From: Bacteroidota bacterium | GTDB lineage: Bacteria; Bacteroidota; Bacteroidia; UKL13-3 | Direction: 5' to 3' | DNA: 64,000 nt | Assembly (NCBI GenBank): GCA_947485745.1 | Contig: CANKQY010000005.1 | Span: 875-64,874 of the forward strand | Shown: in pieces, positions 1 to 64,000 of the stretch | How the letters are laid out: every line of letters begins with the position of its first letter | Position numbering within the stretch: the first letter of the stretch is position 1 | Program-made: the position numbers and the translations under genes | The notes under the pieces: generated by a model | Told to the model about the DNA's origin: nothing | Databases searched by the model: none | Seen by the model: the letters and a program-made list of their open reading frames with translations, nothing else

Positions 1-2771
1 TTCATACCCAAATCGCCTTGAAATAACTCTATCACACTATCAGGAAACGAAATGCTATCTCCTTTTTCTAAGATATCTGCTGCACTGTAATTATTGGCTG
101 TCATAAACAAGGCCATATCACCAACTACTTTTGAGGATGGTGTCACTTTTACTATATCTCCAAACAACAAATTGGCTTCAACATAATTTTGCTTAATGGT
201 TTCAAACTTATCTTCTAACCCCAAACTCCTAGCCTGAGGCCTGAGGTTAGAGTATTGTCCTCCCGGTATTTCATGGTCGTAAACTTCTGCAGTACCTCCT
301 TTGAGTTCGTGTTCAAAGGGATAATAAAACTCCCTTACTGCTTCCCAATAATTAGAAAAATCATTCAAGGAATTCAAGTTCATTTTTTGCTCGCGTTCCT
401 GACCATGCATCATAGCCACTATAGAATTGAAATTGGGTTGAGAGGTTAATCCGCTCATGCTTGCCAATGCCACATCTACAATATCAACGCCCGCTTCAAT
501 GGCTTTTAAATAGGTAGCTGGTTGTATGCTGCTTGTATCATGGGTATGCAGGTGTATAGGTAAATCAACTACCTTTTTCAATTCAGTAATCAAGGTAGCG
601 GCCTGAAAGGGTTTCAACAATCCTGCCATGTCTTTTATGCCCAAAATATGCGCGCCTGCATCTTCCAATTGCCTGGCCAAGTCTAAATAATATTGCAGGT
701 TAAATTTATGGTTTTTCTTAGGATCCATAAAATCTCCTGTATAGCAAATGCATGCTTCAGCCAATCCAGGTGTTCTATCATTCACCGCTTTTATGCTCAC
801 GCGCATGCCTTCTATCCAATTCAACGAATCAAAGATCCTAAACAAGTCGATACCATTTTTGCTGCTTTCTTCAATAAAGCGCTCCACCAAATTATCTGGA
901 TAGGCTTTATAACCCACCGCGTTCGATCCCCTAATCAACATTTGAAACAAAATATTAGGCACTGCTTCCCTCAATAATTGCAGGCGCCTCCAGGGATTCT
1001 CATGCAAAAATCTAAGCGTTACGTCAAAGGTAGCACCGCCCCACATTTCCAATGAAAATATCTCCGGATTGTTCTTGGCATAGGATTCCGCTATCTTCAA
1101 AATATCCAAGGTACGCATCCTAGTTGCCAACAAACTTTGGTGGGCATCGCGCCAAGTACAATCTGTATATTGTATGGCTTTTTCTGCTTTCAATTGTTGT
1201 ATAAACTTAACCCTTCCCAACTCAAGTAAAGCATCTTTACTTCCTTTAGGGTAAGCATCATATTTATTAAAATCTGGCACCACAGGATTCCTAAAAATCT
1301 TTGTGTTATCAAATTTCTTCACATCTGGGTTGCCATTTACTGATATATCTGCAATATACATCAATGCCTTGGTGCCTCTATCCAATTTCTTAGTAAACTT
1401 AAACAGCTCTGGATGTGAATCAATAAAGTTAACTGTGGTTTTACCTTCTAAGAATGTTGGGTGCCTCAATACATTTTCTAAGAAGCTAATATTAGTTTTA
1501 ACACCCCTAATTCTAAACTCTTTCAACACCCTTTGCAAACGTTCCGAGGCTTCAAATAAATTCCTTCCGGTAGCTGTAATTTTTACCAATAACGAATCAA
1601 AGAAAGGCGAAATTTTAACATTCGAATAAGCACTTCCTTCATCCAACCTAATGCCTGGTCCGCCCGCATTTCTATAGGCTATTATAGTTCCATGGTCCGG
1701 TTTGAACCCATTCGCTGGATCCTCTGTAGTAATCCTTACCTGCACCGCAAATCCATCTACCTTAATCGACTCTTGGTCTTTGATATTGATCATGGGCGAA
1801 TTCAATGCGTATCCTTCTGCAATGCGTATCTGATTCTTTACTATATCTATGCCTGTTACAGCTTCTGTAACGGTATGTTCTACTTGTATCCTTGGGTTCA
1901 CTTCAATAAAGAAAATGTTCTCTTCTTTATCCACTAAAAATTCAACCGTACCTACATTGTTATAATTTACTTCCTTACAAATTTTCAAGGCATAAGCATG
2001 CAAGGCACTTCTTGTTTCTTCTTTGATAGAAGGAGCTGGTGCCATTTCTACAACCTTCTGAAACCTCCTTTGCACCGAACAATCTCTCTCGTGCAAGTGT
2101 ATCAAATTGCCATGATGGTCGCCCATAATTTGCACTTCAATATGCCTTGGTTGGTCAATAAATTTTTCTATAAAAAGGGTATCATCACCAAAAGCAACTT
2201 TGGCTTCGTTCTTGGCTTCATTGAAATTCTTTTCTAAATCAGCTTCTTGCCTCACCACGCGCATGCCTCTTCCGCCGCCACCTGCAGCCGCTTTTACCAT
2301 TACCGGAAAGCCTATTTTTTTTGCTTCAACCAATGCGGTTGCATAATCTATGAGGTCAACTTCACTGTCTTGTATAATTGGAACTTGTGCCCTAATGGCA
2401 ACTTTCTTGGCCAATACTTTATCCCCCAATTGCTTCATCACGGTTGGGTCGGGACCAATAAAAATAATGCCTTCTTCTTTACAGCGTTGTGCAAAAAGGG
2501 AGTTCTCACTCAAAAATCCATAACCCGGATGTATGGCATCCACTTGGTTACTTTTGGCTACATGAATAATTTCCTCTATATCCAAATAAGGCTTTAAGGG
2601 ATCAGTTTCTTTGCCTATCTGGTAGCTCTGATCTGCCTTATACCTGTGCAATGAATACCTATCTTCATAGGTATAAATGGCTACTGTTTTTATCTCTAAT
2701 TCAACTGCAGCTCTAAAAACACGAATCGCAATTTCACCTCTATTGGCAACGAGTAATTTTTGAATAGGCAT
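1..2771 (-). CDS. pyc: Pyruvate carboxylase, single-chain type (biotin carboxylase plus carboxyltransferase domains); the 3-prime end of the gene lies beyond the left window edge
   Basis: Absent from the ORF track because it runs off the edge. The reverse complement from the ATG at 2771 reads MPIQKLLVANRGEIAIRVFRAAVELEIKTVAIYTYEDRYSLHRYKADQSYQIGK. The frame stays open to position 1, passing the ATP-grasp glycine loop MVKAAAGGGGRGMRVV (about 2250-2300) and the carboxyltransferase metal motif PIHLHTHDTS (about 535-565). All + strand track ORFs in 255-2597 are antisense to it. Confidence 0.9.
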   Translation of the reverse strand, partial: MPIQKLLVANRGEIAIRVFRAAVELEIKTVAIYTYEDRYSLHRYKADQSYQIGKETDPLKPYLDIEEIIHVAKSNQVDAIHPGYGFLSENSLFAQRCKEEGIIFIGPDPTVMKQLGDKVLAKKVAIRAQVPIIQDSEVDLIDYATALVEAKKIGFPVMVKAAAGGGGRGMRVVRQEADLEKNFNEAKNEAKVAFGDDTLFIEKFIDQPRHIEVQIMGDHHGNLIHLHERDCSVQRRFQKVVEMAPAPSIKEETRSALHAYALKICKEVNYNNVGTVEFLVDKEENIFFIEVNPRIQVEHTVTEAVTGIDIVKNQIRIAEGYALNSPMINIKDQESIKVDGFAVQVRITTEDPANGFKPDHGTIIAYRNAGGPGIRLDEGSAYSNVKISPFFDSLLVKITATGRNLFEASERLQRVLKEFRIRGVKTNISFLENVLRHPTFLEGKTTVNFIDSHPELFKFTKKLDRGTKALMYIADISVNGNPDVKKFDNTKIFRNPVVPDFNKYDAYPKGSKDALLELGRVKFIQQLKAEKAIQYTDCTWRDAHQSLLATRMRTLDILKIAESYAKNNPEIFSLEMWGGATFDVTLRFLHENPWRRLQLLREAVPNILFQMLIRGSNAVGYKAYPDNLVERFIEESSKNGIDLFRIFDSLNWIEGMRVSIKAVNDRTPGLAEACICYTGDFMDPKKNHKFNLQYYLDLARQLEDAGAHILGIKDMAGLLKPFQAATLITELKKVVDLPIHLHTHDTSSIQPATYLKAIEAGVDIVDVALASMSGLTSQPNFNSIVAMMHGQEREQKMNLNSLNDFSNYWEAVREFYYPFEHELKGGTAEVYDHEIPGGQYSNLRPQARSLGLEDKFETIKQNYVEANLLFGDIVKVTPSSKVVGDMALFMTANNYSAADILEKGDSISFPDSVIELFQGDLGM

Positions 2772-2889
2772 AGGTTATAAATTTTTACAACATAATTAGT
2801 AATAAAATCATTGTTTCCAAAAAATATTTACTGAACCAATTGTGGATACAACTGTTAATTAAATAGCAGAATTAACATGGGTTCAACCC

Positions 2890-5775
2890 CTAAAACTTAT
2901 CTTTCAAATACTTGCTGGTATAACCCAAATCTGTTTTAATCATATCTTCCGGTGTACCCGTAAATACTAAGTTTCCGCCATTGGTACCTGCTTCCGGACC
3001 TAAATCAATGATCCAATCTGCGCACTTAATAACGTCCATATTGTGCTCAATTACTATAATGCTATGGCCCTGATCCAATAAAGCATAAAAGGAATTGAGC
3101 AATTTCTTAATATCGTTAAAATGCAATCCTGTTGTAGGTTCATCAAAAATAAACAATACGGGTTCGCTGTTTTTGCCTTTGCCTAAAAACGAGGCCAACT
3201 TCACCCTTTGTGCTTCGCCACCACTTAAGGTATTGGAGCTTTGCCCCAATTTGATATAACCTAATCCAACTTCTTGCAATGGCTTTAATTTTTGCGACAA
3301 TGTTTTTTCATTGGCAAAGAATTCTATCGATTCATCTATACTCATTTGCAAAACATCACTGATGCTTTTTCCATGGTAATGCACTTCTCTAACTTCCTCC
3401 TTAAACCTACTTCCTCCGCATTCTTCGCATGGCAAATGCACATCTGCCATAAATTGCATTTCAATGGTTATCTCGCCTTCTCCTGTGCAGGCTTCACACC
3501 TTCCACCGTCTACGTTAAAACTAAAATGTTGTGGCTTATACGCCCTTTGTTTTGCCAAGGGCTGACTAGCATATAATTCCCTAATGGCATCATAGGCTTT
3601 AATATAAGTAACAGGGTTCGATCTCGATGATTTGCCTATTGGATTCTGGTCTACAAATTCTATTTGCTGCACCGATTTTAAATTGCCTTCCAACTTATCA
3701 AAACTTCCCGTTTTTTCACCCGAATAACTGCCCATTAACTTCTGCAAGGCCGGATACAAAATGCTTTTGATCAATGTAGTTTTACCACTGCCACTCACGC
3801 CTGTAATTACCGTTAATACATGCAACGGAAAACTCACATCAAATCCTTTTAAGTTGTTTTGCCTTGCTCCTTTAACTTTTATAAACTGATTCCATTTTCT
3901 TCTGCGAGCAGGAATATCAATATTTTCAGCGCCACTCAAATACCTTCCAGTTAAACTCTTTGGGTCTTTTTTTAATTCTTTCAATTTACCTATGGCTACA
4001 ATTTCACCACCTTGTATGCCCGCTAGCGGACCAATATCAATAATCTGATCAGCCTCTTGCATAATGTCTTGATCATGCTCAACTACTACAACCGTATTGC
4101 CAATATCTCGCAATGCCTTTAATACCTCTATGAGTTTTTCAGTATCCTTGCTGTGTAAACCAATACTGGGTTCATCCAAAATATACAAAGAGCCAACTAG
4201 GCTTGAACCAAGCGAAGTAGCCAAATTAATTCGTTGCGATTCGCCACCACTGAGGGTATTCGAGAGTCGGTTCAAGGATAAATAACCCAGGCCTACTTTT
4301 TGTAAAAATTCTAACCTACTTTCAACTTCTTGTAAGATTCTTTTTGCTATGCCAACTTGGTTTTCTCTTAGTTTTAAGCCTTTAAAAAACGCATAACTAT
4401 CGTCAATACTCATCAAAAGCAAAGTAGAAAGTGTCATCCTGCTATCATCATCTGTGCCTACATCTTCCGGTTTGAACCTAGCTGGCGTTAGCATCACATA
4501 ATTAGAGTCTTTTCGCAACCTGGTGCCATAACAATCTGGGCAGCCTGTTTTACCTCTATACCTGGCCAACATTACTCGGTACTGAATTTTGTAAGTTTGC
4601 CTTTCCAACTCTTTAAAAAAGCCATCCAATCCTTCCCAATCTTTTCCTCCTTGCCACAAAAAGTTTCTCTGCTTTTGGTTCAACTCATGATAAGGCTTAT
4701 GAATAGGAAAATCGTTTTTTCTACTCAGGGCCACAAACTTGTTTTTATACTCCTGCATTTTTTCGCCTTTCCACGGTACGATGCACTCTTCAAAAACAGA
4801 TAGGCCCTTATCTGGTATTACCAAATCTTCGTCAATGCCAATCACACTGCCAAATCCCTCGCAGGTTTTGCATGCGCCATAAGGATTGTTAAAGCTAAAG
4901 AAATTAACATTGGGTTCCTCAAAGGTAATGCCGTCTTCCTCAAACTTATTGTTGAATTTGTGAAAAGATTTTTTATCGCCATCAACTAATAATACCAACT
5001 CCCCATGTCCTTCAAAAAAGGCGGTTTGAACCGAATCACTCACCCTGCTTTGGAAATCTTCATCCAAATGAATAACTGCAAACCTATCAACCAGCAAATA
5101 AAAATCACCTATACTTTCTTGTGTATTTTCTTTTGAAACAGCCTTTTTTACAGCTGTTTTTTTTGCAGGTGTTGCATTTATTTCTGGCCACAAATGTTTA
5201 GCTAAATATTCTTCAATATCTAGCATGCTGCCATCTAAATAAATTCTGTTGAACCCATTTTGTAAGTGCAATTCCAATTCCTTTTTCAATTCTGCGCCCT
5301 TTTGTTGCAATGCAACTAACAAGTACATTTTGATTGACTCTGGAAATGAAAGGATGAAATCAGTTACGTTTTCTACGGTATGCCGGATAACTTCCTTTCC
5401 CGATATTGGCGAATAGGTGATGCCAATGCGGGCAAAGAGTAGTTTAAGGTAATCGTATATTTCGGTGCTAGTGGCAACCGTGCTGCGTGGGTTTTTGGTG
5501 TTTACTTTTTGCTCAATGGCAATAGAAGGGGAGATGCCTTGTATGGTATCTACATCGGGTTTGTTCATTTTACCCAGGAACTGACGAGCGTAAGCAGATA
5601 AACTTTCTACATACCTGCGTTGGCCTTCTGCATACAGTGTATCAAAAACCAAACTGCTTTTACCCGATCCCGAAACACCAGTAACAACTGTAAGTTTGTT
5701 CCTTTGTATGGCAACCGATACATTTTTTAAATTATGCATCCTTGCACCTTTGATGAGAATATTTTTATCTTGCAT
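2890..5775 (-). CDS. uvrA: Excinuclease ABC subunit A
   Basis: 961 aa. The N-terminus is IKGARMHNLKNVSVAIQRNKLTVVTGVSGSGKSSLVFDTLYAEGQRRYVESLSAYARQFLG. There are two ABC ATPase modules (a second Walker A GVSGSGKTTL and LSGGE signatures) and zinc-finger Cys pairs (CKTCEGFG, CEACTGEG). Confidence 0.95.
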   Translation of the reverse strand: MQDKNILIKGARMHNLKNVSVAIQRNKLTVVTGVSGSGKSSLVFDTLYAEGQRRYVESLSAYARQFLGKMNKPDVDTIQGISPSIAIEQKVNTKNPRSTVATSTEIYDYLKLLFARIGITYSPISGKEVIRHTVENVTDFILSFPESIKMYLLVALQQKGAELKKELELHLQNGFNRIYLDGSMLDIEEYLAKHLWPEINATPAKKTAVKKAVSKENTQESIGDFYLLVDRFAVIHLDEDFQSRVSDSVQTAFFEGHGELVLLVDGDKKSFHKFNNKFEEDGITFEEPNVNFFSFNNPYGACKTCEGFGSVIGIDEDLVIPDKGLSVFEECIVPWKGEKMQEYKNKFVALSRKNDFPIHKPYHELNQKQRNFLWQGGKDWEGLDGFFKELERQTYKIQYRVMLARYRGKTGCPDCYGTRLRKDSNYVMLTPARFKPEDVGTDDDSRMTLSTLLLMSIDDSYAFFKGLKLRENQVGIAKRILQEVESRLEFLQKVGLGYLSLNRLSNTLSGGESQRINLATSLGSSLVGSLYILDEPSIGLHSKDTEKLIEVLKALRDIGNTVVVVEHDQDIMQEADQIIDIGPLAGIQGGEIVAIGKLKELKKDPKSLTGRYLSGAENIDIPARRRKWNQFIKVKGARQNNLKGFDVSFPLHVLTVITGVSGSGKTTLIKSILYPALQKLMGSYSGEKTGSFDKLEGNLKSVQQIEFVDQNPIGKSSRSNPVTYIKAYDAIRELYASQPLAKQRAYKPQHFSFNVDGGRCEACTGEGEITIEMQFMADVHLPCEECGGSRFKEEVREVHYHGKSISDVLQMSIDESIEFFANEKTLSQKLKPLQEVGLGYIKLGQSSNTLSGGEAQRVKLASFLGKGKNSEPVLFIFDEPTTGLHFNDIKKLLNSFYALLDQGHSIIVIEHNMDVIKCADWIIDLGPEAGTNGGNLVFTGTPEDMIKTDLGYTSKYLKDKF

Positions 5776-5788
5776 GTAATTTTACACT

Positions 5789-6532
5789 ATGACCAATCCA
5801 AAGTATAGGTTCACAAATTTACACAAAACAAACAGCCTAATTGTTTTTGTTGTGCTTTTTTTATTTGTTAACAAGCTAACATTTTCACAATCAATAACCA
5901 TAATGGCTGGTTCATCTAACCCATATGGAATTTATGCTAGCAAAGACTTCACGAGAACCTCCGCTGGAATGGCAAATAGGGGCAGCACTCTATCTATATT
6001 ATTAGAAGATAATAGAAATCCAAAGTTGTTTAGCCCATTCATTCAGATTACGCAAAATAATAATCCCATCGATTATTTGGCCCTTGACAAGGTTTATCAA
6101 TTCCTTAAATATGAAAATACCCAAGTTTTTAAATCTTGGGAACAAACTATGCTCATGGGTGGAGCTAAGGTTAATTATTTTGGAAACAACTTCGATTTGT
6201 TTGCAAAAGGAGCTGCTGGCCTCGGATGGATGAGCACCTATGGTTATAATATCTATTCCGATTCCCTTGGTCTTATTAAATTCAATCCACTTAAGGTAAA
6301 TGCTTTGGTACTTTCAGCAGGGGTAGGAGCTAATTTTTATCTTAGAGAAAATATTTCCTTGGTATTAGGTTACGATTTTTTTTATGCCAAAAATAATTTT
6401 GGGTATGAGAAATATTCTAATAGCAATGGAACTGTTAAGGCCTCAGTAGCAGTTGAGGTTAAACCAGATTTTCAAACAGGAAATTTTTATGTGGGAATAA
6501 AGTTGCATTTGAAGGACCCAAGGAAAAAATAA
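5789..6532 (+). CDS. Putative outer-membrane beta-barrel protein (hypothetical)
   Basis: 247 aa with an N-terminal hydrophobic signal-like segment (LIVFVVLFLFVNKLTFSQ). It shows alternating hydrophobic and aromatic beta-strand patterns with Gly/Ala-rich strands (GAAGLGW, SAGVGANFY). No specific family recognised. Confidence 0.5.
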   Translation: MTNPKYRFTNLHKTNSLIVFVVLFLFVNKLTFSQSITIMAGSSNPYGIYASKDFTRTSAGMANRGSTLSILLEDNRNPKLFSPFIQITQNNNPIDYLALDKVYQFLKYENTQVFKSWEQTMLMGGAKVNYFGNNFDLFAKGAAGLGWMSTYGYNIYSDSLGLIKFNPLKVNALVLSAGVGANFYLRENISLVLGYDFFYAKNNFGYEKYSNSNGTVKASVAVEVKPDFQTGNFYVGIKLHLKDPRKK

Positions 6533-6680
6533 TTTTTTTTTTGCCTAACGCTTGTTTTTATCATTTCAATAGCTATATTCGTTTTACAAAACAAATCAAA
6601 TACTAAAAAAATATAGCTTATAGGTAAAAAAATCTACACTAATTATTCTCTCTGGTTTAACCTTTTAATTTTAAACAACC

Positions 6681-7259
6681 ATGAACATGCAGAAAATTAG
6701 TGACCACGATTTGGTAAAGCTATACCAATCCGGCACACAACCTGCTCTCGAAGAACTGATCAAGCGCTACAAGCGCAGTATCTTTTCTGCCATTTATTTG
6801 ATTGTGCGCGACCGCCCTCTAGCGGAAGACATCTTTCAAGAGACATTTATCAAAATTATCCATACTCTTCGTTCTGGTAAATACAACGAAGAAGGAAAAT
6901 TTGGTGGATGGGCTGTTAGGGTTGGAAGAAACCTAACCATCGATTATATCCGCAAAATGAAAAGAGATGTAACCATTACCGATAGTCAAGGAAATGGCAT
7001 CTTCGATTACCTTGTAATTGCCGAAGAAAACAAGGAGGATAAAATTATCCAAATGCAATCAGAAAGTCAACTCAAAGAACTCATCAAACTTTTGCCAGAT
7101 GAACAGCGCGAGGTCTTAATCATGCGTCATTGGGGAGATATGAGCTTCAAAGAGATTTCCGATAAAACAGGCGTAAGTATCAATACCGCCTTGGGCAGAA
7201 TGAGATATGCCCTCAACAATTTGCGAAAATTGATGGTTGCCAAAGGGGTTCAGATATAG
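6681..7259 (+). CDS. RNA polymerase sigma-70 family, ECF-type sigma factor
   Basis: 192 aa. Region 2 reads EDIFQETFIKIIHTLRSGKY...FGGWAVRVGRNLTIDYIRK. The region 4 HTH reads LPDEQREVLIMRHWGDMSFKEISDKTGVSINTALGRMRYALNNLRK. Confidence 0.9.
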   Translation: MNMQKISDHDLVKLYQSGTQPALEELIKRYKRSIFSAIYLIVRDRPLAEDIFQETFIKIIHTLRSGKYNEEGKFGGWAVRVGRNLTIDYIRKMKRDVTITDSQGNGIFDYLVIAEENKEDKIIQMQSESQLKELIKLLPDEQREVLIMRHWGDMSFKEISDKTGVSINTALGRMRYALNNLRKLMVAKGVQI

Positions 7260-7319
7260 TTCACTATTTCTGTCCTCGCTCGCAACTCCTTTTTAAATAA
7301 CCCTTAATTAATCATTGTT

Positions 7320-7898
7320 ATGAAAGCACAAGCAAAAATTGCAATGTTACTAGTGGTTCTAGTAGCATTGTTTTCCTTCGAAGTTCCAAAAGGCTGGTAC
7401 AAAGCTGGCAGTAATCCTGATCGCTACGAAATTGGTATCGATAGAGGTGCAGGATTAGATGGTACAAATGCGGCAACAATTCGTTCAGAGGGCAATCGTG
7501 TAAGAGGTTTTGGTACTTTGGTTCAAAACTTGGTCCCTGGAAATTTTGCCGGCAAACGTTTAAAAATGTCGGGTTTCATTAAAACTGCTGACGTAAGCGG
7601 TTGGGGCGGATTTTGGTTGAGAATTGATGGTCAAAATGTAAACGATCCTTTCGTATTTGATAACATGAGCAACCGCAAAATCAAAGGTTCTACTGATTGG
7701 GTTAAATGCGAAATCATTGTGGATGTTCCTAAAAAGGCAACTAATATAGCTTACGGTGCCCTGCTCAGTGGAGATGGCCAATTGTGGTTCGATGATTTAA
7801 CTTTTGAAGTAGTGGATCAAACCGTTGCTACCACTATTCCATATTCTAAAGAAAATGCGCCTCAAAATCAGCCTACTAACTTAAGCTTCGAATATTAA
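7320..7898 (+). CDS. Exported beta-sandwich (jelly-roll / carbohydrate-binding-like) protein of unknown function
   Basis: 192 aa with a signal peptide (KIAMLLVVLVALFSF). The mature part starts PKGWYKAGSNPDRYEIG and contains GFGTLVQ, KRLKMSGFIKTADVSGWGGFWLRIDG and LWFDDLTFEVV. From memory, this pattern also occurs as a C-terminal domain of some AraC-type regulators. The family assignment is tentative. Confidence 0.45.
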   Translation: MKAQAKIAMLLVVLVALFSFEVPKGWYKAGSNPDRYEIGIDRGAGLDGTNAATIRSEGNRVRGFGTLVQNLVPGNFAGKRLKMSGFIKTADVSGWGGFWLRIDGQNVNDPFVFDNMSNRKIKGSTDWVKCEIIVDVPKKATNIAYGALLSGDGQLWFDDLTFEVVDQTVATTIPYSKENAPQNQPTNLSFEY

Positions 7899-7964
7899 TG
7901 CAACACTTTGTGAAATAAGATTGCCCTCAAGTGCGTTTTTCTAGTACAAATTAAAAACAAGCTT

Positions 7965-8204
7965 ATGGCAAACACTTACACTGAAAATGATTTACTGTTT
8001 TATTTGTACAATGAAATGTCGGCAGAGGAAGCCAGCAAACTAGAAAATTACCTAGTTTTAGATGCCAACTTACAAGCTTCTTTGGCAAATTTAAAAGCTG
8101 GCATGGAGGTATTAAATAAATTAGAAGCCGAACCTTCGCCAACAAGCATCGAATTAATTTTGGAATACTCCCAAAAAACAGCGGCAAAACTGGAAGAGGT
8201 TTAA
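7965..8204 (+). CDS. Small soluble anti-sigma-factor-like protein (hypothetical)
   Basis: 79 aa. The N-terminus NDLLFYLYNEMSAEEASKLENYLVLDANLQASL follows the helical pattern of anti-sigma N-terminal domains, but has no Cys/His zinc ligands and no transmembrane segment. It sits last in the ECF sigma unit and is followed by a strong terminator. Confidence 0.4.
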   Translation: MANTYTENDLLFYLYNEMSAEEASKLENYLVLDANLQASLANLKAGMEVLNKLEAEPSPTSIELILEYSQKTAAKLEEV

Positions 8205-8207
8205 CAC

Positions 8208-8245
8208 AAAAAAGCCCGATTGAAATAGTTCAATCGGGCTTTTTT
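8208..8245. terminator. Bidirectional rho-independent terminator between convergent genes
   Basis: A perfect 12-bp stem, AGCCCGATTGAA (8213-8224) with TTCAATCGGGCT (8229-8240), has loop ATAG. It is flanked by an A-run on the left and a T-run on the right. Confidence 0.85.
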
Positions 8246-8261
8246 ATTCGGTTCTTTGTTG

Positions 8262-10409
8262 TTATTGAACCAAGCTCATTTCACTCACAATATGAGGCGC
8301 ACCGCCCAATTTGTCAATTAAAAACAATACGTAGCGGATATCAACATTGATGGTGCGTTTGTACTTTTCATCAAATACAATATCTCCACTCATGGCCTCC
8401 CAATTGCCATCAAATGCCAATCCAATTAGTCGGCCTTCGCCATCTATAACCGGACTACCAGAGTTACCTCCAGTAATATCATTATTGGTGATAAAGGCTA
8501 CTGGCATTTTACCATCAGTTCTTTTGTAAATACCAAAATCTTTGGCTTTGTATAAATCAAGCAGCTTTTGTGGTGCATTGAATTCAAAATCTTTTGGATT
8601 GTATTTTTCCATAATGCCATCCATCGTGGTCATGTAGTCAAATTTTACAGCATCTTTAGGCTCGTAGGCCTGAACCGATCCGTAAGTTAAACGCAAAGAA
8701 GAATTGGCATCCGGATAGAAAATTTTTGTTGGATTCATCTCCATCAAACCTTTGATATAAGCCCTAGCTTCTGGTCCCATTGCTGCATTAAATGCATCAA
8801 CCTGTGGTTTGTAATTAGTTAAATAATGGTTGTAAAATCCATCAACCATAGCAAAACATGGGTCAGCCATCAATTTCTTGTAACTTGGCGCTTTGCAGAA
8901 TGCCTCAAATTTTTCCTTACTGGCAAAAAAACTTTTGGCATAAACCATTTTAGCATAAGCCCTAAACTTTTCAGTATTATTTGCACCTTTGGATTTAAGG
9001 ATTACCTTCATGCATTCAGGGTGTTGGTCTGCAGGAATATTGTTATAATACATCTCAAGAATTTGAGCCATTATTTTCTCATCTGCACTTGGGAAGAAAG
9101 AAGCGTAAAACTCTTCTCCATTTGCAATAGCCATTTTAACCGACCTATTGGCTGCCGCAGTATCTTTGTTGTCTTTTGCATTGGTAGCATAAGGCATCAT
9201 GCTGCTAGCCATGCTATTCATTGAAATGCCCAATATACCTTCACCTAAGTATGTTCTTTGTAAGGCAATTGGTCTGTAGGATGCATAAGCCTTTTCTACA
9301 TTGGCCAATACATTTTCATATTGTGGTTTGCCTTTTGCAAATTCGTTAAATTTAGCCTCCGATTCTTTTTTAAAATCTACCACTTTCAAACGCTTCAATT
9401 GCTCAGTCTGACCAATAAAATATTTCCAGTAGTTAGCAATTTGCGCATAATCAGCAGATAGTTTTAAACGATCGCCTTCATTCTTATCCATTACTTCTTT
9501 CCAAGCTTTTAAGCGAATATCTCTTAAATTAACAATGGTTGGGTTCACTTTTTCTACTGCCAAATCAATGCCTTGCGAAAACTCATAACGGTTGGTTCTT
9601 CCGGGAAAGCCGTATATCATGGCATAATCACCTTCTTTTATACCTCTGGTGTTTATTGGCAATGAATGCTTTGGTGCAAATGGAACATTGTCTGGGGCAT
9701 AATTTGTGGCCTCATTACTTTTATTGGCATAAATTCTAAACATACTAAAATCACCTGTATGTCTTGGCCACATCCAATTATCTGCATCTCCACCAAATTT
9801 ACCTACAGATTGTGGTGGGGTGCCTACCAAACGGATGTCATTGAATTTCTGAAAAATAAATAAATAATAAGCATTTCCCTTAAACATCTCACGCATTTGG
9901 GCATCATAAGCAGTTCCTTTTTTAGCCTCATCAATTAATTTCTTGTAGATCTCTTGCAATTTAGCCGGACGATCTTTTTCGCTCACGCCTTGTAGTTGGT
10001 TCAAAACGAAATCTGTTTTATCTTCTATTCTTTGAACAATTGACACCCACATGCCAGGGATTGGAATTTCTTCGCCATTATTTTTTGCCCAGAAACCATT
10101 GTCTAATCGATTGTTTTCTGGTGTTGAATTAGCTGCAATTGCTTCGTAACCACAATGGTGGTTTGTTAATACCAATCCTTTTGAAGAGATAATTTCACCT
10201 GTACATCCTCCATTAAACCAAACAATAGCATCTTTCAATGAACTGTTGTTTACATCATACAATTGCTCTGGAGTAAGTTTAAGCCCTTTGGCTTTCATTT
10301 CTTCATAATTGTACTTTTTTAGTAACAAAGGAATCCACATTCCCTCATCTGCTTTTGCACCTGAACCCAATAAAATAATCGCTGTCAGGGTGTAAAGAAT
10401 TTTTTTCAT
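8262..10409 (-). CDS. S46 family peptidase (dipeptidyl-peptidase 7/11-like)
   Basis: The signal peptide MKKILYTLTAIILLGSGAKA is followed by DEGMWIP. The catalytic His region is GLVLTNHHCGY and the Ser region is GGNSGSPVIDGEGRLIGLAFDGNWE. The start is moved to the internal ATG at 10409, because the track start at 10454 adds 15 non-signal residues. Confidence 0.9.
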   Translation of the reverse strand: MKKILYTLTAIILLGSGAKADEGMWIPLLLKKYNYEEMKAKGLKLTPEQLYDVNNSSLKDAIVWFNGGCTGEIISSKGLVLTNHHCGYEAIAANSTPENNRLDNGFWAKNNGEEIPIPGMWVSIVQRIEDKTDFVLNQLQGVSEKDRPAKLQEIYKKLIDEAKKGTAYDAQMREMFKGNAYYLFIFQKFNDIRLVGTPPQSVGKFGGDADNWMWPRHTGDFSMFRIYANKSNEATNYAPDNVPFAPKHSLPINTRGIKEGDYAMIYGFPGRTNRYEFSQGIDLAVEKVNPTIVNLRDIRLKAWKEVMDKNEGDRLKLSADYAQIANYWKYFIGQTEQLKRLKVVDFKKESEAKFNEFAKGKPQYENVLANVEKAYASYRPIALQRTYLGEGILGISMNSMASSMMPYATNAKDNKDTAAANRSVKMAIANGEEFYASFFPSADEKIMAQILEMYYNNIPADQHPECMKVILKSKGANNTEKFRAYAKMVYAKSFFASKEKFEAFCKAPSYKKLMADPCFAMVDGFYNHYLTNYKPQVDAFNAAMGPEARAYIKGLMEMNPTKIFYPDANSSLRLTYGSVQAYEPKDAVKFDYMTTMDGIMEKYNPKDFEFNAPQKLLDLYKAKDFGIYKRTDGKMPVAFITNNDITGGNSGSPVIDGEGRLIGLAFDGNWEAMSGDIVFDEKYKRTINVDIRYVLFLIDKLGGAPHIVSEMSLVQ

Positions 10410-10552
10410 GTATTTTTTCTTTTTGTGTGCTGCAAAGTAAAAACAATTGACCATATCACCATTATTTTTTGATAAATGGTAGCTCCCTTAATAATTAGTT
10501 TATAATTTCATAACATAGAAATTGGATTTTGAAGCTTATAATTGTAAAAATT

Positions 10553-11956
10553 ATGTTTGGATTAGACACCTCACTCACTGTATTACTAGTGCTTTGTTTG
10601 CTTGCAGCAGCAGCCTTTGAGTTTATCAATGGGTTTCATGATACGGCAAACGCGGTGGCCACCGTTATTTATACCAACTCGCTAAAACCTTGGGCTGCCG
10701 TTATTTGGAGTGGTATTTGGAATGCCATTGGTGTTTTTGCTGGAGGTATTGCAGTGGCAATGGGTATAACCAATTTATTGCCTACTGAATTGCTGCTCGA
10801 TACAAATATTTATCACAATATTGCCCTAATAATGTCTCTGTTGATTACAGCAATTGTTTGGAACCTAGGTACTTGGTATTTTGGAATCCCTTGTTCTAGC
10901 TCTCATACTTTAATTGGTTCAATCATTGGTGTAGGTATTGCTTTTGCTTTTATTTCGCCAGAGGGTGGCGTTAATTTTGTTAACTGGGGTAAAGCAGGAG
11001 AAATTGGACTTTCACTATTACTTTCTCCGTTATTAGGATTTAGTTTAGCCATTTTGTTAATGTATATTCTTAGACAGGTAGTTGTTTCAAAAGTAATTTT
11101 TAAAGAACCTTCTGCAAATACGCCTCCTCCTTTTTGGATCCGCTTAATTTTATTACTTACCTGCACTGGCGTTAGTTTCTCGCATGGTTCAAATGATGGG
11201 CAAAAGGGTGTTGGGCTAGTGATGTTAATACTCATTGCCATTGTTCCTGGTTATTTTACTTTGAACCTAGATAAAAATACAACAGATATCAGAGATCAAG
11301 TTGTAGAAGTAAAAGCCTTATTCTCCAAAATTGATATCAAAGAATTAAATCAAGATGAAATGTTTCAATACAACAAAGCAACCAGTAATATTGCCCATTT
11401 TGATTCATTGCTATCAACTGGCGGTGCAATAGGAAACTTTGATAACTACCAAAAAGCAGCCCTTAGGAAAGACCTAGTGCTAATGGGTAAATCTACTAAA
11501 ACTTTACTAGCCAGTAAAAATTTGAGTCTGAGCTATAGCAGCAAACAAAAACTCAAAAAATCGGTTGAAGAAATTAAGAGTGTAACAGAATATGCGCCAT
11601 TTTGGGTGATTGTGATGATTTCTTTAAGTCTTGGATTAGGCACAATGATTGGTTGGAAACGAATTGTTACCACTATTGGTGAGAAAATTGGTAAGCAACA
11701 CCTCACCTACGCACAAGGTGCCAGTGCAGAATTAGTTGCAGCTTCAACCATTGGTTTTTCTACTTGGTTGGGATTGCCTGTAAGTACCACTCACGTATTA
11801 TCTTCAGGTGTTGCGGGCGCAATGGTAGCCTCAAAAGGTATCAAAAACTTGCAAACCAAAACCATTAAAACCATAGCGTTGGCATGGTTGCTCACTTTGC
11901 CTGTGTCTATAATAATGTCAGGTTTATTATTTCTCCTTTTTAGGTGGATAGTGTAA
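10553..11956 (+). CDS. pitA: Inorganic phosphate transporter, PiT/PHO4 family
   Basis: The N-terminus MFGLDTSLTVLLVLCLLAAAAFEFINGFHDTANAVATVIYT matches the PitA signature GFHDTANA. A second repeat reads PVSTTHVLSSGVAGAM, and there is a large central hydrophilic loop. The track start at 10529 is a TTG, so the ATG at 10553 is preferred. Confidence 0.9.
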   Translation: MFGLDTSLTVLLVLCLLAAAAFEFINGFHDTANAVATVIYTNSLKPWAAVIWSGIWNAIGVFAGGIAVAMGITNLLPTELLLDTNIYHNIALIMSLLITAIVWNLGTWYFGIPCSSSHTLIGSIIGVGIAFAFISPEGGVNFVNWGKAGEIGLSLLLSPLLGFSLAILLMYILRQVVVSKVIFKEPSANTPPPFWIRLILLLTCTGVSFSHGSNDGQKGVGLVMLILIAIVPGYFTLNLDKNTTDIRDQVVEVKALFSKIDIKELNQDEMFQYNKATSNIAHFDSLLSTGGAIGNFDNYQKAALRKDLVLMGKSTKTLLASKNLSLSYSSKQKLKKSVEEIKSVTEYAPFWVIVMISLSLGLGTMIGWKRIVTTIGEKIGKQHLTYAQGASAELVAASTIGFSTWLGLPVSTTHVLSSGVAGAMVASKGIKNLQTKTIKTIALAWLLTLPVSIIMSGLLFLLFRWIV

Positions 11957-13102
11957 TTATTCTCTTTTCAATTCGCCATTTTCAAAATACAAAATATTCA
12001 AAATTGAATTTTGAATACTTTTCCCTTCAGGCTTTATTTTAAAAAGATAATTATTGGTTAAAGGCCTATTCATTGGCTCCTTAGTAATGGCAGATAAATT
12101 GCCATGGTTTTTCATTAAAATATTCAAAAAATATAGGCCTTGCTCATAGCCAATGACTGCATATTCTTGCGGATCGGCAAAAAATCGCTCCCTATATTTT
12201 TCAATAAAAAAAGTGCAGTTTGGACCCTTAAAATCCAAGAAATAAGGTGAAATAAGTTTTACTTTCGCTGCCTCACACAAACCAATATTTAGGGTGTTAA
12301 ACTCCAGCCATTTTCTGGTGCCGTATACCTGAATATTTATAAAATGGTTCGAGTCATTCAAATATTTTAAAGTAGTGCCTACCGAAAATTCATTTTCGCA
12401 AGCCACCACAATATGATTAGACCTAGTAATTTTATACTGGTCTTTTAACTCAGTATATTTACTTACGTCTATACTCTTAATGGTAAAATTAGGATACTTA
12501 CTTTTTAAAGCCAAAATTCTATTAGCTAAAATCTTGTCGTTGCTCTCCTTACCTACAACCACTAATACATTGGCATTTTCATCTCCCTTGTTTTTGATGT
12601 TCTCCAAAATAAAATCACCATAGTACGACAAGTCTGGATAGGCCGAAATCAAATAAGGATTCTCAATCTTACTCTTGGTTAAAGTTAGGAAGGGTGAAAC
12701 ATGGTATTTGTTGTTCTTATTACAAAAATCTACCATCATTTCATTGCCTTCTTTTAATACCGGACCAATAATTAAATCAGAGTTCAATACTTCTTTTTTT
12801 GCCAAAATTTTCATGAAAACATTGGTATCCCTTTTGGTATCATAAACCCTAACTTCAATAGGAATATCAGCTTTTTTAAAGCTATCCATGGCTATTGAAA
12901 ATCCTTCGTAATATTGCCTACAAGCATTGCCAATGGGAGCGTTCTTGGCTTTTGGGTCATCCAAAATTTGCCTACTGCAAAATGGCATGATCAAGGATAC
13001 CTGATACTTCTGCTCAAATAGCTCCTTTATTTTGTTCTGACCCAAAACAAGCTGGTTGGCGCCAATAAACAGAAATAAGATTAGTAGGATTTTTCGTAAC
13101 AT
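11957..13102 (-). CDS. Exported type-I periplasmic-binding-fold protein (Leu/Ile/Val-binding-like), orphan
   Basis: The signal peptide is MLRKILLILFLFIGANQLVLG. Length and alternating alpha/beta pattern are consistent with a Peripla_BP_6-like fold. No ABC permease or ATPase lies nearby. The start is moved to the ATG at 13102, 1 nt after the guaA stop. Confidence 0.45.
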   Translation of the reverse strand: MLRKILLILFLFIGANQLVLGQNKIKELFEQKYQVSLIMPFCSRQILDDPKAKNAPIGNACRQYYEGFSIAMDSFKKADIPIEVRVYDTKRDTNVFMKILAKKEVLNSDLIIGPVLKEGNEMMVDFCNKNNKYHVSPFLTLTKSKIENPYLISAYPDLSYYGDFILENIKNKGDENANVLVVVGKESNDKILANRILALKSKYPNFTIKSIDVSKYTELKDQYKITRSNHIVVACENEFSVGTTLKYLNDSNHFINIQVYGTRKWLEFNTLNIGLCEAAKVKLISPYFLDFKGPNCTFFIEKYRERFFADPQEYAVIGYEQGLYFLNILMKNHGNLSAITKEPMNRPLTNNYLFKIKPEGKSIQNSILNILYFENGELKRE

Positions 13103-13103
13103 A

Positions 13104-14630
13104 TTATTCCCATTCAATGGTTGCTGGTGGCTTACTACTTATATCGTAAACTACTCTATTGATTCCTTTTACTTCATTGATAATTCTGTTGGATACCAAT
13201 CCCAAAAATTCATGAGGCAAGTGGCAAAAATCAGCAGTCATACCATCTACCGAAGTTACAGCCCTTAAGCAAATTACATTTTCATAAGTACGCTCATCAC
13301 CCATCACACCAACCGATTGTATTGGTAAGAATATAGCACCTGCTTGCCACACATTATTGTAATGGCCTTTGTCTTTTAGTTCACTGATAAAAATATGATC
13401 TGCATCTTGTAAAATCCTAACTTTTTCTTCGGTAATTTCTCCTAGGATTCTAATGGCCAAACCCGGACCAGGAAAAGGATGGCGGTTTAAGATAATGGCT
13501 TCCATGCCCAAGGCTGTCCCCACATTCCTTACCTCATCTTTAAACAACATTCTCAAAGGTTCAACTATTTTCAGCTTCATGTTCTCTGGCAAACCACCTA
13601 CATTGTGGTGCGATTTAATAGTAGCCGATGGTCCTTTTACACTCACACTTTCTATTACATCAGGGTATATGGTTCCTTGTGCCAACCATTTGGTGTTTTC
13701 AACCTTATTGGCTTCATCATCAAATACCTCAATAAATACGCGGCCAATGGCTTTGCGCTTTTGCTCTGGATCGCTGATACCTGCCAAAGCATCTAAAAAT
13801 TTCTTCTTTGCATCTATTCCTATAACGTTTATGCCCATATTCCTGTATGCATGCAATACTTGAGCAAATTCGTCTTTTCGCAAAAGGCCATTGTCAATAA
13901 AAATACCTGTAAGGTTTGAACCAATTGCCTCTTTTAATAACATAGCTGCTACTGATGAATCTACGCCGCCAGATAATCCTAAAATAACCTTGTCGTTGGC
14001 CAATTTACTTTTTAAATCGGCAGTAGTATTCTCAATAAAATGTGTTGGCGTCCAATCTTGGTTCAAACCGGCCACCTTGCTAATAAAATTATATAACAAT
14101 GTTTTACCATCTGCACTGTGCGTTACCTCCGGATGAAATTGAATGGCATAGGTTTCTTCGTCCTTTATTTTAAAGGCTGCCACTTTCACACTTTCGGTAC
14201 TCGCTATAATTTCAAAATTCTCTGGTATGTCTTGTATGGTGTCGCCGTGACTCATCCAAACAACGCTATCTATTGGGATTTCCGCCATTAATGGAGATGT
14301 ACGAACCGCTTTTAAATTGGCTCTTCCGTATTCCCTAATTTTACTTGGTACCACAAAACCGCCATTTTGCTTGGCCAATAGTTGTGCGCCATAACAAACG
14401 CCTAATAAAGGTAATTTTCCTCGGTATAAACTCAAATCAACATCGGGCAAAATGCCATCGTTCACTGAATATGGACTACCACTTAGGATAACAGCTTTGG
14501 TTGCTGGGTCTAAGGCTGGAATATGTGTACAAGGGTGAATTTCAGAATAAACATTGAGTTCACGTAGGCGACGGGCAATTAATTGGGTATATTGCGACCC
14601 AAAATCAATAATGAGGACTTTTTCTTCCAT
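13104..14630 (-). CDS. guaA: GMP synthase (glutamine-hydrolysing)
   Basis: 508 aa. The GATase domain has [20 protein letters not shown] and [11 protein letters not shown]. The ATP-PPase P-loop is [13 protein letters not shown]. The C-terminal end is KPPATIEWE. Confidence 0.97.
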
Positions 14631-14684
14631 AATGTGTGGCGAATTTCATTATTTTTTGGCAGATTTTAGAGAGAGAGTTAAATT

Positions 14685-15701
14685 ATGTTGAAATTAATTA
14701 GCATTTCAGATTACTTAAAATTGTCTGAACCTACTATTTTGCTAGATGCAAGGAGCGAAGGGGAGTTTGAACAAGGCCATATTCCCGGCGCAATTTCTTT
14801 TTCAATTCTAAATAATGAAGAAAGAAAATTGGTGGGTACTTGCTACAAACAACAAGGTCACCAAGCAGCAGTAGTTTTGGGTTATGAGCTGGTAGGACCA
14901 AAATTTAAGCAGTTTGTGACTCATGCTTATCAAAATTTTGTTGGTCAAGAAATATACATCCACTGCTGGCGCGGAGGTTTAAGGAGCCAAATTATGAGTA
15001 ATTTACTTAGCTCGGCTGGATTTAAAGTTCATTTGATACGAGGTGGATATAAAACGTTTAGGCAGGAAGTATTGAACTTTTTGGCCAACGATTTTGAATT
15101 TGAAGTATTAGGTGGATTAACTGGATCCGGGAAAACCTATGTATTGGATGAATTAGAGAATAGGGGAGCTCAAGTACTAAACATCGAAAAATTGGCTAAC
15201 CACAAAGGATCTGCATTTGGATCCTTGGGTCAAAATCCACAACCAACCCAAGAGTATTTTGAAAATTTGTGTTTTGAGGTTTTACGAAAATTCAATTTCG
15301 AGAATCCTATTTGGGTGGAGGATGAAAGCCGATTAATTGGGAAACTGCAAGTTCCAACTCAAATATACCAAGGAATACGAAATAGTTTTGTTTATTTTCT
15401 TGAATATTCTTTTGATGATAGGCTTGAGCACATACTAAAGGATTACGGCTGTTTTGATAAAAACCTTTTAATTGAACGAACCAAACAAATTAAAAAACGA
15501 ATGGGTGATTTAGTGAATAGAACTGCCATTGACGCTCTTGAAATTGGTGATTTAAGAGCTTGGGCAGAAATAGTTTTAAGTCATTACGACAAACAGTATA
15601 GGTATGGGTTCGGCTTACGTAAACCTGAAAGCAGTAAAGACATTACACTTAAAAATGACGAACTAATTAACGAGTTACTAGGTGTAAAAAAAGAAGCATA
15701 A
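14685..15701 (+). CDS. selU: tRNA 2-selenouridine synthase
   Basis: 338 aa. The N-terminal rhodanese domain has the active-site loop HCWRGGLRS, followed by the P-loop GGLTGSGKT. This is the architecture typical of SelU/MnmH. Confidence 0.85.
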   Translation: MLKLISISDYLKLSEPTILLDARSEGEFEQGHIPGAISFSILNNEERKLVGTCYKQQGHQAAVVLGYELVGPKFKQFVTHAYQNFVGQEIYIHCWRGGLRSQIMSNLLSSAGFKVHLIRGGYKTFRQEVLNFLANDFEFEVLGGLTGSGKTYVLDELENRGAQVLNIEKLANHKGSAFGSLGQNPQPTQEYFENLCFEVLRKFNFENPIWVEDESRLIGKLQVPTQIYQGIRNSFVYFLEYSFDDRLEHILKDYGCFDKNLLIERTKQIKKRMGDLVNRTAIDALEIGDLRAWAEIVLSHYDKQYRYGFGLRKPESSKDITLKNDELINELLGVKKEA

Positions 15702-15793
15702 AAAAAGATGGTACTAAAATGAATGCCATTCCTTGCCAATTATTTGGTAAAAACTCTTACTACCTTTTTCCATACAAATAGCGCGAATATGTT

Positions 15794-15801
15794 TATTTTT
15801 G
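15794..15801 (+). promoter_or_regulatory. Bacteroidota-type -7 promoter box (TAnnTTTG)
   Basis: TATTTTTG lies 24 nt upstream of the ATG at 15826. It overlaps the TTG start proposed by the ORF track (15799), which argues for the ATG as the true start. Confidence 0.4.
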
Positions 15802-15825
15802 CAGAAAATATTTAATTACCACACC

Positions 15826-17031
15826 ATGGCAGGAACAGAATTTTTTGGATCAGAAGAAAAAAAAGAAATCAATGATGTAGTCGAAACAGGCATTTTGTTT
15901 AGATTTAACCACGATGCTCAAAGAAATAATATTTGGAAGGCACGCGAATTTGAATCAGAGGTTGCTAAATTAGTTGGTGCAAAATATGCACATGCAGTAA
16001 CTAGCGGTAGTACTGCTGTTTTATGCGCCCTAGCAGCTGCTGGTATTGGTGCTGGCGATGAAGTGATAGTTCCTCCTTTTACCTATATAGCCTCTGTTGA
16101 AGCAGTTATTTTTGCAGGTGCATTGCCTGTTTTTGCAGAAATAGATGAAACCTTATGCCTGAGTGCTGAGGGTATCAAAAAAGCATTAACCCCTAAAACA
16201 AAAGCCATTCTTTTGGTTCATATGTGCGGTCAAATGGCCCAAATGGACGAGATCATGGCCCTAGTTAAAGAACACAATTTAATATTGGTTGAAGATGCTG
16301 GTCAGGCCATGGCCGCCAGTTACAAAGGTGTATCAACCGGTTTATTTGGGGTAACAGGTTGCTATAGTTTCGATTTCTTTAAAATTGCAACAGCTGGTGA
16401 AGGTGGAGTAATGGTAACAAACAGTGAAGCGGCCTATAAATTGGCAGATTGTTTCTCAGATCATGGTCACGATCATATTGGCAATAACCGTGGAATGGAA
16501 AACCATCCGGTGCTTGGTTTCAATTACCGCATCTCTGAATTACATGCAGCAGTTGGCTTGGCTCAAACACGCAGAGTGCCTATGATTCGCACCTTAAACA
16601 ACCAACACAAGAAAACAATGATGACCGAATTAAGCAAAATACCTGGTGTTAGTTTTGCTACTATTCCTGATCCTAATGGCGATTCTGCCACCTTCTTAAA
16701 TATCCTCTTACCAAACACCGCAGCTGCCATGCGTGCTGTTGATGAGTTTAACAAAAATGGCGTTGCTGGCTTCAACTATTGGTTCACCAATATGTACCAT
16801 TTTATTAATCAATGGAACCACATTAAAGAAGGTAAAGTTGCCGCTAAAACAAATGTTCAATTATTAGGTGCGCCGCAAGATTATATAAACATGGAGTTAC
16901 CAAAAACCCAAGAAACAATAGGTAGGTTAATTTCGTTTGGTATCAAAGCAAGTTGGACAGAAGCAGAGTTGAATGAATTATTAGCTAAAATTAGTAATAG
17001 TATCCAAGCTGCTTTGGTTCAAACCGCTTAA
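15826..17031 (+). CDS. DegT/DnrJ/EryC1/StrS-family PLP-dependent sugar aminotransferase (KdnA-like candidate)
   Basis: It has TSGSTAVLCALAAAGIGAGDEVIVPPFTYIASVEA, the PLP-lysine motif YSFDFFKIATAGEGGVMVTN, and FNYRISELHAAVGLAQ. It is the first gene of the Kdo island. Confidence 0.85.
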   Translation: MAGTEFFGSEEKKEINDVVETGILFRFNHDAQRNNIWKAREFESEVAKLVGAKYAHAVTSGSTAVLCALAAAGIGAGDEVIVPPFTYIASVEAVIFAGALPVFAEIDETLCLSAEGIKKALTPKTKAILLVHMCGQMAQMDEIMALVKEHNLILVEDAGQAMAASYKGVSTGLFGVTGCYSFDFFKIATAGEGGVMVTNSEAAYKLADCFSDHGHDHIGNNRGMENHPVLGFNYRISELHAAVGLAQTRRVPMIRTLNNQHKKTMMTELSKIPGVSFATIPDPNGDSATFLNILLPNTAAAMRAVDEFNKNGVAGFNYWFTNMYHFINQWNHIKEGKVAAKTNVQLLGAPQDYINMELPKTQETIGRLISFGIKASWTEAELNELLAKISNSIQAALVQTA

Positions 17032-17042
17032 AAATTATAATA

Positions 17043-18125
17043 ATGAGTCATAAGAATTTTAAATCAATAGAGAAAACTGTTTTTGGAAGAGGTAGCTTTA
17101 ACCAACTTGCAGAAATTGTTGAACCCCAAAGATCACTTAATAATAAGTACTTTGTTTATATTGTAGACAACTATTTTAAAGGTAAAGAACTTGAATCTAG
17201 GTTGCAGCAAAAGCCCGAAGACACCATTTACTTTATTGATGTAGATCCGCATGAACCAACCACCGAACAAATAGACCAATTGCGCGATGAAATTTTGGCT
17301 CAAAAAGGATTGCCTGCCGGCTTAATTGGTATTGGTGGTGGCAGTATAATGGATATTGCCAAAGCCTTAGCCCTCATGCTTTGTAATGAAGGTCCATCTC
17401 AACAATACCAAGGTTTGAACCTAATAAAAAAGCCAGGTGTGTATCATTTAGGTGTGCCTACAATATCTGGTACTGGCGCAGAATGCAGCATGACCGCCGT
17501 ATTAACTGGTCCTGAGAAAAAGCTGGGTTTAAAATGCGATTGGACCATTTTTGACCAGGTTATTTTAGACTCAGAATTAACCAAAACGGTACCCGTTGAT
17601 AAGTGGTTTTATACAGGCATGGATACATTTATTCATTGCATTGAAAGCAGAGATGGTATTTTAAATAATGCATACAGCATGGCTTATGGTGAGCAATCAT
17701 TGAAGCTTTGTAAAGATATTTACTTAAGTGATAATGCTGGCCAATCTCCAGAAAACGACGATAAATTAATGGTGGCTTCTTTAATGGGCGGCTTGAGCCT
17801 AACCTATTCTGAGGTGGGTGTTTGCCATGCATTAAGTTATGGCTTGAGCAAAATTTTTGGAGAAAAACATTGTTATGCAAATTGCTTAGCCTTTCAACAC
17901 TTAGGCGATTTTTATCCAGAAGGAGTGAAGGAATTTAAAACCATGCTAGCAAAACACAACATTACCTTGCCTACTGGTTTAAGTGCCAATTGGACCGATG
18001 CTGAAATTACTGCAATGGCACATGTAGCCTATAACTTGCCGCATATGTGGAATCATGCCTTGGGTGCAGATTGGAAAGAAAAAATGACCGTAGAACGCAT
18101 AGAAGGATTGTTTAGGAGGTTATAG
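17043..18125 (+). CDS. Group-III (iron-containing) alcohol dehydrogenase family protein (KdnB-like candidate)
   Basis: 360 aa. The glycine motif GIGGGSIMDIAKALA is Fe-ADH type, not the DHQ-synthase GGGVxGD type. Candidate metal-ligand His residues occur in FIHCIESRDG and VCHALSYGL. The gap to the aminotransferase is 11 nt. Confidence 0.8.
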   Translation: MSHKNFKSIEKTVFGRGSFNQLAEIVEPQRSLNNKYFVYIVDNYFKGKELESRLQQKPEDTIYFIDVDPHEPTTEQIDQLRDEILAQKGLPAGLIGIGGGSIMDIAKALALMLCNEGPSQQYQGLNLIKKPGVYHLGVPTISGTGAECSMTAVLTGPEKKLGLKCDWTIFDQVILDSELTKTVPVDKWFYTGMDTFIHCIESRDGILNNAYSMAYGEQSLKLCKDIYLSDNAGQSPENDDKLMVASLMGGLSLTYSEVGVCHALSYGLSKIFGEKHCYANCLAFQHLGDFYPEGVKEFKTMLAKHNITLPTGLSANWTDAEITAMAHVAYNLPHMWNHALGADWKEKMTVERIEGLFRRL

Positions 18126-18147
18126 TAAAATACAATAAATTTGATTT

Positions 18148-18984
18148 ATGACGAAAATAGTAAAAGTAGGTAACATAGATGCTGGTAGCGATGAGCTATT
18201 CTTGATTTCTGGACCTTGTGTGATAGAAGATGAAGTTATCATGATGAAAACAGCTGAGAAACTAAAAGAGGTTTCAGAAAAGTTAAACATCAAAATGATT
18301 TACAAATCATCTTTCCAAAAAGACAACCGCAGTAGTTTAAAATATTATGATGGTCCGGGTTTGGATAAAGGTGTTAAAATATTGGCCAAAGTAAAAGAGC
18401 AGTTTGGCTTCCCTTTGTTAACAGATATTCATTACCCAGATCAAGCTGCTGCTGCTGGTGAGGTTTGTGACGTATTGCAAATTCCAGCCTACTTGTGTAT
18501 GCAATCTACCTTAATGGTGGCTGCTGCTAAAACAGGCAGGGTTATCAATATCAAACATGGTCAGTTTTTAGCGCCAGAAAACATGAAGCATCCTGTGCAA
18601 AAATGTATTGATTCTGGCAACGACCAAGTAATATTAACCGAAAGAGGATTTACCTTTGGTTACAATGATATGATTGTAGACCCAAGGAGTTTCTTTTTAA
18701 TGGGACAAATAGGTTACCCTGTTGTATTTGATATTACCCATGCTATCAGAAAATATGGTATCCCTAGTGCAGATGCCAAAGGAGGTGCCAGAGAATTTTT
18801 GCCTGTATTAAGTAGGGCAGGGGTTGCTGCTGGTGTGGATGGAGTGTTTATAGAAACTCACCCCGATCCTGCAACCGCCTTGTGCGATGCCGCTTCTCAA
18901 TTGAGTGTTTATGCATTGGAAGAATTTTTAAAGCCATTGATAGAATTGCACAATATTGAGGTAAGCTATCGCTCAAAAGTGTAA
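18148..18984 (+). CDS. kdsA: 3-deoxy-8-phosphooctulonate (Kdo8P) synthase, metal-dependent class, with atypical active-site substitutions
   Basis: 278 aa, alignable by eye along its full length with E. coli and Aquifex KdsA. It has the KSSFQKDNRSS PEP-binding motif. The metal ligands are Cys in SGPCVIE, His in DITHA, Glu in IETHPDP and Asp in LCDAAS. The conserved PAFLCRQTDL motif reads PAYLCMQSTL here. Confidence 0.9.
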   Translation: MTKIVKVGNIDAGSDELFLISGPCVIEDEVIMMKTAEKLKEVSEKLNIKMIYKSSFQKDNRSSLKYYDGPGLDKGVKILAKVKEQFGFPLLTDIHYPDQAAAAGEVCDVLQIPAYLCMQSTLMVAAAKTGRVINIKHGQFLAPENMKHPVQKCIDSGNDQVILTERGFTFGYNDMIVDPRSFFLMGQIGYPVVFDITHAIRKYGIPSADAKGGAREFLPVLSRAGVAAGVDGVFIETHPDPATALCDAASQLSVYALEEFLKPLIELHNIEVSYRSKV

Positions 18985-19024
18985 ATTTAAAACGCGTTAT
19001 TGAAACATTATTTTAATACTAACC

Positions 19025-19696
19025 ATGAAAAATAAATTATTCATACTCATTTGCGTTTTTATGTGCTCGCATGTTGCTTACGCACAATACGAATCACCTT
19101 ATAAAAATGAATCTTCGTCAGTTTCATCTTCTGAAAGGCCTAATTTCTACCTAGGCATTGGAACAGGATTAAATTATAAAACAGGTGTTTTGGGTTTATC
19201 TTTGGCATATAGAATAGCACCCAAAAGCTTGGTTGAATTAAATATGGGTTTAGGTGTTTACGGCAGCAAAATTGGCTTAGGTGGGGTATTTAATGTAATT
19301 GAAAAAGGTGCTTGGTGCCCCTCTTTATCTTTTTCTAGGGCATCTGGAGGGTCAGAAGTGCCATTAACAGTGGAGGTTGAAGTGATAGGCTCTAATAATG
19401 CCGCAAGCACCGAAACCAAAATCAACTTAAGCCCAATGTTCACCCTAACACCGGGTGTGCAAAGGCAGTTTATTTCAAGAAAGGGCAACCGTTTTGTTTT
19501 GGAATTTGGTTTCGCTATTCCTTTAAATACAGCCACACAAGAATTTTCGGAGAGTTTTGCAGAGGTTAATGGTGTTCAGGTACCAACTAGCTTTCTAAAA
19601 TTCTCAAGTACGCAAAAAACAGTTTTTAAAATTTTGGATCCTGCAGGATTAAGCCTCGGATTGTGTTATTATTTTGGGTTCAAACCGAAGAACTAA
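19025..19696 (+). CDS. Putative small outer-membrane beta-barrel protein (hypothetical)
   Basis: 223 aa with signal peptide MKNKLFILICVFMCSHVAYAQ. Gly-rich amphipathic strands include YLGIGTGLNY, LGLSLAY and GLSLGLCYYFGF. It is embedded within the Kdo island. Confidence 0.5.
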   Translation: MKNKLFILICVFMCSHVAYAQYESPYKNESSSVSSSERPNFYLGIGTGLNYKTGVLGLSLAYRIAPKSLVELNMGLGVYGSKIGLGGVFNVIEKGAWCPSLSFSRASGGSEVPLTVEVEVIGSNNAASTETKINLSPMFTLTPGVQRQFISRKGNRFVLEFGFAIPLNTATQEFSESFAEVNGVQVPTSFLKFSSTQKTVFKILDPAGLSLGLCYYFGFKPKN

Positions 19697-19729
19697 ATGG
19701 CATAATTTAGGTTATTTTGGAATTAAAAT

Positions 19730-19737
19730 TATTTTTG
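19730..19737 (+). promoter_or_regulatory. Bacteroidota-type -7 promoter box (TAnnTTTG)
   Basis: TATTTTTG lies 41 nt upstream of the ATG at 19779. Confidence 0.3.
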
Positions 19738-19778
19738 TGCCACAATTAATCAGAGATTAATAGAATTATATACAAAAA

Positions 19779-20789
19779 ATGGAATTATACTTAGATTCAG
19801 CCAACTTAAAAGAAATTGAAGAAGCCTTTAAATTAGGGTTCTTAAACGGTTTAACTACCACTCCAACCTTCATGCAGCGCGAAGGCATTACAGATGTGGA
19901 TGCCATGATTGTGAAACTATCCAAAATTGTACCTGTGCTTCAAATTGAGGCTTTAGGAGATACTGCTGAAGATGTTTTGGCCGAGGCTAAAAGACAATTG
20001 GCTCTGGGACTAGATCCTAAGAAAACTGTATTTAAAATTCCAGTTTCATTAGAAGGCGTTCGTGCTTGTAAAATGTTGCGAAACGAAGGTTTATTGGTAA
20101 ATGTACACTTGGTGTATACCTTGCAACAAGCTTATATGGCTATGCATGCAGGTGCAACTTATGTTTGCCCTCTGGTGGGTCGCTTGCAAGATCAAGGTCA
20201 TGATGCCCTTGATTTAGTTGCCCAAATTGTAGATGCAGTAGATCATTATGGTTATGATACCAAAGTAATGTTTTCTTCAGTTCGCACCATGGAACATATC
20301 AGAAACGCCATAAATTTAGGTGTTCATACCATTACCGTTCCATTGAAGATCATGAAGCAATTAACCGAAAATCATTTTACAACGGTAGGTACTGATCAGT
20401 TTATTCATGATACCCGTTTAATGACAGTTCGCGTAAAAGAAGCATTAAACGGTGTGAACCCAATCATTGCTGCCAACACAAATTTAGCTGATGCCATTGT
20501 AAAAATGACTGAGTATGGATTTGGTGCCATTACTGTGGTAAATGCAGATGGTAGCTTAAAAGGTGTATTTACAGACGGTGATTTGCGCAGAAAAATACAA
20601 TCGGAAGGCAGAGATGTATTGAGTAAAAACATTGGCGATTTTGAATATGGTAAAGCAATTTCAATCGAAGGCTCTGCGCTTTTAAATGAAGCAGCCGGCA
20701 TATTTAAATCAACCAAAGTAGATACCATTTTGGTTACTGAAAATGGTAAACCATTGGGCATGTTAGATATTCAAGATTTAGAGGGATAA
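19779..20789 (+). CDS. Fusion protein: transaldolase/fructose-6-phosphate-aldolase-type TIM barrel plus a KdsD-type CBS domain pair
   Basis: Residues 1 to about 215 carry MELYLDSANLKEIEE, GLTTTPTF, the Schiff-base Lys motif TVFKIPVSLEGVRACKML, and GATYVCPLVGRL. Residues from about 220 to 336 carry GVFTDGDLRRKIQ and GKPLGMLDIQDL, which closely resemble the C-terminal CBS pair of KdsD/KpsF (GIFTDGDLRRVF in E. coli KdsD). No SIS domain is present. Confidence 0.75.
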   Translation: MELYLDSANLKEIEEAFKLGFLNGLTTTPTFMQREGITDVDAMIVKLSKIVPVLQIEALGDTAEDVLAEAKRQLALGLDPKKTVFKIPVSLEGVRACKMLRNEGLLVNVHLVYTLQQAYMAMHAGATYVCPLVGRLQDQGHDALDLVAQIVDAVDHYGYDTKVMFSSVRTMEHIRNAINLGVHTITVPLKIMKQLTENHFTTVGTDQFIHDTRLMTVRVKEALNGVNPIIAANTNLADAIVKMTEYGFGAITVVNADGSLKGVFTDGDLRRKIQSEGRDVLSKNIGDFEYGKAISIEGSALLNEAAGIFKSTKVDTILVTENGKPLGMLDIQDLEG

Positions 20790-20815
20790 TTGAATAATCA
20801 TATCTATTCATAATG

Positions 20816-20847
20816 AAAAGACCGCTGCAATTAGCGGTCTTTTTTTT
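20816..20847 (+). terminator. Rho-independent terminator after the aldolase-CBS gene
   Basis: The stem GACCGCT (20820-20826) pairs with AGCGGTC (20833-20839), with loop GCAATT. An 8-nt T-run (20840-20847) follows, and preceding A residues extend the stem. Confidence 0.8.
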
Positions 20848-20903
20848 GCCTTTTTGTTATCAATAAAATACAAGGTATCTTGCCGTAAAATATTAATTGA
20901 ATC

Positions 20904-21605
20904 ATGAACCATACCGAATCTATATTTTCGCAAATTGGTGGTGTATTTTGCACGCCTATTGCTGAACTTGCCATTAAAATGAGTAAGGTAAAAGCCTTTA
21001 TTTTTGATTGGGATGGTGTTTTTAACAATGCTCAGAAAAATGAAAACAAAAGCAGCACCTTCAATGAAGCTGATAGCATGGGTACTAATATGCTTAGGTT
21101 CAGCCATTATTTATTGAACCAACAATTACCTGCTACCGCAATTATTTCGGGCGAAAAAAACGAAATGGCTTTTTATTTTGCCGAACGCGAACATTTTGAT
21201 GGCTGTTATTTTAAAGTGCCCAATAAAATAATTGCTCTGAACCATTTCTGTGAAAAGCATGATTTACAACTTAATGAGGTTGCCTATGTTTTTGATGATG
21301 TGCTCGATTTAAGCATTGCTGCCGTTTGTGGTGTAAGAATTTTAATCAACAGAAAAGCCAATCCTTTGTTTAAAAATTATTTGGTTCAAAACAACTTTGT
21401 TGATTACATAACCGGACATGAAAGTGGTAATTTTGCCTTGAGAGAGACTACCGAAATGCTCATGGGCTTAAATGATAACTACAACCAATGTATGGATGAT
21501 CGCAAGGATTTTAGTCAGGCATATATGGGGTATTTAGAACTGCGACAAAGCGCCCCAACAAGATTTTACACCATTGAATCAAATGTGGTGGTAGAAAAGA
21601 AATAA
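20904..21605 (+). CDS. HAD-superfamily phosphatase, divergent KdsC-like (Kdo8P phosphatase family IIIA)
   Basis: 233 aa, aligned by eye to E. coli KdsC. Motif I is AFIFDWDGVF (LILDVDGVL in KdsC). Motif II is AIISGEK (AIITGRK). The Lys motif is VPNKIIAL. Motif IV is VAYVFDDVLD (VAYVGDDLID). The C-terminal part is VDYITGHESGNFALRETTEMLMGL. Confidence 0.65.
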   Translation: MNHTESIFSQIGGVFCTPIAELAIKMSKVKAFIFDWDGVFNNAQKNENKSSTFNEADSMGTNMLRFSHYLLNQQLPATAIISGEKNEMAFYFAEREHFDGCYFKVPNKIIALNHFCEKHDLQLNEVAYVFDDVLDLSIAAVCGVRILINRKANPLFKNYLVQNNFVDYITGHESGNFALRETTEMLMGLNDNYNQCMDDRKDFSQAYMGYLELRQSAPTRFYTIESNVVVEKK

Positions 21606-21611
21606 GGTATT

Positions 21612-23690
21612 TTAACTATATCTTTTTAAATAATCCAAAGTTACTTGCTGCGAACTTTGTCCGGTGCCATCAGTGTTTTGATGGATATAATGGATGTCGT
21701 TGATGCCATCAATTTTTCTGGCTTTCAATTGATCATTCCATTGTATATCAAAAATATCAGATACTATCTTTTGATTGTCTTTGGCATAAACAGGGAAGCC
21801 AACTTCTATCCTGCTCATCAAATTTCTAGTCATCCAATCTGCAGAAGCTAAATATATTTTTTCATCGCCACCATTGCAAAACATGTATAGTCTGGCATGC
21901 TCCAAAAACCTGTCAATGATACTTATAATCTCTATGTTTTCACTGCTATTTGGCACACCAGGAACCAAACAACAAATACCTCTAATGATCAATTGAATTT
22001 TTACACCAGCATTACTTGCTTCGTATAGCTTTTTTATTATATCGGTATCTACCAATGAATTCATTTTAGCTTTGATCCAAGCTGGTTTTCCTGCAAGGGC
22101 ATTTGCCTTTTCTTGGTCTATCATCTGCAAGAATTGCTTTTTCATAAATTCTGGCGCCACCAATAAATGCTTGAACCCACCTCTCCTAAGGTTCACAAAA
22201 AGGATATCCGTTAAGGCGTCAATTTCTTCGGTTAACCTAATATCCTTGGTAAACAAGCCAAAGTCGCTATAAATCCTTGCGGTTACTCCATTATAATTTC
22301 CTGTAGCTAAATGGGCGTACTTTACAATTTTGTTGTTTTCCTTGCGGTAAATTAAGCAGATTTTACAATGTACCTTCTGACCAGGTTTGCCAAAATGAAC
22401 TTGTGCTCCTGCCTCCTGCAGTTGGTTAGTCCAAAAGATATTTGATTCTTCATCAAACCTCGCCTGAAGCTCCATCAATACAATAACCTTCTTGCCATTC
22501 TTAACCGCATTAATAAGCGCATTTACCACATTGCTGTGTTTTGCTACTCTATACAGTGTAATTAAAATAGTAGTTACTTGTGGGTCGATTGCCGCTTCTC
22601 TAATAAAGCGAATCAGGTAATCAAAACTTTGGTAAGGTTGATGAAATAAGATATCTTTTTTAGTGATGGCATCAAACATAATTTTTTCTTGCTCCAGTTC
22701 CTTAATAGGTATTTGTAACAATGGCGCAAAATAATGTTCTTTCTCACCAATATTGGGAAAGTCCATGAAGTCCTTAAAATTATGGTACCTTCCACCTGGA
22801 ATCAAATTCACATTCCTTAGATCTAATTTTCTGATCAAAAACTCCAGCATGTCTTTTGGCATGCTTTCATCATAAACAAATCGGGTAGGTAGTCCTTTAG
22901 ATCTTTGCTTCAAGCTTTTTTGAATTTTATCTAATAAGTTTATTGAATAGTCATTTTCATCTTTGCTAATTTCAAATTCAGCGTCTCGTGTTATTTTGAT
23001 GATATATGATTCGTAATTTTGGTAATCGAAAATTGAAAATATGCGTGTTAAATTGAGGCGTATAATGTTTTCAAGTAAAATAATATGCTGCTTACTTTCA
23101 AATTCGGGCAGTGTGAAAAATCTTTTAATAATACCCGTTGGTATTTCAATAATAGCATGCTTGGGTTCCATTCCACTTAAGCTATTTTTCATCCTTACAG
23201 CCAAATAAATACTCCTATCACGCAGGTGTGGAATTTGCTTCAGGTTGTCTAAAATTATTGGGAACAGGTTATTTAAAATATTTAGCTTGAAATAATTTTG
23301 AATAATCTTGGCTTCGTTCTCATTAACCAAGGTTTCATCAATTAAAAAAATGTTATTTCTATTTAGCTCAGGAATAATTTGTTGTTCGTAAATCTCAGTA
23401 AATTTGTCTTGCATAACCATTACTGTTCGCTGTATTTCCGACAAAATTTCATCTGGTGAAGATTGGTACTCAGAAATAGGCTTTTTGCCATTTACTTTTT
23501 GTAAGCGTCTGATTTGAGCCACTCTAACCCTAAAAAACTCATCTAAATTAGAAGAAAAAATAGCCATGAATTTAATCCTTTCCATTAATGGATTATTTGC
23601 ATTTTCTACCTCCTGCAAAACGCGCTCATTAAAGTGTAACCAGCTGATTTCTCTATCTTTAAATAAATGTCCTTTTCTTTCTTTAATCAT
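21612..23690 (-). CDS. ppk1: Polyphosphate kinase 1
   Basis: 692 aa. The N-terminus reads RKGHLFKDREISWLHFNERVLQEVENANNPLMERIKFMAIFSSNLDEFFRVRVAQ. The PLD-like C-terminal domains include HCKICLIYRKE and FLEHARLYMF. Confidence 0.95.
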   Translation of the reverse strand: MIKERKGHLFKDREISWLHFNERVLQEVENANNPLMERIKFMAIFSSNLDEFFRVRVAQIRRLQKVNGKKPISEYQSSPDEILSEIQRTVMVMQDKFTEIYEQQIIPELNRNNIFLIDETLVNENEAKIIQNYFKLNILNNLFPIILDNLKQIPHLRDRSIYLAVRMKNSLSGMEPKHAIIEIPTGIIKRFFTLPEFESKQHIILLENIIRLNLTRIFSIFDYQNYESYIIKITRDAEFEISKDENDYSINLLDKIQKSLKQRSKGLPTRFVYDESMPKDMLEFLIRKLDLRNVNLIPGGRYHNFKDFMDFPNIGEKEHYFAPLLQIPIKELEQEKIMFDAITKKDILFHQPYQSFDYLIRFIREAAIDPQVTTILITLYRVAKHSNVVNALINAVKNGKKVIVLMELQARFDEESNIFWTNQLQEAGAQVHFGKPGQKVHCKICLIYRKENNKIVKYAHLATGNYNGVTARIYSDFGLFTKDIRLTEEIDALTDILFVNLRRGGFKHLLVAPEFMKKQFLQMIDQEKANALAGKPAWIKAKMNSLVDTDIIKKLYEASNAGVKIQLIIRGICCLVPGVPNSSENIEIISIIDRFLEHARLYMFCNGGDEKIYLASADWMTRNLMSRIEVGFPVYAKDNQKIVSDIFDIQWNDQLKARKIDGINDIHYIHQNTDGTGQSSQQVTLDYLKRYS

Positions 23691-23831
23691 TGATACACAA
23701 TGTTAGTGTAAAATTACCCAACTTATTTTGCGAAATAACACAATTTAAGGTTAATAAATCGTTAATTGTGCCAAATTGAATTCACTTTTAAGGCACAATT
23801 GTTGACTATTGAAAAGTAAAGGAGAAAATAC

Positions 23832-24131
23832 ATGAAAATGCAATTTATGGTTGAAATGTTCTTGCCAGAGGAAATGGAAATGGATTTCATGCGTATGATT
23901 CCTGCCCATAGAGCCTATATCAATGAACTTATATCAAGTGGAAAAATATTGTCGTATTCAATTAGTTTCGACCGCACAAAAGGCTGGATCATCTTTCAAT
24001 CAGAAAATGCCGAAGATGTGTTAGACATTGTTCAACAATTCCCCATTCACCAATTCATTACCATCGAAATACATGAGCTGTTCATCCATGATGGAGAAGC
24101 TTATCGTTTCCCTAAATTGAATTTTAATTAA
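23832..24131 (+). CDS. Small muconolactone-isomerase-like (dimeric alpha/beta barrel) protein, hypothetical
   Basis: 99 aa. MQFMVEMFLPEEMEMDF...VLDIVQQFPIHQFITIEIHELFIHD parallels the MLFHVKMTVKLPVDMD...LPLFPYMDIEVDGL pattern of muconolactone delta-isomerase as I recall it. It is preceded by an AAGGAG motif 7 nt upstream of the ATG. Confidence 0.4.
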   Translation: MKMQFMVEMFLPEEMEMDFMRMIPAHRAYINELISSGKILSYSISFDRTKGWIIFQSENAEDVLDIVQQFPIHQFITIEIHELFIHDGEAYRFPKLNFN

Positions 24132-24134
24132 TCG

Positions 24135-24159
24135 GTTTGATCCTAAATTTGGGTCAAAC
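24135..24159. terminator. Candidate bidirectional terminator hairpin between convergent genes
   Basis: A 9-bp stem, GTTTGATCC (24135-24143) with GGGTCAAAC (24151-24159), contains one G-U pair and has a 7-nt loop. There is no strong U-tract, so confidence is moderate. Confidence 0.4.
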
Positions 24160-24161
24160 AG

Positions 24162-25994
24162 TTAATTGCTAATGACCAATTTTTGGTTCCAACTTTTGCC
24201 GTTGAGCGTATTTACTTTTACTATATAAATACCATTAGGTAAGTTTACCGAATGGTTCATGTTTTTTTGCAATTGCTCTTCTCTATATAACAACTTTCCA
24301 TCAATTGCATATAGTTCCAACCAAACATTGGATTGAAATGAACTCAATTGAATATTAAACTGATCTTTTGCAGGGTTTGGAAATAACTGAATGGAAGGAT
24401 TCCAATTTTCCTCTTCCACACCAACAGGATAGCCAAATTGCAAGATTCTAGTTTGGTAGGGTTTAAGATTTACCTTAATGCTGAAGGTGCTAGAGTTTGA
24501 AGAAATACTAAATAGGCTGTCATTAAAAATATCTTCTATTTGATAGTTACCAAATTTACCATCCGATTTTGTGATGTCCATTTGAACATTGCTTAAGCCA
24601 ATATTTGAAGTATTGACCAATACCAAAACATCCTTGCCATTTAAAGATCTTTGGTAGGAGTGAACTGCATATTCAGAGCTGGTTATATTGGTATGTGTGC
24701 CCGTTTGAAGAATAGGTTGTTCTTTCCTTATTTGAATTAATTTTTGGTAATGGTTCCAAATGGAATTTTCATCTAATTGCATACTGGCAACATTATAAGT
24801 GGTATAGTTGCTATTAAGTGCTCTCCAAGGTGAACCAGTTGTAAATCCTCCATTGGCCGCTCCCGACCATTGCATAGGCCTCCTTATATTCTCATCTGGT
24901 TTAGAGCCTTTCATAGCTACCTCTTCGCCATAATAAATAAATGGTACACCACCTTGAGTAAACAACAAACTTGCGGCTGCTTTATTTTTATCAAGATTAT
25001 TACTGAACACATCAATCACCCTGTTTTGATCGTGGTTGGTTAAAAAACTCGCGAACTGGTTGGGCTTAAATATTATTTTGCCGGTATTGATTGCCACCCT
25101 CGAATTATAAGGATTTCCAGTATTTGCCGCATTCATATTGGCATCAGCTAAATTGAAATCAAAGCACAAATCCAATTTATCAGTGTAAAGCGCAATGTTT
25201 TCTGGTGAATCCCAAACTTCTCCAACTAACAATGAATTGCTATTCCATGATTTGCAACTGTCATTAAACTCTTTCCAAAATGCTAAGGTCTTTGGGTGGT
25301 TCTTTAAAGTTGTTCCTTCTTCATACAAATACATGGCTGCATCTAACCTAAAACCATCTACACTCATATCCTTGATCCAATATTTAGCTGCAGCAAAAAT
25401 GCTGTCTTTCACAGGTTGGTAATTGAAATTTAAATCGGGCATACCACTCCAAAACAAAGCATAATAATTGCTGCCATTTTTGGGATACCACAATTGCTGT
25501 CCCCACGGACCAGTTTGCGATGACGGACTAGTTTCCCACCTGTAAAAATCTCTGTAAAATGCATCATTGTTGGCCGACTTAATGAACCAAGGATGCTTAT
25601 CAGAACTATGGTTTATGACTAAATCCATGATTACTTTTATACCCCTGTTGTGGGCTTGGGTAAGCATTGTTTTAAAATCATTGTCAGTTCCATATTGTGG
25701 ATTTAAAGCCAAATAATTTGTCACATCATATCCATGGTAACTAGGGGAGGAGTTAATAGGCATCAGCCAAACTAGGCCAATTCCTAGGTCATTTGCAGTA
25801 GCTGGATTCCCATCATTGAGGTAGTCTAGCTTTTGGGTCATGCCATTAAAATCACCTATGCCATCACCATTACTATCATAAAAACTGCGGACAAAAATTT
25901 CGTAGGCAGTAGTTTCATTCCACCATTTATTCTGTGTGAACCCATTAGCCCCAAACAAAAAACTGAAGGCTAAAATTGAGATATATTTTTTCAT
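24162..25994 (-). CDS. GH13 alpha-amylase family protein with a T9SS C-terminal sorting domain
   Basis: 610 aa with a signal peptide. GH13 motifs are GIKVIMDLVINHSS, VDGFRLDAAMY, LVGEVWD and FLTNHDQNR. The C-terminal roughly 80 aa (IQLFPNPAKDQFNIQL...GIYIVKVNTLNGKSWNQKLVISN) match the Por secretion tail pattern. Confidence 0.9.
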   Translation of the reverse strand: MKKYISILAFSFLFGANGFTQNKWWNETTAYEIFVRSFYDSNGDGIGDFNGMTQKLDYLNDGNPATANDLGIGLVWLMPINSSPSYHGYDVTNYLALNPQYGTDNDFKTMLTQAHNRGIKVIMDLVINHSSDKHPWFIKSANNDAFYRDFYRWETSPSSQTGPWGQQLWYPKNGSNYYALFWSGMPDLNFNYQPVKDSIFAAAKYWIKDMSVDGFRLDAAMYLYEEGTTLKNHPKTLAFWKEFNDSCKSWNSNSLLVGEVWDSPENIALYTDKLDLCFDFNLADANMNAANTGNPYNSRVAINTGKIIFKPNQFASFLTNHDQNRVIDVFSNNLDKNKAAASLLFTQGGVPFIYYGEEVAMKGSKPDENIRRPMQWSGAANGGFTTGSPWRALNSNYTTYNVASMQLDENSIWNHYQKLIQIRKEQPILQTGTHTNITSSEYAVHSYQRSLNGKDVLVLVNTSNIGLSNVQMDITKSDGKFGNYQIEDIFNDSLFSISSNSSTFSIKVNLKPYQTRILQFGYPVGVEEENWNPSIQLFPNPAKDQFNIQLSSFQSNVWLELYAIDGKLLYREEQLQKNMNHSVNLPNGIYIVKVNTLNGKSWNQKLVISN

Positions 25995-26066
25995 TGTTGC
26001 ATTAAAAAAACTGCATCAATTAGGTTACAAACAAACAAATTAAAGAAGCAGAATAAGCATAAAAAA

Positions 26067-26597
26067 TTACAAGAACCTAGGATCAGTTTCCATTACATGT
26101 CCGCATTTTTTGCAGGTGCGTAAATCTTCTGAGCCATAATATTCTTTGAACCTTGGTTGAAAATCTGTTTCAATATTATTTTGTTCAAAATAGGTTTCAT
26201 GCAGCTTGTTATTGCACTTTTCGCAGAACCACAAAAGACCATCTTTAAAGTTGGTTCCTTTGCGGGAGCGCTCAATCACTAGACCAATAGAACCTTCTGC
26301 TCTTCCAGGAGAGTGGGGCGTTTTAGCCGGACATAAAAACATATCGCCAGGACCTAAATGAATTGGCACCGCTTGTCCATCTTCTTGAATGTTTATGGTA
26401 ATGTTACCTTCCAATTGGTAGAACCATTCTTCCGTTTCATTGTAATGGTAATCCTTGCGGGCATTAGGGCCACCAACTATCATCACTATAAAGTCAGTAC
26501 CCTCAGGATATAAATTTTTATTGGCAATTGGTGGTACCAATAAATGACGATTTTCATCTATCCACTTTTGTAAATTGAATGGTTTGCGTATTGGCAT
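26067..26597 (-). CDS. nbaC: 3-hydroxyanthranilate 3,4-dioxygenase (kynurenine pathway)
   Basis: 176 aa cupin. It has FNLQKWIDENRHLL, DYHYNETEEWFYQLEG and MFLCPAKTPHSPGR. The C-terminal rubredoxin-like site has CEKC...CKKC. Confidence 0.9.
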   Translation of the reverse strand: MPIRKPFNLQKWIDENRHLLVPPIANKNLYPEGTDFIVMIVGGPNARKDYHYNETEEWFYQLEGNITINIQEDGQAVPIHLGPGDMFLCPAKTPHSPGRAEGSIGLVIERSRKGTNFKDGLLWFCEKCNNKLHETYFEQNNIETDFQPRFKEYYGSEDLRTCKKCGHVMETDPRFL

Positions 26598-26653
26598 AAA
26601 ATTTTATTTAAGGTTTTTTGAATAATGTTTTTGCTTCCCAAAGATAACTTTTT

Positions 26654-26892
26654 AATTCTGAATTCTCCCGATGAATCGGGATATGAATTATTTTATGATA
26701 AAAGCTTGGTTGATTTCACCTATCTTACTATTCGACCCATTCGGGGTCGCATGTTCATAATAAATGAAAATGCTATAAACATATGACCCCGAAGGGGTCA
26801 AACAATAATTAATTAACTAAATTCAACATTTATACTTCATAATTTATAATTCTCACCTACGCAATAGCTTCGGCGGGCAAAGCATAATTCTG
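26654..26892. repeat. Cluster of GC-rich mini-palindromes (REP-like) in an AT-rich 306-bp spacer
   Basis: Hairpin 1 is TCCCGA-TGAA-TCGGGA (26666-26681), extendable to 26661-26689. Hairpin 2 is CGACCC-ATTCG-GGGTCG (26733-26749). Hairpin 3 is TGACCCC-GAA-GGGGTCA (26784-26800). Hairpins 2 and 3 with their flanks are inverted copies of one roughly 26-bp unit (21/26 identical by hand alignment). AATTCTGAA occurs at both ends (26654-26662 and about 26884-26892). Confidence 0.7.
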
Positions 26893-26903
26893 AAATAAAA
26901 AAA

Positions 26904-27443
26904 TTAGTTCAAAGGCAAAACCCTCGTCGCTTTCATGTATCTTTTTTTATAATATTCAGCATCTAATCTGTCAACTCTTACGCCCGAACTGGTGCTTGAG
27001 TGAATGAACTGAATGGGTTTTCCTTTTTCTGAAATCACAATGCCTACATGACCAATTCCTCTGCGACGGCTGTTTCGTCCTCTAAAGAAAAGTAAGTCGC
27101 CTTTAGAAATGAGCTTTTTAGGAATTTCTACACCTATGAAACTTTGTCCAGCTGAAGTATGTGGTAGTTTAATGCCAAATTTGCGGTAAACCATCATGGT
27201 ATAACCACTGCAATCAAATCCTTTGGTGGAAGTTCCCCCTCTTCTATAACTATCTCCCAAAAATGTTTTTGCATAGGCTAGAACGCTGTCTGGCTGTAAC
27301 TTTTTCTTTACATTTACCCTCACACTATCAGCAGGTTTGGGTAAAAGATGGAGTTGAATGGCTGAATCGGTTTGAGCAAAAGTTGAGTTGCCAAGCACTA
27401 ATGCGCAAGTAATGAGGATGATATGTAATATTGGCGACTTCAA
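26904..27443 (-). CDS. NlpC/P60 family cell-wall peptidase
   Basis: The catalytic Cys region is GGTSTKGFDCSGYTMMVYRKFG and the His region is IGHVGIVISEKG. The start is moved to the TTG at 27443, giving signal peptide MKSPILHIILITCALVLGNSTFA. The track start at 27605 would overlap the divergent bamD. Confidence 0.8.
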   Translation of the reverse strand: MKSPILHIILITCALVLGNSTFAQTDSAIQLHLLPKPADSVRVNVKKKLQPDSVLAYAKTFLGDSYRRGGTSTKGFDCSGYTMMVYRKFGIKLPHTSAGQSFIGVEIPKKLISKGDLLFFRGRNSRRRGIGHVGIVISEKGKPIQFIHSSTSSGVRVDRLDAEYYKKRYMKATRVLPLN

Positions 27444-27504
27444 CTTGTTGTAAAAATAATTGAATTTGAGATAATAAAAAGTGTATATTCGCAGTTTGCT
27501 AACT

Positions 27505-28317
27505 ATGAGGTATTTCGGTTTATGTATGTTGTTTCTAGCTTTGGTGTGGGTTGGCTGTGCCAATAAATACCAAAAAGCGCTCAAGAACCCCGATAACAGG
27601 GCCAAACTTGAAATGGCTGATACCTATTACAAAAAAAAGGATTTTGTTAGGGCTCTGAGTTTGTATGAGCAGATTGAATCGGCTTATAGCGGCACACCAA
27701 TGGCCGAGAAAATTCTTTACAATAGTTCCCAAAGTAATTTTGGTCTAAAAATGTATGCTTTGGCGGGCTTTCAATTCAAAACCTATTTTGAGAATTTTCC
27801 TTCTGGTGAACATTCAGAAGAATCTTTGTATATGAATGCCTATTGTGCTTATTTAGAGTCCTTTGAGCCAGAGTTGGATCAAACCGACACCTACAAAGCA
27901 ATAGAAACCTTCCATATTTTTATCAATGTATACCCCGAAAGTAAATATGTGCCCGAGTGTAATAACTATTTGGACAAGTTAAGAGCCAAATTAAGCTATA
28001 AAGCTTATCGTTCTGCCATATTATATTATAATATGGGTGAATATAAAAGCGCAATTGTATCTTTGAAGAATATTTCGAGAGAATTTCCAGAAATGGAACA
28101 AAAGGAAGAGGTTGATTATTTGGTGCTTGAATCCAACTATTTATTGGCGAAAAACAGTGTAATTGAAAAGCAAAAAGAAAGATATCATAGCACTTTAAAG
28201 TCGTTTGAAGAGTTTGAGGAGTTATATACTGAAAGTAGTAAATTCATGAAAAATGCTAAAGTGATCAAAGAAAAATCCAATTTAGCATTGGCAAAAATTA
28301 ACCAAAAGGAAAAATAA
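27505..28317 (+). CDS. bamD: Outer membrane protein assembly factor BamD (TPR lipoprotein)
   Basis: The lipoprotein signal is MRYFGLCMLFLALVWVGCANK. TPR-like repeats include ADTYYKKKDFVRALSLYEQI and YYNMGEYKSAIVSL. It sits at the head of the conserved bamD-rpoZ-coaBC arrangement. Confidence 0.8.
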   Translation: MRYFGLCMLFLALVWVGCANKYQKALKNPDNRAKLEMADTYYKKKDFVRALSLYEQIESAYSGTPMAEKILYNSSQSNFGLKMYALAGFQFKTYFENFPSGEHSEESLYMNAYCAYLESFEPELDQTDTYKAIETFHIFINVYPESKYVPECNNYLDKLRAKLSYKAYRSAILYYNMGEYKSAIVSLKNISREFPEMEQKEEVDYLVLESNYLLAKNSVIEKQKERYHSTLKSFEEFEELYTESSKFMKNAKVIKEKSNLALAKINQKEK

Positions 28318-28703
28318 TGAAGAATTTTTTACTTATTTTGTCTGCTGTTATAGCGCTCTTTGGTCTTTGGTGGTTGAGTAAAGACCAAGAAAGTCTACCC
28401 AATGTTTTAATTGCCCAGGACACTACCGAAATAAAACTTGAAGGAGGAACAGAAGGAGACAATGTTAAAATATTAGAGGGTGCAGATTCAAGTAGCATGC
28501 AAGAGGAAGTAAAAGCTGAGTTTTTAAGAAAAACCTATGCAAATTGCTTGTCTACCATTTATAAAATTTCTAATTCGCATGTTGAGGAATTAGAAAACAA
28601 TGTGGAGAGTATTTCCTTTATTAACGCTTATGTTAACGGAATACACCACATGTTGTATTTCGACAATGGAATTTGTACCTCCGATGAAATTTTAAAAAAT
28701 TAA
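28317..28703 (+). CDS. Hypothetical membrane-anchored protein
   Basis: 128 aa with a single N-terminal TM/signal segment (FLLILSAVIALFGLWWL). Its start overlaps the bamD stop (ATAATG). No family recognised. Confidence 0.4.
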   Translation: MKNFLLILSAVIALFGLWWLSKDQESLPNVLIAQDTTEIKLEGGTEGDNVKILEGADSSSMQEEVKAEFLRKTYANCLSTIYKISNSHVEELENNVESISFINAYVNGIHHMLYFDNGICTSDEILKN

Positions 28704-28718
28704 TTAATAAATATAAAT

Positions 28719-29063
28719 ATGGCTAACAACAACTATCAAAACGTTCCCTCAACCACCATTGCGCGTGATTTGAGAAAATTAGAAAAAGGTACCGACAATA
28801 TTTACGAGTCGATTGCCATCATTTCAAAGCGTGCTAATCAAATTAGTGCTCAATTAAAAGAAGAATTGCATGGTAAATTAGATGAATTTAACAACGATAG
28901 CGATACTTTAGAAGAGGTTTTTGAAAATCGTGAACAAATAGAAATTAGCATGTATTATGAGCGTTTGCCTAAGGCTACTTTAATTGCAACTCAAGAATAT
29001 TTAGACGATAAAATTCATTTCCGCAATCCGGATAAAGAAAAGCGTTTGGCAGAAGAAAACTAA
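28719..29063 (+). CDS. rpoZ: DNA-directed RNA polymerase subunit omega (Bacteroidota long form)
   Basis: 114 aa. The omega core reads NIYESIAIISKRANQISAQLKEEL. It lies between bamD and coaBC. Confidence 0.75.
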   Translation: MANNNYQNVPSTTIARDLRKLEKGTDNIYESIAIISKRANQISAQLKEELHGKLDEFNNDSDTLEEVFENREQIEISMYYERLPKATLIATQEYLDDKIHFRNPDKEKRLAEEN

Positions 29064-29080
29064 TTCCTTACTTTGCTTAA

Positions 29081-30283
29081 ATGCTTGAAGGAAAAAAAAT
29101 ACTAATTGGAATAAGCGGGAGCATTGCAGCATATAAAATTGCTACATTGACCCGCTTATTTGTTAAAGCAGGTGCCCAAGTGAAGGTAGTCATGACTGCT
29201 GCCGCTCACGATTTTGTTACACCAGTTACGCTGGCTACTTTGAGTAAAAATCCGGTGAATACAGCCTTTGTAAAAAACAAGGCTGGCGAGTGGACCAATC
29301 ATGTGGAATTAGGTTTGTGGGCTGATATATTTTTGATAGCACCTGCTTCTGCAAATACCATTGCCAAAATGGCTCATGGCATTTGTGATAACCTTTTATT
29401 GGCAACCTATCTTTCTGCGAGATGTCCTGTAATGTTTGCTCCTGCCATGGATTTAGATATGCTGGCTCACACAGCAACCCAAAAGAATATAGCTATTTTA
29501 CAAGGCTTTGGCAATATCCTAATTGAACCAAATTCTGGCGAATTAGCAAGCGGCTTAGAAGGCAAAGGAAGAATGGCCGAACCCGAAGAAATATTTCAAT
29601 GCATAAACTCATTTTTCAATAAACAAAAACTCCTAAAAGGTAAAACGGTATTGATTACTGCTGGGCCAACATATGAACACATTGACCCAGTAAGGTTTAT
29701 TGGAAATCACAGTACAGGCAAGATGGGTTTTGCCATTGCAGATGCAATAGCTTTCCATGGAGCAAAAGTTTTGTTAGTTGCTGGTCCTACCTCACAACAA
29801 ACCAAGAACACTTCTATTACTACAATAAACGTTACCTCAGCAGCCGAAATGTTTGAGGAATGTATAAAGGTTTATTCAAAAACAGATATCGCCATTCTAT
29901 GCGCTGCGGTGGCAGATTATGCCCCTGCTCAAGTAAGTAAAAGTAAAATAAAAAAGGCTGGTGATTCATTAAACATTGAGCTAAATAAAACAAAAGACAT
30001 TTTAAAGGAGTTGGGAAAATTGAAGAAAAAAAAGCAACTTTTAATTGGCTTTGCGCTCGAAACCGATAATGAAGAGGCTAACGCCTTGAAAAAATTGAAA
30101 GAAAAAAATTTAGATTTCATTGTGTTAAACTCGCTCAATGATAAAGGTGCAGGCTTTGGATTTGATACCAATCAAATTAGCGTCATACATAATAATGGCA
30201 CTAAAAAAAGTTTCGGTTTGAAGCCTAAAAAAGATGTGGCTCAAGATATTGTTGAACAAATAATTCAATTATTACATGTTTAA
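29081..30283 (+). CDS. coaBC: Bifunctional phosphopantothenoylcysteine decarboxylase / phosphopantothenate-cysteine ligase
   Basis: 400 aa. The flavoprotein N-domain has KKILIGISGSIAAYK and PASANTIAKMAHGICDNLL. The CoaB C-domain has ITAGPTYEHIDPVRFIGNHSTGKMG. Confidence 0.95.
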   Translation: MLEGKKILIGISGSIAAYKIATLTRLFVKAGAQVKVVMTAAAHDFVTPVTLATLSKNPVNTAFVKNKAGEWTNHVELGLWADIFLIAPASANTIAKMAHGICDNLLLATYLSARCPVMFAPAMDLDMLAHTATQKNIAILQGFGNILIEPNSGELASGLEGKGRMAEPEEIFQCINSFFNKQKLLKGKTVLITAGPTYEHIDPVRFIGNHSTGKMGFAIADAIAFHGAKVLLVAGPTSQQTKNTSITTINVTSAAEMFEECIKVYSKTDIAILCAAVADYAPAQVSKSKIKKAGDSLNIELNKTKDILKELGKLKKKKQLLIGFALETDNEEANALKKLKEKNLDFIVLNSLNDKGAGFGFDTNQISVIHNNGTKKSFGLKPKKDVAQDIVEQIIQLLHV

Positions 30284-31181
30284 AAAAATTGTCATTGGTA
30301 TTTTATCGTTAATGTTTGGAATGCCTGCTTTTTCCCAAGAGTTCAATTGCAGGATTAAAATTAACGACCAACAAGTACAAATATCTGATAAAACCATTTT
30401 CAGAGGCTTGGAGCAACGCTTGCAAGATTTTATGAACAATGCACGGTGGTCCAATGAACAAGTGGCAAATAACGAAAGGATAGAGCTCAATATTGAAATC
30501 TTTATTTCGGGTTACAATCAAACAACTTATGAGTACCAAGCTACGGCTGTTATTCAAAGTAGGAGGCCTGTTTATGGCGCAAATTATACCACTACCTTAT
30601 TTAGCTTTAATGATGAAAATTGGGATTTTAAATACCAAGACCAAGATCGTTTAGAGTACCAAGATGGTCAGTTTTTAGGGGATTTATCTTCCTTATTGAG
30701 TTTTTATGCCTACTATACTTTGGCCTTAGATTACGACAGTTTTTCGTTAGAAGGTGGAACTAGCCTATTTACCAAGGCACTTCAAATTTCGAGTTTAGCA
30801 GGTCAAACAAGTTTAAAATCTGGTTGGAAGCCTTTCGAAAAATCATCAAGAACTCGTTATAATTTAATCGACAACATTTTAAACGAAAGGTTCAGACCAT
30901 TAAGAAATGCCTATTATATCTATCACCGCAAAGGATTGGATCAATTTACCAAAGATCCATTTCAAGCAAGAAAACAAATCACAGCTTCATTAGAGCAAGT
31001 AAAAAAGGTTTTTAAAATATCTCCGAATACAGTAATGTTATTGGTGTTTTTCGAGGCCAAAAGTGATGAGTTGGTGAGCATTTTTAAAGGTGCTGATGAT
31101 ATTGAGAAGCCTAAAGCAATTGAGCTTTTAAGTGAAATAAATATATCCAACATTTCTAAATACGAAAAAATAAAATCATAG
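30276..31181 (+). CDS. DUF4835 family protein (T9SS PorD-like)
   Basis: 301 aa with signal peptide MFKKIVIGILSLMFGMPAFSQ followed by EFNCRIKIN. It occupies the conserved position immediately after coaBC, overlapping it by 8 nt. The family call is from memory of this synteny. Confidence 0.6.
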   Translation: MFKKIVIGILSLMFGMPAFSQEFNCRIKINDQQVQISDKTIFRGLEQRLQDFMNNARWSNEQVANNERIELNIEIFISGYNQTTYEYQATAVIQSRRPVYGANYTTTLFSFNDENWDFKYQDQDRLEYQDGQFLGDLSSLLSFYAYYTLALDYDSFSLEGGTSLFTKALQISSLAGQTSLKSGWKPFEKSSRTRYNLIDNILNERFRPLRNAYYIYHRKGLDQFTKDPFQARKQITASLEQVKKVFKISPNTVMLLVFFEAKSDELVSIFKGADDIEKPKAIELLSEINISNISKYEKIKS

Positions 31182-31214
31182 GTTTAATTGCAAATAGCTT
31201 AACAAAAAATAGGT

Positions 31215-31925
31215 ATGCAGGATCATATACATCATCATAATGAAGAGCACTTCAGTGGAAGTGAAATTGTTAGAGACATAGTTATTGGAATGAGCGATGG
31301 ATTAACAGTTCCATTTGCATTGGCTGCTGGCTTAACAGGCGCTGCTCAAGGTAATAGTGTAATTGTTACTGCAGGCTTAGCGGAGATAGTTGCAGGCAGC
31401 ATTGCTATGGGTTTAGGTGGATATTTGGCTGGTAAAACCGAGATTGATCATTATGCCAGTGAGCTTAGGCGTGAATACCAGGAAGTTGATACGCATCCCG
31501 AAAAGGAAAAGCAAGAAGTACGTGATGTTTTTAATGAGTATGGTTTAAGTGAAGCTTCTACTGAATTAATTGTGGAAGAGCTTTCAAAAGACAAAGACAA
31601 ATGGGTGAAATTTATGATGCGCTATGAACTAGGCTTGGATCAACCCGATATCAATAGAGCTAGGCAAAGTGCATTAACAATTGGAATCTCTTATATCATA
31701 GGTGGCATTGTACCATTAAGCACCTACTTCCCAATTTTCTCAGACAATGCACATGATGGTTTTGTTTACTCTTGCATCATTACGGCTATTTGTTTATTCA
31801 CATTTGGATTCTTTAAAACCAAGATAATAGGTCAACCTCCTTTTATTGGAGCCTTTAAAACGCTATTTATTGGTGCATTGGCAGCAACTGCCGCTTATGT
31901 GATTGCAAGAATGATTGGTGGTTAA
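31215..31925 (+). CDS. VIT1/CCC1 family iron/manganese transporter
   Basis: 236 aa. It has RDIVIGMSDGLTVPFALAAGLTGA, a cytosolic acidic helical insert, and C-terminal TM helices. Confidence 0.8.
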   Translation: MQDHIHHHNEEHFSGSEIVRDIVIGMSDGLTVPFALAAGLTGAAQGNSVIVTAGLAEIVAGSIAMGLGGYLAGKTEIDHYASELRREYQEVDTHPEKEKQEVRDVFNEYGLSEASTELIVEELSKDKDKWVKFMMRYELGLDQPDINRARQSALTIGISYIIGGIVPLSTYFPIFSDNAHDGFVYSCIITAICLFTFGFFKTKIIGQPPFIGAFKTLFIGALAATAAYVIARMIGG

Positions 31926-31926
31926 T

Positions 31927-31934
31927 TATATTTG
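31927..31934 (+). promoter_or_regulatory. Bacteroidota-type -7 promoter box (TAnnTTTG)
   Basis: TATATTTG lies 18 nt upstream of the ATG at 31952. Confidence 0.35.
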
Positions 31935-31951
31935 TATTATAAATATGTTTT

Positions 31952-32443
31952 ATGCTTAAAAATATCTTTTTTACTTTTTTATTCTTATTAAGTTTTACTT
32001 CTTTTTCTCAGAACACAGGTATTGTTGTTGGAGAAGTAAATAATGGTGTTTACCAGTTTAAAGATTGTCAAGAATCATTAACCAAAGCTTTTGAATGGAC
32101 TTTTAAAGATGGCACAAAGGTGAGCGAAATGAGCATTACTCAGTTGGGTAACGACTATTATATTTTGGCTACCTGTTCGAATCAAGGTAGAAAAAGAATT
32201 GCAGCCATTGATTTGGATTTGGTAGGAATAGAATTTGTGTTAAATGAAGATGCTTTTTTTAAGACGTGCTCCGCTGTAGCTTGTGAAAATTGCAGGTTCT
32301 TTTTTGAAAGCAATAAAATAGTAGCGTGTAAATGCGAAGAAACTGGAACAATCAGCAATCACTGCCATTACAAGTCAAACGCTGCCACAAGTTTTTATGC
32401 TAATTTTCAGCGATCATTGCGTATGAACCAAGAAAAGCATTAA
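31952..32443 (+). CDS. Secreted Cys-rich hypothetical protein
   Basis: 163 aa with signal peptide MLKNIFFTFLFLLSFTSFSQ and 9 Cys in the mature part. No family recognised. Confidence 0.4.
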   Translation: MLKNIFFTFLFLLSFTSFSQNTGIVVGEVNNGVYQFKDCQESLTKAFEWTFKDGTKVSEMSITQLGNDYYILATCSNQGRKRIAAIDLDLVGIEFVLNEDAFFKTCSAVACENCRFFFESNKIVACKCEETGTISNHCHYKSNAATSFYANFQRSLRMNQEKH

Positions 32444-33198
32444 CGTTTTTCCCAAAAGAGTTTATTGGGTGAATATTTTTTTACCCGCTTTAAATTAAAT
32501 TTTTTGATGGCATAAGTATTGAAGTGCTCTAATAACTCTTCAACAGAATCTGTAACCAATAAGTTATCTTTTAAATCTGTTTCTGAAATGGTTTTATGCC
32601 TTACCATATCTTGCGTTAATTCAGTCAGGTTTTTCCAATAATCTCGTCCAAATAAAACCACTGGAAACTCTTTAATCTTTCCTGTTTGGATTAGGGTAAG
32701 CGCTTCAAACAATTCGTCCATAGTTCCCCAACCTCCGGGCATGATTACAAACCCATACGAGTACTTCACCAATAATATTTTACGCACAAAGAAATATTTA
32801 AAGTTAACCCATTTATGCAGGTAAGGATTTTCTTTTTGCTCATGTGGCAGCTCAATATTACAGCCAATGCTAAAGCCATTATTTTCGTAAGCCCCTCTGT
32901 TTGCAGCCTCCATAATTCCTGGTCCACCGCCAGTAATGATGGCAAAGCCAAGGTTGCTTAATCCGGCGCCAATTTCCCTTGCTTTTTCATAATAAACATG
33001 GTCTTCTTTAAACCTAGCACTGCCAAAAACTGTTACACAAGGACCAAGAAAATGAAGGTGCCTGAACCCATTTATGAATTCGTAAAATACCCTTACAATA
33101 AACAATAATTCTCTTCTCCTTGACCTAGGTCCTTCTAAAAAACTGTTTTCACTTTGACCAGATGTTTTAGGCTTTATACTTAAAGGAATTGTTTCCAT
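32440..33198 (-). CDS. LOG family / TIGR00730 Rossmann-fold nucleotide-binding protein (cytokinin riboside 5-prime-monophosphate phosphoribohydrolase-like)
   Basis: It has VTVFGSARF, ITGGGPGIMEAANRGA and the LOG signature PGGWGTMDELFEALTLIQTGK. Confidence 0.85.
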   Translation of the reverse strand: METIPLSIKPKTSGQSENSFLEGPRSRRRELLFIVRVFYEFINGFRHLHFLGPCVTVFGSARFKEDHVYYEKAREIGAGLSNLGFAIITGGGPGIMEAANRGAYENNGFSIGCNIELPHEQKENPYLHKWVNFKYFFVRKILLVKYSYGFVIMPGGWGTMDELFEALTLIQTGKIKEFPVVLFGRDYWKNLTELTQDMVRHKTISETDLKDNLLVTDSVEELLEHFNTYAIKKFNLKRVKKYSPNKLFWEKR

Positions 33199-33204
33199 AT
33201 AGAA

Positions 33205-34593
33205 TTACAATAAGTGATTTGCTAAATTTGCTAGTTCGGAACGTTCTCCTTTTTCCAAAGTAATGTGTGCATACAAGGGATTGTCTTGAACGCGATCAAT
33301 CAAATAAGATAATCCATTAGATTGTGAATCAAGATAAGGTGTATCTATTTGAAAAATATCTCCTGTAAAAACAATTTTTGTGTTTTCACCTGCTCTTGTG
33401 ATAATGGTTTTAACTTCAAGCGGCGTAAGATTTTGCGCTTCATCTATAATGAAAATAATATTAGATAAACTTCTACCTCTGATATAAGCCAATGGAGTAA
33501 CCATCAATTTTTCTTGGTTCACCATATCGGTAATTTTTTGAAACTCTTTATCGGTTTCTTTCCATTGATTTTGGATCAATTTTAAGTTATCCCAAAGTGG
33601 TTCCATATAAGGGTTAATCTTTGATTTTGCATCCCCAGGTAAAAATCCAATGTCTCTGTTGTTAAGAGGAATGATTGGCCTTGCTAAATAAATCTGCCTG
33701 TAGTTAGCTTTTTGCTCCATTGCCGCTGCGAGTGCCAATAAAGTTTTACCAGTGCCAGCTATGCCTTGAATGGTTACCAATTTTATTTGTGGGTTCAAAA
33801 CGGCATGCAAAGCAAATGCTTGTTCTGCATTGCGTGGCTTAATACCAGAGGCACTTACTTTATTGATTTTTTCTAGGCTTTCTGTTTCCGCATTGTAGCA
33901 AGTAAGGACCGAATTTGATGCATTTTTTAGGATATAAAAATGATTAGCTATTGGTTTTTTCTTCATGGCTAAATCATAGCTCACAAAACCTCTTGCATAA
34001 ACTTCATCAATAATAGATGACTTAATTTTTTCGAGCACAGTTCTGCCAGTATGAAGGGTATCTATGTCCTTAATTTTACCTGTTTCATAGTCTTCGGCTA
34101 ATATGCCCAATGATTTTGCCTTTAGCCTTAAGTTAACATCCTTGGTAACCATTATAACAGACCTATCTGGGTGCTGTTCTTGAAGTGCTATTGCCGCATT
34201 TAAGATGCGATGGTCGGCTTTACGCTCACCAAAAACTACCTGGGCATCAATACGCGTTCTTTCTGGCATTACCACTTTAAATTGGCCTCGCGTTGGACCG
34301 TTAATAGGAATCCAATTTGTTAGTGTATATTCTCCTGAAAGTTTATCCAAATACCTTATAAAAGCTCTTGCTTCAAAGTTTAAGGTATCGTTACCCTTTT
34401 TAAAATTATCTAACTCTTCAAGAACAGTAATTGGAATAGCAACATCGTGCTCCTCAAAATTTTTAATAGAATTGTTATCGTATAAAATAACTGATGTGTC
34501 TAAAACAAATATTTTTCTTAGTTCTTTATGTTTTGAAATGCGTTTAACCGCTTTTTTTGCCACTTTTTTGGGTGCTACTTTTCTGCCTACCAT
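33205..34593 (-). CDS. PhoH-family ATPase with N-terminal PIN domain (YlaK-like)
   Basis: 462 aa. The PIN start is IFVLDTSVILYD. The PhoH Walker A is GIAGTGKTLLALAAA and Walker B is IIFIIDEAQNLT. Confidence 0.85.
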   Translation of the reverse strand: MVGRKVAPKKVAKKAVKRISKHKELRKIFVLDTSVILYDNNSIKNFEEHDVAIPITVLEELDNFKKGNDTLNFEARAFIRYLDKLSGEYTLTNWIPINGPTRGQFKVVMPERTRIDAQVVFGERKADHRILNAAIALQEQHPDRSVIMVTKDVNLRLKAKSLGILAEDYETGKIKDIDTLHTGRTVLEKIKSSIIDEVYARGFVSYDLAMKKKPIANHFYILKNASNSVLTCYNAETESLEKINKVSASGIKPRNAEQAFALHAVLNPQIKLVTIQGIAGTGKTLLALAAAMEQKANYRQIYLARPIIPLNNRDIGFLPGDAKSKINPYMEPLWDNLKLIQNQWKETDKEFQKITDMVNQEKLMVTPLAYIRGRSLSNIIFIIDEAQNLTPLEVKTIITRAGENTKIVFTGDIFQIDTPYLDSQSNGLSYLIDRVQDNPLYAHITLEKGERSELANLANHLL

Positions 34594-34868
34594 GAATTAA
34601 TTGTTAAGGATATTCAATCGTCCTTGCCGAAGATTGAAAATTAACTTAACAAATAAAAAATTACTTATTCACACTTGTTGATGGCTTTAACAACTTCAAA
34701 TAATATGATATTTATTGTATGAAATAGTTGAGTTTACAGCTTATTCACAGCAACACAAAACAGAAGTAACAGAGGATGTTACTAAAAAACTATCTTTGTT
34801 GCCAACGCCTTACAATACCTCATATTTAGAAAGGGTTGACATTCAAAATATTTAAATAAAATTCTGAT

Positions 34869-35822
34869 TTAGTTACTCACATCTGTTTTTGCCGCCAGAT
34901 ATCTTTCAGCATCTAATGCTGCCATACAGCCACTTCCGGCTGCGGTTACAGCCTGTCTGTATACTTTATCTTGCGCATCACCACAAGCAAATACACCAGC
35001 AACATTTGTTTTGCTTGTACCTGGAATAGTTTGCAAATAGCCAGTTTCATCCATATCCAAATATCCTTTAAATATATCTGTATTTGGATGGTGACCAATT
35101 GCCACGAAGAATCCACTGATATCTATGGTTCTTAATTCGTTGGTTTTTCTATTTTTTAAACGCGCACCTATAACTTTATTTTCGCCCAAGATTTCATCTG
35201 TTTCCGTATCAAAAATTACCTCAATATTTGGGGTGTTTAAAACACGATGAATCATTGCTTTAGAAGCTCTAAATTCATCCCTTCTAACAATCATGTATAC
35301 TTTACTACAGATTTTTGCAAGGTAACTAGCTTCTTCGCAGGCTGTATCTCCAGCGCCAACTATAGCCACATCTTTTCCTTTGAAGAAAAATCCATCACAT
35401 ACCGCGCAAGCACTAACTCCCATTCCATTTAACTTTTGTTCGGACGGAATTCCCAACCATTTAGCACTTGCTCCAGTGGCAATGATAATTGTTTCAGCCA
35501 AAATTTCATGTGATTCGTCTGCTATTAACTTAAAAGGTGGTTTTCCTGTTAAATCAACACTGGTAATCATTCCATAACGAACATCGGTTCCAAAACGCTC
35601 AGCCTGCTTGCGAAATAACTCCATCATCTCAGGACCCATTATTCCTTCTGGATAGCCTGGGTAGTTTTCTACATCAGTGGTAATAGTTAATTGGCCTCCT
35701 GGCTGCATACCTGCATACATGATGGGTTTTAAATCTGCCCTAGCGGCATATATTGCTGCAGTATAACCAGCAGGTCCTGATCCTACAATCAGGCATTCAA
35801 TATGTTCAACAGTCTTTGTCAT
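34869..35822 (-). CDS. trxB: Thioredoxin-disulfide reductase
   Basis: 317 aa. The FAD motif is LIVGSGPAGYTAAIYAAR, the redox-active site is CAVCDG, and the NADPH motif is VAIVGAGDTACEEA. Confidence 0.95.
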   Translation of the reverse strand: MTKTVEHIECLIVGSGPAGYTAAIYAARADLKPIMYAGMQPGGQLTITTDVENYPGYPEGIMGPEMMELFRKQAERFGTDVRYGMITSVDLTGKPPFKLIADESHEILAETIIIATGASAKWLGIPSEQKLNGMGVSACAVCDGFFFKGKDVAIVGAGDTACEEASYLAKICSKVYMIVRRDEFRASKAMIHRVLNTPNIEVIFDTETDEILGENKVIGARLKNRKTNELRTIDISGFFVAIGHHPNTDIFKGYLDMDETGYLQTIPGTSKTNVAGVFACGDAQDKVYRQAVTAAGSGCMAALDAERYLAAKTDVSN

Positions 35823-35932
35823 AATTTATTTTATCGGTTCAAAACTAATTCAAATAATGGTCCAGTTTTTAACAAGTTATTCCAATTATTGAATACTATC
35901 ATGCTAGGTTGAATGAAAAAGTTTTGTCTTTA

Positions 35933-37300
35933 TTATTTTTTTCTCGCCCTATTTCTTTCAACAGCCCTGTTTCTGGGCTTTGTTTTATTTGGGTTTCGTT
36001 TTCTTGGTCCGCCTAAATTTTCTTTTTTGTTCTTGGCTTTCTTCTCGTGTACAACAGGTCTGGTATCTTTGTTTTTAGCGTTTTTGTTATGGTTTTTTTG
36101 AATCACCTGTGGCAATTCATCCTCCGTAAAAATGGAAGAAATGGGCACTTCTTTTGGAATTCTTTTCCTGGTAACACTCAATTTCATCAGAGCTTCAATG
36201 CTTTCTAAATAAGGACTTTCAACCTCATTGAAAAAAGTAATTGCAGTACCTGCCCTGCCAGCTCTACCAGTTCTACCAATTCTATGTATATAATCTCCTG
36301 CCTCTTTGGGTGTATCAAAATTGATTACATGTGATACTTCCAAAATGTCGAGACCACGCGCAGCAATATCTGTTGCAATTAAAATTCGGTTCATACCTTT
36401 ATGGAAATTTTCTAAAGTAGCAAACCTCACAACCTGAGATTTTCCTGAATGAATGAGTGATAATTCCTCTTCAAATACTTTAGAAAGTTGGGCAAACAAC
36501 CTATCTGCCAATTTAATATTTCCAACAAAAATCATCACCTTACTGAATTCTTTTTTGTCGGTCAACAGGTTCTCAAGCAAGCTTACTTTGGTATAATAAT
36601 TTGGACCATCATAAGCGAATTGCTTTATTTTATCTATTGGCGTGCCATGCGCAGCTATCTCAATTTTCTGGGCATTGGTGGTAAAAGTTTCTATCAATAC
36701 CTGCACATTTTCTCCCATGGTAGCTGAAAAAAATATGTTTTGAACCTTAGATGGCAGCAGATCTAAAATGGTATTTAATTGAGCCCTAAATCCTAGATCC
36801 ATCATTTCATCTACCTCATCAATGATAAAATGCTTAACCGATTTCAAGCGAAGAATACCCAACATGGCCAAATCAACTAACCTTCCGGGTGTTGAAACCA
36901 AAATATCTAAACCAGCAAGAACCGTCTTCTTTTGTGGGTTTATATTGATACCTCCATAAATACCTGCAACCCGAATGCTCATATAAACGGTGAGTTTTTC
37001 AATTTCAGCTACTACCTGACTCACTAATTCTCTTGTAGGCACAATGATGAGAACAGTGGGGTTTTTATCCTCTGAATATTTATGCTGTCTGAGGATAGGA
37101 AGCAAGTATGCAAAGGTTTTTCCAGTTCCAGTTTGGGCAATTCCAACCACATCTTTACCCGACATAATCACCGAAAATGACTTTTCTTGGATAGGAGTTG
37201 GATGTATATATGCTAAATCGTTAAGTGCGTTGAGTAGTGGTTTATTTAAATTTAAATCTTCAAAATTAAGCATACTTTTTTTGTAAAGGTCGGTAATCAA
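35933..37300 (-). CDS. DEAD-box ATP-dependent RNA helicase with a Lys/Arg-rich C-terminal tail
   Basis: It has the Q-motif region, AQTGTGKT, DEVD (the DEAD variant in IIDEVDEMM), SAT, and HRIGRTGRAG. The basic tail is KNHNKNAKNK...NRARKK. Confidence 0.9.
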   Translation of the reverse strand: MITDLYKKSMLNFEDLNLNKPLLNALNDLAYIHPTPIQEKSFSVIMSGKDVVGIAQTGTGKTFAYLLPILRQHKYSEDKNPTVLIIVPTRELVSQVVAEIEKLTVYMSIRVAGIYGGININPQKKTVLAGLDILVSTPGRLVDLAMLGILRLKSVKHFIIDEVDEMMDLGFRAQLNTILDLLPSKVQNIFFSATMGENVQVLIETFTTNAQKIEIAAHGTPIDKIKQFAYDGPNYYTKVSLLENLLTDKKEFSKVMIFVGNIKLADRLFAQLSKVFEEELSLIHSGKSQVVRFATLENFHKGMNRILIATDIAARGLDILEVSHVINFDTPKEAGDYIHRIGRTGRAGRAGTAITFFNEVESPYLESIEALMKLSVTRKRIPKEVPISSIFTEDELPQVIQKNHNKNAKNKDTRPVVHEKKAKNKKENLGGPRKRNPNKTKPRNRAVERNRARKK

Positions 37301-37330
37301 TCGGATAAATAGGCAATTCTATTTAGTTAA

Positions 37331-38341
37331 CTAAATTCCGAGCCATTCTTTTGCGGTATTTCTCAATAGCTTTATTTTGGTTTCTTCGTCAACGTCTTTC
37401 ATCAATTCAATAAACTTGCCATGCTCCAAATCGCCCAATGGGAAGGGGAAATCAGAACCCATAGCAATTTTATCCGCCCCAAACATTTTTAATAAAAAGG
37501 CAAAAGTATCATCGTCGTGAACCAATGAATCAATATAAAATTTATCAGTATAATTCCTAGGTTCATCTACTTTATGTACATTACATAAATCTGGTCTAGC
37601 ATGGTAGGCATGAGAAATTCTACCTATAGTTTGCGGAAAGCAGCCACCACCATGAGCAAACAAGACTCTTAGTTTTGGAAATTTATCAAAAATGCCACCA
37701 AACAACATACTGCAAATGGCCAAAGAAGTTTCAGCGGGCATACCAATTAACCATGGAAGAAAGTACTTAGGCATCTTATCTTGTCCCATCATATCCCATG
37801 GATGAACAAAAATACACATGCCTAATTTTTCGGCTGTTTCATAAAAGGGGTAATAATATTCATCGTCTAGGTTGCGGTGTTCAATATGTGTTCCAATTTC
37901 TATGCCTGGCAAATTTAATTCGTGCTTGCACCGGGATAACTCTTCGCAGGCCAAATTAATATCTTGCATGGGAAGCGTTCCCAAGCCAACAAATCGAGTA
38001 GGGTAGGTTTCTTGGATTTTAGCTACATGGTTGTTATAGTATTGTGCCCACTCCAAAGTATGTTTTGGTTCAGCCCAATAATAAAACAAAACGGGCACAA
38101 TGCTTAATGCCATTAATTCAACATCATGTTTGTCCATGTGCTCAATGATGCTTTCAGGATTCCAACATAATTCATCAATGGTACGAAAGAAGGTACCATC
38201 TGCTTTCATCATATTGGCCCTGCCTGGTTGAAAATGGTCTAAATAAATAAACGCATCGCCATAACCATACTTATCTTTAAGATTGGGCATATTTTCTGGC
38301 AAAATATGCGCATGGACATCAATTTTTTTGTAATTTTTCAT
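37331..38341 (-). CDS. 2-amino-3-carboxymuconate-6-semialdehyde decarboxylase (ACMSD), amidohydrolase superfamily
   Basis: 336 aa, collinear by eye with human ACMSD. The metal ligands are DVHAHILP, FVHPWDM and GSDFPFP. Shared blocks include FVGLGTLPMQ, LPWLIGMPAETSLAICSM, FAHGGGCFP and GRISH. Confidence 0.85.
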   Translation of the reverse strand: MKNYKKIDVHAHILPENMPNLKDKYGYGDAFIYLDHFQPGRANMMKADGTFFRTIDELCWNPESIIEHMDKHDVELMALSIVPVLFYYWAEPKHTLEWAQYYNNHVAKIQETYPTRFVGLGTLPMQDINLACEELSRCKHELNLPGIEIGTHIEHRNLDDEYYYPFYETAEKLGMCIFVHPWDMMGQDKMPKYFLPWLIGMPAETSLAICSMLFGGIFDKFPKLRVLFAHGGGCFPQTIGRISHAYHARPDLCNVHKVDEPRNYTDKFYIDSLVHDDDTFAFLLKMFGADKIAMGSDFPFPLGDLEHGKFIELMKDVDEETKIKLLRNTAKEWLGI

Positions 38342-38343
38342 GG

Positions 38344-39138
38344 TTACATTCCATCCCCATCAAGGATGTTTCCTAATCCACCTAGTAAGCCTCCTTCTTC
38401 TCTTCTTCTTCCAAATCCTCCATAGGAGATAATTCTTCCTGCTAGCCTAGAAATAGGCAATGATTGAATCCAAACCTTTCCAGGACCAGTTAAGGTAGCA
38501 AAAAACACACCTTCTCCGCCAAATAATGTATTCTTAACGCCACCTACAAATTGTATGTCGTAATTAACCTCTTTCGTGAATGCAACAATACAACCAGTAT
38601 CAATTTTTAAAACCTCACCTGCTTGCAACTGTCGCTCTTCCACATGTCCGCCTGCATGTAAAAAAGCCATTCCGTCCCCTTCAAGCTTTTCCATGATAAA
38701 ACCTTCGCCGCCAAATAAGCCAGTTCCTAATTTTTTCTGAAATTCAATACCAATACTAACGCCCTTTGCAGCGCATAAAAAAGCATCCTTTTGGCAAGTA
38801 ATTCTGCCTCCCATTCTGCTCAAATCCAATGGAATTATTTTTCCAGGGTAAGGTGCTGCAAAAGTTACAGTTCTTTTGCCTGAAACCATATTGGTGTATG
38901 CAGTCATAAACAAGCTTTCACCCGTTAATAGCCTTTTGCCTGCCGACATTAGTTTGCCAAATATGCCGTTTTCTTGGGCACTGCCATCCCCAAAAATAGT
39001 GTTCATCTGAATGCCATCATTCATCATCATAAAACTACCTGGCTCTGCCATGATGGTTTCTTGTGGGTCTAATTCTATCTCTACACATTGCATTTCACTG
39101 CCAAAAATGCGGTAATCTACTTCATGGTTACTGATCAT
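38344..39138 (-). CDS. TIGR00266 / AIM24 family protein (TRAP-like fold), function unknown
   Basis: It has GSEMQCVEIELDP, GEGFIMEKLEGDGMAFLHAGG, TLTGPGKVWIQSLP and a Gly-rich tail GGLLGGLGNILDG. Its stop is 2 nt from the ACMSD start. The ATG at 39138 is preferred over the TTG at 39171 in the track; either is possible. Confidence 0.7.
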   Translation of the reverse strand: MISNHEVDYRIFGSEMQCVEIELDPQETIMAEPGSFMMMNDGIQMNTIFGDGSAQENGIFGKLMSAGKRLLTGESLFMTAYTNMVSGKRTVTFAAPYPGKIIPLDLSRMGGRITCQKDAFLCAAKGVSIGIEFQKKLGTGLFGGEGFIMEKLEGDGMAFLHAGGHVEERQLQAGEVLKIDTGCIVAFTKEVNYDIQFVGGVKNTLFGGEGVFFATLTGPGKVWIQSLPISRLAGRIISYGGFGRRREEGGLLGGLGNILDGDGM

Positions 39139-39263
39139 AATTTGATATTTTGTTGGACCAAAAATATTCAAAAAATAAGAAACCTAGGCCCATTATTTTA
39201 AGAAATTAGGTTTTATTGTAATTTTTAATTGAAAATGTGGAAATAAATTGCTTATTTCGTAAG

Positions 39264-39911
39264 ATGCGAGTAGGGCTAATAGTTGGTATTTCTGGATATA
39301 TAGGCAGGTCCTTAATGGAGTCTTTGCTTAGCAACCGGCACTACAAAAAAGTGGTTGTGTTAACTCGTAGAGAAAATAGACGGTTGCGGAATATGCACCT
39401 AAAAAAGGTAAACGTTGACTTTGCTGCCATTGAAAATTACTCTGAAGAATTTAACGATGTAAATGATGTTTATTGCTTATTGGGGACGGATTACATCAAT
39501 ACGCTCAATTTAGAGGATTCATCCATGTTTGAGTATGAATATCCACTTAGCATTGCTAAAGTGGCAAAAAAACAAGGGGTGAAGAGTTTTTTTTTAATTA
39601 ATCCCTCCAAAGCTAGCGTTACATCAAACGTTGAAAAGTTTAAACTTAGGGCAAAATTAGCCGCTGAAATCAAACAACTTGGCTTCGAGAACTTCTATGT
39701 TTTTAATGTCAATAAAATTGGTAAATCTGTTAATTTATCAAGTGGATTATTTGTCATGAATAAAAGCATTGGTAATGTAGTAAACATCATTGGATTTGGC
39801 TTGTTAGACAAGATTAAATCTACACCTGCTAATTTATTAGCCAATAAAATGGTTGAAGTGGCCATTAGCAACCCACTTGAGAAAAAAGAGTTTCACACCA
39901 AAGATTATTAA
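39264..39911 (+). CDS. NAD(P)-binding Rossmann-fold protein (atypical SDR, HTATIP2/YbjT-like), paralog 1
   Basis: The N-terminus is MRVGLIVGISGYIGRS (GxxGxxG). It is collinear with the downstream paralog. The ATG at 39264 is preferred over the GTG at 39237. Confidence 0.55.
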   Translation: MRVGLIVGISGYIGRSLMESLLSNRHYKKVVVLTRRENRRLRNMHLKKVNVDFAAIENYSEEFNDVNDVYCLLGTDYINTLNLEDSSMFEYEYPLSIAKVAKKQGVKSFFLINPSKASVTSNVEKFKLRAKLAAEIKQLGFENFYVFNVNKIGKSVNLSSGLFVMNKSIGNVVNIIGFGLLDKIKSTPANLLANKMVEVAISNPLEKKEFHTKDY

Positions 39912-39921
39912 TATTATTTAA

Positions 39922-40584
39922 TTGAAAAAAGCTTTAGTAATTGGGGCCACTGGGTTGATAGGGCGGAACCTAGTTTTTGAGTTGTTGAAGAGCACTCATT
40001 ATTCTAAAGTAACAGTTTTAGCGCGCAGAGACTTGGTTATTAAACATGATAAACTGCATCAAATTTTACTCGATTTTGATGATTTGGATCAATACAAAAA
40101 TGAAATGATTGTTGATGATGTATTTTGCTGTTTAGGTTCAACCAAAGCCAAAACGCCCGATACAATTTTATACAAACAAATTGATTTTGATTATCCCTTA
40201 AAGGTTGCCGAAATTGCCAAAGCAAACGGTGCAACCCAATTTTTATTAGTTAGTTCCTTAGGGGCAAGCATTGATTCTTCGATATTTTATAGCAAATTAA
40301 AAGGTGAGGTTGAGGCAGCAATTGCTAGCATTGGCTATACTTCTTTGAGCATTTTCAGGCCATCATTATTACTGGGTTCAAGAAATGAAAGTAGGCCACT
40401 CGAAACTATTACGCAATATTTGATGCGCGTGCTCAATCCACTCTTTATTGGGCCATTAAAATTATACAAGGCTATCAAGGGCACCGAGGTTGCAAAAGCC
40501 ATGATCAAAACAGCAATTATCGCTAAGCCTGGTAAAGAAATTATTTTAAATAATAAAATTCTTGATTTGGCTATTAGCCAATAG
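39922..40584 (+). CDS. NAD(P)-binding Rossmann-fold protein (atypical SDR, HTATIP2/YbjT-like), paralog 2
   Basis: The N-terminus is MKKALVIGATGLIGRNLVFELL, with a TTG start. It also has FCCLGST, FLLVSSLGA, the YSKLKGE Tyr-x3-Lys motif, and IFRPSLL. Confidence 0.65.
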   Translation: MKKALVIGATGLIGRNLVFELLKSTHYSKVTVLARRDLVIKHDKLHQILLDFDDLDQYKNEMIVDDVFCCLGSTKAKTPDTILYKQIDFDYPLKVAEIAKANGATQFLLVSSLGASIDSSIFYSKLKGEVEAAIASIGYTSLSIFRPSLLLGSRNESRPLETITQYLMRVLNPLFIGPLKLYKAIKGTEVAKAMIKTAIIAKPGKEIILNNKILDLAISQ

Positions 40585-40645
40585 CTAATGGCCAATAGCT
40601 CAAGGCCAACAGCTAACAGCTAATGGCCAACAGCTAAAGGCTTTT
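40576..40645. repeat. Degenerate heptanucleotide tandem array (about 10 units, alternating AGCTAAY / GGCCAAY)
   Basis: Read in 7-mers from 40576: AGCCAAT AGCTAAT GGCCAAT AGCTCAA GGCCAAC AGCTAAC AGCTAAT GGCCAAC AGCTAAA GGCTTTT. The array starts inside the last codons of the upstream gene (stop TAG at 40582-40584). It fills the 67-bp gap to the convergent gene. Confidence 0.8.
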
Positions 40646-40651
40646 CCTATA

Positions 40652-41494
40652 CTAAACACAAGTATAAAAATATACTACTAAACCCAATATAACCATTGTG
40701 TTTCCGATCCATTCCCACGCATTTAATTTCTCTTTAAATAAGAAATATCCTGCCAACAAGGAATAAGGAAAAAAAGCTAATTGCATAAATCCAAGCACAT
40801 TCAAGGAAAATTTTTGGTAACTTAAATTTACCAATACTGAACCTAAAATAGTAAAGATAGCAATGGCCATTATTTTATAATCTTTAACCGGTGGACTCAG
40901 TATCCTGAAGGTATGATCATTTAAAATTAAATAAAATGCAGATAAAATTAAGATGGTAAACTCCATTATCCATGTACCCCAAATTGCACTGGTATTTGCC
41001 AATGGAATGCTTAATAAGGCATAACCAAAGCCCCAGCATATGGCACTAATTAAAGCGTCTAGTAAACCTTTATGATTTCCTGTTTTTCTCCATTGAATTA
41101 TAATGCCAAGTATGGAAAGAAAAGCTGAAACGTAAAACCAATTGTTTACTTGTTCATGGTTTAAAACTATACCTAAGCCATAATGTATAAATGCCCCACA
41201 AATTCCTATTACAGCAACATTTACAAAGTGTAATGTTTGAATTGCCTTTACATAATAAAATAATCCTAGGGTACATAAAACACTGCAAAACAATAAAACT
41301 CCAATGGTATTATAGTTTGGAAGATTACCCAAATCTCCAGAAGAAACTAACCATAAAGATGCTAAGGCCACAGTTAAAACAGATCTAATGTATATCAACC
41401 TGCCAGCGCTATGATTCCCACTACCTAATTTAATAAATAAATCGGCAAGAAAGTAGGAGGTATTTACTGCCAAAGAAAACCAAATAGCATTCAC
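40652..41494 (-). CDS. Multi-pass membrane protein, DMT/EamA-like transporter (tentative)
   Basis: 280 aa with about 10 hydrophobic helices in two similar halves. No diagnostic motif recognised. Confidence 0.45.
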   Translation of the reverse strand: MNAIWFSLAVNTSYFLADLFIKLGSGNHSAGRLIYIRSVLTVALASLWLVSSGDLGNLPNYNTIGVLLFCSVLCTLGLFYYVKAIQTLHFVNVAVIGICGAFIHYGLGIVLNHEQVNNWFYVSAFLSILGIIIQWRKTGNHKGLLDALISAICWGFGYALLSIPLANTSAIWGTWIMEFTILILSAFYLILNDHTFRILSPPVKDYKIMAIAIFTILGSVLVNLSYQKFSLNVLGFMQLAFFPYSLLAGYFLFKEKLNAWEWIGNTMVILGLVVYFYTCV

Positions 41495-41507
41495 GGTTTT
41501 CTGCCGA

Positions 41508-42455
41508 TTAAATTAAGTGATTAATTGCCTGAATGGTATTTTGTTCAACCCTTTGCAATACTTCATTATAGTCTTGTTTTTGAAAAGATTTTCCTGTTAT
41601 TTTTTCGAATAATTCAATATACCTATTGGTAATTAAAGAGATAAATTCTTGACCTAAAATAGGTACTGATTGTCCTTCCAAACCCTGAAAATTATTCTCA
41701 ATAAGCCATTGCCTTACAAACTCTTTTGATAGTTGCCTCTGCTGCTGGTTATGGCTTTGAATGGCATCATAAGTATCTGCATAAAAGTACCTGCTCGAAT
41801 CGGGTGTATGAATTTCATCCATCAACAAAATAACACCATCCTTTTTTCCAAACTCATATTTAGTATCAACCAAAATCAATCCTTGTTTTTTTGCATAGGC
41901 TGATCCAAAAGAAAACAGTTTTCTGGTATAATCTTCTATGACCAAATAATCTGCCTCTGATACCAATCCCAATTCAAAAATACCTTCACGCGAAACGTCT
42001 TCATCATGACCTTCACTGGCCTTTATGGTTGGCGTAATAATGGGTTCAGGAAATGGATCATTTTCTTCTAAGCCATCTGGCATGGCAACACCACAAATAA
42101 CTCTTTTGCCACTCTTATATTCGCGCCAAGCATGTCCTGCCAAGTAGCCTCTAATAACCATTTCTACTTTGAAAGGCTCACAATAATGTCCTATGGTAAC
42201 ATTTGGATCAGGACTAGCTACATGCCAATTTGGAACCATGTCTTTGGTTAGGGTTAAAAAGTGCTCAGCTATTTGGTTCAAAACCTGACCTTTAAAAGGA
42301 ATGGCATTAGGTAAAACAACATCAAATGCTGAAATACGATCGGAAGCCACCATTACTAAAAACATGTTATTGATATTATATACATCGCGTACTTTACCAC
42401 GATAAAAACTTTTTTGGCCTTTAAAACTAAATTCAGTAGAAACTAGGGCTTCCAT
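41508..42455 (-). CDS. purC: Phosphoribosylaminoimidazole-succinocarboxamide synthase (long form)
   Basis: [28 protein letters not shown]...[14 protein letters not shown] is typical of the Bacteroidota/eukaryote-type SAICAR synthase. The start is moved to the ATG at 42455 by homolog N-terminus. Confidence 0.9.
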
Positions 42456-42554
42456 AATTGCAATATTTAATGCTGCAATATGCATAAAAAGTTAAGAAGT
42501 ATCAAACAACTCAACCATTTGATATTCCTAATATAAGAATATAAAACTAGAGCC

Positions 42555-44450
42555 CTAAGGCATGATTTTTATTTCGGTACGTCGGTTTTGAGCACGACCT
42601 TCTATCGTTTTATTATCTGCAATTGGTTGTGTATCGGCATAACCCTTAGAGCTTAACCGAGTTATTGGAACGCCTGTAGCCACTAAATAATCCTTAACAG
42701 CCTTTGATCTATTTGCAGATAATAATGAGTTTTTATTAATGTCGCCAGTATTATCTGTGTGTCCGCCAATTTCAATTTTTACCTTAGGATTATTAGCCAA
42801 AAACTGAACCAGCTTGTTCAATTCTGCTTTTGAATCTGGTTTTAAATCAAATTTATCTGAGTCGAAGAAAATATTCTTTAATACCACTTTAGCACCGGGT
42901 GTTATAGGTTGCAATGGAACTGAGAGCACCAAAGGGTCAGTGGCATCTTGGTTTTGTAAACTAAAATTTTCAGAATAGAATAAATAACCTGCTGCGCCAA
43001 CATTAAGTGCATAGTTTTTATTTCCCTGCAGGCATACTAAAAATTCACCACTTACTTTATTTGAATAGGATTCAATGACCACCCGGCCGCTTGATAATTC
43101 TATTAATTCAACTTTCGCTGATATCTTCTTTTTAGTAACCGCATCAAAAACAACTCCTTTTGCATAGCCAGTTTTTTGAGGTCGAGCAGATTCATACAAT
43201 TCAAAACTATAGATATCTAATCCACCTTTGCTATCTTCTCCCTCTTTTGCCAAAAAAGCATCTTTGCCATTTGAGGCAATAACCAAGCAGGTTTCATCTT
43301 TGTCGCTATTAATTGGATAGCCCAAATTTGTTGGCTTTTGCCATCTTCCATCTGCCGCTCTTCTGGTAAAAAATAAATCAACTCCTCCCATTCCAGGATG
43401 GCCATCGCTGTTAAAATATAAAGTTTGATCATCCTTTGCTATATAAGGCGACTGCTCATCGCCAACTGAGTTAATTTCTGGACCGGCATTAATAGGAGGT
43501 GTCCACCTGCCCCCTTTGAAAGTGGTATACCAAATATCACTTTGGCCATAGCCACCTGGTCTGTTACTGCTAAAATAAAGCGTTCTGCCATCAAAGCTTA
43601 GGCAAGGCTGACTCTCCCAAGATGCACTGTTTACAGGTGGTCCAAGGTTAATTGGTTCAGACCAAGTATTGCCATCTAATTTACTCAAGAACAAATCGCA
43701 GCTTCCGTTTGCGCCAGGTCTGTTACAAGCTGTATAAAAAATATACTGACCATCGGCAGAAAGGGAAACTGTACCTTCATTTCTTTCCGTATTAATTGGG
43801 TAGCCCATATTTTCTGCAAAAGTATATTTGCCATCCACCTTTGTGCTCCTATAAAATTCTTCATCTCTACCATTAACCAAACGCGTAAAGATCAACACCT
43901 GTTCGTCGGCTGTAATTCCTGGAAAGTATTCATTGTCCATTGAATTAACCATGTTTCCTAAGTTTACAGGTTTAAACGGGAAAGGACTAAGAATGGCTTT
44001 TCTTGAAAAATCAGAATTGGTTTGTATCACTTTTGCTTGATCTGCCTTTTGATAGTAATCTGGAAAGCCCATAAATTTTTCGGTATCCTTAAATGCCTCA
44101 TCGTATTTTTTGGTGGCAAAATAGCATTTACTTCTTCCAAAATAACTCATAGGAAATTCGGGGTTGATCCCAACAATTTTAGTGTATAAGGCAATAGCAT
44201 CCTCATACTTTTCATTGTCTTTTTTAATTTCGGCCTGCATCATATAAGCATCAATAAAACTTGGATCAAGTGCAACTGCTTTATCGAGCCAGCTATTTGC
44301 CTTTAAATAATCTTGCAATTGAAAAGTTTTCAATGCTTCCCCAAAATAATATTCTGCTTTTTTATTTTTGGTTCCACTAAAGGGTAATTCCTGAGCAATT
44401 ATGCTCAAGGCTGGTAAAAGTAGGAAAAGGAAAATGCTTAATTTCTTCAT
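42555..44450 (-). CDS. OmpA-family protein with N-terminal TPR, TolB-like beta-propeller repeats and a C-terminal OmpA peptidoglycan-binding domain
   Basis: 631 aa with a signal peptide. Repeated EYFPGITADEQ, EGTVSLSADGQ, ESQPCLSFDGR and EQSPYIAKDDQ blades are present. The C-terminal part has FDSDKFDLKP...GHTDNTGD...NRRTEIKI. Confidence 0.85.
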   Translation of the reverse strand: MKKLSIFLFLLLPALSIIAQELPFSGTKNKKAEYYFGEALKTFQLQDYLKANSWLDKAVALDPSFIDAYMMQAEIKKDNEKYEDAIALYTKIVGINPEFPMSYFGRSKCYFATKKYDEAFKDTEKFMGFPDYYQKADQAKVIQTNSDFSRKAILSPFPFKPVNLGNMVNSMDNEYFPGITADEQVLIFTRLVNGRDEEFYRSTKVDGKYTFAENMGYPINTERNEGTVSLSADGQYIFYTACNRPGANGSCDLFLSKLDGNTWSEPINLGPPVNSASWESQPCLSFDGRTLYFSSNRPGGYGQSDIWYTTFKGGRWTPPINAGPEINSVGDEQSPYIAKDDQTLYFNSDGHPGMGGVDLFFTRRAADGRWQKPTNLGYPINSDKDETCLVIASNGKDAFLAKEGEDSKGGLDIYSFELYESARPQKTGYAKGVVFDAVTKKKISAKVELIELSSGRVVIESYSNKVSGEFLVCLQGNKNYALNVGAAGYLFYSENFSLQNQDATDPLVLSVPLQPITPGAKVVLKNIFFDSDKFDLKPDSKAELNKLVQFLANNPKVKIEIGGHTDNTGDINKNSLLSANRSKAVKDYLVATGVPITRLSSKGYADTQPIADNKTIEGRAQNRRTEIKIMP

Positions 44451-44486
44451 TGACTATTTTTGGTGAATGCTTAATATGATTTATAC

Positions 44487-44987
44487 TTAATTTATTGGTA
44501 AGCCTTTTGGATTTAAATAGGCAATAACTCTCCCCGTTCTTGCCTGAACCAATCTCCAATTATTTTCTTGGAAACCTACAACAACAATGCCAGAAGTAGG
44601 AATATGTTCTGCAAAGGTTGAGGTTAAATATCCTATAATACTGGTTATAGATGGATTATGTCCTACTAACATGATGGTTGAATTCATTTCATCTAATTCA
44701 TGAATCACATGCATCAGGTCATTGATTCCAGCCTCATAAATATTGCTGTCGAATGCAATTTGGCTTTCATTCATTTGCAATTCTTTGGCCATTATTTTAC
44801 TTGTTTTCATTGTTCTTTTGGCAGGGCTAGATACAATTAGCTCTGGCTGAAAATTAGTTTTAATAAGCGCCAATGCCATACATACGGCGTCTTTTTTGCC
44901 TCTTTCATCTAGGTCGCGTTCAAAATCAGAACCATCAGCAGACTCCTTGAGCGCTTTGGCATGCCTCATAAAAATAAGGTATTTCAT
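44487..44987 (-). CDS. sixA: Histidine phosphatase family protein (SixA-like phosphohistidine phosphatase)
   Basis: 166 aa. The RHA catalytic motif is in MKYLIFMRHAKA. It also has SSPAKRTMKT and LVGHNP. Confidence 0.75.
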   Translation of the reverse strand: MKYLIFMRHAKALKESADGSDFERDLDERGKKDAVCMALALIKTNFQPELIVSSPAKRTMKTSKIMAKELQMNESQIAFDSNIYEAGINDLMHVIHELDEMNSTIMLVGHNPSITSIIGYLTSTFAEHIPTSGIVVVGFQENNWRLVQARTGRVIAYLNPKGLPIN

Positions 44988-45065
44988 TTGGATAATTTTT
45001 TTATAAATGTATGATTATACCTTAAATTTAAAAATAATATCCTGTTCAATTAAAATAATTTGTTA

Positions 45066-46079
45066 CTACCTGGCAAAAGGAGCTGCTGTAATTGGCTCAA
45101 ATTCATTTAATATATATTTAAAATGTGCAGCCATAGCAACCATCGCGGCATTGTCTGTACAATATTCAAAAGCAGGAATGTAGGTTCTCCAATTATTTCT
45201 TGCGCCTTCCTCTAATAACGCTTTTCTGAGTCCGCTATTCGCAGAAACTCCGCCGGCCAATGCAATTTCTTTTATTTCGGTTTGAACCGAAGCTTTGATG
45301 ATTTTTTTCATCAAATGAAGAATAATCGACTTTTGAATAGAGGCACATAAATCGGCTAAATTTTCTTCGATAAATTTAGGATTATCCTTTTCCTGCTTTT
45401 GAATGAAATAGAGAAATGAGGTTTTTAGGCCACTAAAACTAAAGCCTAATTCAGGAATTTGTGGTTGGGGAAACTTAAATTTATCAGGATTGCCATTTTG
45501 AGCATATTTATCTACCAATGGTCCACCAGGATAGGGGAGTCCAAGTATTTTTGCTGCCTTATCAAAGGCCTCGCCAGCTGCATCATCAATGGTTTTACCC
45601 AAAATTTCGAAGGAAAAATAATCATTCATTTTTACAATTTGAGTGTGGCCGCCACTTACCGTTAGGCATAAAAATGGAAAACTTGGTTTCGGTTCATCAA
45701 TAAAATGCGCCAAAACATGCGCCTCCATGTGGTGAATTCCTATCAAAGGAATATTTAATGATAAGGCCAAAGACTTGGAAAAACTGCAGCCAACCATCAA
45801 AGATCCTATTAATCCGGGACCTTTGGTAAAGGCAATGGCCGACAAATCATTGATTGATACATTAGCCTCCTTAAATGCAATTTCTACAACTGGCACTATG
45901 TTTTGTTGATGCGCTCTGCTTGCTAATTCTGGAACAACACCGCCATAAAGCTCATGTATACTTTGCGAAGCAACCTTATTTGCGAGAATTTTGCCATTAT
46001 AGATTATAGCGGCTGCTGTATCATCGCAAGACGATTCAATGGCAAGTATTAATATATCTTTTTCCAATTTTGCTGACAC
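45066..46079 (-). CDS. tsaD: tRNA N6-adenosine threonylcarbamoyltransferase
   Basis: 337 aa. It has ILAIESSCDDTAAAI, the metal site GIHHMEAHV, and SGGHTQ. Confidence 0.95.
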   Translation of the reverse strand: MSAKLEKDILILAIESSCDDTAAAIIYNGKILANKVASQSIHELYGGVVPELASRAHQQNIVPVVEIAFKEANVSINDLSAIAFTKGPGLIGSLMVGCSFSKSLALSLNIPLIGIHHMEAHVLAHFIDEPKPSFPFLCLTVSGGHTQIVKMNDYFSFEILGKTIDDAAGEAFDKAAKILGLPYPGGPLVDKYAQNGNPDKFKFPQPQIPELGFSFSGLKTSFLYFIQKQEKDNPKFIEENLADLCASIQKSIILHLMKKIIKASVQTEIKEIALAGGVSANSGLRKALLEEGARNNWRTYIPAFEYCTDNAAMVAMAAHFKYILNEFEPITAAPFAR

Positions 46080-46082
46080 AAC

Positions 46083-46110
46083 TATATTTGTTATCTTCGA
46101 AACAAAACTA
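46083..46110. promoter_or_regulatory. Compact divergent promoter: back-to-back -7 boxes for tamB (+) and tsaD (-)
   Basis: TATATTTG on the + strand (46083-46090) lies 22 nt before the tamB TTG start. TAGTTTTG on the - strand (complement of 46103-46110) lies 23 nt before the tsaD ATG. The whole intergenic region is 33 bp. Confidence 0.4.
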
Positions 46111-46112
46111 CG

Positions 46113-49100
46113 TTGCTAAAGAAGTTTATCAAAATATCTTATGTATTATCTGCAGGCTTTATTGGTCTGCTTATGCTGGTATACCTTCTTTTTAATACCT
46201 ATTCTGTTCAAAATTATGCCATTGGCAGGCTCACAAAATACCTCAATGATACCTATCATACCCGCATATCTATTGGTGAAATCAACTATGATGGTTGGAC
46301 ATATTTTAGTTTAAGAAATGTTAATTTTGGAGATCAAAAAAAAGACACAACTTTTTTTGTAGGGAGGTTACAATTTAATATTTCTGGCCTAAAATTAGAC
46401 TCAACCCATTTTATGTTGCGAGATGTAGTGCTGGATGAAGGGCTATGTAAAATAACCACTTATAGAGATAGTACCTATAGTTTTGATGTAATTAACCTTT
46501 TTTCTGACCCCAACGATACTATGAGTGACCCAAATGCTCCCCCCTTTATTTTAGAGTTCAAGAATTTAGAGTGCATGGATACCCGGTTTCTTCTATTCGA
46601 TTCAACTGGCACTTTTTCCCCTAAGGGTTTCGATTATAACCGAATGAACTTTTACGAAACCAATTTTAGGTCGAATCATTTTAAGTTAATAGATGATTCA
46701 ATGATTTTTGATATCAAAAATTTTAGTTGTAAAGAACGGTGTGGATTTGAAATTTTGAGGTTGAAGGCCAATGCTACTATATGTAAATCATTAGTAGAAT
46801 TTAAGAATTTTGATATGGTTACTCCAAATAGCCATTTAAAAAATTACTTCAGTTTAACCTCATCATCATGGAAAGATTATGCAAATTTCAATGATAATAT
46901 TCCAATGAAAATTGTATTGAACGAGTCAGAATTGGATATGAAAGATATTGCGTTTTTTGTACCAGAATTTGAAGTGTATAAATATCAAGCTAAGGTGAGT
47001 GGTTCAATAAAAGGGCCATTGAGTAATTTAACCATGAAAGAAATGTTGCTGAAAATTGGTTCAGAAACCCAATTTGATGGTGATGTTAAAATGATTGGTT
47101 TACCCAATATTGAAGAAACCTTTATGGATATTAAGGCTAATAAGTTTACTTCTAATAGGAATGAATTAGAAATAATTGCGGCCATGGAGATGCCGCAAGA
47201 ATTAGAAGATTTAGGGAAATTAAAATATAAGGGGCAATTTACAGGGTTTTATAAAGACTTTGTTACCTATGGAATTATTGAAACAGATTTTGGTTCGGCC
47301 GAAACCGACTTAAACATGAAGGTAAATGAAAAAACCATGTTGAGTGAATATTCTGGTAAGTTGAAAATGAATAACTTTATGTTGGGCGCTTTTCTAAATA
47401 ACAAAGATTTAGGAATTTTAACTATGGATGCTTTTGTACAAGGTAAAGGATTTGATTTAAATACCCTTAATACTAAATTCCAAGGGAAGATTAATGCCAT
47501 TGGTTACCAAAATTATAACTATAGTAACATTGATTTAAAGGGAAATGTTGCTCACAAAAAAATTAACATGCACTTAAATGTAGCAGACACTAATTTGGAA
47601 ATGTTATCAGATGTAATGATTGATATGTCTGCGGAGTATTTACATTTTATTGTTGATGGAAACCTGGAAAATGCCAATTTAAAACCATTGAATCTGCACA
47701 ACAATAATATTTCATTAGGAACAAGGTTTTCTTCGGATTATTATCTGAAAGATTTAGGGAATAGTCATGGTGTAATAAGTATAGAGGATTTTCATTATGA
47801 AAAATTTGGATACAGTTATAAAATTAACCAATTAAAGCTAGAATCTGAAAATGAGGATGGTGAAAAAATTTCAATCAACGGCGATTTTGTCCACGGCAAT
47901 ATCAAAGGAGATTATGACATTGGAGAATTGTATGATCAAATAATGTATTGGAGTTTGAGTTTAGGAGATACCTATTTTAATCCTAAAGTGGCAAAGAAAT
48001 CTACCCAAAAATTTGATTTAGATCTGAACATATTATCTACTAATTCAATTTCACCATTATTTTTCCCAGGGTTTAATGCCACCAATATTAACCTAGAAGG
48101 TTCAGTAAATAGTGATGAAGAAGCTTTTGAGTTGGCAGGATATATTGGTAATATCAGATATGATGGCTGGGATTTGGTTCAAACCACTTTTAAGATTAAT
48201 GAACAAAACAAAAAGAATGGTGAATTATTATTAGGTTTTAAAAGCTTTGGTAGGTTAGATACTTTATTGATTGGTGAATTTGCATTGAAATCAAATTTGC
48301 AGCCTGATTTATGGAAATTGCAATACCAAATTAGAGACACCTTAAGTGTGGTGTTTGGTGAATTTGACCAAGAGGTAATATTTGAAGAAAATGATTTTTG
48401 GATAAATAGTAAAACTTCTTGGGTTCAATCAGGATTTTCTAAATGGAATATTTTGTCAGGAAAAACCATTAAGCTGAACAATAGTGATGTTTCATTTGAC
48501 CAATTAAAATTAACCAATGGAGGCCAAGAATTATTAGTAGATGGAGATTATCAATACTCAGGAAAAAATAAGAATTTAAGTGTTAAACTTCAAAATTTGG
48601 AGTTGAATACCATCAATCAATTTGTAAAAGAACTTGGTGTTAATTTAGCTGGAACTGCAAATGGATATATAGTTTATAAGAATATGGGAAATAGAGATGT
48701 GATTGTCTCTGAGATAACGGCCAAAAATTTAAGCCTTGATCAAGATACTTTGGGCGACTTTGACGTAAGTATTGGTTACAGAGAAAAGGAAGAAGACCTA
48801 CTCATTGATTTCAGTTCTTTAAAGGGTAAAATAACCAACCTAAAAGGCTCTGGAAACTACGATATAGCTAGCAAATATTTAGACCTTGCCATAGATTTTA
48901 GTAATTCTAAAATTGTTGCCTTCCAAGCATTCGTAAAAGATTATGTGAAATTAAACAATGGTGACGCTAAATTAAATGCAAGGCTAAAAGGTCCAATAGA
49001 TAAATTAAGTCTTGACGGACAATTATCACTATTAGATGTGAGTTTGAAAGTAGAGTATTTACAAACCAATTATACCATTAGGAATGCCAAAATTAATTTC

Positions 49101-50462
49101 AATGATAATGTCATTAAAATTGTTCCCTTTGATATAAATGATGCCAATAACCAAACAGCAAAGGTGAGTGGGCAAATATCTCATGTTGGTTTTAGTGATT
49201 TAAAATACAATATTCAATTAGATGATTTTAAGTCTTTTCAAATGATGAAAACTGTGGCAAAAGATAATGACCTTTTTTACGGAAATGTATATGCAACAGG
49301 GCAGTTTTCTATGAAAGGTAATAGTAATGATGTAGCCATGTATCTAGATGTGATGTCTGAAAAAAACACAAAGCTTACCGTCAATCCTTTTGGCGCTAGC
49401 ACAGAAACTGGTGAATCATACATTCACTTTGTGAGCAGAGATACTGTTACCACCATCAAAAGTAAAGGAAAAGCCAATGAGTTTGGAATTGGTATTTATA
49501 TGAACATCAAAGCAAACCCTTATGCCGAAATTCAAGTCATCTTTGATGCCAAATCCGACGATAGGATCAAGGCAAAGGGAAATGGAAAATTGAGAATGGA
49601 ATATTTGCCAAATGGTAATTTTTTAATGTTTGGGGAATATGAATTAACTGAGGGTGAATATCGTTTTAGTGCCATGAATGTGGTAGCCAAAAAATTTGAC
49701 TTACGCAGTGGAAGTAAGATAACTTGGACCGGTGATCCTTTAGATGGACGAATGAATATTGTTGGGGTTTATAGTTTAAAAACATCTATTAGTCCAATTG
49801 TAAACATGGAAAGAAGTGAAGATCCAAATGTGAGGGTTCCTGTTGATTGTATCATCAATATCAAAGGTTTGGTAGAGAAACCTGAATTTGTATTTGATTT
49901 AAATTTCCCAGATTTGTCGACCACCGTTACAGGGGCGGCAGCTTCAGAATTAAACGCTGTGGTGGCCAATTTTAGGCGTGAACCAGAAATGATGAATCAA
50001 CAAATGTTGTTCTTGTTAATCTCTGGTGGCTTTGTGCCCATTACCAATACCAATAACTCCTCTGCAAGTACTTTTGGTAGCCAAACAGTTTCTGATTTAT
50101 TAAGCAAGCAGGCAGCAGGCTTAATTGGAAAGGCCATTCCAAATTTTGATGTGAGTGTTGATTTGTTAAATGCTTCTGATCCCACAAAAAGTAGAACTGT
50201 ATTGTTATCGGCCTCGAAAAGGTTTATGGACAATAGGCTAGAGGTGCAAACAAGTTATGCCATTGATCAAACCCAAACAAATGTTTCTGTTACCTATAAT
50301 TTGAAAAAGAATGGCAATACAAAGCTAAAAGTTTTCAATAAAAGTGGTTTCAATGCCATTTATAATCGAAATGTTATTACCTCTGGAACAGGTTTGTTTT
50401 ATAGAAAAGAGTTCAATGAATTTTCTGAGCTTTTCAAAAAACAAAATGCTTCACCTAATTAA
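46113..50462 (+). CDS. tamB: Translocation and assembly module protein TamB-like (DUF490/AsmA-like giant beta-rich protein)
   Basis: 1449 aa with an N-terminal membrane anchor (VLSAGFIGLLMLVYLLF). The body is long, repetitive and beta-rich. The conserved C-terminal block is GDPLDGRMNIVGVY...LEVQTSY. It lies in the conserved divergent position next to tsaD. Confidence 0.8.
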   Translation: MLKKFIKISYVLSAGFIGLLMLVYLLFNTYSVQNYAIGRLTKYLNDTYHTRISIGEINYDGWTYFSLRNVNFGDQKKDTTFFVGRLQFNISGLKLDSTHFMLRDVVLDEGLCKITTYRDSTYSFDVINLFSDPNDTMSDPNAPPFILEFKNLECMDTRFLLFDSTGTFSPKGFDYNRMNFYETNFRSNHFKLIDDSMIFDIKNFSCKERCGFEILRLKANATICKSLVEFKNFDMVTPNSHLKNYFSLTSSSWKDYANFNDNIPMKIVLNESELDMKDIAFFVPEFEVYKYQAKVSGSIKGPLSNLTMKEMLLKIGSETQFDGDVKMIGLPNIEETFMDIKANKFTSNRNELEIIAAMEMPQELEDLGKLKYKGQFTGFYKDFVTYGIIETDFGSAETDLNMKVNEKTMLSEYSGKLKMNNFMLGAFLNNKDLGILTMDAFVQGKGFDLNTLNTKFQGKINAIGYQNYNYSNIDLKGNVAHKKINMHLNVADTNLEMLSDVMIDMSAEYLHFIVDGNLENANLKPLNLHNNNISLGTRFSSDYYLKDLGNSHGVISIEDFHYEKFGYSYKINQLKLESENEDGEKISINGDFVHGNIKGDYDIGELYDQIMYWSLSLGDTYFNPKVAKKSTQKFDLDLNILSTNSISPLFFPGFNATNINLEGSVNSDEEAFELAGYIGNIRYDGWDLVQTTFKINEQNKKNGELLLGFKSFGRLDTLLIGEFALKSNLQPDLWKLQYQIRDTLSVVFGEFDQEVIFEENDFWINSKTSWVQSGFSKWNILSGKTIKLNNSDVSFDQLKLTNGGQELLVDGDYQYSGKNKNLSVKLQNLELNTINQFVKELGVNLAGTANGYIVYKNMGNRDVIVSEITAKNLSLDQDTLGDFDVSIGYREKEEDLLIDFSSLKGKITNLKGSGNYDIASKYLDLAIDFSNSKIVAFQAFVKDYVKLNNGDAKLNARLKGPIDKLSLDGQLSLLDVSLKVEYLQTNYTIRNAKINFNDNVIKIVPFDINDANNQTAKVSGQISHVGFSDLKYNIQLDDFKSFQMMKTVAKDNDLFYGNVYATGQFSMKGNSNDVAMYLDVMSEKNTKLTVNPFGASTETGESYIHFVSRDTVTTIKSKGKANEFGIGIYMNIKANPYAEIQVIFDAKSDDRIKAKGNGKLRMEYLPNGNFLMFGEYELTEGEYRFSAMNVVAKKFDLRSGSKITWTGDPLDGRMNIVGVYSLKTSISPIVNMERSEDPNVRVPVDCIINIKGLVEKPEFVFDLNFPDLSTTVTGAAASELNAVVANFRREPEMMNQQMLFLLISGGFVPITNTNNSSASTFGSQTVSDLLSKQAAGLIGKAIPNFDVSVDLLNASDPTKSRTVLLSASKRFMDNRLEVQTSYAIDQTQTNVSVTYNLKKNGNTKLKVFNKSGFNAIYNRNVITSGTGLFYRKEFNEFSELFKKQNASPN

Positions 50463-50485
50463 TATTAATAAAACAAGATAAATAT

Positions 50486-51424
50486 ATGATTCCATCTATT
50501 GATTTAAATGATTTTTTAAGTGGCGACTCAATTAAAAAAAATAATTTTGTTCAAGCATTAGGTAATGCCTACCAAGATATTGGATTTGTTGCTGTTAAAG
50601 GCCATCTTTTAGAGGATGAAGTTAGTCAACAACTTTATTGGCAGTGCCAAGAGTTCTTTAATTTGCATGATGAAACAAAAAAGGTTTATGAAATTCCAGG
50701 TTTAGCAGGTCAAAGAGGTTACACAAGCTTTGGTAAAGAACATGCCAAAGGCAGAAATGAAGGTGATTTGAAAGAGTTTTGGCATTTTGGGCAAGAAGTA
50801 ATTGGTGATGATCCGATTAAAAATGAGTATCCAGAAAATGTTATTGTTAAAGAACTATCTGGTTTTAATGCTAATGGCCTCAAAGCATACAAGCAATTGG
50901 AAGAAACCGGAAAATATATGCTCAGGGCAATTGCCTTGTTTTTAAACTTGCCTGAAACCTATTTTGATGATAAAATTTATCATGGAAATAGCATACTCAG
51001 ACCTATTCATTATCCGCCAATTAACAGTGAACCTAAATCGGCAGTTAGGGCTGCAGAGCACGAAGACATTAATTTAATTACTTTGTTAATGGGCGCGAGT
51101 GCCGAAGGATTGCAAGTGTTGAATAAACAAAACGAGTGGGTTGCTATAACGGCATTACCCAATCAACTCGTGGTTAATGTTGGCGATATGCTTCAACGAT
51201 TAACCAATAATGTTCTTAAAAGTACCACCCACAGAGTTGTAAATCCACCTCAAGAAAAATGGGCTTTTCCACGCTATTCTATTCCTTTTTTCTTGCATCC
51301 TAGAAGTGAAATGCGCTTAGATTGTTTAAATGAATGTATTAGTTTAGATAATCCAATTCATTATGAACCTATCTCTGCTGGAGATTACCTCATAGAAAGA
51401 TTAAAAGAGATTGGTTTAAAATAG
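50486..51424 (+). CDS. 2-oxoglutarate/Fe(II)-dependent oxygenase (isopenicillin N synthase-like family)
   Basis: 312 aa. It has GFVAVKGH, the facial triad in AAEHEDINLITLL and STTHRVVNP, and RYSIPFFLHP. Confidence 0.8.
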   Translation: MIPSIDLNDFLSGDSIKKNNFVQALGNAYQDIGFVAVKGHLLEDEVSQQLYWQCQEFFNLHDETKKVYEIPGLAGQRGYTSFGKEHAKGRNEGDLKEFWHFGQEVIGDDPIKNEYPENVIVKELSGFNANGLKAYKQLEETGKYMLRAIALFLNLPETYFDDKIYHGNSILRPIHYPPINSEPKSAVRAAEHEDINLITLLMGASAEGLQVLNKQNEWVAITALPNQLVVNVGDMLQRLTNNVLKSTTHRVVNPPQEKWAFPRYSIPFFLHPRSEMRLDCLNECISLDNPIHYEPISAGDYLIERLKEIGLK

Positions 51425-51432
51425 AAGGCCTA

Positions 51433-52926
51433 ATGGGTTTGAATTCTTTTTTAGGGTTAAAGATAAAGTTGATAAAGGTTGTAATGCCCAATTTTATTCA
51501 CGCCTTTTTTTTTATACTATTTTCCCTTGTTTCCATTTTAAATCATTATTACTTTAGATCTGCAGGTTTAGATTATGGTTTGGCAAACCAAGCATTGTAT
51601 CAGTTTGCCCATTTTAAATCAGCAATCATCAGTGAAACCTTAAATGCAGAATCACTTAGTTATTTAAGTTGTCACCTGAGCTTTTGGGTTCCCATATTAT
51701 CTCCTTTTTATTGGTTATTTGGTTCATATACTTTATTAATATTTCAAAATTTAGCATTAATTTTTGCAGGCATTGGCTTAACTAAATTAACTACTTATTT
51801 TAACTTACGAAAAGGAATTTCAAATTTGGTTCTTATCCAATTTTATTGCTTCTTCGCCATCTATGCTGCCCTTGCTTTTGATTACCATGATAATGTAATT
51901 GGTGCATGTTTTTTGCCTTGGCTATTTTATTTTTATTTAACTGAAAAGACAGGTTTAACTTTACTGTGCTTTTTTGCGGTCTTGATTTCCAAAGAAAATA
52001 TGGCCATTTTGCTTGGATTTACTTCCATAACTATGTGGTTATTGAACAAAGGATTTACCTGGAAAAATTGTCAATTGCCAATCATGCTATTGCTGGGTTC
52101 ATTGTCTTGGTTTTTGATTGCTAGTTTGATTATCATGCCCGCTATAAGCCCAAACGGTAATTTTGAGCAACTTAGCAGGTATTCCTATATGGGTTCAAGT
52201 TTAAAAGAAATTGTTAATTTCATTTTTACCCATCCACTTAAAATGATAGAGTTGTTCTATAAATCGCACATTCAGCCTGATAATCAAGAAATAGTTAAAC
52301 AAGAATTTTTATGGGTTTTGTTTCTTTCTGGTGGCTTTGCTTTAATACGTAAACCTGCCTTTTTATGGATGGCGCTACCTATTCTCATGCAAAAATTATG
52401 GAATAAAGAATTAGCCTTTTGGGGTTTGGATTTTCATTATCAAATTGAGTTAGCAGCCATAGTTTCTATGGCCATCATTTTTTGGATCAAAGACATTAAA
52501 TCCTTAAACCTCCGAGTTTGTTTAATTGTTTTAACTACAACAAGCACAGCCTTCATAACTTGGTATAAAATGGATAGTCGTTATTCAGATTACCATCATC
52601 CCGAAAAGGAAAATATTTTCATGAAGGCACATTATCAGGCTCCAATAGGTCTACAAAACATACGAAAAGGGATCCAACTAATTCCAAAAGATTCACCAAT
52701 TTGTGCGCAAACCAATCTCATGCCTCACCTTTCTAATAGAGATAAATTATACCATTTCCCAATGATAAGAGATGCAAGATATTTAGTGTTTTTACATCCG
52801 CAATTAAACAGTTATCCTCTCAGCAATGAATTGGCAATGCATTTCATTGATTCAATTCGGCTGCAAAAGAACTGGAAAGAAGACAGCACCTATTCTCCCT
52901 TGAGAATTATAACTAAGTTAAACTAG
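51433..52926 (+). CDS. DUF2079-like polytopic membrane protein (GT-C-like, tentative)
   Basis: About 480-497 aa with at least 10 TM helices plus a C-terminal soluble domain. The alternative start MPNFIHAFFF at 51484 is equally plausible. Confidence 0.5.
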   Translation: MGLNSFLGLKIKLIKVVMPNFIHAFFFILFSLVSILNHYYFRSAGLDYGLANQALYQFAHFKSAIISETLNAESLSYLSCHLSFWVPILSPFYWLFGSYTLLIFQNLALIFAGIGLTKLTTYFNLRKGISNLVLIQFYCFFAIYAALAFDYHDNVIGACFLPWLFYFYLTEKTGLTLLCFFAVLISKENMAILLGFTSITMWLLNKGFTWKNCQLPIMLLLGSLSWFLIASLIIMPAISPNGNFEQLSRYSYMGSSLKEIVNFIFTHPLKMIELFYKSHIQPDNQEIVKQEFLWVLFLSGGFALIRKPAFLWMALPILMQKLWNKELAFWGLDFHYQIELAAIVSMAIIFWIKDIKSLNLRVCLIVLTTTSTAFITWYKMDSRYSDYHHPEKENIFMKAHYQAPIGLQNIRKGIQLIPKDSPICAQTNLMPHLSNRDKLYHFPMIRDARYLVFLHPQLNSYPLSNELAMHFIDSIRLQKNWKEDSTYSPLRIITKLN

Positions 52927-53786
52927 GCTTCTAACGGATTTTCAATATGAAATTTAACCAAATCCTCTAAAGGTGATTTTAGTACTTTACCCATATGCAT
53001 ATCGTAACTTAAGGCAACTTCTTCTAGTATATCTTTAAATACAAAACCCACCGATCCTATACAATTGAATCTGTAATCCTTGTAATCAGGATATTTACTA
53101 GTTAAGTTTTTGAAGAAATCTCTAAAAGAATCTCTCACTTTGTTTCTAATATAAGGGTGATCCACATATTCATCGGCAAACTTACAGAAGCTGGCCAAAT
53201 ACCTATTCGGAAATTGAGTAGTATAAAGCGTGGTAAATATTTGCTCGTTGTCTGCTATTTGAAAGCGCTCCTTGAACCTAGCTTGCAAAGGTGCTTCTAA
53301 TCTGCCACGCATAAAATCGCGTACTATTTTTTTGCCTATATAACTTCCACTTCCTTCATCCCCTAATAAATAGCCCAAAGAATCAATATTCATCGAAACA
53401 TCATTGCCATCATATAAACAAGTATTGCAACCAGTACCTAAAATTGCTGCAAAACCTTTTTCCTTGCCTAATAATGCTCTCGCAGTTGCCAATAAATCAT
53501 GCCCAACAAAAATATGTGAAGCACCAGGAAAACTTCTATTAAGCGCTTTTCTAACTATGTCTTTCTTTTCAGGTGTGCTGCATCCTGCACCATAAAAGTA
53601 TACTTCAGTAACCTCATTTGCATCTAGGTCTTTGAGGAGATTCTCTGATAAAGAATAAAATATAGCTTCTGTATCTATAAAATAAGGATTGAAGCCTATA
53701 GTATGAAAAATCATACTAAATTTTCCATTTTTATCTGTTAAACACCAATCTGTTTTGGTTGATCCACTGTCGGCAATTAAATACAT
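52923..53786 (-). CDS. BadF/BadG/BcrA/BcrD-type ATPase, N-acetylglucosamine kinase-like
   Basis: 287 aa. The N-terminal phosphate-1 motif is MYLIADSGSTKTDW. It also has ILGTGCN and LGDEGSGSYIG. Confidence 0.75.
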   Translation of the reverse strand: MYLIADSGSTKTDWCLTDKNGKFSMIFHTIGFNPYFIDTEAIFYSLSENLLKDLDANEVTEVYFYGAGCSTPEKKDIVRKALNRSFPGASHIFVGHDLLATARALLGKEKGFAAILGTGCNTCLYDGNDVSMNIDSLGYLLGDEGSGSYIGKKIVRDFMRGRLEAPLQARFKERFQIADNEQIFTTLYTTQFPNRYLASFCKFADEYVDHPYIRNKVRDSFRDFFKNLTSKYPDYKDYRFNCIGSVGFVFKDILEEVALSYDMHMGKVLKSPLEDLVKFHIENPLEA

Positions 53787-53991
53787 AGTAGTTTATTTTT
53801 TATTGATACGAGATTATAAAAAACATGTGTATAAAACAATAAACAGCTTTAAATATTTGGTATTAGTAATAATTAGCCAAAAAGTTATAAGTAATTATCA
53901 TTTAAAAAACACATATTCAAATGCTTATGAAATCAACTTGCTAATACAAACTGATTTTAGTAATATTGGATATATAACCCCTAAAGCAAAG

Positions 53992-55146
53992 ATGAATTTT
54001 TCTGGATCAGTTAAGAGTAAGCTACCCCATGTTGGAACCACCATATTTTCTGTAATGTCGGCTCTTGCCAATGAGCAACAAGCCATCAATTTAGCTCAAG
54101 GCTTCCCAGATTTTAATTGCTCTACTAAGTTGGTTAATTTGGTAAGTCATTATATGGAAAAAGGTATGAATCAATATGCACCAATGCCTGGCCTAATGCA
54201 ATTGCGTGAAAAAATTGCCGCAAAAACCGAAAAATTATATGGTGCCATTTATAACCCAGATTCAGAAATAACAATTGTACCAGGTGGAACTCATGGAATA
54301 TATGCTGCTGTGAGCGCTGTTGTGCGTGAAGGCGACGAAGTGGTTGTGATAGAGCCATGTTATGATAGCTATCTCCCCGCTATTCAGTTAAATGGAGGTC
54401 GTGCCGTTTTTTATGAAATGAAATATCCAGATTATTCAATAGACTGGAATGAGGTTAAAAAGCTCATTAATTTTAAAACAAGAATGATCATGATTAATAC
54501 CCCTCATAATCCTACGGGGTCTGTTCTTACTGATCAAGATATGATTCAATTAACCAAAATTTTGGATAATACAGATGTGGTTGTATTGAGTGATGAGGTT
54601 TATGAACACATTATTTTCGACCACCATGAACATCAAAGTGTAGCAAGATTTCCAAAATTGGCTGAAAGAAGTGTTATTATTTCATCCTTTGGCAAAACTT
54701 ACCACACCACTGGTTGGAAAATGGGGTATGTTTTAGCGCCAGAAAACCTCACTAAAGAATTAAGAAAAGTACATCAATTTATGGCATTTAGTGCCAATAC
54801 GCCAATTCAATATGCATTAGCCGATTTCCTAGAAGATTCTGATGCTTATTTACAATTAAACCAATTTTATGAAAACAAAAGGAATTATTTTCAAAAGCTC
54901 GTTAAGGGGTCAAACTTTAAGCTTTTGCCGTGCAAAGGTTCATATTTTCAAATGCTCAACTATGCTAAAATTACGCAAGAACGCGACGTTGACTTTGCCG
55001 TGCGTTTAACCAAAGAGCATAAAGTTGCTAGCATTCCAACCTCAGTTTTTTATCACAAAAAAGTTGATAACAATGTGCTTAGGTTCTGTTTTGCTAAAGA
55101 CAATGAAACACTCGAAAAAGCAGCAGAAAAATTAATGCGTGTGTAG
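53992..55146 (+). CDS. Class I/II PLP aminotransferase (YbdL-type methionine aminotransferase-like)
   Basis: It has NLAQGFPDF, MINTPHNPTG and the PLP-Lys motif SSFGKTYHTTGWKMGY. The start is moved to the ATG at 53992 (MNFSGSVKSKLPHVGTTIF). The track ORF adds 79 low-complexity residues across an AT-rich spacer. Confidence 0.85.
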   Translation: MNFSGSVKSKLPHVGTTIFSVMSALANEQQAINLAQGFPDFNCSTKLVNLVSHYMEKGMNQYAPMPGLMQLREKIAAKTEKLYGAIYNPDSEITIVPGGTHGIYAAVSAVVREGDEVVVIEPCYDSYLPAIQLNGGRAVFYEMKYPDYSIDWNEVKKLINFKTRMIMINTPHNPTGSVLTDQDMIQLTKILDNTDVVVLSDEVYEHIIFDHHEHQSVARFPKLAERSVIISSFGKTYHTTGWKMGYVLAPENLTKELRKVHQFMAFSANTPIQYALADFLEDSDAYLQLNQFYENKRNYFQKLVKGSNFKLLPCKGSYFQMLNYAKITQERDVDFAVRLTKEHKVASIPTSVFYHKKVDNNVLRFCFAKDNETLEKAAEKLMRV

Positions 55147-55182
55147 TATTTTATAGTCAAGTTTCATAAGTTTTTAGTTTAA

Positions 55183-55216
55183 GGCGTCATTTTAAATTGA
55201 ATGTCGCTTTTTTTTA
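55183..55216 (+). terminator. Rho-independent terminator after the aminotransferase gene
   Basis: The stem GCGTCATT (55184-55191) pairs with AATGTCGC (55200-55207), with one T-T mismatch and an 8-nt loop. A 9-nt T-run (55208-55216) follows. Confidence 0.55.
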
Positions 55217-55257
55217 TTGTTATTGCCTCAATTCCCGCATTTTAAAGTAATCAACCT

Positions 55258-55265
55258 TATATTTG
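55258..55265 (+). promoter_or_regulatory. Bacteroidota-type -7 promoter box (TAnnTTTG)
   Basis: TATATTTG lies 17 nt upstream of the ATG at 55283. This supports the shorter argS start. Confidence 0.4.
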
Positions 55266-55282
55266 AACCAATTAATAAGAGA

Positions 55283-57061
55283 ATGATACAAGACTTAATT
55301 AAAGCAAAAATAGCTAGTGCTTTGCATGCTTTATATCAAATAGAAACTTCTGGTGAAAAGGTTGTTATTGAAGCCACCACTGCTGATTTTGAAGGTGAAT
55401 TTACTTTCGTAACTTTTCCCTATTTAAAACTTTCACGCAAGAGCCCTGAACAAACCGCCAATGATATCGGAAATTATCTACTTACGAATCTTCCTGAATT
55501 AGAAAATTTTGAAGTGGTAAAAGGCTTTTTGAACCTAAGTATTAAACAATCATTTTGGTTAAATTTTATTCAAGAACATGCCAATACGCCTAACTTTGGT
55601 TTTGCAACGCCAAACAGTAAGGAGCCAATTTTGGTTGAATATTCCTCGCCTAATACAAACAAACCTTTGCATTTAGGGCATGTACGCAATAACCTCTTAG
55701 GGTTTTCGGTTTCAGAAATTTTAAAGGCAAATGGCCATTTGGTTTATACTTGTAATTTGGTTAATGATAGGGGCATTCATATCTGTAAAAGTATGTATGC
55801 TTGGATGAAATTTGGCAATGGAGAAACACCAGAAAGTACCAAGATAAAAGGAGATCATTTAGTAGGTAAGTATTACGTTATATTCGACCAAGTATACAAA
55901 AAGGAAATTGAGGAATTAAGGTCCAATGGAATGAGTGAAGAGGATGCAGCCAAAAAAGCACCAAGCATTGTTGCTGCCCAAGAAATGTTGGTAAAATGGG
56001 AGGCAAATGATGAAGAAGTGGTTGGCATATGGAAAATGATGAATGTATGGGTATATGCAGGTTTTGAGATTACCTACCAAAAAATGGGCGTAAATTTTAA
56101 TCAATTCTATTATGAATCAAATACCTATTTGTTGGGGAAAGAAATTGTAAAAGAAGGACTAGATAAAAAGGTTTTCTTTACCAAAGATAATGGCTCTGTT
56201 TGGATTGATTTAACAGAAGAAGGCTTGGATCAAAAATTAGTTTTAAGAGGTGATGGAACCTCTGTTTATATTACGCAAGACCTAGGTACTGCAGAAATGA
56301 AGTACGAACAATTTCATTGTAATCGTTCTATTTATGTGGTTGGAAACGAGCAAGAATACCACTTTAAAGTTTTGCAACAAATTGCCCTAAAACTAGATAA
56401 ACCCTATGCTGCAGGAATTTATCATTTAAGTTATGGCATGGTTGAATTACCTCATGGAAAAATGAAAAGTAGGGAAGGTACCGTAGTTGATGCAGATGAG
56501 CTAATTGCCGAGATGGAAAATACTGCTGAGGAAACCACAAAAGCATTGGGTAAAATGGAGGGAGAAAGTGAAGAAAACCTCAAAACATTATACCATACAA
56601 TTGGTATGGGTGCACTTAAATATTTTTTATTAAAGGTTGACCCTAAGAAAAAAATGATGTTTAATCCTGAGGATAGTATAGATTTTCAAGGAAACACTGG
56701 TCCATTTATTCAATATACATACGCAAGAATACGTTCTATATTGCGCAATGCGGGCGAAGTTCCAAATATTTTTAATTTGGAAGCAATCAGCCTAAGTAAA
56801 GTGGAAAAGGAACTGTTGTTAAAGCTCTATCAATACCCACTAATCATTCAAGAGGCTAGTAGAGATTTGAGCCCGGGGGTAATTTGCAATTATGTTTATG
56901 AATTAGCCAAAAATTATAGCTTGTTCTATCACGACCATACCATTTTAAAAGAGCAAAATTTGGATCAGAAAAACTTAAGACTTAATATTTGTAAAATGAC
57001 CGCTGGCATTATTAAATCTGCCTTTAGTTTGTTAGGTATTCATGTGCCAGAAAAGATGTAA
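55283..57061 (+). CDS. argS: Arginine--tRNA ligase
   Basis: 592 aa from MIQDLIKAKI. The HIGH-type motif is SSPNTNKPLHLGHVRN, the KMSKS-like motif is GKMKSREG, and the C-terminal anticodon-binding (DALR) domain ends VPEKM. Confidence 0.95.
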   Translation: MIQDLIKAKIASALHALYQIETSGEKVVIEATTADFEGEFTFVTFPYLKLSRKSPEQTANDIGNYLLTNLPELENFEVVKGFLNLSIKQSFWLNFIQEHANTPNFGFATPNSKEPILVEYSSPNTNKPLHLGHVRNNLLGFSVSEILKANGHLVYTCNLVNDRGIHICKSMYAWMKFGNGETPESTKIKGDHLVGKYYVIFDQVYKKEIEELRSNGMSEEDAAKKAPSIVAAQEMLVKWEANDEEVVGIWKMMNVWVYAGFEITYQKMGVNFNQFYYESNTYLLGKEIVKEGLDKKVFFTKDNGSVWIDLTEEGLDQKLVLRGDGTSVYITQDLGTAEMKYEQFHCNRSIYVVGNEQEYHFKVLQQIALKLDKPYAAGIYHLSYGMVELPHGKMKSREGTVVDADELIAEMENTAEETTKALGKMEGESEENLKTLYHTIGMGALKYFLLKVDPKKKMMFNPEDSIDFQGNTGPFIQYTYARIRSILRNAGEVPNIFNLEAISLSKVEKELLLKLYQYPLIIQEASRDLSPGVICNYVYELAKNYSLFYHDHTILKEQNLDQKNLRLNICKMTAGIIKSAFSLLGIHVPEKM

Positions 57062-57062
57062 T

Positions 57063-58424
57063 ATGAAGCATTCTTTAGGGTTAATAAGTGTGCTATTACT
57101 ATTGGTTTCTTGCGATCCAAGCAAGAAATTTATGAAGCAAGGAAATGAGCAATTTGAAATTGGTAACGTGGATGGCGCAGCTAATTTATACTACAACGTA
57201 CTTTTGGTTCAGCCCAATAATTTAGAAGCCCAGCAGGCTTTGTATAAATCTGGTAACCAGGTTTTACAGGGCAAATTTATGATGTTTAGCAAGTATGTGG
57301 TGGCCAATGAGGCCGATTTATCTGTGAAACAATACCTCTATTGTAAAAAGTATTTTGATAGGTGCAAAGCAGTTGGAGTGATGCTTGATTGGCCTAGCAT
57401 GTATGATCCTATTTATGAGGATATCAAAAATGAATACATCAGCAAGAAATACGATGAAGGCGTAAAATATATTCGAAGTAACAAGTATGCTGAGGCGGAA
57501 AAAATGTTTGCCGATATCGCGCTCATTGATTCGAGTTATAACAAGGCTACTGCTTTGCGATTAAAAAGTATCATTGAACCTTTGTTTCAGCATGGTATTA
57601 AAATGAAAAATGAGGCAAATTACAAAGAGGCCTACAGAGATTTTAATAAGGTACTAGATTTAGATCCTACCTATAAAAATGCTGCTGATTTAAGGCAAGA
57701 AGTTATTTTGAAGGCTAGTTTAGATATTGGTGTAATGCCCGTTCAAAATCAAACCAAGATTCAAGGTTTTGATGTGAGGTTATACCAATTGTTAGTTTCA
57801 TCACTGCAACAAAACAAAAGCCCATTCTTAAAAGTAGTGGATAGAGGAGCTATTGAAAGTGCCTTGCGCGAAAAAGCATTTGGATTAAAAGATATCATTG
57901 ATGCCGAAAGTGCCGCTAAGGTCGGTAAATTGATTGGTCTTGAATATGTTTTACTCACTGCAATGACCGAGTTAGTTTATGATGATGACGGCATAATGCT
58001 TGATTCGATTATCGCATATAATGCTATAACCGAATCAACACCTTCAAAAAATCCAACAGATATTCCTCAATCTATTACCCGTTTTAAAAAGGTAAGTTAT
58101 TTGGATGTACATCAAAAAAGAAAATTAGTCATGGCTATGGCTTACCAATTGGTTTCTACCCAAACTGGGCAAATTGTTTCGAGCGAGAGTATTAAAGAGG
58201 AGTTATTCGATGAGTTTCATTCTTGTTCATACGCTGGTAACCTGAATACACTTTATCCTGAACTGCCTGCTGGAAATACCATGCCATCAAAACCCGTTGA
58301 ATTCAGAGAACAATTTAATCAAGTGAAGAGAGATATCAGGTCGAAGGAAGACCTTACCCGTGAAATTTGTAAAAGGATCTCAGATAAGGTAATTGATGAT
58401 CTCAATATCTACATCGACAAATGA
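57063..58424 (+). CDS. Lipoprotein with N-terminal TPR-like repeats and a C-terminal CsgG/LpoB-like domain
   Basis: The lipobox is MKHSLGLISVLLLLVSCD. The TPR-like region has GNVDGAANLYYNVLLVQPNNLEA and NYKEAYRDFNKVLDLDPTY. The C-terminal part IGVMPVQNQT...VVDRGAIESALREKAFGL...AAKVGKLIGLEYVLLTAM follows the CsgG-family pattern. Its ATG is 1 nt after the argS stop. Confidence 0.55.
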   Translation: MKHSLGLISVLLLLVSCDPSKKFMKQGNEQFEIGNVDGAANLYYNVLLVQPNNLEAQQALYKSGNQVLQGKFMMFSKYVVANEADLSVKQYLYCKKYFDRCKAVGVMLDWPSMYDPIYEDIKNEYISKKYDEGVKYIRSNKYAEAEKMFADIALIDSSYNKATALRLKSIIEPLFQHGIKMKNEANYKEAYRDFNKVLDLDPTYKNAADLRQEVILKASLDIGVMPVQNQTKIQGFDVRLYQLLVSSLQQNKSPFLKVVDRGAIESALREKAFGLKDIIDAESAAKVGKLIGLEYVLLTAMTELVYDDDGIMLDSIIAYNAITESTPSKNPTDIPQSITRFKKVSYLDVHQKRKLVMAMAYQLVSTQTGQIVSSESIKEELFDEFHSCSYAGNLNTLYPELPAGNTMPSKPVEFREQFNQVKRDIRSKEDLTREICKRISDKVIDDLNIYIDK

Positions 58425-58578
58425 TAATTATAGCCGTAAAAAGCGTACTAATAGATAATTTTTACTTATACAGGAGTAATTTAGGGTAAAAAGTAACTAT
58501 ACACGACTTTATATTTTCTTTTTTTTGCTTGGATTGGGACTTGTGGTATATAGTGCAATTCCCTATTTTCGCGCAAGC

Positions 58579-59511
58579 ATGCAGGTCCATAGAAGTATAG
58601 AAGGATTTCCCAAAATACAAAACGCAATAGTAACGCAAGGTACCTTTGATGGGGTTCATGTTGCGCACCAAGTAATTTTGCAACAACTTAGAGAAATTGC
58701 CCATGAGAAGAATGGCGAAACTGTTGTGATTACTTATGACCCTCACCCTCGAACCATATTGTTTCCGGATGACCATGGCTTAGAATTACTCAATAGCTTG
58801 GATGAAAAAATAGAATTATTAAGCAAAGAAGGGATTGATCACTTACTTATTTTACCATTTACTACTGCATTTTCTAGATTGAGTTCTCTCGAATTTATTA
58901 GAGATATTCTCATGAAAGTTATAGGCACTAAATATTTAGTGATTGGCTATAACCATAGATTTGGGAAGAATAGGGAAGGAAGTTTTACTCATTTAAAAGA
59001 AATTGGCCCGGCTTATGGTTTTGAAATTAAAGAAATTTTGGAACAAGACATTGACCAAGTATCAGTGAGCTCTACCAGAATTAGAGAGGCTTTGAGAAAT
59101 GGCAATGTTGCTAAAGCGGCAAGGTTTTTAGGACATCCTTATGTGTTAACTGGAACTGTTATCCATGGAAGAGAGCTAGGAAGAACCATTGGTTATCCTA
59201 CTGCAAATATTTTTGTTAGCTCACCACTTAAATTAATTCCTGCCGATGGTGTATACGCCGTTTGGGTTAAAATTGCATCAATAACTAGGGGAGGAATGCT
59301 CAATATAGGCAACAATCCAACTATAGAAGGTAAAGGCAGAAGTATAGAAGTTAACATATTTGATTTTAGTGAAATGATTTATAATCAAAGCATAAGTGTT
59401 GAATTTGTTGATAAGCTGCGTAACGAAGAAAAATTTATAAACCTAGATGCATTAAAAACTCAATTGCTTAATGATAAATTGCAAGCTATGGAGGCCCTAA
59501 AAATTCCATAA
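58579..59511 (+). CDS. ribF: Bifunctional riboflavin kinase / FMN adenylyltransferase
   Basis: The FMNAT motif is in MQVHRSIEGFPKIQNAIVTQGTFDGVHVAHQ. The kinase domain has GRELGRTIGYPTANI and SIEVNIFDF. The start is moved from 58525 to the ATG at 58579. Confidence 0.9.
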   Translation: MQVHRSIEGFPKIQNAIVTQGTFDGVHVAHQVILQQLREIAHEKNGETVVITYDPHPRTILFPDDHGLELLNSLDEKIELLSKEGIDHLLILPFTTAFSRLSSLEFIRDILMKVIGTKYLVIGYNHRFGKNREGSFTHLKEIGPAYGFEIKEILEQDIDQVSVSSTRIREALRNGNVAKAARFLGHPYVLTGTVIHGRELGRTIGYPTANIFVSSPLKLIPADGVYAVWVKIASITRGGMLNIGNNPTIEGKGRSIEVNIFDFSEMIYNQSISVEFVDKLRNEEKFINLDALKTQLLNDKLQAMEALKIP

Positions 59512-59519
59512 AATTAAGC

Positions 59520-60485
59520 ATGAGATTAAAGTTTATTATTTATATATTTCTTTTTGTTGGGCTCTTATTCAATAACAATATAATTGCTCAAACCATCGAA
59601 GGTCCTGATTCTACTGAAGTTTTTGAGGAGCCAGACGAAGATGATGAAGAAGCGGCAGAATACGATAGCGTAATAGTTAACAGCTCTGAAAATTATTGGG
59701 ATTTTATTCGTCCAAGAAATTTCATGTTCGATACTGCTTATGCACCTGCGCACACTTTTTATAAAAGTTGGGATACCATTACAATCAATCCGTATAAAGT
59801 TGATTTAAAAGCAATGGAGGATACCATTAAATTGGTATTGGCAGATTTTGACGATTGTAGTTTTCACCCGCCAGCCATAGGAGATGTTACCTCTAATTTT
59901 GGATTTAGGAATTGGGGGCGTAGGCAAAAATTTCACTTTGGTACTGATATCCGTATGGAGGTTGGTGACCCAGTTTATGCAGCTTTTGAAGGTGTTGTAA
60001 GAATTGCCAAGCGCAGTGCAGATTACGGTTATGTTGTTTTGATCCGACATAATAATGGTTTAGAAACATTGTATGCCCATTTTTCCCAGCTATTAGCTTA
60101 TCCCGGGCAACCAGTTAAAGGAGGCAACATCATTGGTCTTGCCGGCAGCACAGGAAGGTCAACTGGTCCGCATTTGCATTTTGAAGTTAGGTTTCAAGGA
60201 GAAAAAATTGATCCAGCAACCATCATTCACTTTCCAACAGGCTCCCTAATGAATGATACCTTTCAAATAGACAAAGGGTGTTTCAAACATTTATATGATG
60301 TTCAATCTGCTAAGCTCAAAGCAGCCAAACAAACTAAATTGCCTAAATATGTTAAGGCCCGCAAAAATGATACACTAACCAAAATTGGCAAGCGTTACGG
60401 CGTTAGCGTAAAGAAATTAACCAAACTAAACGGCATAAAAGCGAATACGAAAATTAAATCTGGAAGAAAGATTAGGCTCAGGTAG
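59520..60485 (+). CDS. M23 family metallopeptidase with a C-terminal LysM domain
   Basis: It has HFGTDIRMEVGDPV and GSTGRSTGPHLHFEVR. The LysM region is YVKARKNDTLTKIGKRYGVSVKKLTKLNGI. Confidence 0.9.
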   Translation: MRLKFIIYIFLFVGLLFNNNIIAQTIEGPDSTEVFEEPDEDDEEAAEYDSVIVNSSENYWDFIRPRNFMFDTAYAPAHTFYKSWDTITINPYKVDLKAMEDTIKLVLADFDDCSFHPPAIGDVTSNFGFRNWGRRQKFHFGTDIRMEVGDPVYAAFEGVVRIAKRSADYGYVVLIRHNNGLETLYAHFSQLLAYPGQPVKGGNIIGLAGSTGRSTGPHLHFEVRFQGEKIDPATIIHFPTGSLMNDTFQIDKGCFKHLYDVQSAKLKAAKQTKLPKYVKARKNDTLTKIGKRYGVSVKKLTKLNGIKANTKIKSGRKIRLR

Positions 60486-60495
60486 CAGTTTAAAA

Positions 60496-60834
60496 TTATA
60501 AAAATCCTAGTTGCAGTTTAGCAGATTCACTCATCAAATCTTGGCTCCATGGTGGATCAAATGTTACCTTAACTTCAGCTTCTTTAACGCCCTCCATAGC
60601 TTCTAATTTTTCTTTAATTTCGGCAGGCATACTCTGCGCAGCTGGGCAAAAAGGAGAGGTGAGCGACATAATAATTTCGATGTTTAATTCATGAGATACA
60701 TTTACCTCATAAATCAATCCTAATTCATATATATTCACAGGAATCTCAGGATCAAAGATTGATTGCAATACCACAATTGCTTCATTTTGAACGTCAACAA
60801 AGTTTCTCATAGATTTATTTTCTGATGTTTCCAT
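60496..60834 (-). CDS. sufT: DUF59/MIP18-family SUF Fe-S cluster assembly protein (SufT-like)
   Basis: 112 aa. It has FDPEIPVNIYELGLIYEV and TSPFCPAAQSMP. It is the last gene of the suf operon. Confidence 0.8.
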   Translation of the reverse strand: METSENKSMRNFVDVQNEAIVVLQSIFDPEIPVNIYELGLIYEVNVSHELNIEIIMSLTSPFCPAAQSMPAEIKEKLEAMEGVKEAEVKVTFDPPWSQDLMSESAKLQLGFL

Positions 60835-60888
60835 ACTTATAATATTGTTTTAACAGCTCTGAATTAAATTCATTTAGCTGCATTTTTT

Positions 60889-61308
60889 TTATTTGTTTAA
60901 CAAGGCAAAAGCATACATTTTCATTTGCTTAATCATGCTACTAAAGCCATTGCTTCTTTGTGACCCTATCATGCTACTCATGCCAATTTTTTCTATAAAA
61001 TAGAGTTCTGTTGCCATAATATCCTCAGGTGTTTTACCACCCCATACCTTCACCAATAGGCTTACCAAACCTTTGGTTATTTCTGTATTGCTATCCGCTT
61101 CAAAATATATTTTACCATCCTCAAAAACTGGGAACAACCAAACTTTACTCTGACAACCTTTAACAATATATTCAGCTGTTTGATGTGCTGCACTCATGGC
61201 AGGTAATTTCTTGCCTAAATCCATTAGGTAAAACAACCTGCTTTCCATGTCGTCTTCAAACAACAAAAAATCCTCAATTATTTCGTTTTGTATTTCAGTG
61301 GTTGTCAT
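60889..61308 (-). CDS. sufE: SufE-family sulfur acceptor protein
   Basis: 139 aa. The active Cys is in YIVKGCQSKVWL. It lies immediately downstream of sufS. Confidence 0.85.
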   Translation of the reverse strand: MTTTEIQNEIIEDFLLFEDDMESRLFYLMDLGKKLPAMSAAHQTAEYIVKGCQSKVWLFPVFEDGKIYFEADSNTEITKGLVSLLVKVWGGKTPEDIMATELYFIEKIGMSSMIGSQRSNGFSSMIKQMKMYAFALLNK

Positions 61309-61324
61309 TTGATTTTACTACCGA

Positions 61325-62566
61325 TTAGCGTTTTATAATTGCACTTATGCTTGTCAATAAAACATCAATCTCTTCTACCGTATTGTATAAAGCAAAGGAT
61401 GCCCTTACAGTTCCCTCTATACCGTAAAAATTCATGAGCGGCTGTGTGCAATGATGTCCAGTTCTCACCGCAATGCCTTTTGCATCGAGCATCATACCAA
61501 TGTCAAAAGGGTGTTTTCCTTTGATGTTAAATGATTGTACCGCTACTTTATTTTGGGCAGTACCTATTAATTCAACGCAATCTACACCAAGCTCATTTTG
61601 AATATTTTTAACACCATCAACAAAATAATTTAATAGCATTAACTCATAGGCAGCAATATTTGTCAAACCTCTTTTGGTTACAAATTCCAACGCATATTTA
61701 AAGGCAATTACATCACCGATATTTGGTGTGCCAGCTTCAAATTTAAACGGAATATCATTATAAGTTGTGACTGCGAAACTTACTTCTCTTATCATTTCGC
61801 CTCCACCTTGGTAGGGTGGCATGGCTTCTAATAATGCACGCTTACCATATAAAACACCCACGCCTGTAGGACCATAAAGTTTGTGCGAACTCAATACTAA
61901 AAAATCTATATCTAATGACTGTACATCAATACTGATATGCGATCCAGCCTGTGCGCCATCAATCAAAACAATTGCTCCTTTGCTATGTGCTAATTCAATT
62001 ATTTTCTCAATTGGATTGATGGTGCCCAATGCATTGCTAGCCCAAATACAAGCAACTATTTTGGTTCGAACCGATAACATTTGTTCATAAACTTCCAGGT
62101 TTAACTCTCCATTTGCATGAATAGGAATAACTTTAAGTAAGGCACCTTTTTCCTCGCAAATCATTTGCCAAGGAACAATGTTACTATGGTGCTCCATGTA
62201 GGATATGATTACTTCATCTCCTGCATTTAAAAACTTTTTTCCATAGGTTTGAGCTACTAAGTTAATGCTTTCAGTTATTCCTTTTGTAAAAATACATTCT
62301 TCGGCTTCTTTAGCATTTATAAATGTTTGAACCGATTTTCTGGTGTCTTCAAAATAGCCTGTCGACCTATCTGCAAGCGTATGCGCACCTCTATGGATAT
62401 TGGCATTATGCAAACTGTAATATTCGTTCAATGCATTAATAACCGCTAAAGGTTTTTGGGTAGTGGCAGCATTGTCAAAATAAATTAAAGGCTTTCCATT
62501 TACCTCTTGGTGTAAAATTGGAAACTGCCCTCTTACTAATTGTATATCTTGTTTTGCTGATGTCAT
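61325..62566 (-). CDS. sufS: Cysteine desulfurase, SufS subfamily
   Basis: 413 aa. It has YFDNAATTQKP, the PLP-Lys motif SSHKLYGPTGVGVLYG, and the active-site region RTGHHCTQPLM. Confidence 0.95.
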   Translation of the reverse strand: MTSAKQDIQLVRGQFPILHQEVNGKPLIYFDNAATTQKPLAVINALNEYYSLHNANIHRGAHTLADRSTGYFEDTRKSVQTFINAKEAEECIFTKGITESINLVAQTYGKKFLNAGDEVIISYMEHHSNIVPWQMICEEKGALLKVIPIHANGELNLEVYEQMLSVRTKIVACIWASNALGTINPIEKIIELAHSKGAIVLIDGAQAGSHISIDVQSLDIDFLVLSSHKLYGPTGVGVLYGKRALLEAMPPYQGGGEMIREVSFAVTTYNDIPFKFEAGTPNIGDVIAFKYALEFVTKRGLTNIAAYELMLLNYFVDGVKNIQNELGVDCVELIGTAQNKVAVQSFNIKGKHPFDIGMMLDAKGIAVRTGHHCTQPLMNFYGIEGTVRASFALYNTVEEIDVLLTSISAIIKR

Positions 62567-62570
62567 TTTG

Positions 62571-62633
62571 GTCTTTAGTTATTGGTCGTTAGTCATTAGT
62601 AATTAGTCTTTGGTCATTAGGCCATCGTCAATG
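62571..62633. repeat. Degenerate heptanucleotide tandem array (about 9 units of GTCATTA; TAATGAC on the coding strand) in the sufD-sufS spacer
   Basis: Read in 7-mers from 62571: GTCTTTA GTTATTG GTCGTTA GTCATTA GTAATTA GTCTTTG GTCATTA GGCCATC GTCAATG. It ends 4 nt upstream of the sufS ATG on the - strand. Confidence 0.8.
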
Positions 62634-62653
62634 AACTATGGACAATTGCCTAA

Positions 62654-63943
62654 TTACAACTTCCTTTCTATTTCCTCTTCTAATATCTGAACCAACTCTG
62701 GAATCTTGATCTTTTCTGCTATATCATCTGCATAGGCATTGAGCAACATTTTTCTTGCCTCATTTTCAGATATTCCACGACTCCTCAGATAAAACATTGG
62801 CTCTTCATCTAATTGTCCAATTGTAGCCCCATGTGTGCATTTTACATCATCTGCAAAAATTTCCAATTGAGGTTTTGTATTAACTGTAGCATCATTGCTT
62901 AAAATGATATTCATGTTCCTCTGGTACGCATTGGTTTTCTGAGCGTCGAGGTGAACCATGATTTTTCCATTAAACACGGCGGTAGATTGGTCTTTTAAAA
63001 TTCCTTTGTATTTTTCATCACTAAACCCATTTGGTTTTGCATGATCCACTCTGCTGTGGTTGTCTACAAATTGATTTCCATCAGTTATATACAAACCATA
63101 CAAAAGACTGTTGCAATTTTGCCCATTCATGTAAAAATGAAGGTTATTGCGAACCCATTGTCCATCTAGGGTTAAGGTAACTTGGTTGATGTTTGTATTG
63201 CCGTTTTGAAAGATTTGAGTATAGTTGTTATGATAGGTTTCACCTTTTGCACGCTGCACTTTGTAATGCTCTAATGATGCATTTTCATCTACAAATATTT
63301 CATTCACTACATTGGTAAATGATGAATTAGACCCAACTGCAATATAATTTTCAATAATAGTAGCAGAAGCTGAAGCCTCTATGATAATAAGGTTTCTAGG
63401 TTGTTGCAATACAGGATGAGAATTTGCATCAACAATATTTGTAATCATCAATGGGTACCTCAATTTTTTACCTTTTGGAATAAAAACAAATGCGCCATCA
63501 CTCATCATTGCAGTGTTCATTGCATTTAATCCTTCACCTTCTAATTTGATATATTTTCCAAAATGAGCATCAAAAATGCTTGTATGATTTTTTCTAGCTT
63601 GGGCAATATTGGATAAAATGACGCCTGGCTCTTCATCCAAAAAATCAGAAAGCTCAGGGAACAAACATCCGTTAACAAAAACTAATTTATTGCATTCAAT
63701 TCTGTTTAAAATACCAGCCTCAATTAGGGTCTTAGCATCAAGGTTGCTGTTGCAGGTATTGGTAAAATTACCCTCAGCAATTTTACGAAGATTGGTGTAT
63801 TTCCATTCTTCATTTTTTAAAGTAGGTAAACCAAATTTTTCTAATTCGGCAAATGCCTCCAAACGCTTGTCAAAGAAAACGCCTGGCTCAGCTTGCGCTG
63901 CATAATTAGAAAAATCACTTTTTATTTGTTCAAGTAAATTCAT
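62654..63943 (-). CDS. sufD: Fe-S cluster assembly protein SufD
   Basis: 429 aa with a beta-helix repeat pattern. The conserved C-terminal block is LEIFADDVKCTHGATIGQLDEEPMFYLRSRGISENEARKML. Confidence 0.9.
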   Translation of the reverse strand: MNLLEQIKSDFSNYAAQAEPGVFFDKRLEAFAELEKFGLPTLKNEEWKYTNLRKIAEGNFTNTCNSNLDAKTLIEAGILNRIECNKLVFVNGCLFPELSDFLDEEPGVILSNIAQARKNHTSIFDAHFGKYIKLEGEGLNAMNTAMMSDGAFVFIPKGKKLRYPLMITNIVDANSHPVLQQPRNLIIIEASASATIIENYIAVGSNSSFTNVVNEIFVDENASLEHYKVQRAKGETYHNNYTQIFQNGNTNINQVTLTLDGQWVRNNLHFYMNGQNCNSLLYGLYITDGNQFVDNHSRVDHAKPNGFSDEKYKGILKDQSTAVFNGKIMVHLDAQKTNAYQRNMNIILSNDATVNTKPQLEIFADDVKCTHGATIGQLDEEPMFYLRSRGISENEARKMLLNAYADDIAEKIKIPELVQILEEEIERKL

Positions 63944-63965
63944 TTTTTTGTCGGTTCAAACCAAT

Positions 63966-64000
63966 TTAAACTGCTGCTTCTACTTCTTGTTTGATCCAAT
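63966..64000 (-). CDS. sufC: Fe-S cluster assembly ATPase SufC, extreme C-terminus only (partial)
   Basis: The reverse complement reads ..WIKQEVEAAV* with stop TAA at 63966-63968, 22 nt upstream of the sufD start. Identity is inferred from position in the suf operon plus the short C-terminal peptide. Confidence 0.5.
   Translation of the reverse strand, partial: WIKQEVEAAV

Follow-up and report, generated by a model that had tools for sequence, protein, structure and literature searches.

A transaldolase-like barrel joined to a KdsD-type CBS pair in Kdo gene clusters of Bacteroidota: a candidate source of D-arabinose 5-phosphate

Kdo is found in the lipopolysaccharide (LPS) of nearly all Gram-negative bacteria, the pathway leading to it is pursued as an antibiotic target, and its four steps (KdsD, KdsA, KdsC and KdsB) are, to our knowledge, treated as universal. 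The first of these steps, the delivery of D-arabinose 5-phosphate (A5P) to KdsA, might be accomplished by the product of a gene, hereafter TAL-CBS, located in a 64,000-nucleotide stretch of Bacteroidota DNA (the window). The sequence-only reading of this stretch had placed the gene between kdsA and a kdsC-like gene, which is correct, with a further open reading frame of 223 aa also lying between kdsA and the fusion. It had described the protein as an aldolase barrel standing in for the SIS domain of KdsD and followed by a KdsD-type CBS pair; this architecture was recovered by Pfam, NCBIfam and PDB comparisons alike, and every motif quoted in its support is present in the open reading frame (Table 1).

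Table 1. Features of the TAL-CBS locus, in window coordinates
Feature	Position	Strand	Evidence
kdnA orthologue (8-amino-Kdo transaminase)	15799..17031	+	PDB 5k8b, 450 bits, E 5e-134; next match 163 bits
kdnB orthologue (Kdo 8-oxidase, Fe-ADH family)	17043..18125	+	PDB 5k8c, 414 bits, E 7e-123, full length
kdsA, Kdo-8-phosphate synthase	18148..18984	+	NF003543 347 bits (cut-off 242); TIGR01362 333 bits (cut-off 314)
223-aa ORF with signal-peptide-like N-terminus	19025..19696	+	between kdsA and TAL-CBS
TAL-CBS gene	19779..20789	+	ORF, 336 aa plus stop, ATG start; Pfam TAL_FSA + CBS
Type-3B transaldolase/FSA-like (beta/alpha)8 barrel including C-terminal helix, residues 1-214, H-C-L subfamily	19779..20420	+	3r8r and 1vpx sequence matches, Foldseek
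Lys86 codon, predicted Schiff-base lysine (VFKIPVS)	20034..20036	+	aligned with catalytic Lys of 3r8r/1vpx
His110 codon in place of canonical catalytic Thr (NVTL to NVHL)	20106..20108	+	alignment
Cys130-Pro-Leu132 in place of canonical Ser-Pro-Phe (Tal)	20166..20174	+	alignment
Linker helix and KdsD/KpsF-type CBS pair, residues 215-336	20421..20786	+	GVFTDGDLRR, GMLDIQDL; NCBIfam, PDB
Terminator-like hairpin, 13-bp stem and T-run	20815..20844	+	directly 3' of TAL-CBS stop; consensus match only
KdsC-like HAD-superfamily gene, 233 aa	20904..21605	+	weak KdsC match, 50 bits versus cut-off 208

Pfam assigns residues 3-201 of TAL-CBS to TAL_FSA (E 2.4e-35) and residues 229-334 to two CBS motifs (E 7e-14), and an identical copy of the protein is present on ENA contig ERZ27280226 k141_3633751. 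The barrel sequence matches B. subtilis Tal (3r8r) at 134 bits, and 1vpx was matched as well. An AlphaFold2 model (pLDDT 93.9, pTM 0.77) contains a barrel with type-3B transaldolases as its closest Foldseek matches (1vpx, 3r8r and 3s0c; TM(target) 0.90-0.93, rmsd ~1.6 A), and as a (beta/alpha)8 barrel of ~215 aa with a C-terminal helix it belongs to subfamily 3B of Pfam PF00923. All NCBIfam Tal and FSA models score the protein under their cut-offs, the Tal models far under and the FSA/TalC equivalog TIGR00875 at 165 bits against a cut-off of 246.

Judged from its sequence matches, the C-terminal half has its closest relatives in the CBS pairs of KdsD/KpsF. Residues 215-334 match the C-terminus of kpsF (TIGR00393; 63 bits, profile positions 153-267 of 268) as well as positions 205-322 of the 328 in the KdsD profile PRK10892, and a relative of the window protein (P0459) matches KdsD at 107 bits. 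In the PDB, A5P isomerases provide the three best matches of the C-terminus, each through its CBS pair (4o9k, E 1e-15; 3fna; 3k2v), ahead of a generic CBS protein, which matches at E 6e-8. The C-terminus contains a tandem of CBS motifs whose strands have the ribose-phosphate-binding pattern G-h-h-(T/S/D)-x-x-D (GVFTDGD and GMLDIQD), and residues G262, T265, G267, D268, R271 and G327 are invariant or nearly so in alignments of family members. CMP-Kdo is proposed as the CBS ligand on the basis of PDB 4o9k; a literature search on 4O9K, or on the KdsD CBS pair together with CMP-Kdo, found no paper. A single-sequence structure model of the CBS part was discarded, having a pLDDT of 42 and meaningless Foldseek matches. 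No SIS domain is detected in TAL-CBS by Pfam or NCBIfam, and an E. coli KdsD probe matches residues 217-322 only.

What has become of the catalytic apparatus of the barrel? Lys86 and Asp6 align with catalytic residues of 3r8r/1vpx, and would be the Schiff-base lysine on strand beta-4 and the general base, respectively. The Glu (in QIEAL) and Leu (in CPLVGRL) previously called by eye at the positions discriminating Tal from FSA are upheld by HMMER comparison with 3r8r and by a 499-sequence MAFFT alignment, which place Glu57 where Tal has Glu and FSA has Gln, and Leu132 where they have Phe and Tyr, respectively; to these are added the substitutions of Thr110 by His, Ser130 by Cys, and Asn28 by Thr. 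When the sites D6/N28/E57/K86/N108/T110/S130/F132/R135/S167/R169 were read across the 499 aligned sequences, canonical Tal gave the signature DNEKNTSFRSR, which was combined with a CBS pair in one sequence only, and the signature D(T/N)EKNHCLRSR was displayed by 203 + 74 CBS-fused and 23 + 6 CBS-less sequences. In the 64 diverse members of alignment A6, D6, E57, K86, H110, C130, L132, R135, S167 and R169 are invariant. The subfamily is marked by three fixed substitutions on the donor side of the pocket (His for Thr110, Cys for Ser130 and Leu for Phe/Tyr132; H-C-L), and keeps the putative Schiff-base Lys86, Asp6, Glu57 and a predicted sugar-phosphate site formed by Arg135, Ser167 and Arg169. 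Of the transaldolase (EC 2.2.1.2) residue set, which in TacTal comprises E60, T110, S130 and F132, only the Glu is kept, with His110, Cys130 and Leu132 in place of Thr, Ser and Phe. Neither of the E. coli FSA discriminators, Gln59 and Tyr131, is present, their positions being occupied by Glu57 and Leu132, and at the Cys130-Pro-Leu132 site FSA has Ala-Pro-Tyr. The earlier view that the protein belongs cleanly to neither the transaldolase nor the FSA class holds for the residue sets and equivalog cut-offs of both, and the H-C-L barrel, as defined by alignment, forms a subfamily of its own, hitherto without a name, among the class-I aldolase barrels of transaldolase/FSA type.

Turning to the surroundings of the gene, the KdsC-like HAD gene of the window is a probable Kdo-8-P phosphatase. 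The 223-aa open reading frame has no Pfam or NCBIfam match, and is conserved at the same position in 13 loci. The two genes upstream of kdsA, absent from the sequence-only reading, are orthologues of KdnA and KdnB, which form an 8-amino-Kdo module. Across 81 related loci, no more than about 27-31, around a third, have this pair, which is therefore not needed for TAL-CBS function. A scan for sigma-70 promoters returned 24 sites versus 21 expected, with a model that does not cover Bacteroidota promoters.

A species-genome scan made with the TTTPTF subgroup of the alignment matched the Chitinophagales-type fusion in at least 573 species genomes; the H-C-L family comprises at least 573 species genomes plus thousands of metagenome proteins, whose present annotation goes no further than “transaldolase family protein” or “CBS domain-containing protein”. 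Carriers of an intact H-C-L gene include CP075895 (Chitinophagaceae LGM1), GCA_000426825 (Thermonema) and GCA_001281695 (bacterium 336/3). A literature search found no paper describing a transaldolase-CBS fusion, and nothing on Bacteroidota without kdsD; a cyanophage paper naming A5P, FSA and Kdo together proved irrelevant.

H-C-L genes adjoin kdsA not only in Bacteroidota but also in distant lineages, and kdsB and kdsC are often with them. In the Chitinophagales-type set of 81 loci, kdsA lies within 3 kb in 39 of the 76 in which it was counted, about half of the loci having no kdsA at that distance; the KdsC-like HAD gene is directly 3' of the fusion in 50 of the 75 in which it was counted, kdsB is found in 24 and waaA in 10. 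The HAD gene occupies the same position in Thermonema (L087) and in one other locus (L091), and the kdsA-fusion-HAD order is seen in Thermonema and in one soil contig. Linkage is tighter in a distant fusion clade (30-35% identity), with kdsA within 3 kb in 29 of 30 loci and directly adjacent in 25, and kdsB in 12. Stand-alone H-C-L barrels (TAL-only or truncated) have a kdsA-family gene within 3 kb in 26 of 28 cases and, since they too are kdsA-linked, the CBS fusion is not the defining element of the family. One locus (L163) contains KdsC (167 bits versus cut-off 107), a KpsS-like transferase, KdsB (316 versus 193), TAL-CBS and KdsA (359 versus 242), a CMP-Kdo cassette complete but for the isomerase. 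The genomic association with kdsA, kdsC and kdsB by which KdsD/KpsF/GutQ are judged is thus found here as well, and the three sets of kdsA counts, together with the L163 cassette, much strengthen the connection to Kdo that had been drawn from a single locus. The intact fusion of “bacterium 336/3” has no Kdo neighbour gene at all.

We also looked for a SIS-type isomerase. No KdsD-type SIS domain was detected in the window or in 156 loci (~1.8 Mb of flanks) with a probe made from E. coli KdsD, for which 2xhz and 3etn served as validation. At one distant locus (L088), a GmhA-like SIS protein is encoded 4.3 kb from the fusion; it scores as sedoheptulose-7-P isomerase, which is its predicted function, rather than as KdsD. 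Since kdsD is often unlinked to kdsA, the negative result in ~1.8 Mb of flanks has little weight against an isomerase encoded elsewhere, whether KdsD-like or of the SIS-only Bacteroides type.

Because TAL-CBS and its relatives stand beside kdsA in many phyla with no normal isomerase nearby, they probably represent an undescribed way of feeding the Kdo pathway. We see about an even chance that, more specifically, TAL-CBS fills the KdsD/KpsF slot and provides KdsA with A5P, using chemistry of the class-I aldolase type and under KdsD-like allosteric control. It would then be catalytically competent and devoted to Kdo synthesis, and would take the KdsD/KpsF step and deliver A5P to Kdo-8-P synthase. 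Catalysis would most likely be covalent, through a Schiff base, with C1 of the aldose placed where C2 of fructose 6-phosphate sits in transaldolase; in 2014, Light and Anderson are reported to have found A5P bound covalently to the lysine of transaldolase (PDB 3upb), and 3upb is among the structures matched by TAL-CBS. His110 may take over the acid/base role of Tyr in FSA, and Cys130 and Leu132 may close the pocket otherwise holding the donor C1 hydroxymethyl group; position 129 of FSA, equivalent to Ser176 of TalB, governs donor choice. The CBS pair would impose KdsD-like allosteric control, presumably via a pathway nucleotide-sugar such as CMP-Kdo. In the simplest version, a two-carbon donor at the glycolaldehyde level would be joined to glyceraldehyde 3-phosphate (GAP) by aldol addition, as in E. 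coli FSA. Such a route can be called chemically plausible only; free glycolaldehyde is not a usual central metabolite, and no source of it is evident in the clusters. FSA itself is reported to convert glycolaldehyde and GAP into A5P in engineered pathways (PMC9947464, PMC13550131). In its broadest form the proposal is more tentative, and we hold it to be possible, at somewhat less than an even chance: the H-C-L branch may be the natural source of A5P for Kdo in much of Bacteroidota and in several marine and other lineages, in which SIS-type KdsD/KpsF would have been displaced by a Schiff-base aldolase-type enzyme using a reaction of no assigned natural pathway, and the KdsD CBS pair would have been captured in many lineages with the old feedback kept.

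The same barrel could also supply A5P to KdsA by other chemistry, namely isomerisation of ribulose 5-phosphate (Ru5P) through a TIM-like enediol involving Glu57, His110 and Lys86, or 2-epimerisation of ribose 5-phosphate via a C1 Schiff base, either by deprotonation and reprotonation at C2 or by retro-aldol cleavage and re-addition. No free glycolaldehyde would be needed, and as both starting compounds are abundant pentose-phosphate intermediates, the problem of its supply would be gone. The genomic evidence is identical to that for the aldolase reading, a new His is found beside the retained Glu and Lys, and the covalent A5P reportedly seen on the transaldolase lysine would be compatible with this chemistry as well. 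Nevertheless, we consider it unlikely, as no TAL/FSA family member is known to us to act as an isomerase or epimerase, every residue of the Schiff-base apparatus, Asp6 among them, is invariant and would be superfluous for a non-covalent isomerase, and an imine at C1 of the aldose would risk a dead-end Amadori rearrangement.

It is likewise improbable, in our estimation, that the H-C-L protein is an accessory, Kdo-regulated transaldolase or aldolase which adds to KdsD without replacing it, tuning the pentose-phosphate pool (e.g. Ru5P or GAP supply) or recycling A5P according to CMP-Kdo demand beside a SIS isomerase encoded elsewhere. The SIS search covered the locus flanks, the barrel most resembles bona fide type-3B transaldolases, there are intact members without adjacent Kdo genes, and duplication of pathway steps is familiar from E. 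coli capsule clusters (kpsF, kpsU), all of which would suit an accessory role. However, ordinary transaldolase activity is doubtful, since the Thr/Ser/Phe triad is replaced in every member and the scores fall below the equivalog cut-offs; moreover, contigs labelled as non-LPS lineages (Chloroflexota, Helarchaeota) carry kdsA, kdsB and TAL-CBS with no KdsD-type isomerase, an arrangement that looks self-sufficient.

A different substrate in ulosonic-acid synthesis, which we regard as quite unlikely, would have the enzyme furnish a KdsA-family synthase with an aldose phosphate other than A5P, or act on Kdo-8-P or Kdo itself (e.g. by reversible aldol reaction or epimerisation) to give a modified Kdo-like sugar. 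Such a role is suggested by the stand-alone members, whose clusters contain two KdsA-family genes, two cytidylyltransferases, methyltransferases and a GT29-like transferase, with a 2-hydroxyacid dehydrogenase directly downstream, and by the window operon itself, which modifies Kdo through KdnA/KdnB. Yet the latter pair is limited to around one locus in three, the neighbouring synthases exceed the cut-off of the Kdo-8-P synthase equivalog, and the Chitinophagales operon includes apparently housekeeping LPS genes (kdsA, kdsB, waaA) which need A5P.

Conservation within the fusion bears on whether the barrel is an enzyme at all. In clades linked to kdsA, conservation is higher in the barrel than in the CBS pair (0.69 versus 0.46, and 0.55 versus 0.39), and for this reason a pure regulator was rejected for the window protein; an ordinary transaldolase with an energy-sensing CBS pair was rejected on two grounds, namely that the H-C-L triad is invariant and that the gene is linked to kdsA. 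The barrel is the less conserved half (0.35 versus 0.57) in a clade without K86, D6 and R135, which has also lost His110 and kept the CBS motifs; none of the four members examined has kdsA nearby, and all four are outside Kdo clusters. One protein with such a dead barrel, P0319, is encoded on a 4.2-Mb contig. While the existence of this whole clade indicates that the fusion may persist without barrel catalysis, it is very improbable that the window protein is a non-catalytic sensor or scaffold (with a functional CBS pair and a barrel for oligomerisation) or a housekeeping transaldolase in a coincidental operon position, given that the catalytic residues are invariant in it and in all kdsA-linked clades, that the barrel is the better-conserved half there, that CBS-less barrels are still kdsA-linked, and that kdsA adjacency across phyla cannot be chance.

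If the aldolase reading is true, a second, unrelated enzyme would exist for the first step of Kdo synthesis, and LPS capacity would have to be inferred differently from genomes, as many Bacteroidota and marine bins would otherwise be scored as “kdsD missing”, or the fusion misannotated as a pentose-phosphate transaldolase. It would also constitute a new natural reaction for class-I aldolases, of relevance to biocatalysis and to synthetic glycolaldehyde-assimilation pathways, which now rely on promiscuous FSA, and would illustrate cleanly how one domain can be displaced by a non-orthologous one while the regulatory module stays in place.

Comparison of TAL-CBS with known systems shows that it is most similar to the type-3B short decameric transaldolases, B. 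subtilis Tal (3r8r), T. maritima TM0295 (1vpx) and T. acidophilum Tal (3s0c), with which it shares the same barrel (rmsd ~1.6 A, TM 0.9, 32-36% identity), the Schiff-base Lys, Asp6, the Tal-type Glu57, Asn108, the Arg135/Ser167/Arg169 phosphate site and the C-terminal helix. It differs from them in having His for Thr, Cys for Ser, Leu for the Phe “shield” and, in the TAL-CBS clade, Thr for Asn28, in its C-terminal CBS pair, and in its residence in Kdo operons as opposed to among pentose-phosphate genes. E. coli FSA (1l6w) shares the fold class and has a residue without a hydroxyl group, Ala129, where TAL-CBS has Cys130, but matches far more weakly (~66 bits versus 134 for Tal), has Gln59/Tyr131 versus Glu57/Leu132, and is without a CBS pair or Kdo linkage. 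No other member of the family is known to form A5P from glycolaldehyde and GAP, as FSA does (PMC9947464, PMC13550131). The Shewanella Kdo8N module KdnA/KdnB (5k8b, 5k8c) has clear orthologues in the window (450 and 414 bits), a likeness of the neighbours and not of the fusion. With KdsD/KpsF/GutQ, which consist of a SIS domain and a CBS pair, TAL-CBS has in common a C-terminal linker and CBS pair of the same lineage and the same operon slot, beside kdsA, kdsC, kdsB and KpsS-like genes; unlike them, it has no SIS domain, and since its catalytic domain is of an unrelated fold, any A5P that it forms must be made by chemistry different from that of KdsD.

The fusion gene TAL-CBS is a 336-aa ORF with an ATG start, in which Pfam places TAL_FSA at residues 3-201 (E 2.4e-35) and two CBS domains at residues 229-334 (E 7e-14). 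The nearest NCBIfam model for the N-terminal half is FSA/TalC TIGR00875, at 165 bits against a cut-off of 246, and residues 215-334 match the kpsF and KdsD models at their C-terminal ends. The best PDB matches of the barrel are type-3B transaldolases (3r8r, 134 bits; 1vpx, 1wx0, 3s0c), with FSA reaching only ~66 bits, while the C-terminal half matches 4o9k (E 1e-15) ahead of 3fna and 3k2v, all isolated CBS pairs of arabinose-5-phosphate isomerases, with generic CBS proteins far behind; by homology, the pair can be assigned to the KdsD lineage. These matches confirm the ORF and the barrel plus CBS-pair architecture described in the sequence-only reading, and all the motifs it quoted are present. 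The structure prediction it proposed, an AlphaFold2 model with 64 diverse relatives as input, is confident (pLDDT 93.9, pTM 0.77), its barrel superimposing at ~1.6 Å on 1vpx, 3r8r and 3s0c; a structure search with this model found no PDB entry spanning both barrel and CBS pair.

For comparison of active sites, 499 family sequences and two solved transaldolases were aligned, with numbering as in the window protein. Eleven sites, with roles as described for TalB, TacTal and FSA, line the Tal/FSA active site: D6, N28, E57, K86, N108, T110, S130, F132, R135, S167 and R169. In this order canonical enzymes read D-N-E-K-N-T-S-F-R-S-R, and the window protein D-T-E-K-N-H-C-L-R-S-R; Glu57 and Leu132, previously called by eye, were correct in both the PDB and the 499-sequence alignments. 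His110, Cys130 and Leu132 (the H-C-L signature) always co-occur, in 203 + 74 sequences bearing a CBS pair and 23 + 6 without it, and the canonical triad accompanies a CBS pair in one sequence only. Invariance of D6, E57, K86, H110, C130, L132, R135, S166, S167 and R169 in 64 members with identities as low as 28% indicates that the family has retained the Schiff-base machinery and phosphate/acceptor subsite, with the donor-side pocket remodelled in a single fixed manner. TAL-CBS itself has a class-I-aldolase-type barrel with lysine, acid/base residues and phosphate site intact and an altered donor pocket. In a crude NJ tree, H-C-L sequences form a group apart from canonical Tal and FSA, and inside that group forms with and without the CBS pair are mixed together.

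TAL-CBS is the last of a run of five genes, separated in order by 11, 22, 40 and 82 nt. KdnA and KdnB turn Kdo into 8-amino-Kdo (Kdo8N), known as a modification of Shewanella LPS, and their orthologues here indicate that the window organism probably makes it; the pair adjoins kdsA in about 27-31 of 81 Chitinophagales-type loci, which points to Kdo8N being widespread in this lineage of Bacteroidota. Given the hairpin downstream of TAL-CBS, the KdsC-like phosphatase gene may be transcribed separately in this organism. The orf223 product (223 aa), with a signal-peptide-like N-terminus, a beta-rich body and an aromatic-rich C-terminal end, has no Pfam or NCBIfam match; its position is conserved in 13 related loci at mostly just 36-43% identity, and it may be an outer-membrane protein. 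The flanking mnmH and ppk1, both ordinary genes, are syntenic in the closest relatives only (8-9 loci).

Coordinates of TAL-CBS, its neighbours and selected genes of related loci
Feature	Position	Strand	Remarks
mnmH	14685-15701	+	tRNA 2-selenouridine synthase MnmH, 335 bits
kdnA	15799-17031	+	orthologue of Shewanella KdnA (5k8b, 450 bits); DegT-type aminotransferase
kdnB	17043-18125	+	orthologue of Shewanella KdnB (5k8c, 414 bits); Fe-ADH
kdsA	18148-18984	+	downstream of kdnB
orf223	19025-19696	+	between kdsA and TAL-CBS
TAL-CBS	19779-20789	+	barrel and CBS pair
Terminator-like hairpin	20815-20844	+	strong; 13-bp stem, then T-run; between TAL-CBS stop and KdsC-like gene
KdsC-like HAD	20904-21605	+	3′ of fusion
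ppk1	21612-23690	-	polyphosphate kinase Ppk1, 755 bits
HAD, L087	11029-11760		3′ of fusion
HAD, L091	9043-9774		3′ of fusion
SIS gene, L088	13300-13854	+	184 aa, GmhA-like

The exact protein is also encoded on a 91.5-kb ENA metagenome contig, and Bacteroidota bins contain many close relatives (86-99% identity), whose only names are “transaldolase family protein”, “CBS domain-containing protein” or “TalC/MipB”; our literature searches turned up no description of the fusion. How widespread it is, a question raised by the sequence-only reading, was addressed by scanning one genome per GTDB species: at least 573 species genomes carry a relative. Flavipsychrobacter, Ferruginibacter and the complete genome CP075895 are among the best 80, all of Chitinophagales type; relatives also occur in Thermonema, Raineya, Cyclobacteriaceae and “bacterium 336/3”. 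Marine and sediment samples yielded more distant clades, in bins labelled Chloroflexota, Helarchaeota and Alphaproteobacteria, and full-length fusions form ~17 clusters at 50% clustering.

Gene neighbourhood of family members, by group of loci
Group	kdsA within 3 kb	kdsA directly adjacent	KdsC-like HAD directly downstream	kdsB	SIS
Chitinophagales-type (81)	39/76	17/76	50/75	24	0
Distant-clade fusions (40)	29/30	25/30	0/25	12	0
TAL-only or truncated (31)	26/28	14/28	0/17	4	0
Dead-barrel clade (4)	0/4	0/4	0/4	0	0

The H-C-L gene is genetically coupled to Kdo-8-P synthase across phyla. Next to distant-clade fusions lie synthases that, at 314, 285 and 351 bits, clear the equivalog threshold for Kdo-8-P synthase (242), and one neighbour gene is a bona fide kdsB. 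Of the Chitinophagales-type loci, 24 have kdsB (319 bits) after the HAD gene and 10 have waaA upstream, and the order kdsA-fusion-HAD recurs in Thermonema and on an 865-kb soil contig; about half of the Chitinophagales-type loci lack kdsA inside 3 kb, and no Kdo genes were found near the intact fusion of “bacterium 336/3”. The HAD gene most consistently 3′ of the fusion in Bacteroidota encodes 233-243 aa, with N- and C-terminal extensions relative to canonical KdsC (~185 aa) and a weak KdsC match (40-50 bits vs a cut-off of 208); it represents a divergent phosphatase subfamily co-varying with the fusion.

Stand-alone barrels of 211-222 aa carry an identical H-C-L signature, and the ulosonic-acid glycan clusters that contain them also encode cytidylyltransferases, methyltransferases, a GT29-like transferase and a 2-hydroxyacid dehydrogenase. 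In L136, L139, L140 and other marine metagenome loci (~4 kb round the TAL gene) there are two KdsA-family genes and two cytidylyltransferases, along with SAM methyltransferases and a GT29-like sialyltransferase, and in such clusters a D-2-hydroxyacid dehydrogenase gene abuts or overlaps the TAL stop codon; they look like a candidate route to a modified Kdo-like ulosonic acid. The earlier interpretation is partly supported, its link to Kdo synthesis being strengthened by the kdsA linkage across phyla, and it can be sharpened, as unfused H-C-L barrels are also kdsA-linked: the central entity is an H-C-L branch within the TAL/FSA family, linked to kdsA, to which the CBS fusion is a frequent addition.

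In one Bacteroidota clade, Lys86 (replaced by Arg or Ser), Asp6, His110 and Arg135 are missing in varied combinations, with GVFTDGDLRR and GMLDIQDL kept. No Kdo genes were found near the fusion in 4/4 loci examined (L082-L085, proteins P0319, P0288, P0272 and P0282; one on a 4.2-Mb contig), which share a conserved context of Bax1-I, PPIase, GSDH, DUF2911, phosphodiesterase PF01663, peptidase M61, the fusion and, on the opposite strand, an uncharacterised protein of 930-1330 aa. Mean pairwise identity of barrel and CBS pair is 0.35 and 0.57 in this clade, vs 0.69 and 0.46 in kdsA-linked Bacteroidota-type fusions and 0.55 and 0.39 in the kdsA-linked distant clade; from this contrast, selection seems to act on barrel catalysis in kdsA-linked members and to be relaxed in the dead-barrel clade, whose four examined members are unlinked. 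The clade, which looks like a pseudoenzyme kept for its CBS pair, serves as a natural control.

As a probe for SIS, the sugar isomerase domain of KdsD/KpsF, we used an E. coli KdsD sequence, which proved nearly identical to 2xhz and 3fna and also picks up the Bacteroides SIS-only enzyme 3etn. Across the window and the flanks of all 156 related loci (about 1.8 Mb) it detected no SIS domain, its sole match being the fusion's own CBS half. The single SIS protein seen near any family member is GmhA-like (122 bits to gmhA, below cut-off), encoded 4.3 kb downstream of the fusion in L088, a Chloroflexota-labelled cluster in which genes between and around the two encode radical-SAM/B12-binding, SPASM and NeuB-family proteins.

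We infer that TAL-CBS supplies D-arabinose 5-phosphate (A5P), the KdsA substrate. E. coli FSA forms A5P from glycolaldehyde and GAP, a reaction used in engineered pathways (PMC9947464, PMC13550131). The donor-pocket changes would suit a substrate with an aldehyde C1 carbonyl and no adjoining hydroxymethyl group, such as A5P or a glycolaldehyde donor. In FSA, a non-hydroxyl residue at the position equivalent to Cys130 favours donors without that hydroxyl, and A5P binds covalently to the transaldolase lysine, as in 3upb, which is among the PDB matches of the barrel. Pocket fit, FSA precedent and lysine adduct together favour aldol-type A5P formation, in which His110 would act as acid/base. A real weakness of the aldol route is that no glycolaldehyde source is obvious. 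The same barrel may instead isomerise ribulose 5-P or 2-epimerise ribose 5-P, both live alternatives. Should A5P supply by the H-C-L branch hold true, the branch would represent a new first step of Kdo biosynthesis, a proposal we advance tentatively, as a serious possibility rather than the expected outcome.

The CBS pair would presumably confer allosteric control as in KdsD, with CMP-Kdo, as in 4o9k, the presumed ligand. The clearest case of Kdo-cassette placement is locus L163, which encodes KdsC (167 bits, cut-off 107), a KpsC/KpsS-family transferase, KdsB (316 vs 193), a methyltransferase, TAL-CBS and KdsA (359 vs 242), that is, all CMP-Kdo steps save the isomerase, and in which the fusion occupies the position that kpsF has in E. 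coli capsule clusters.
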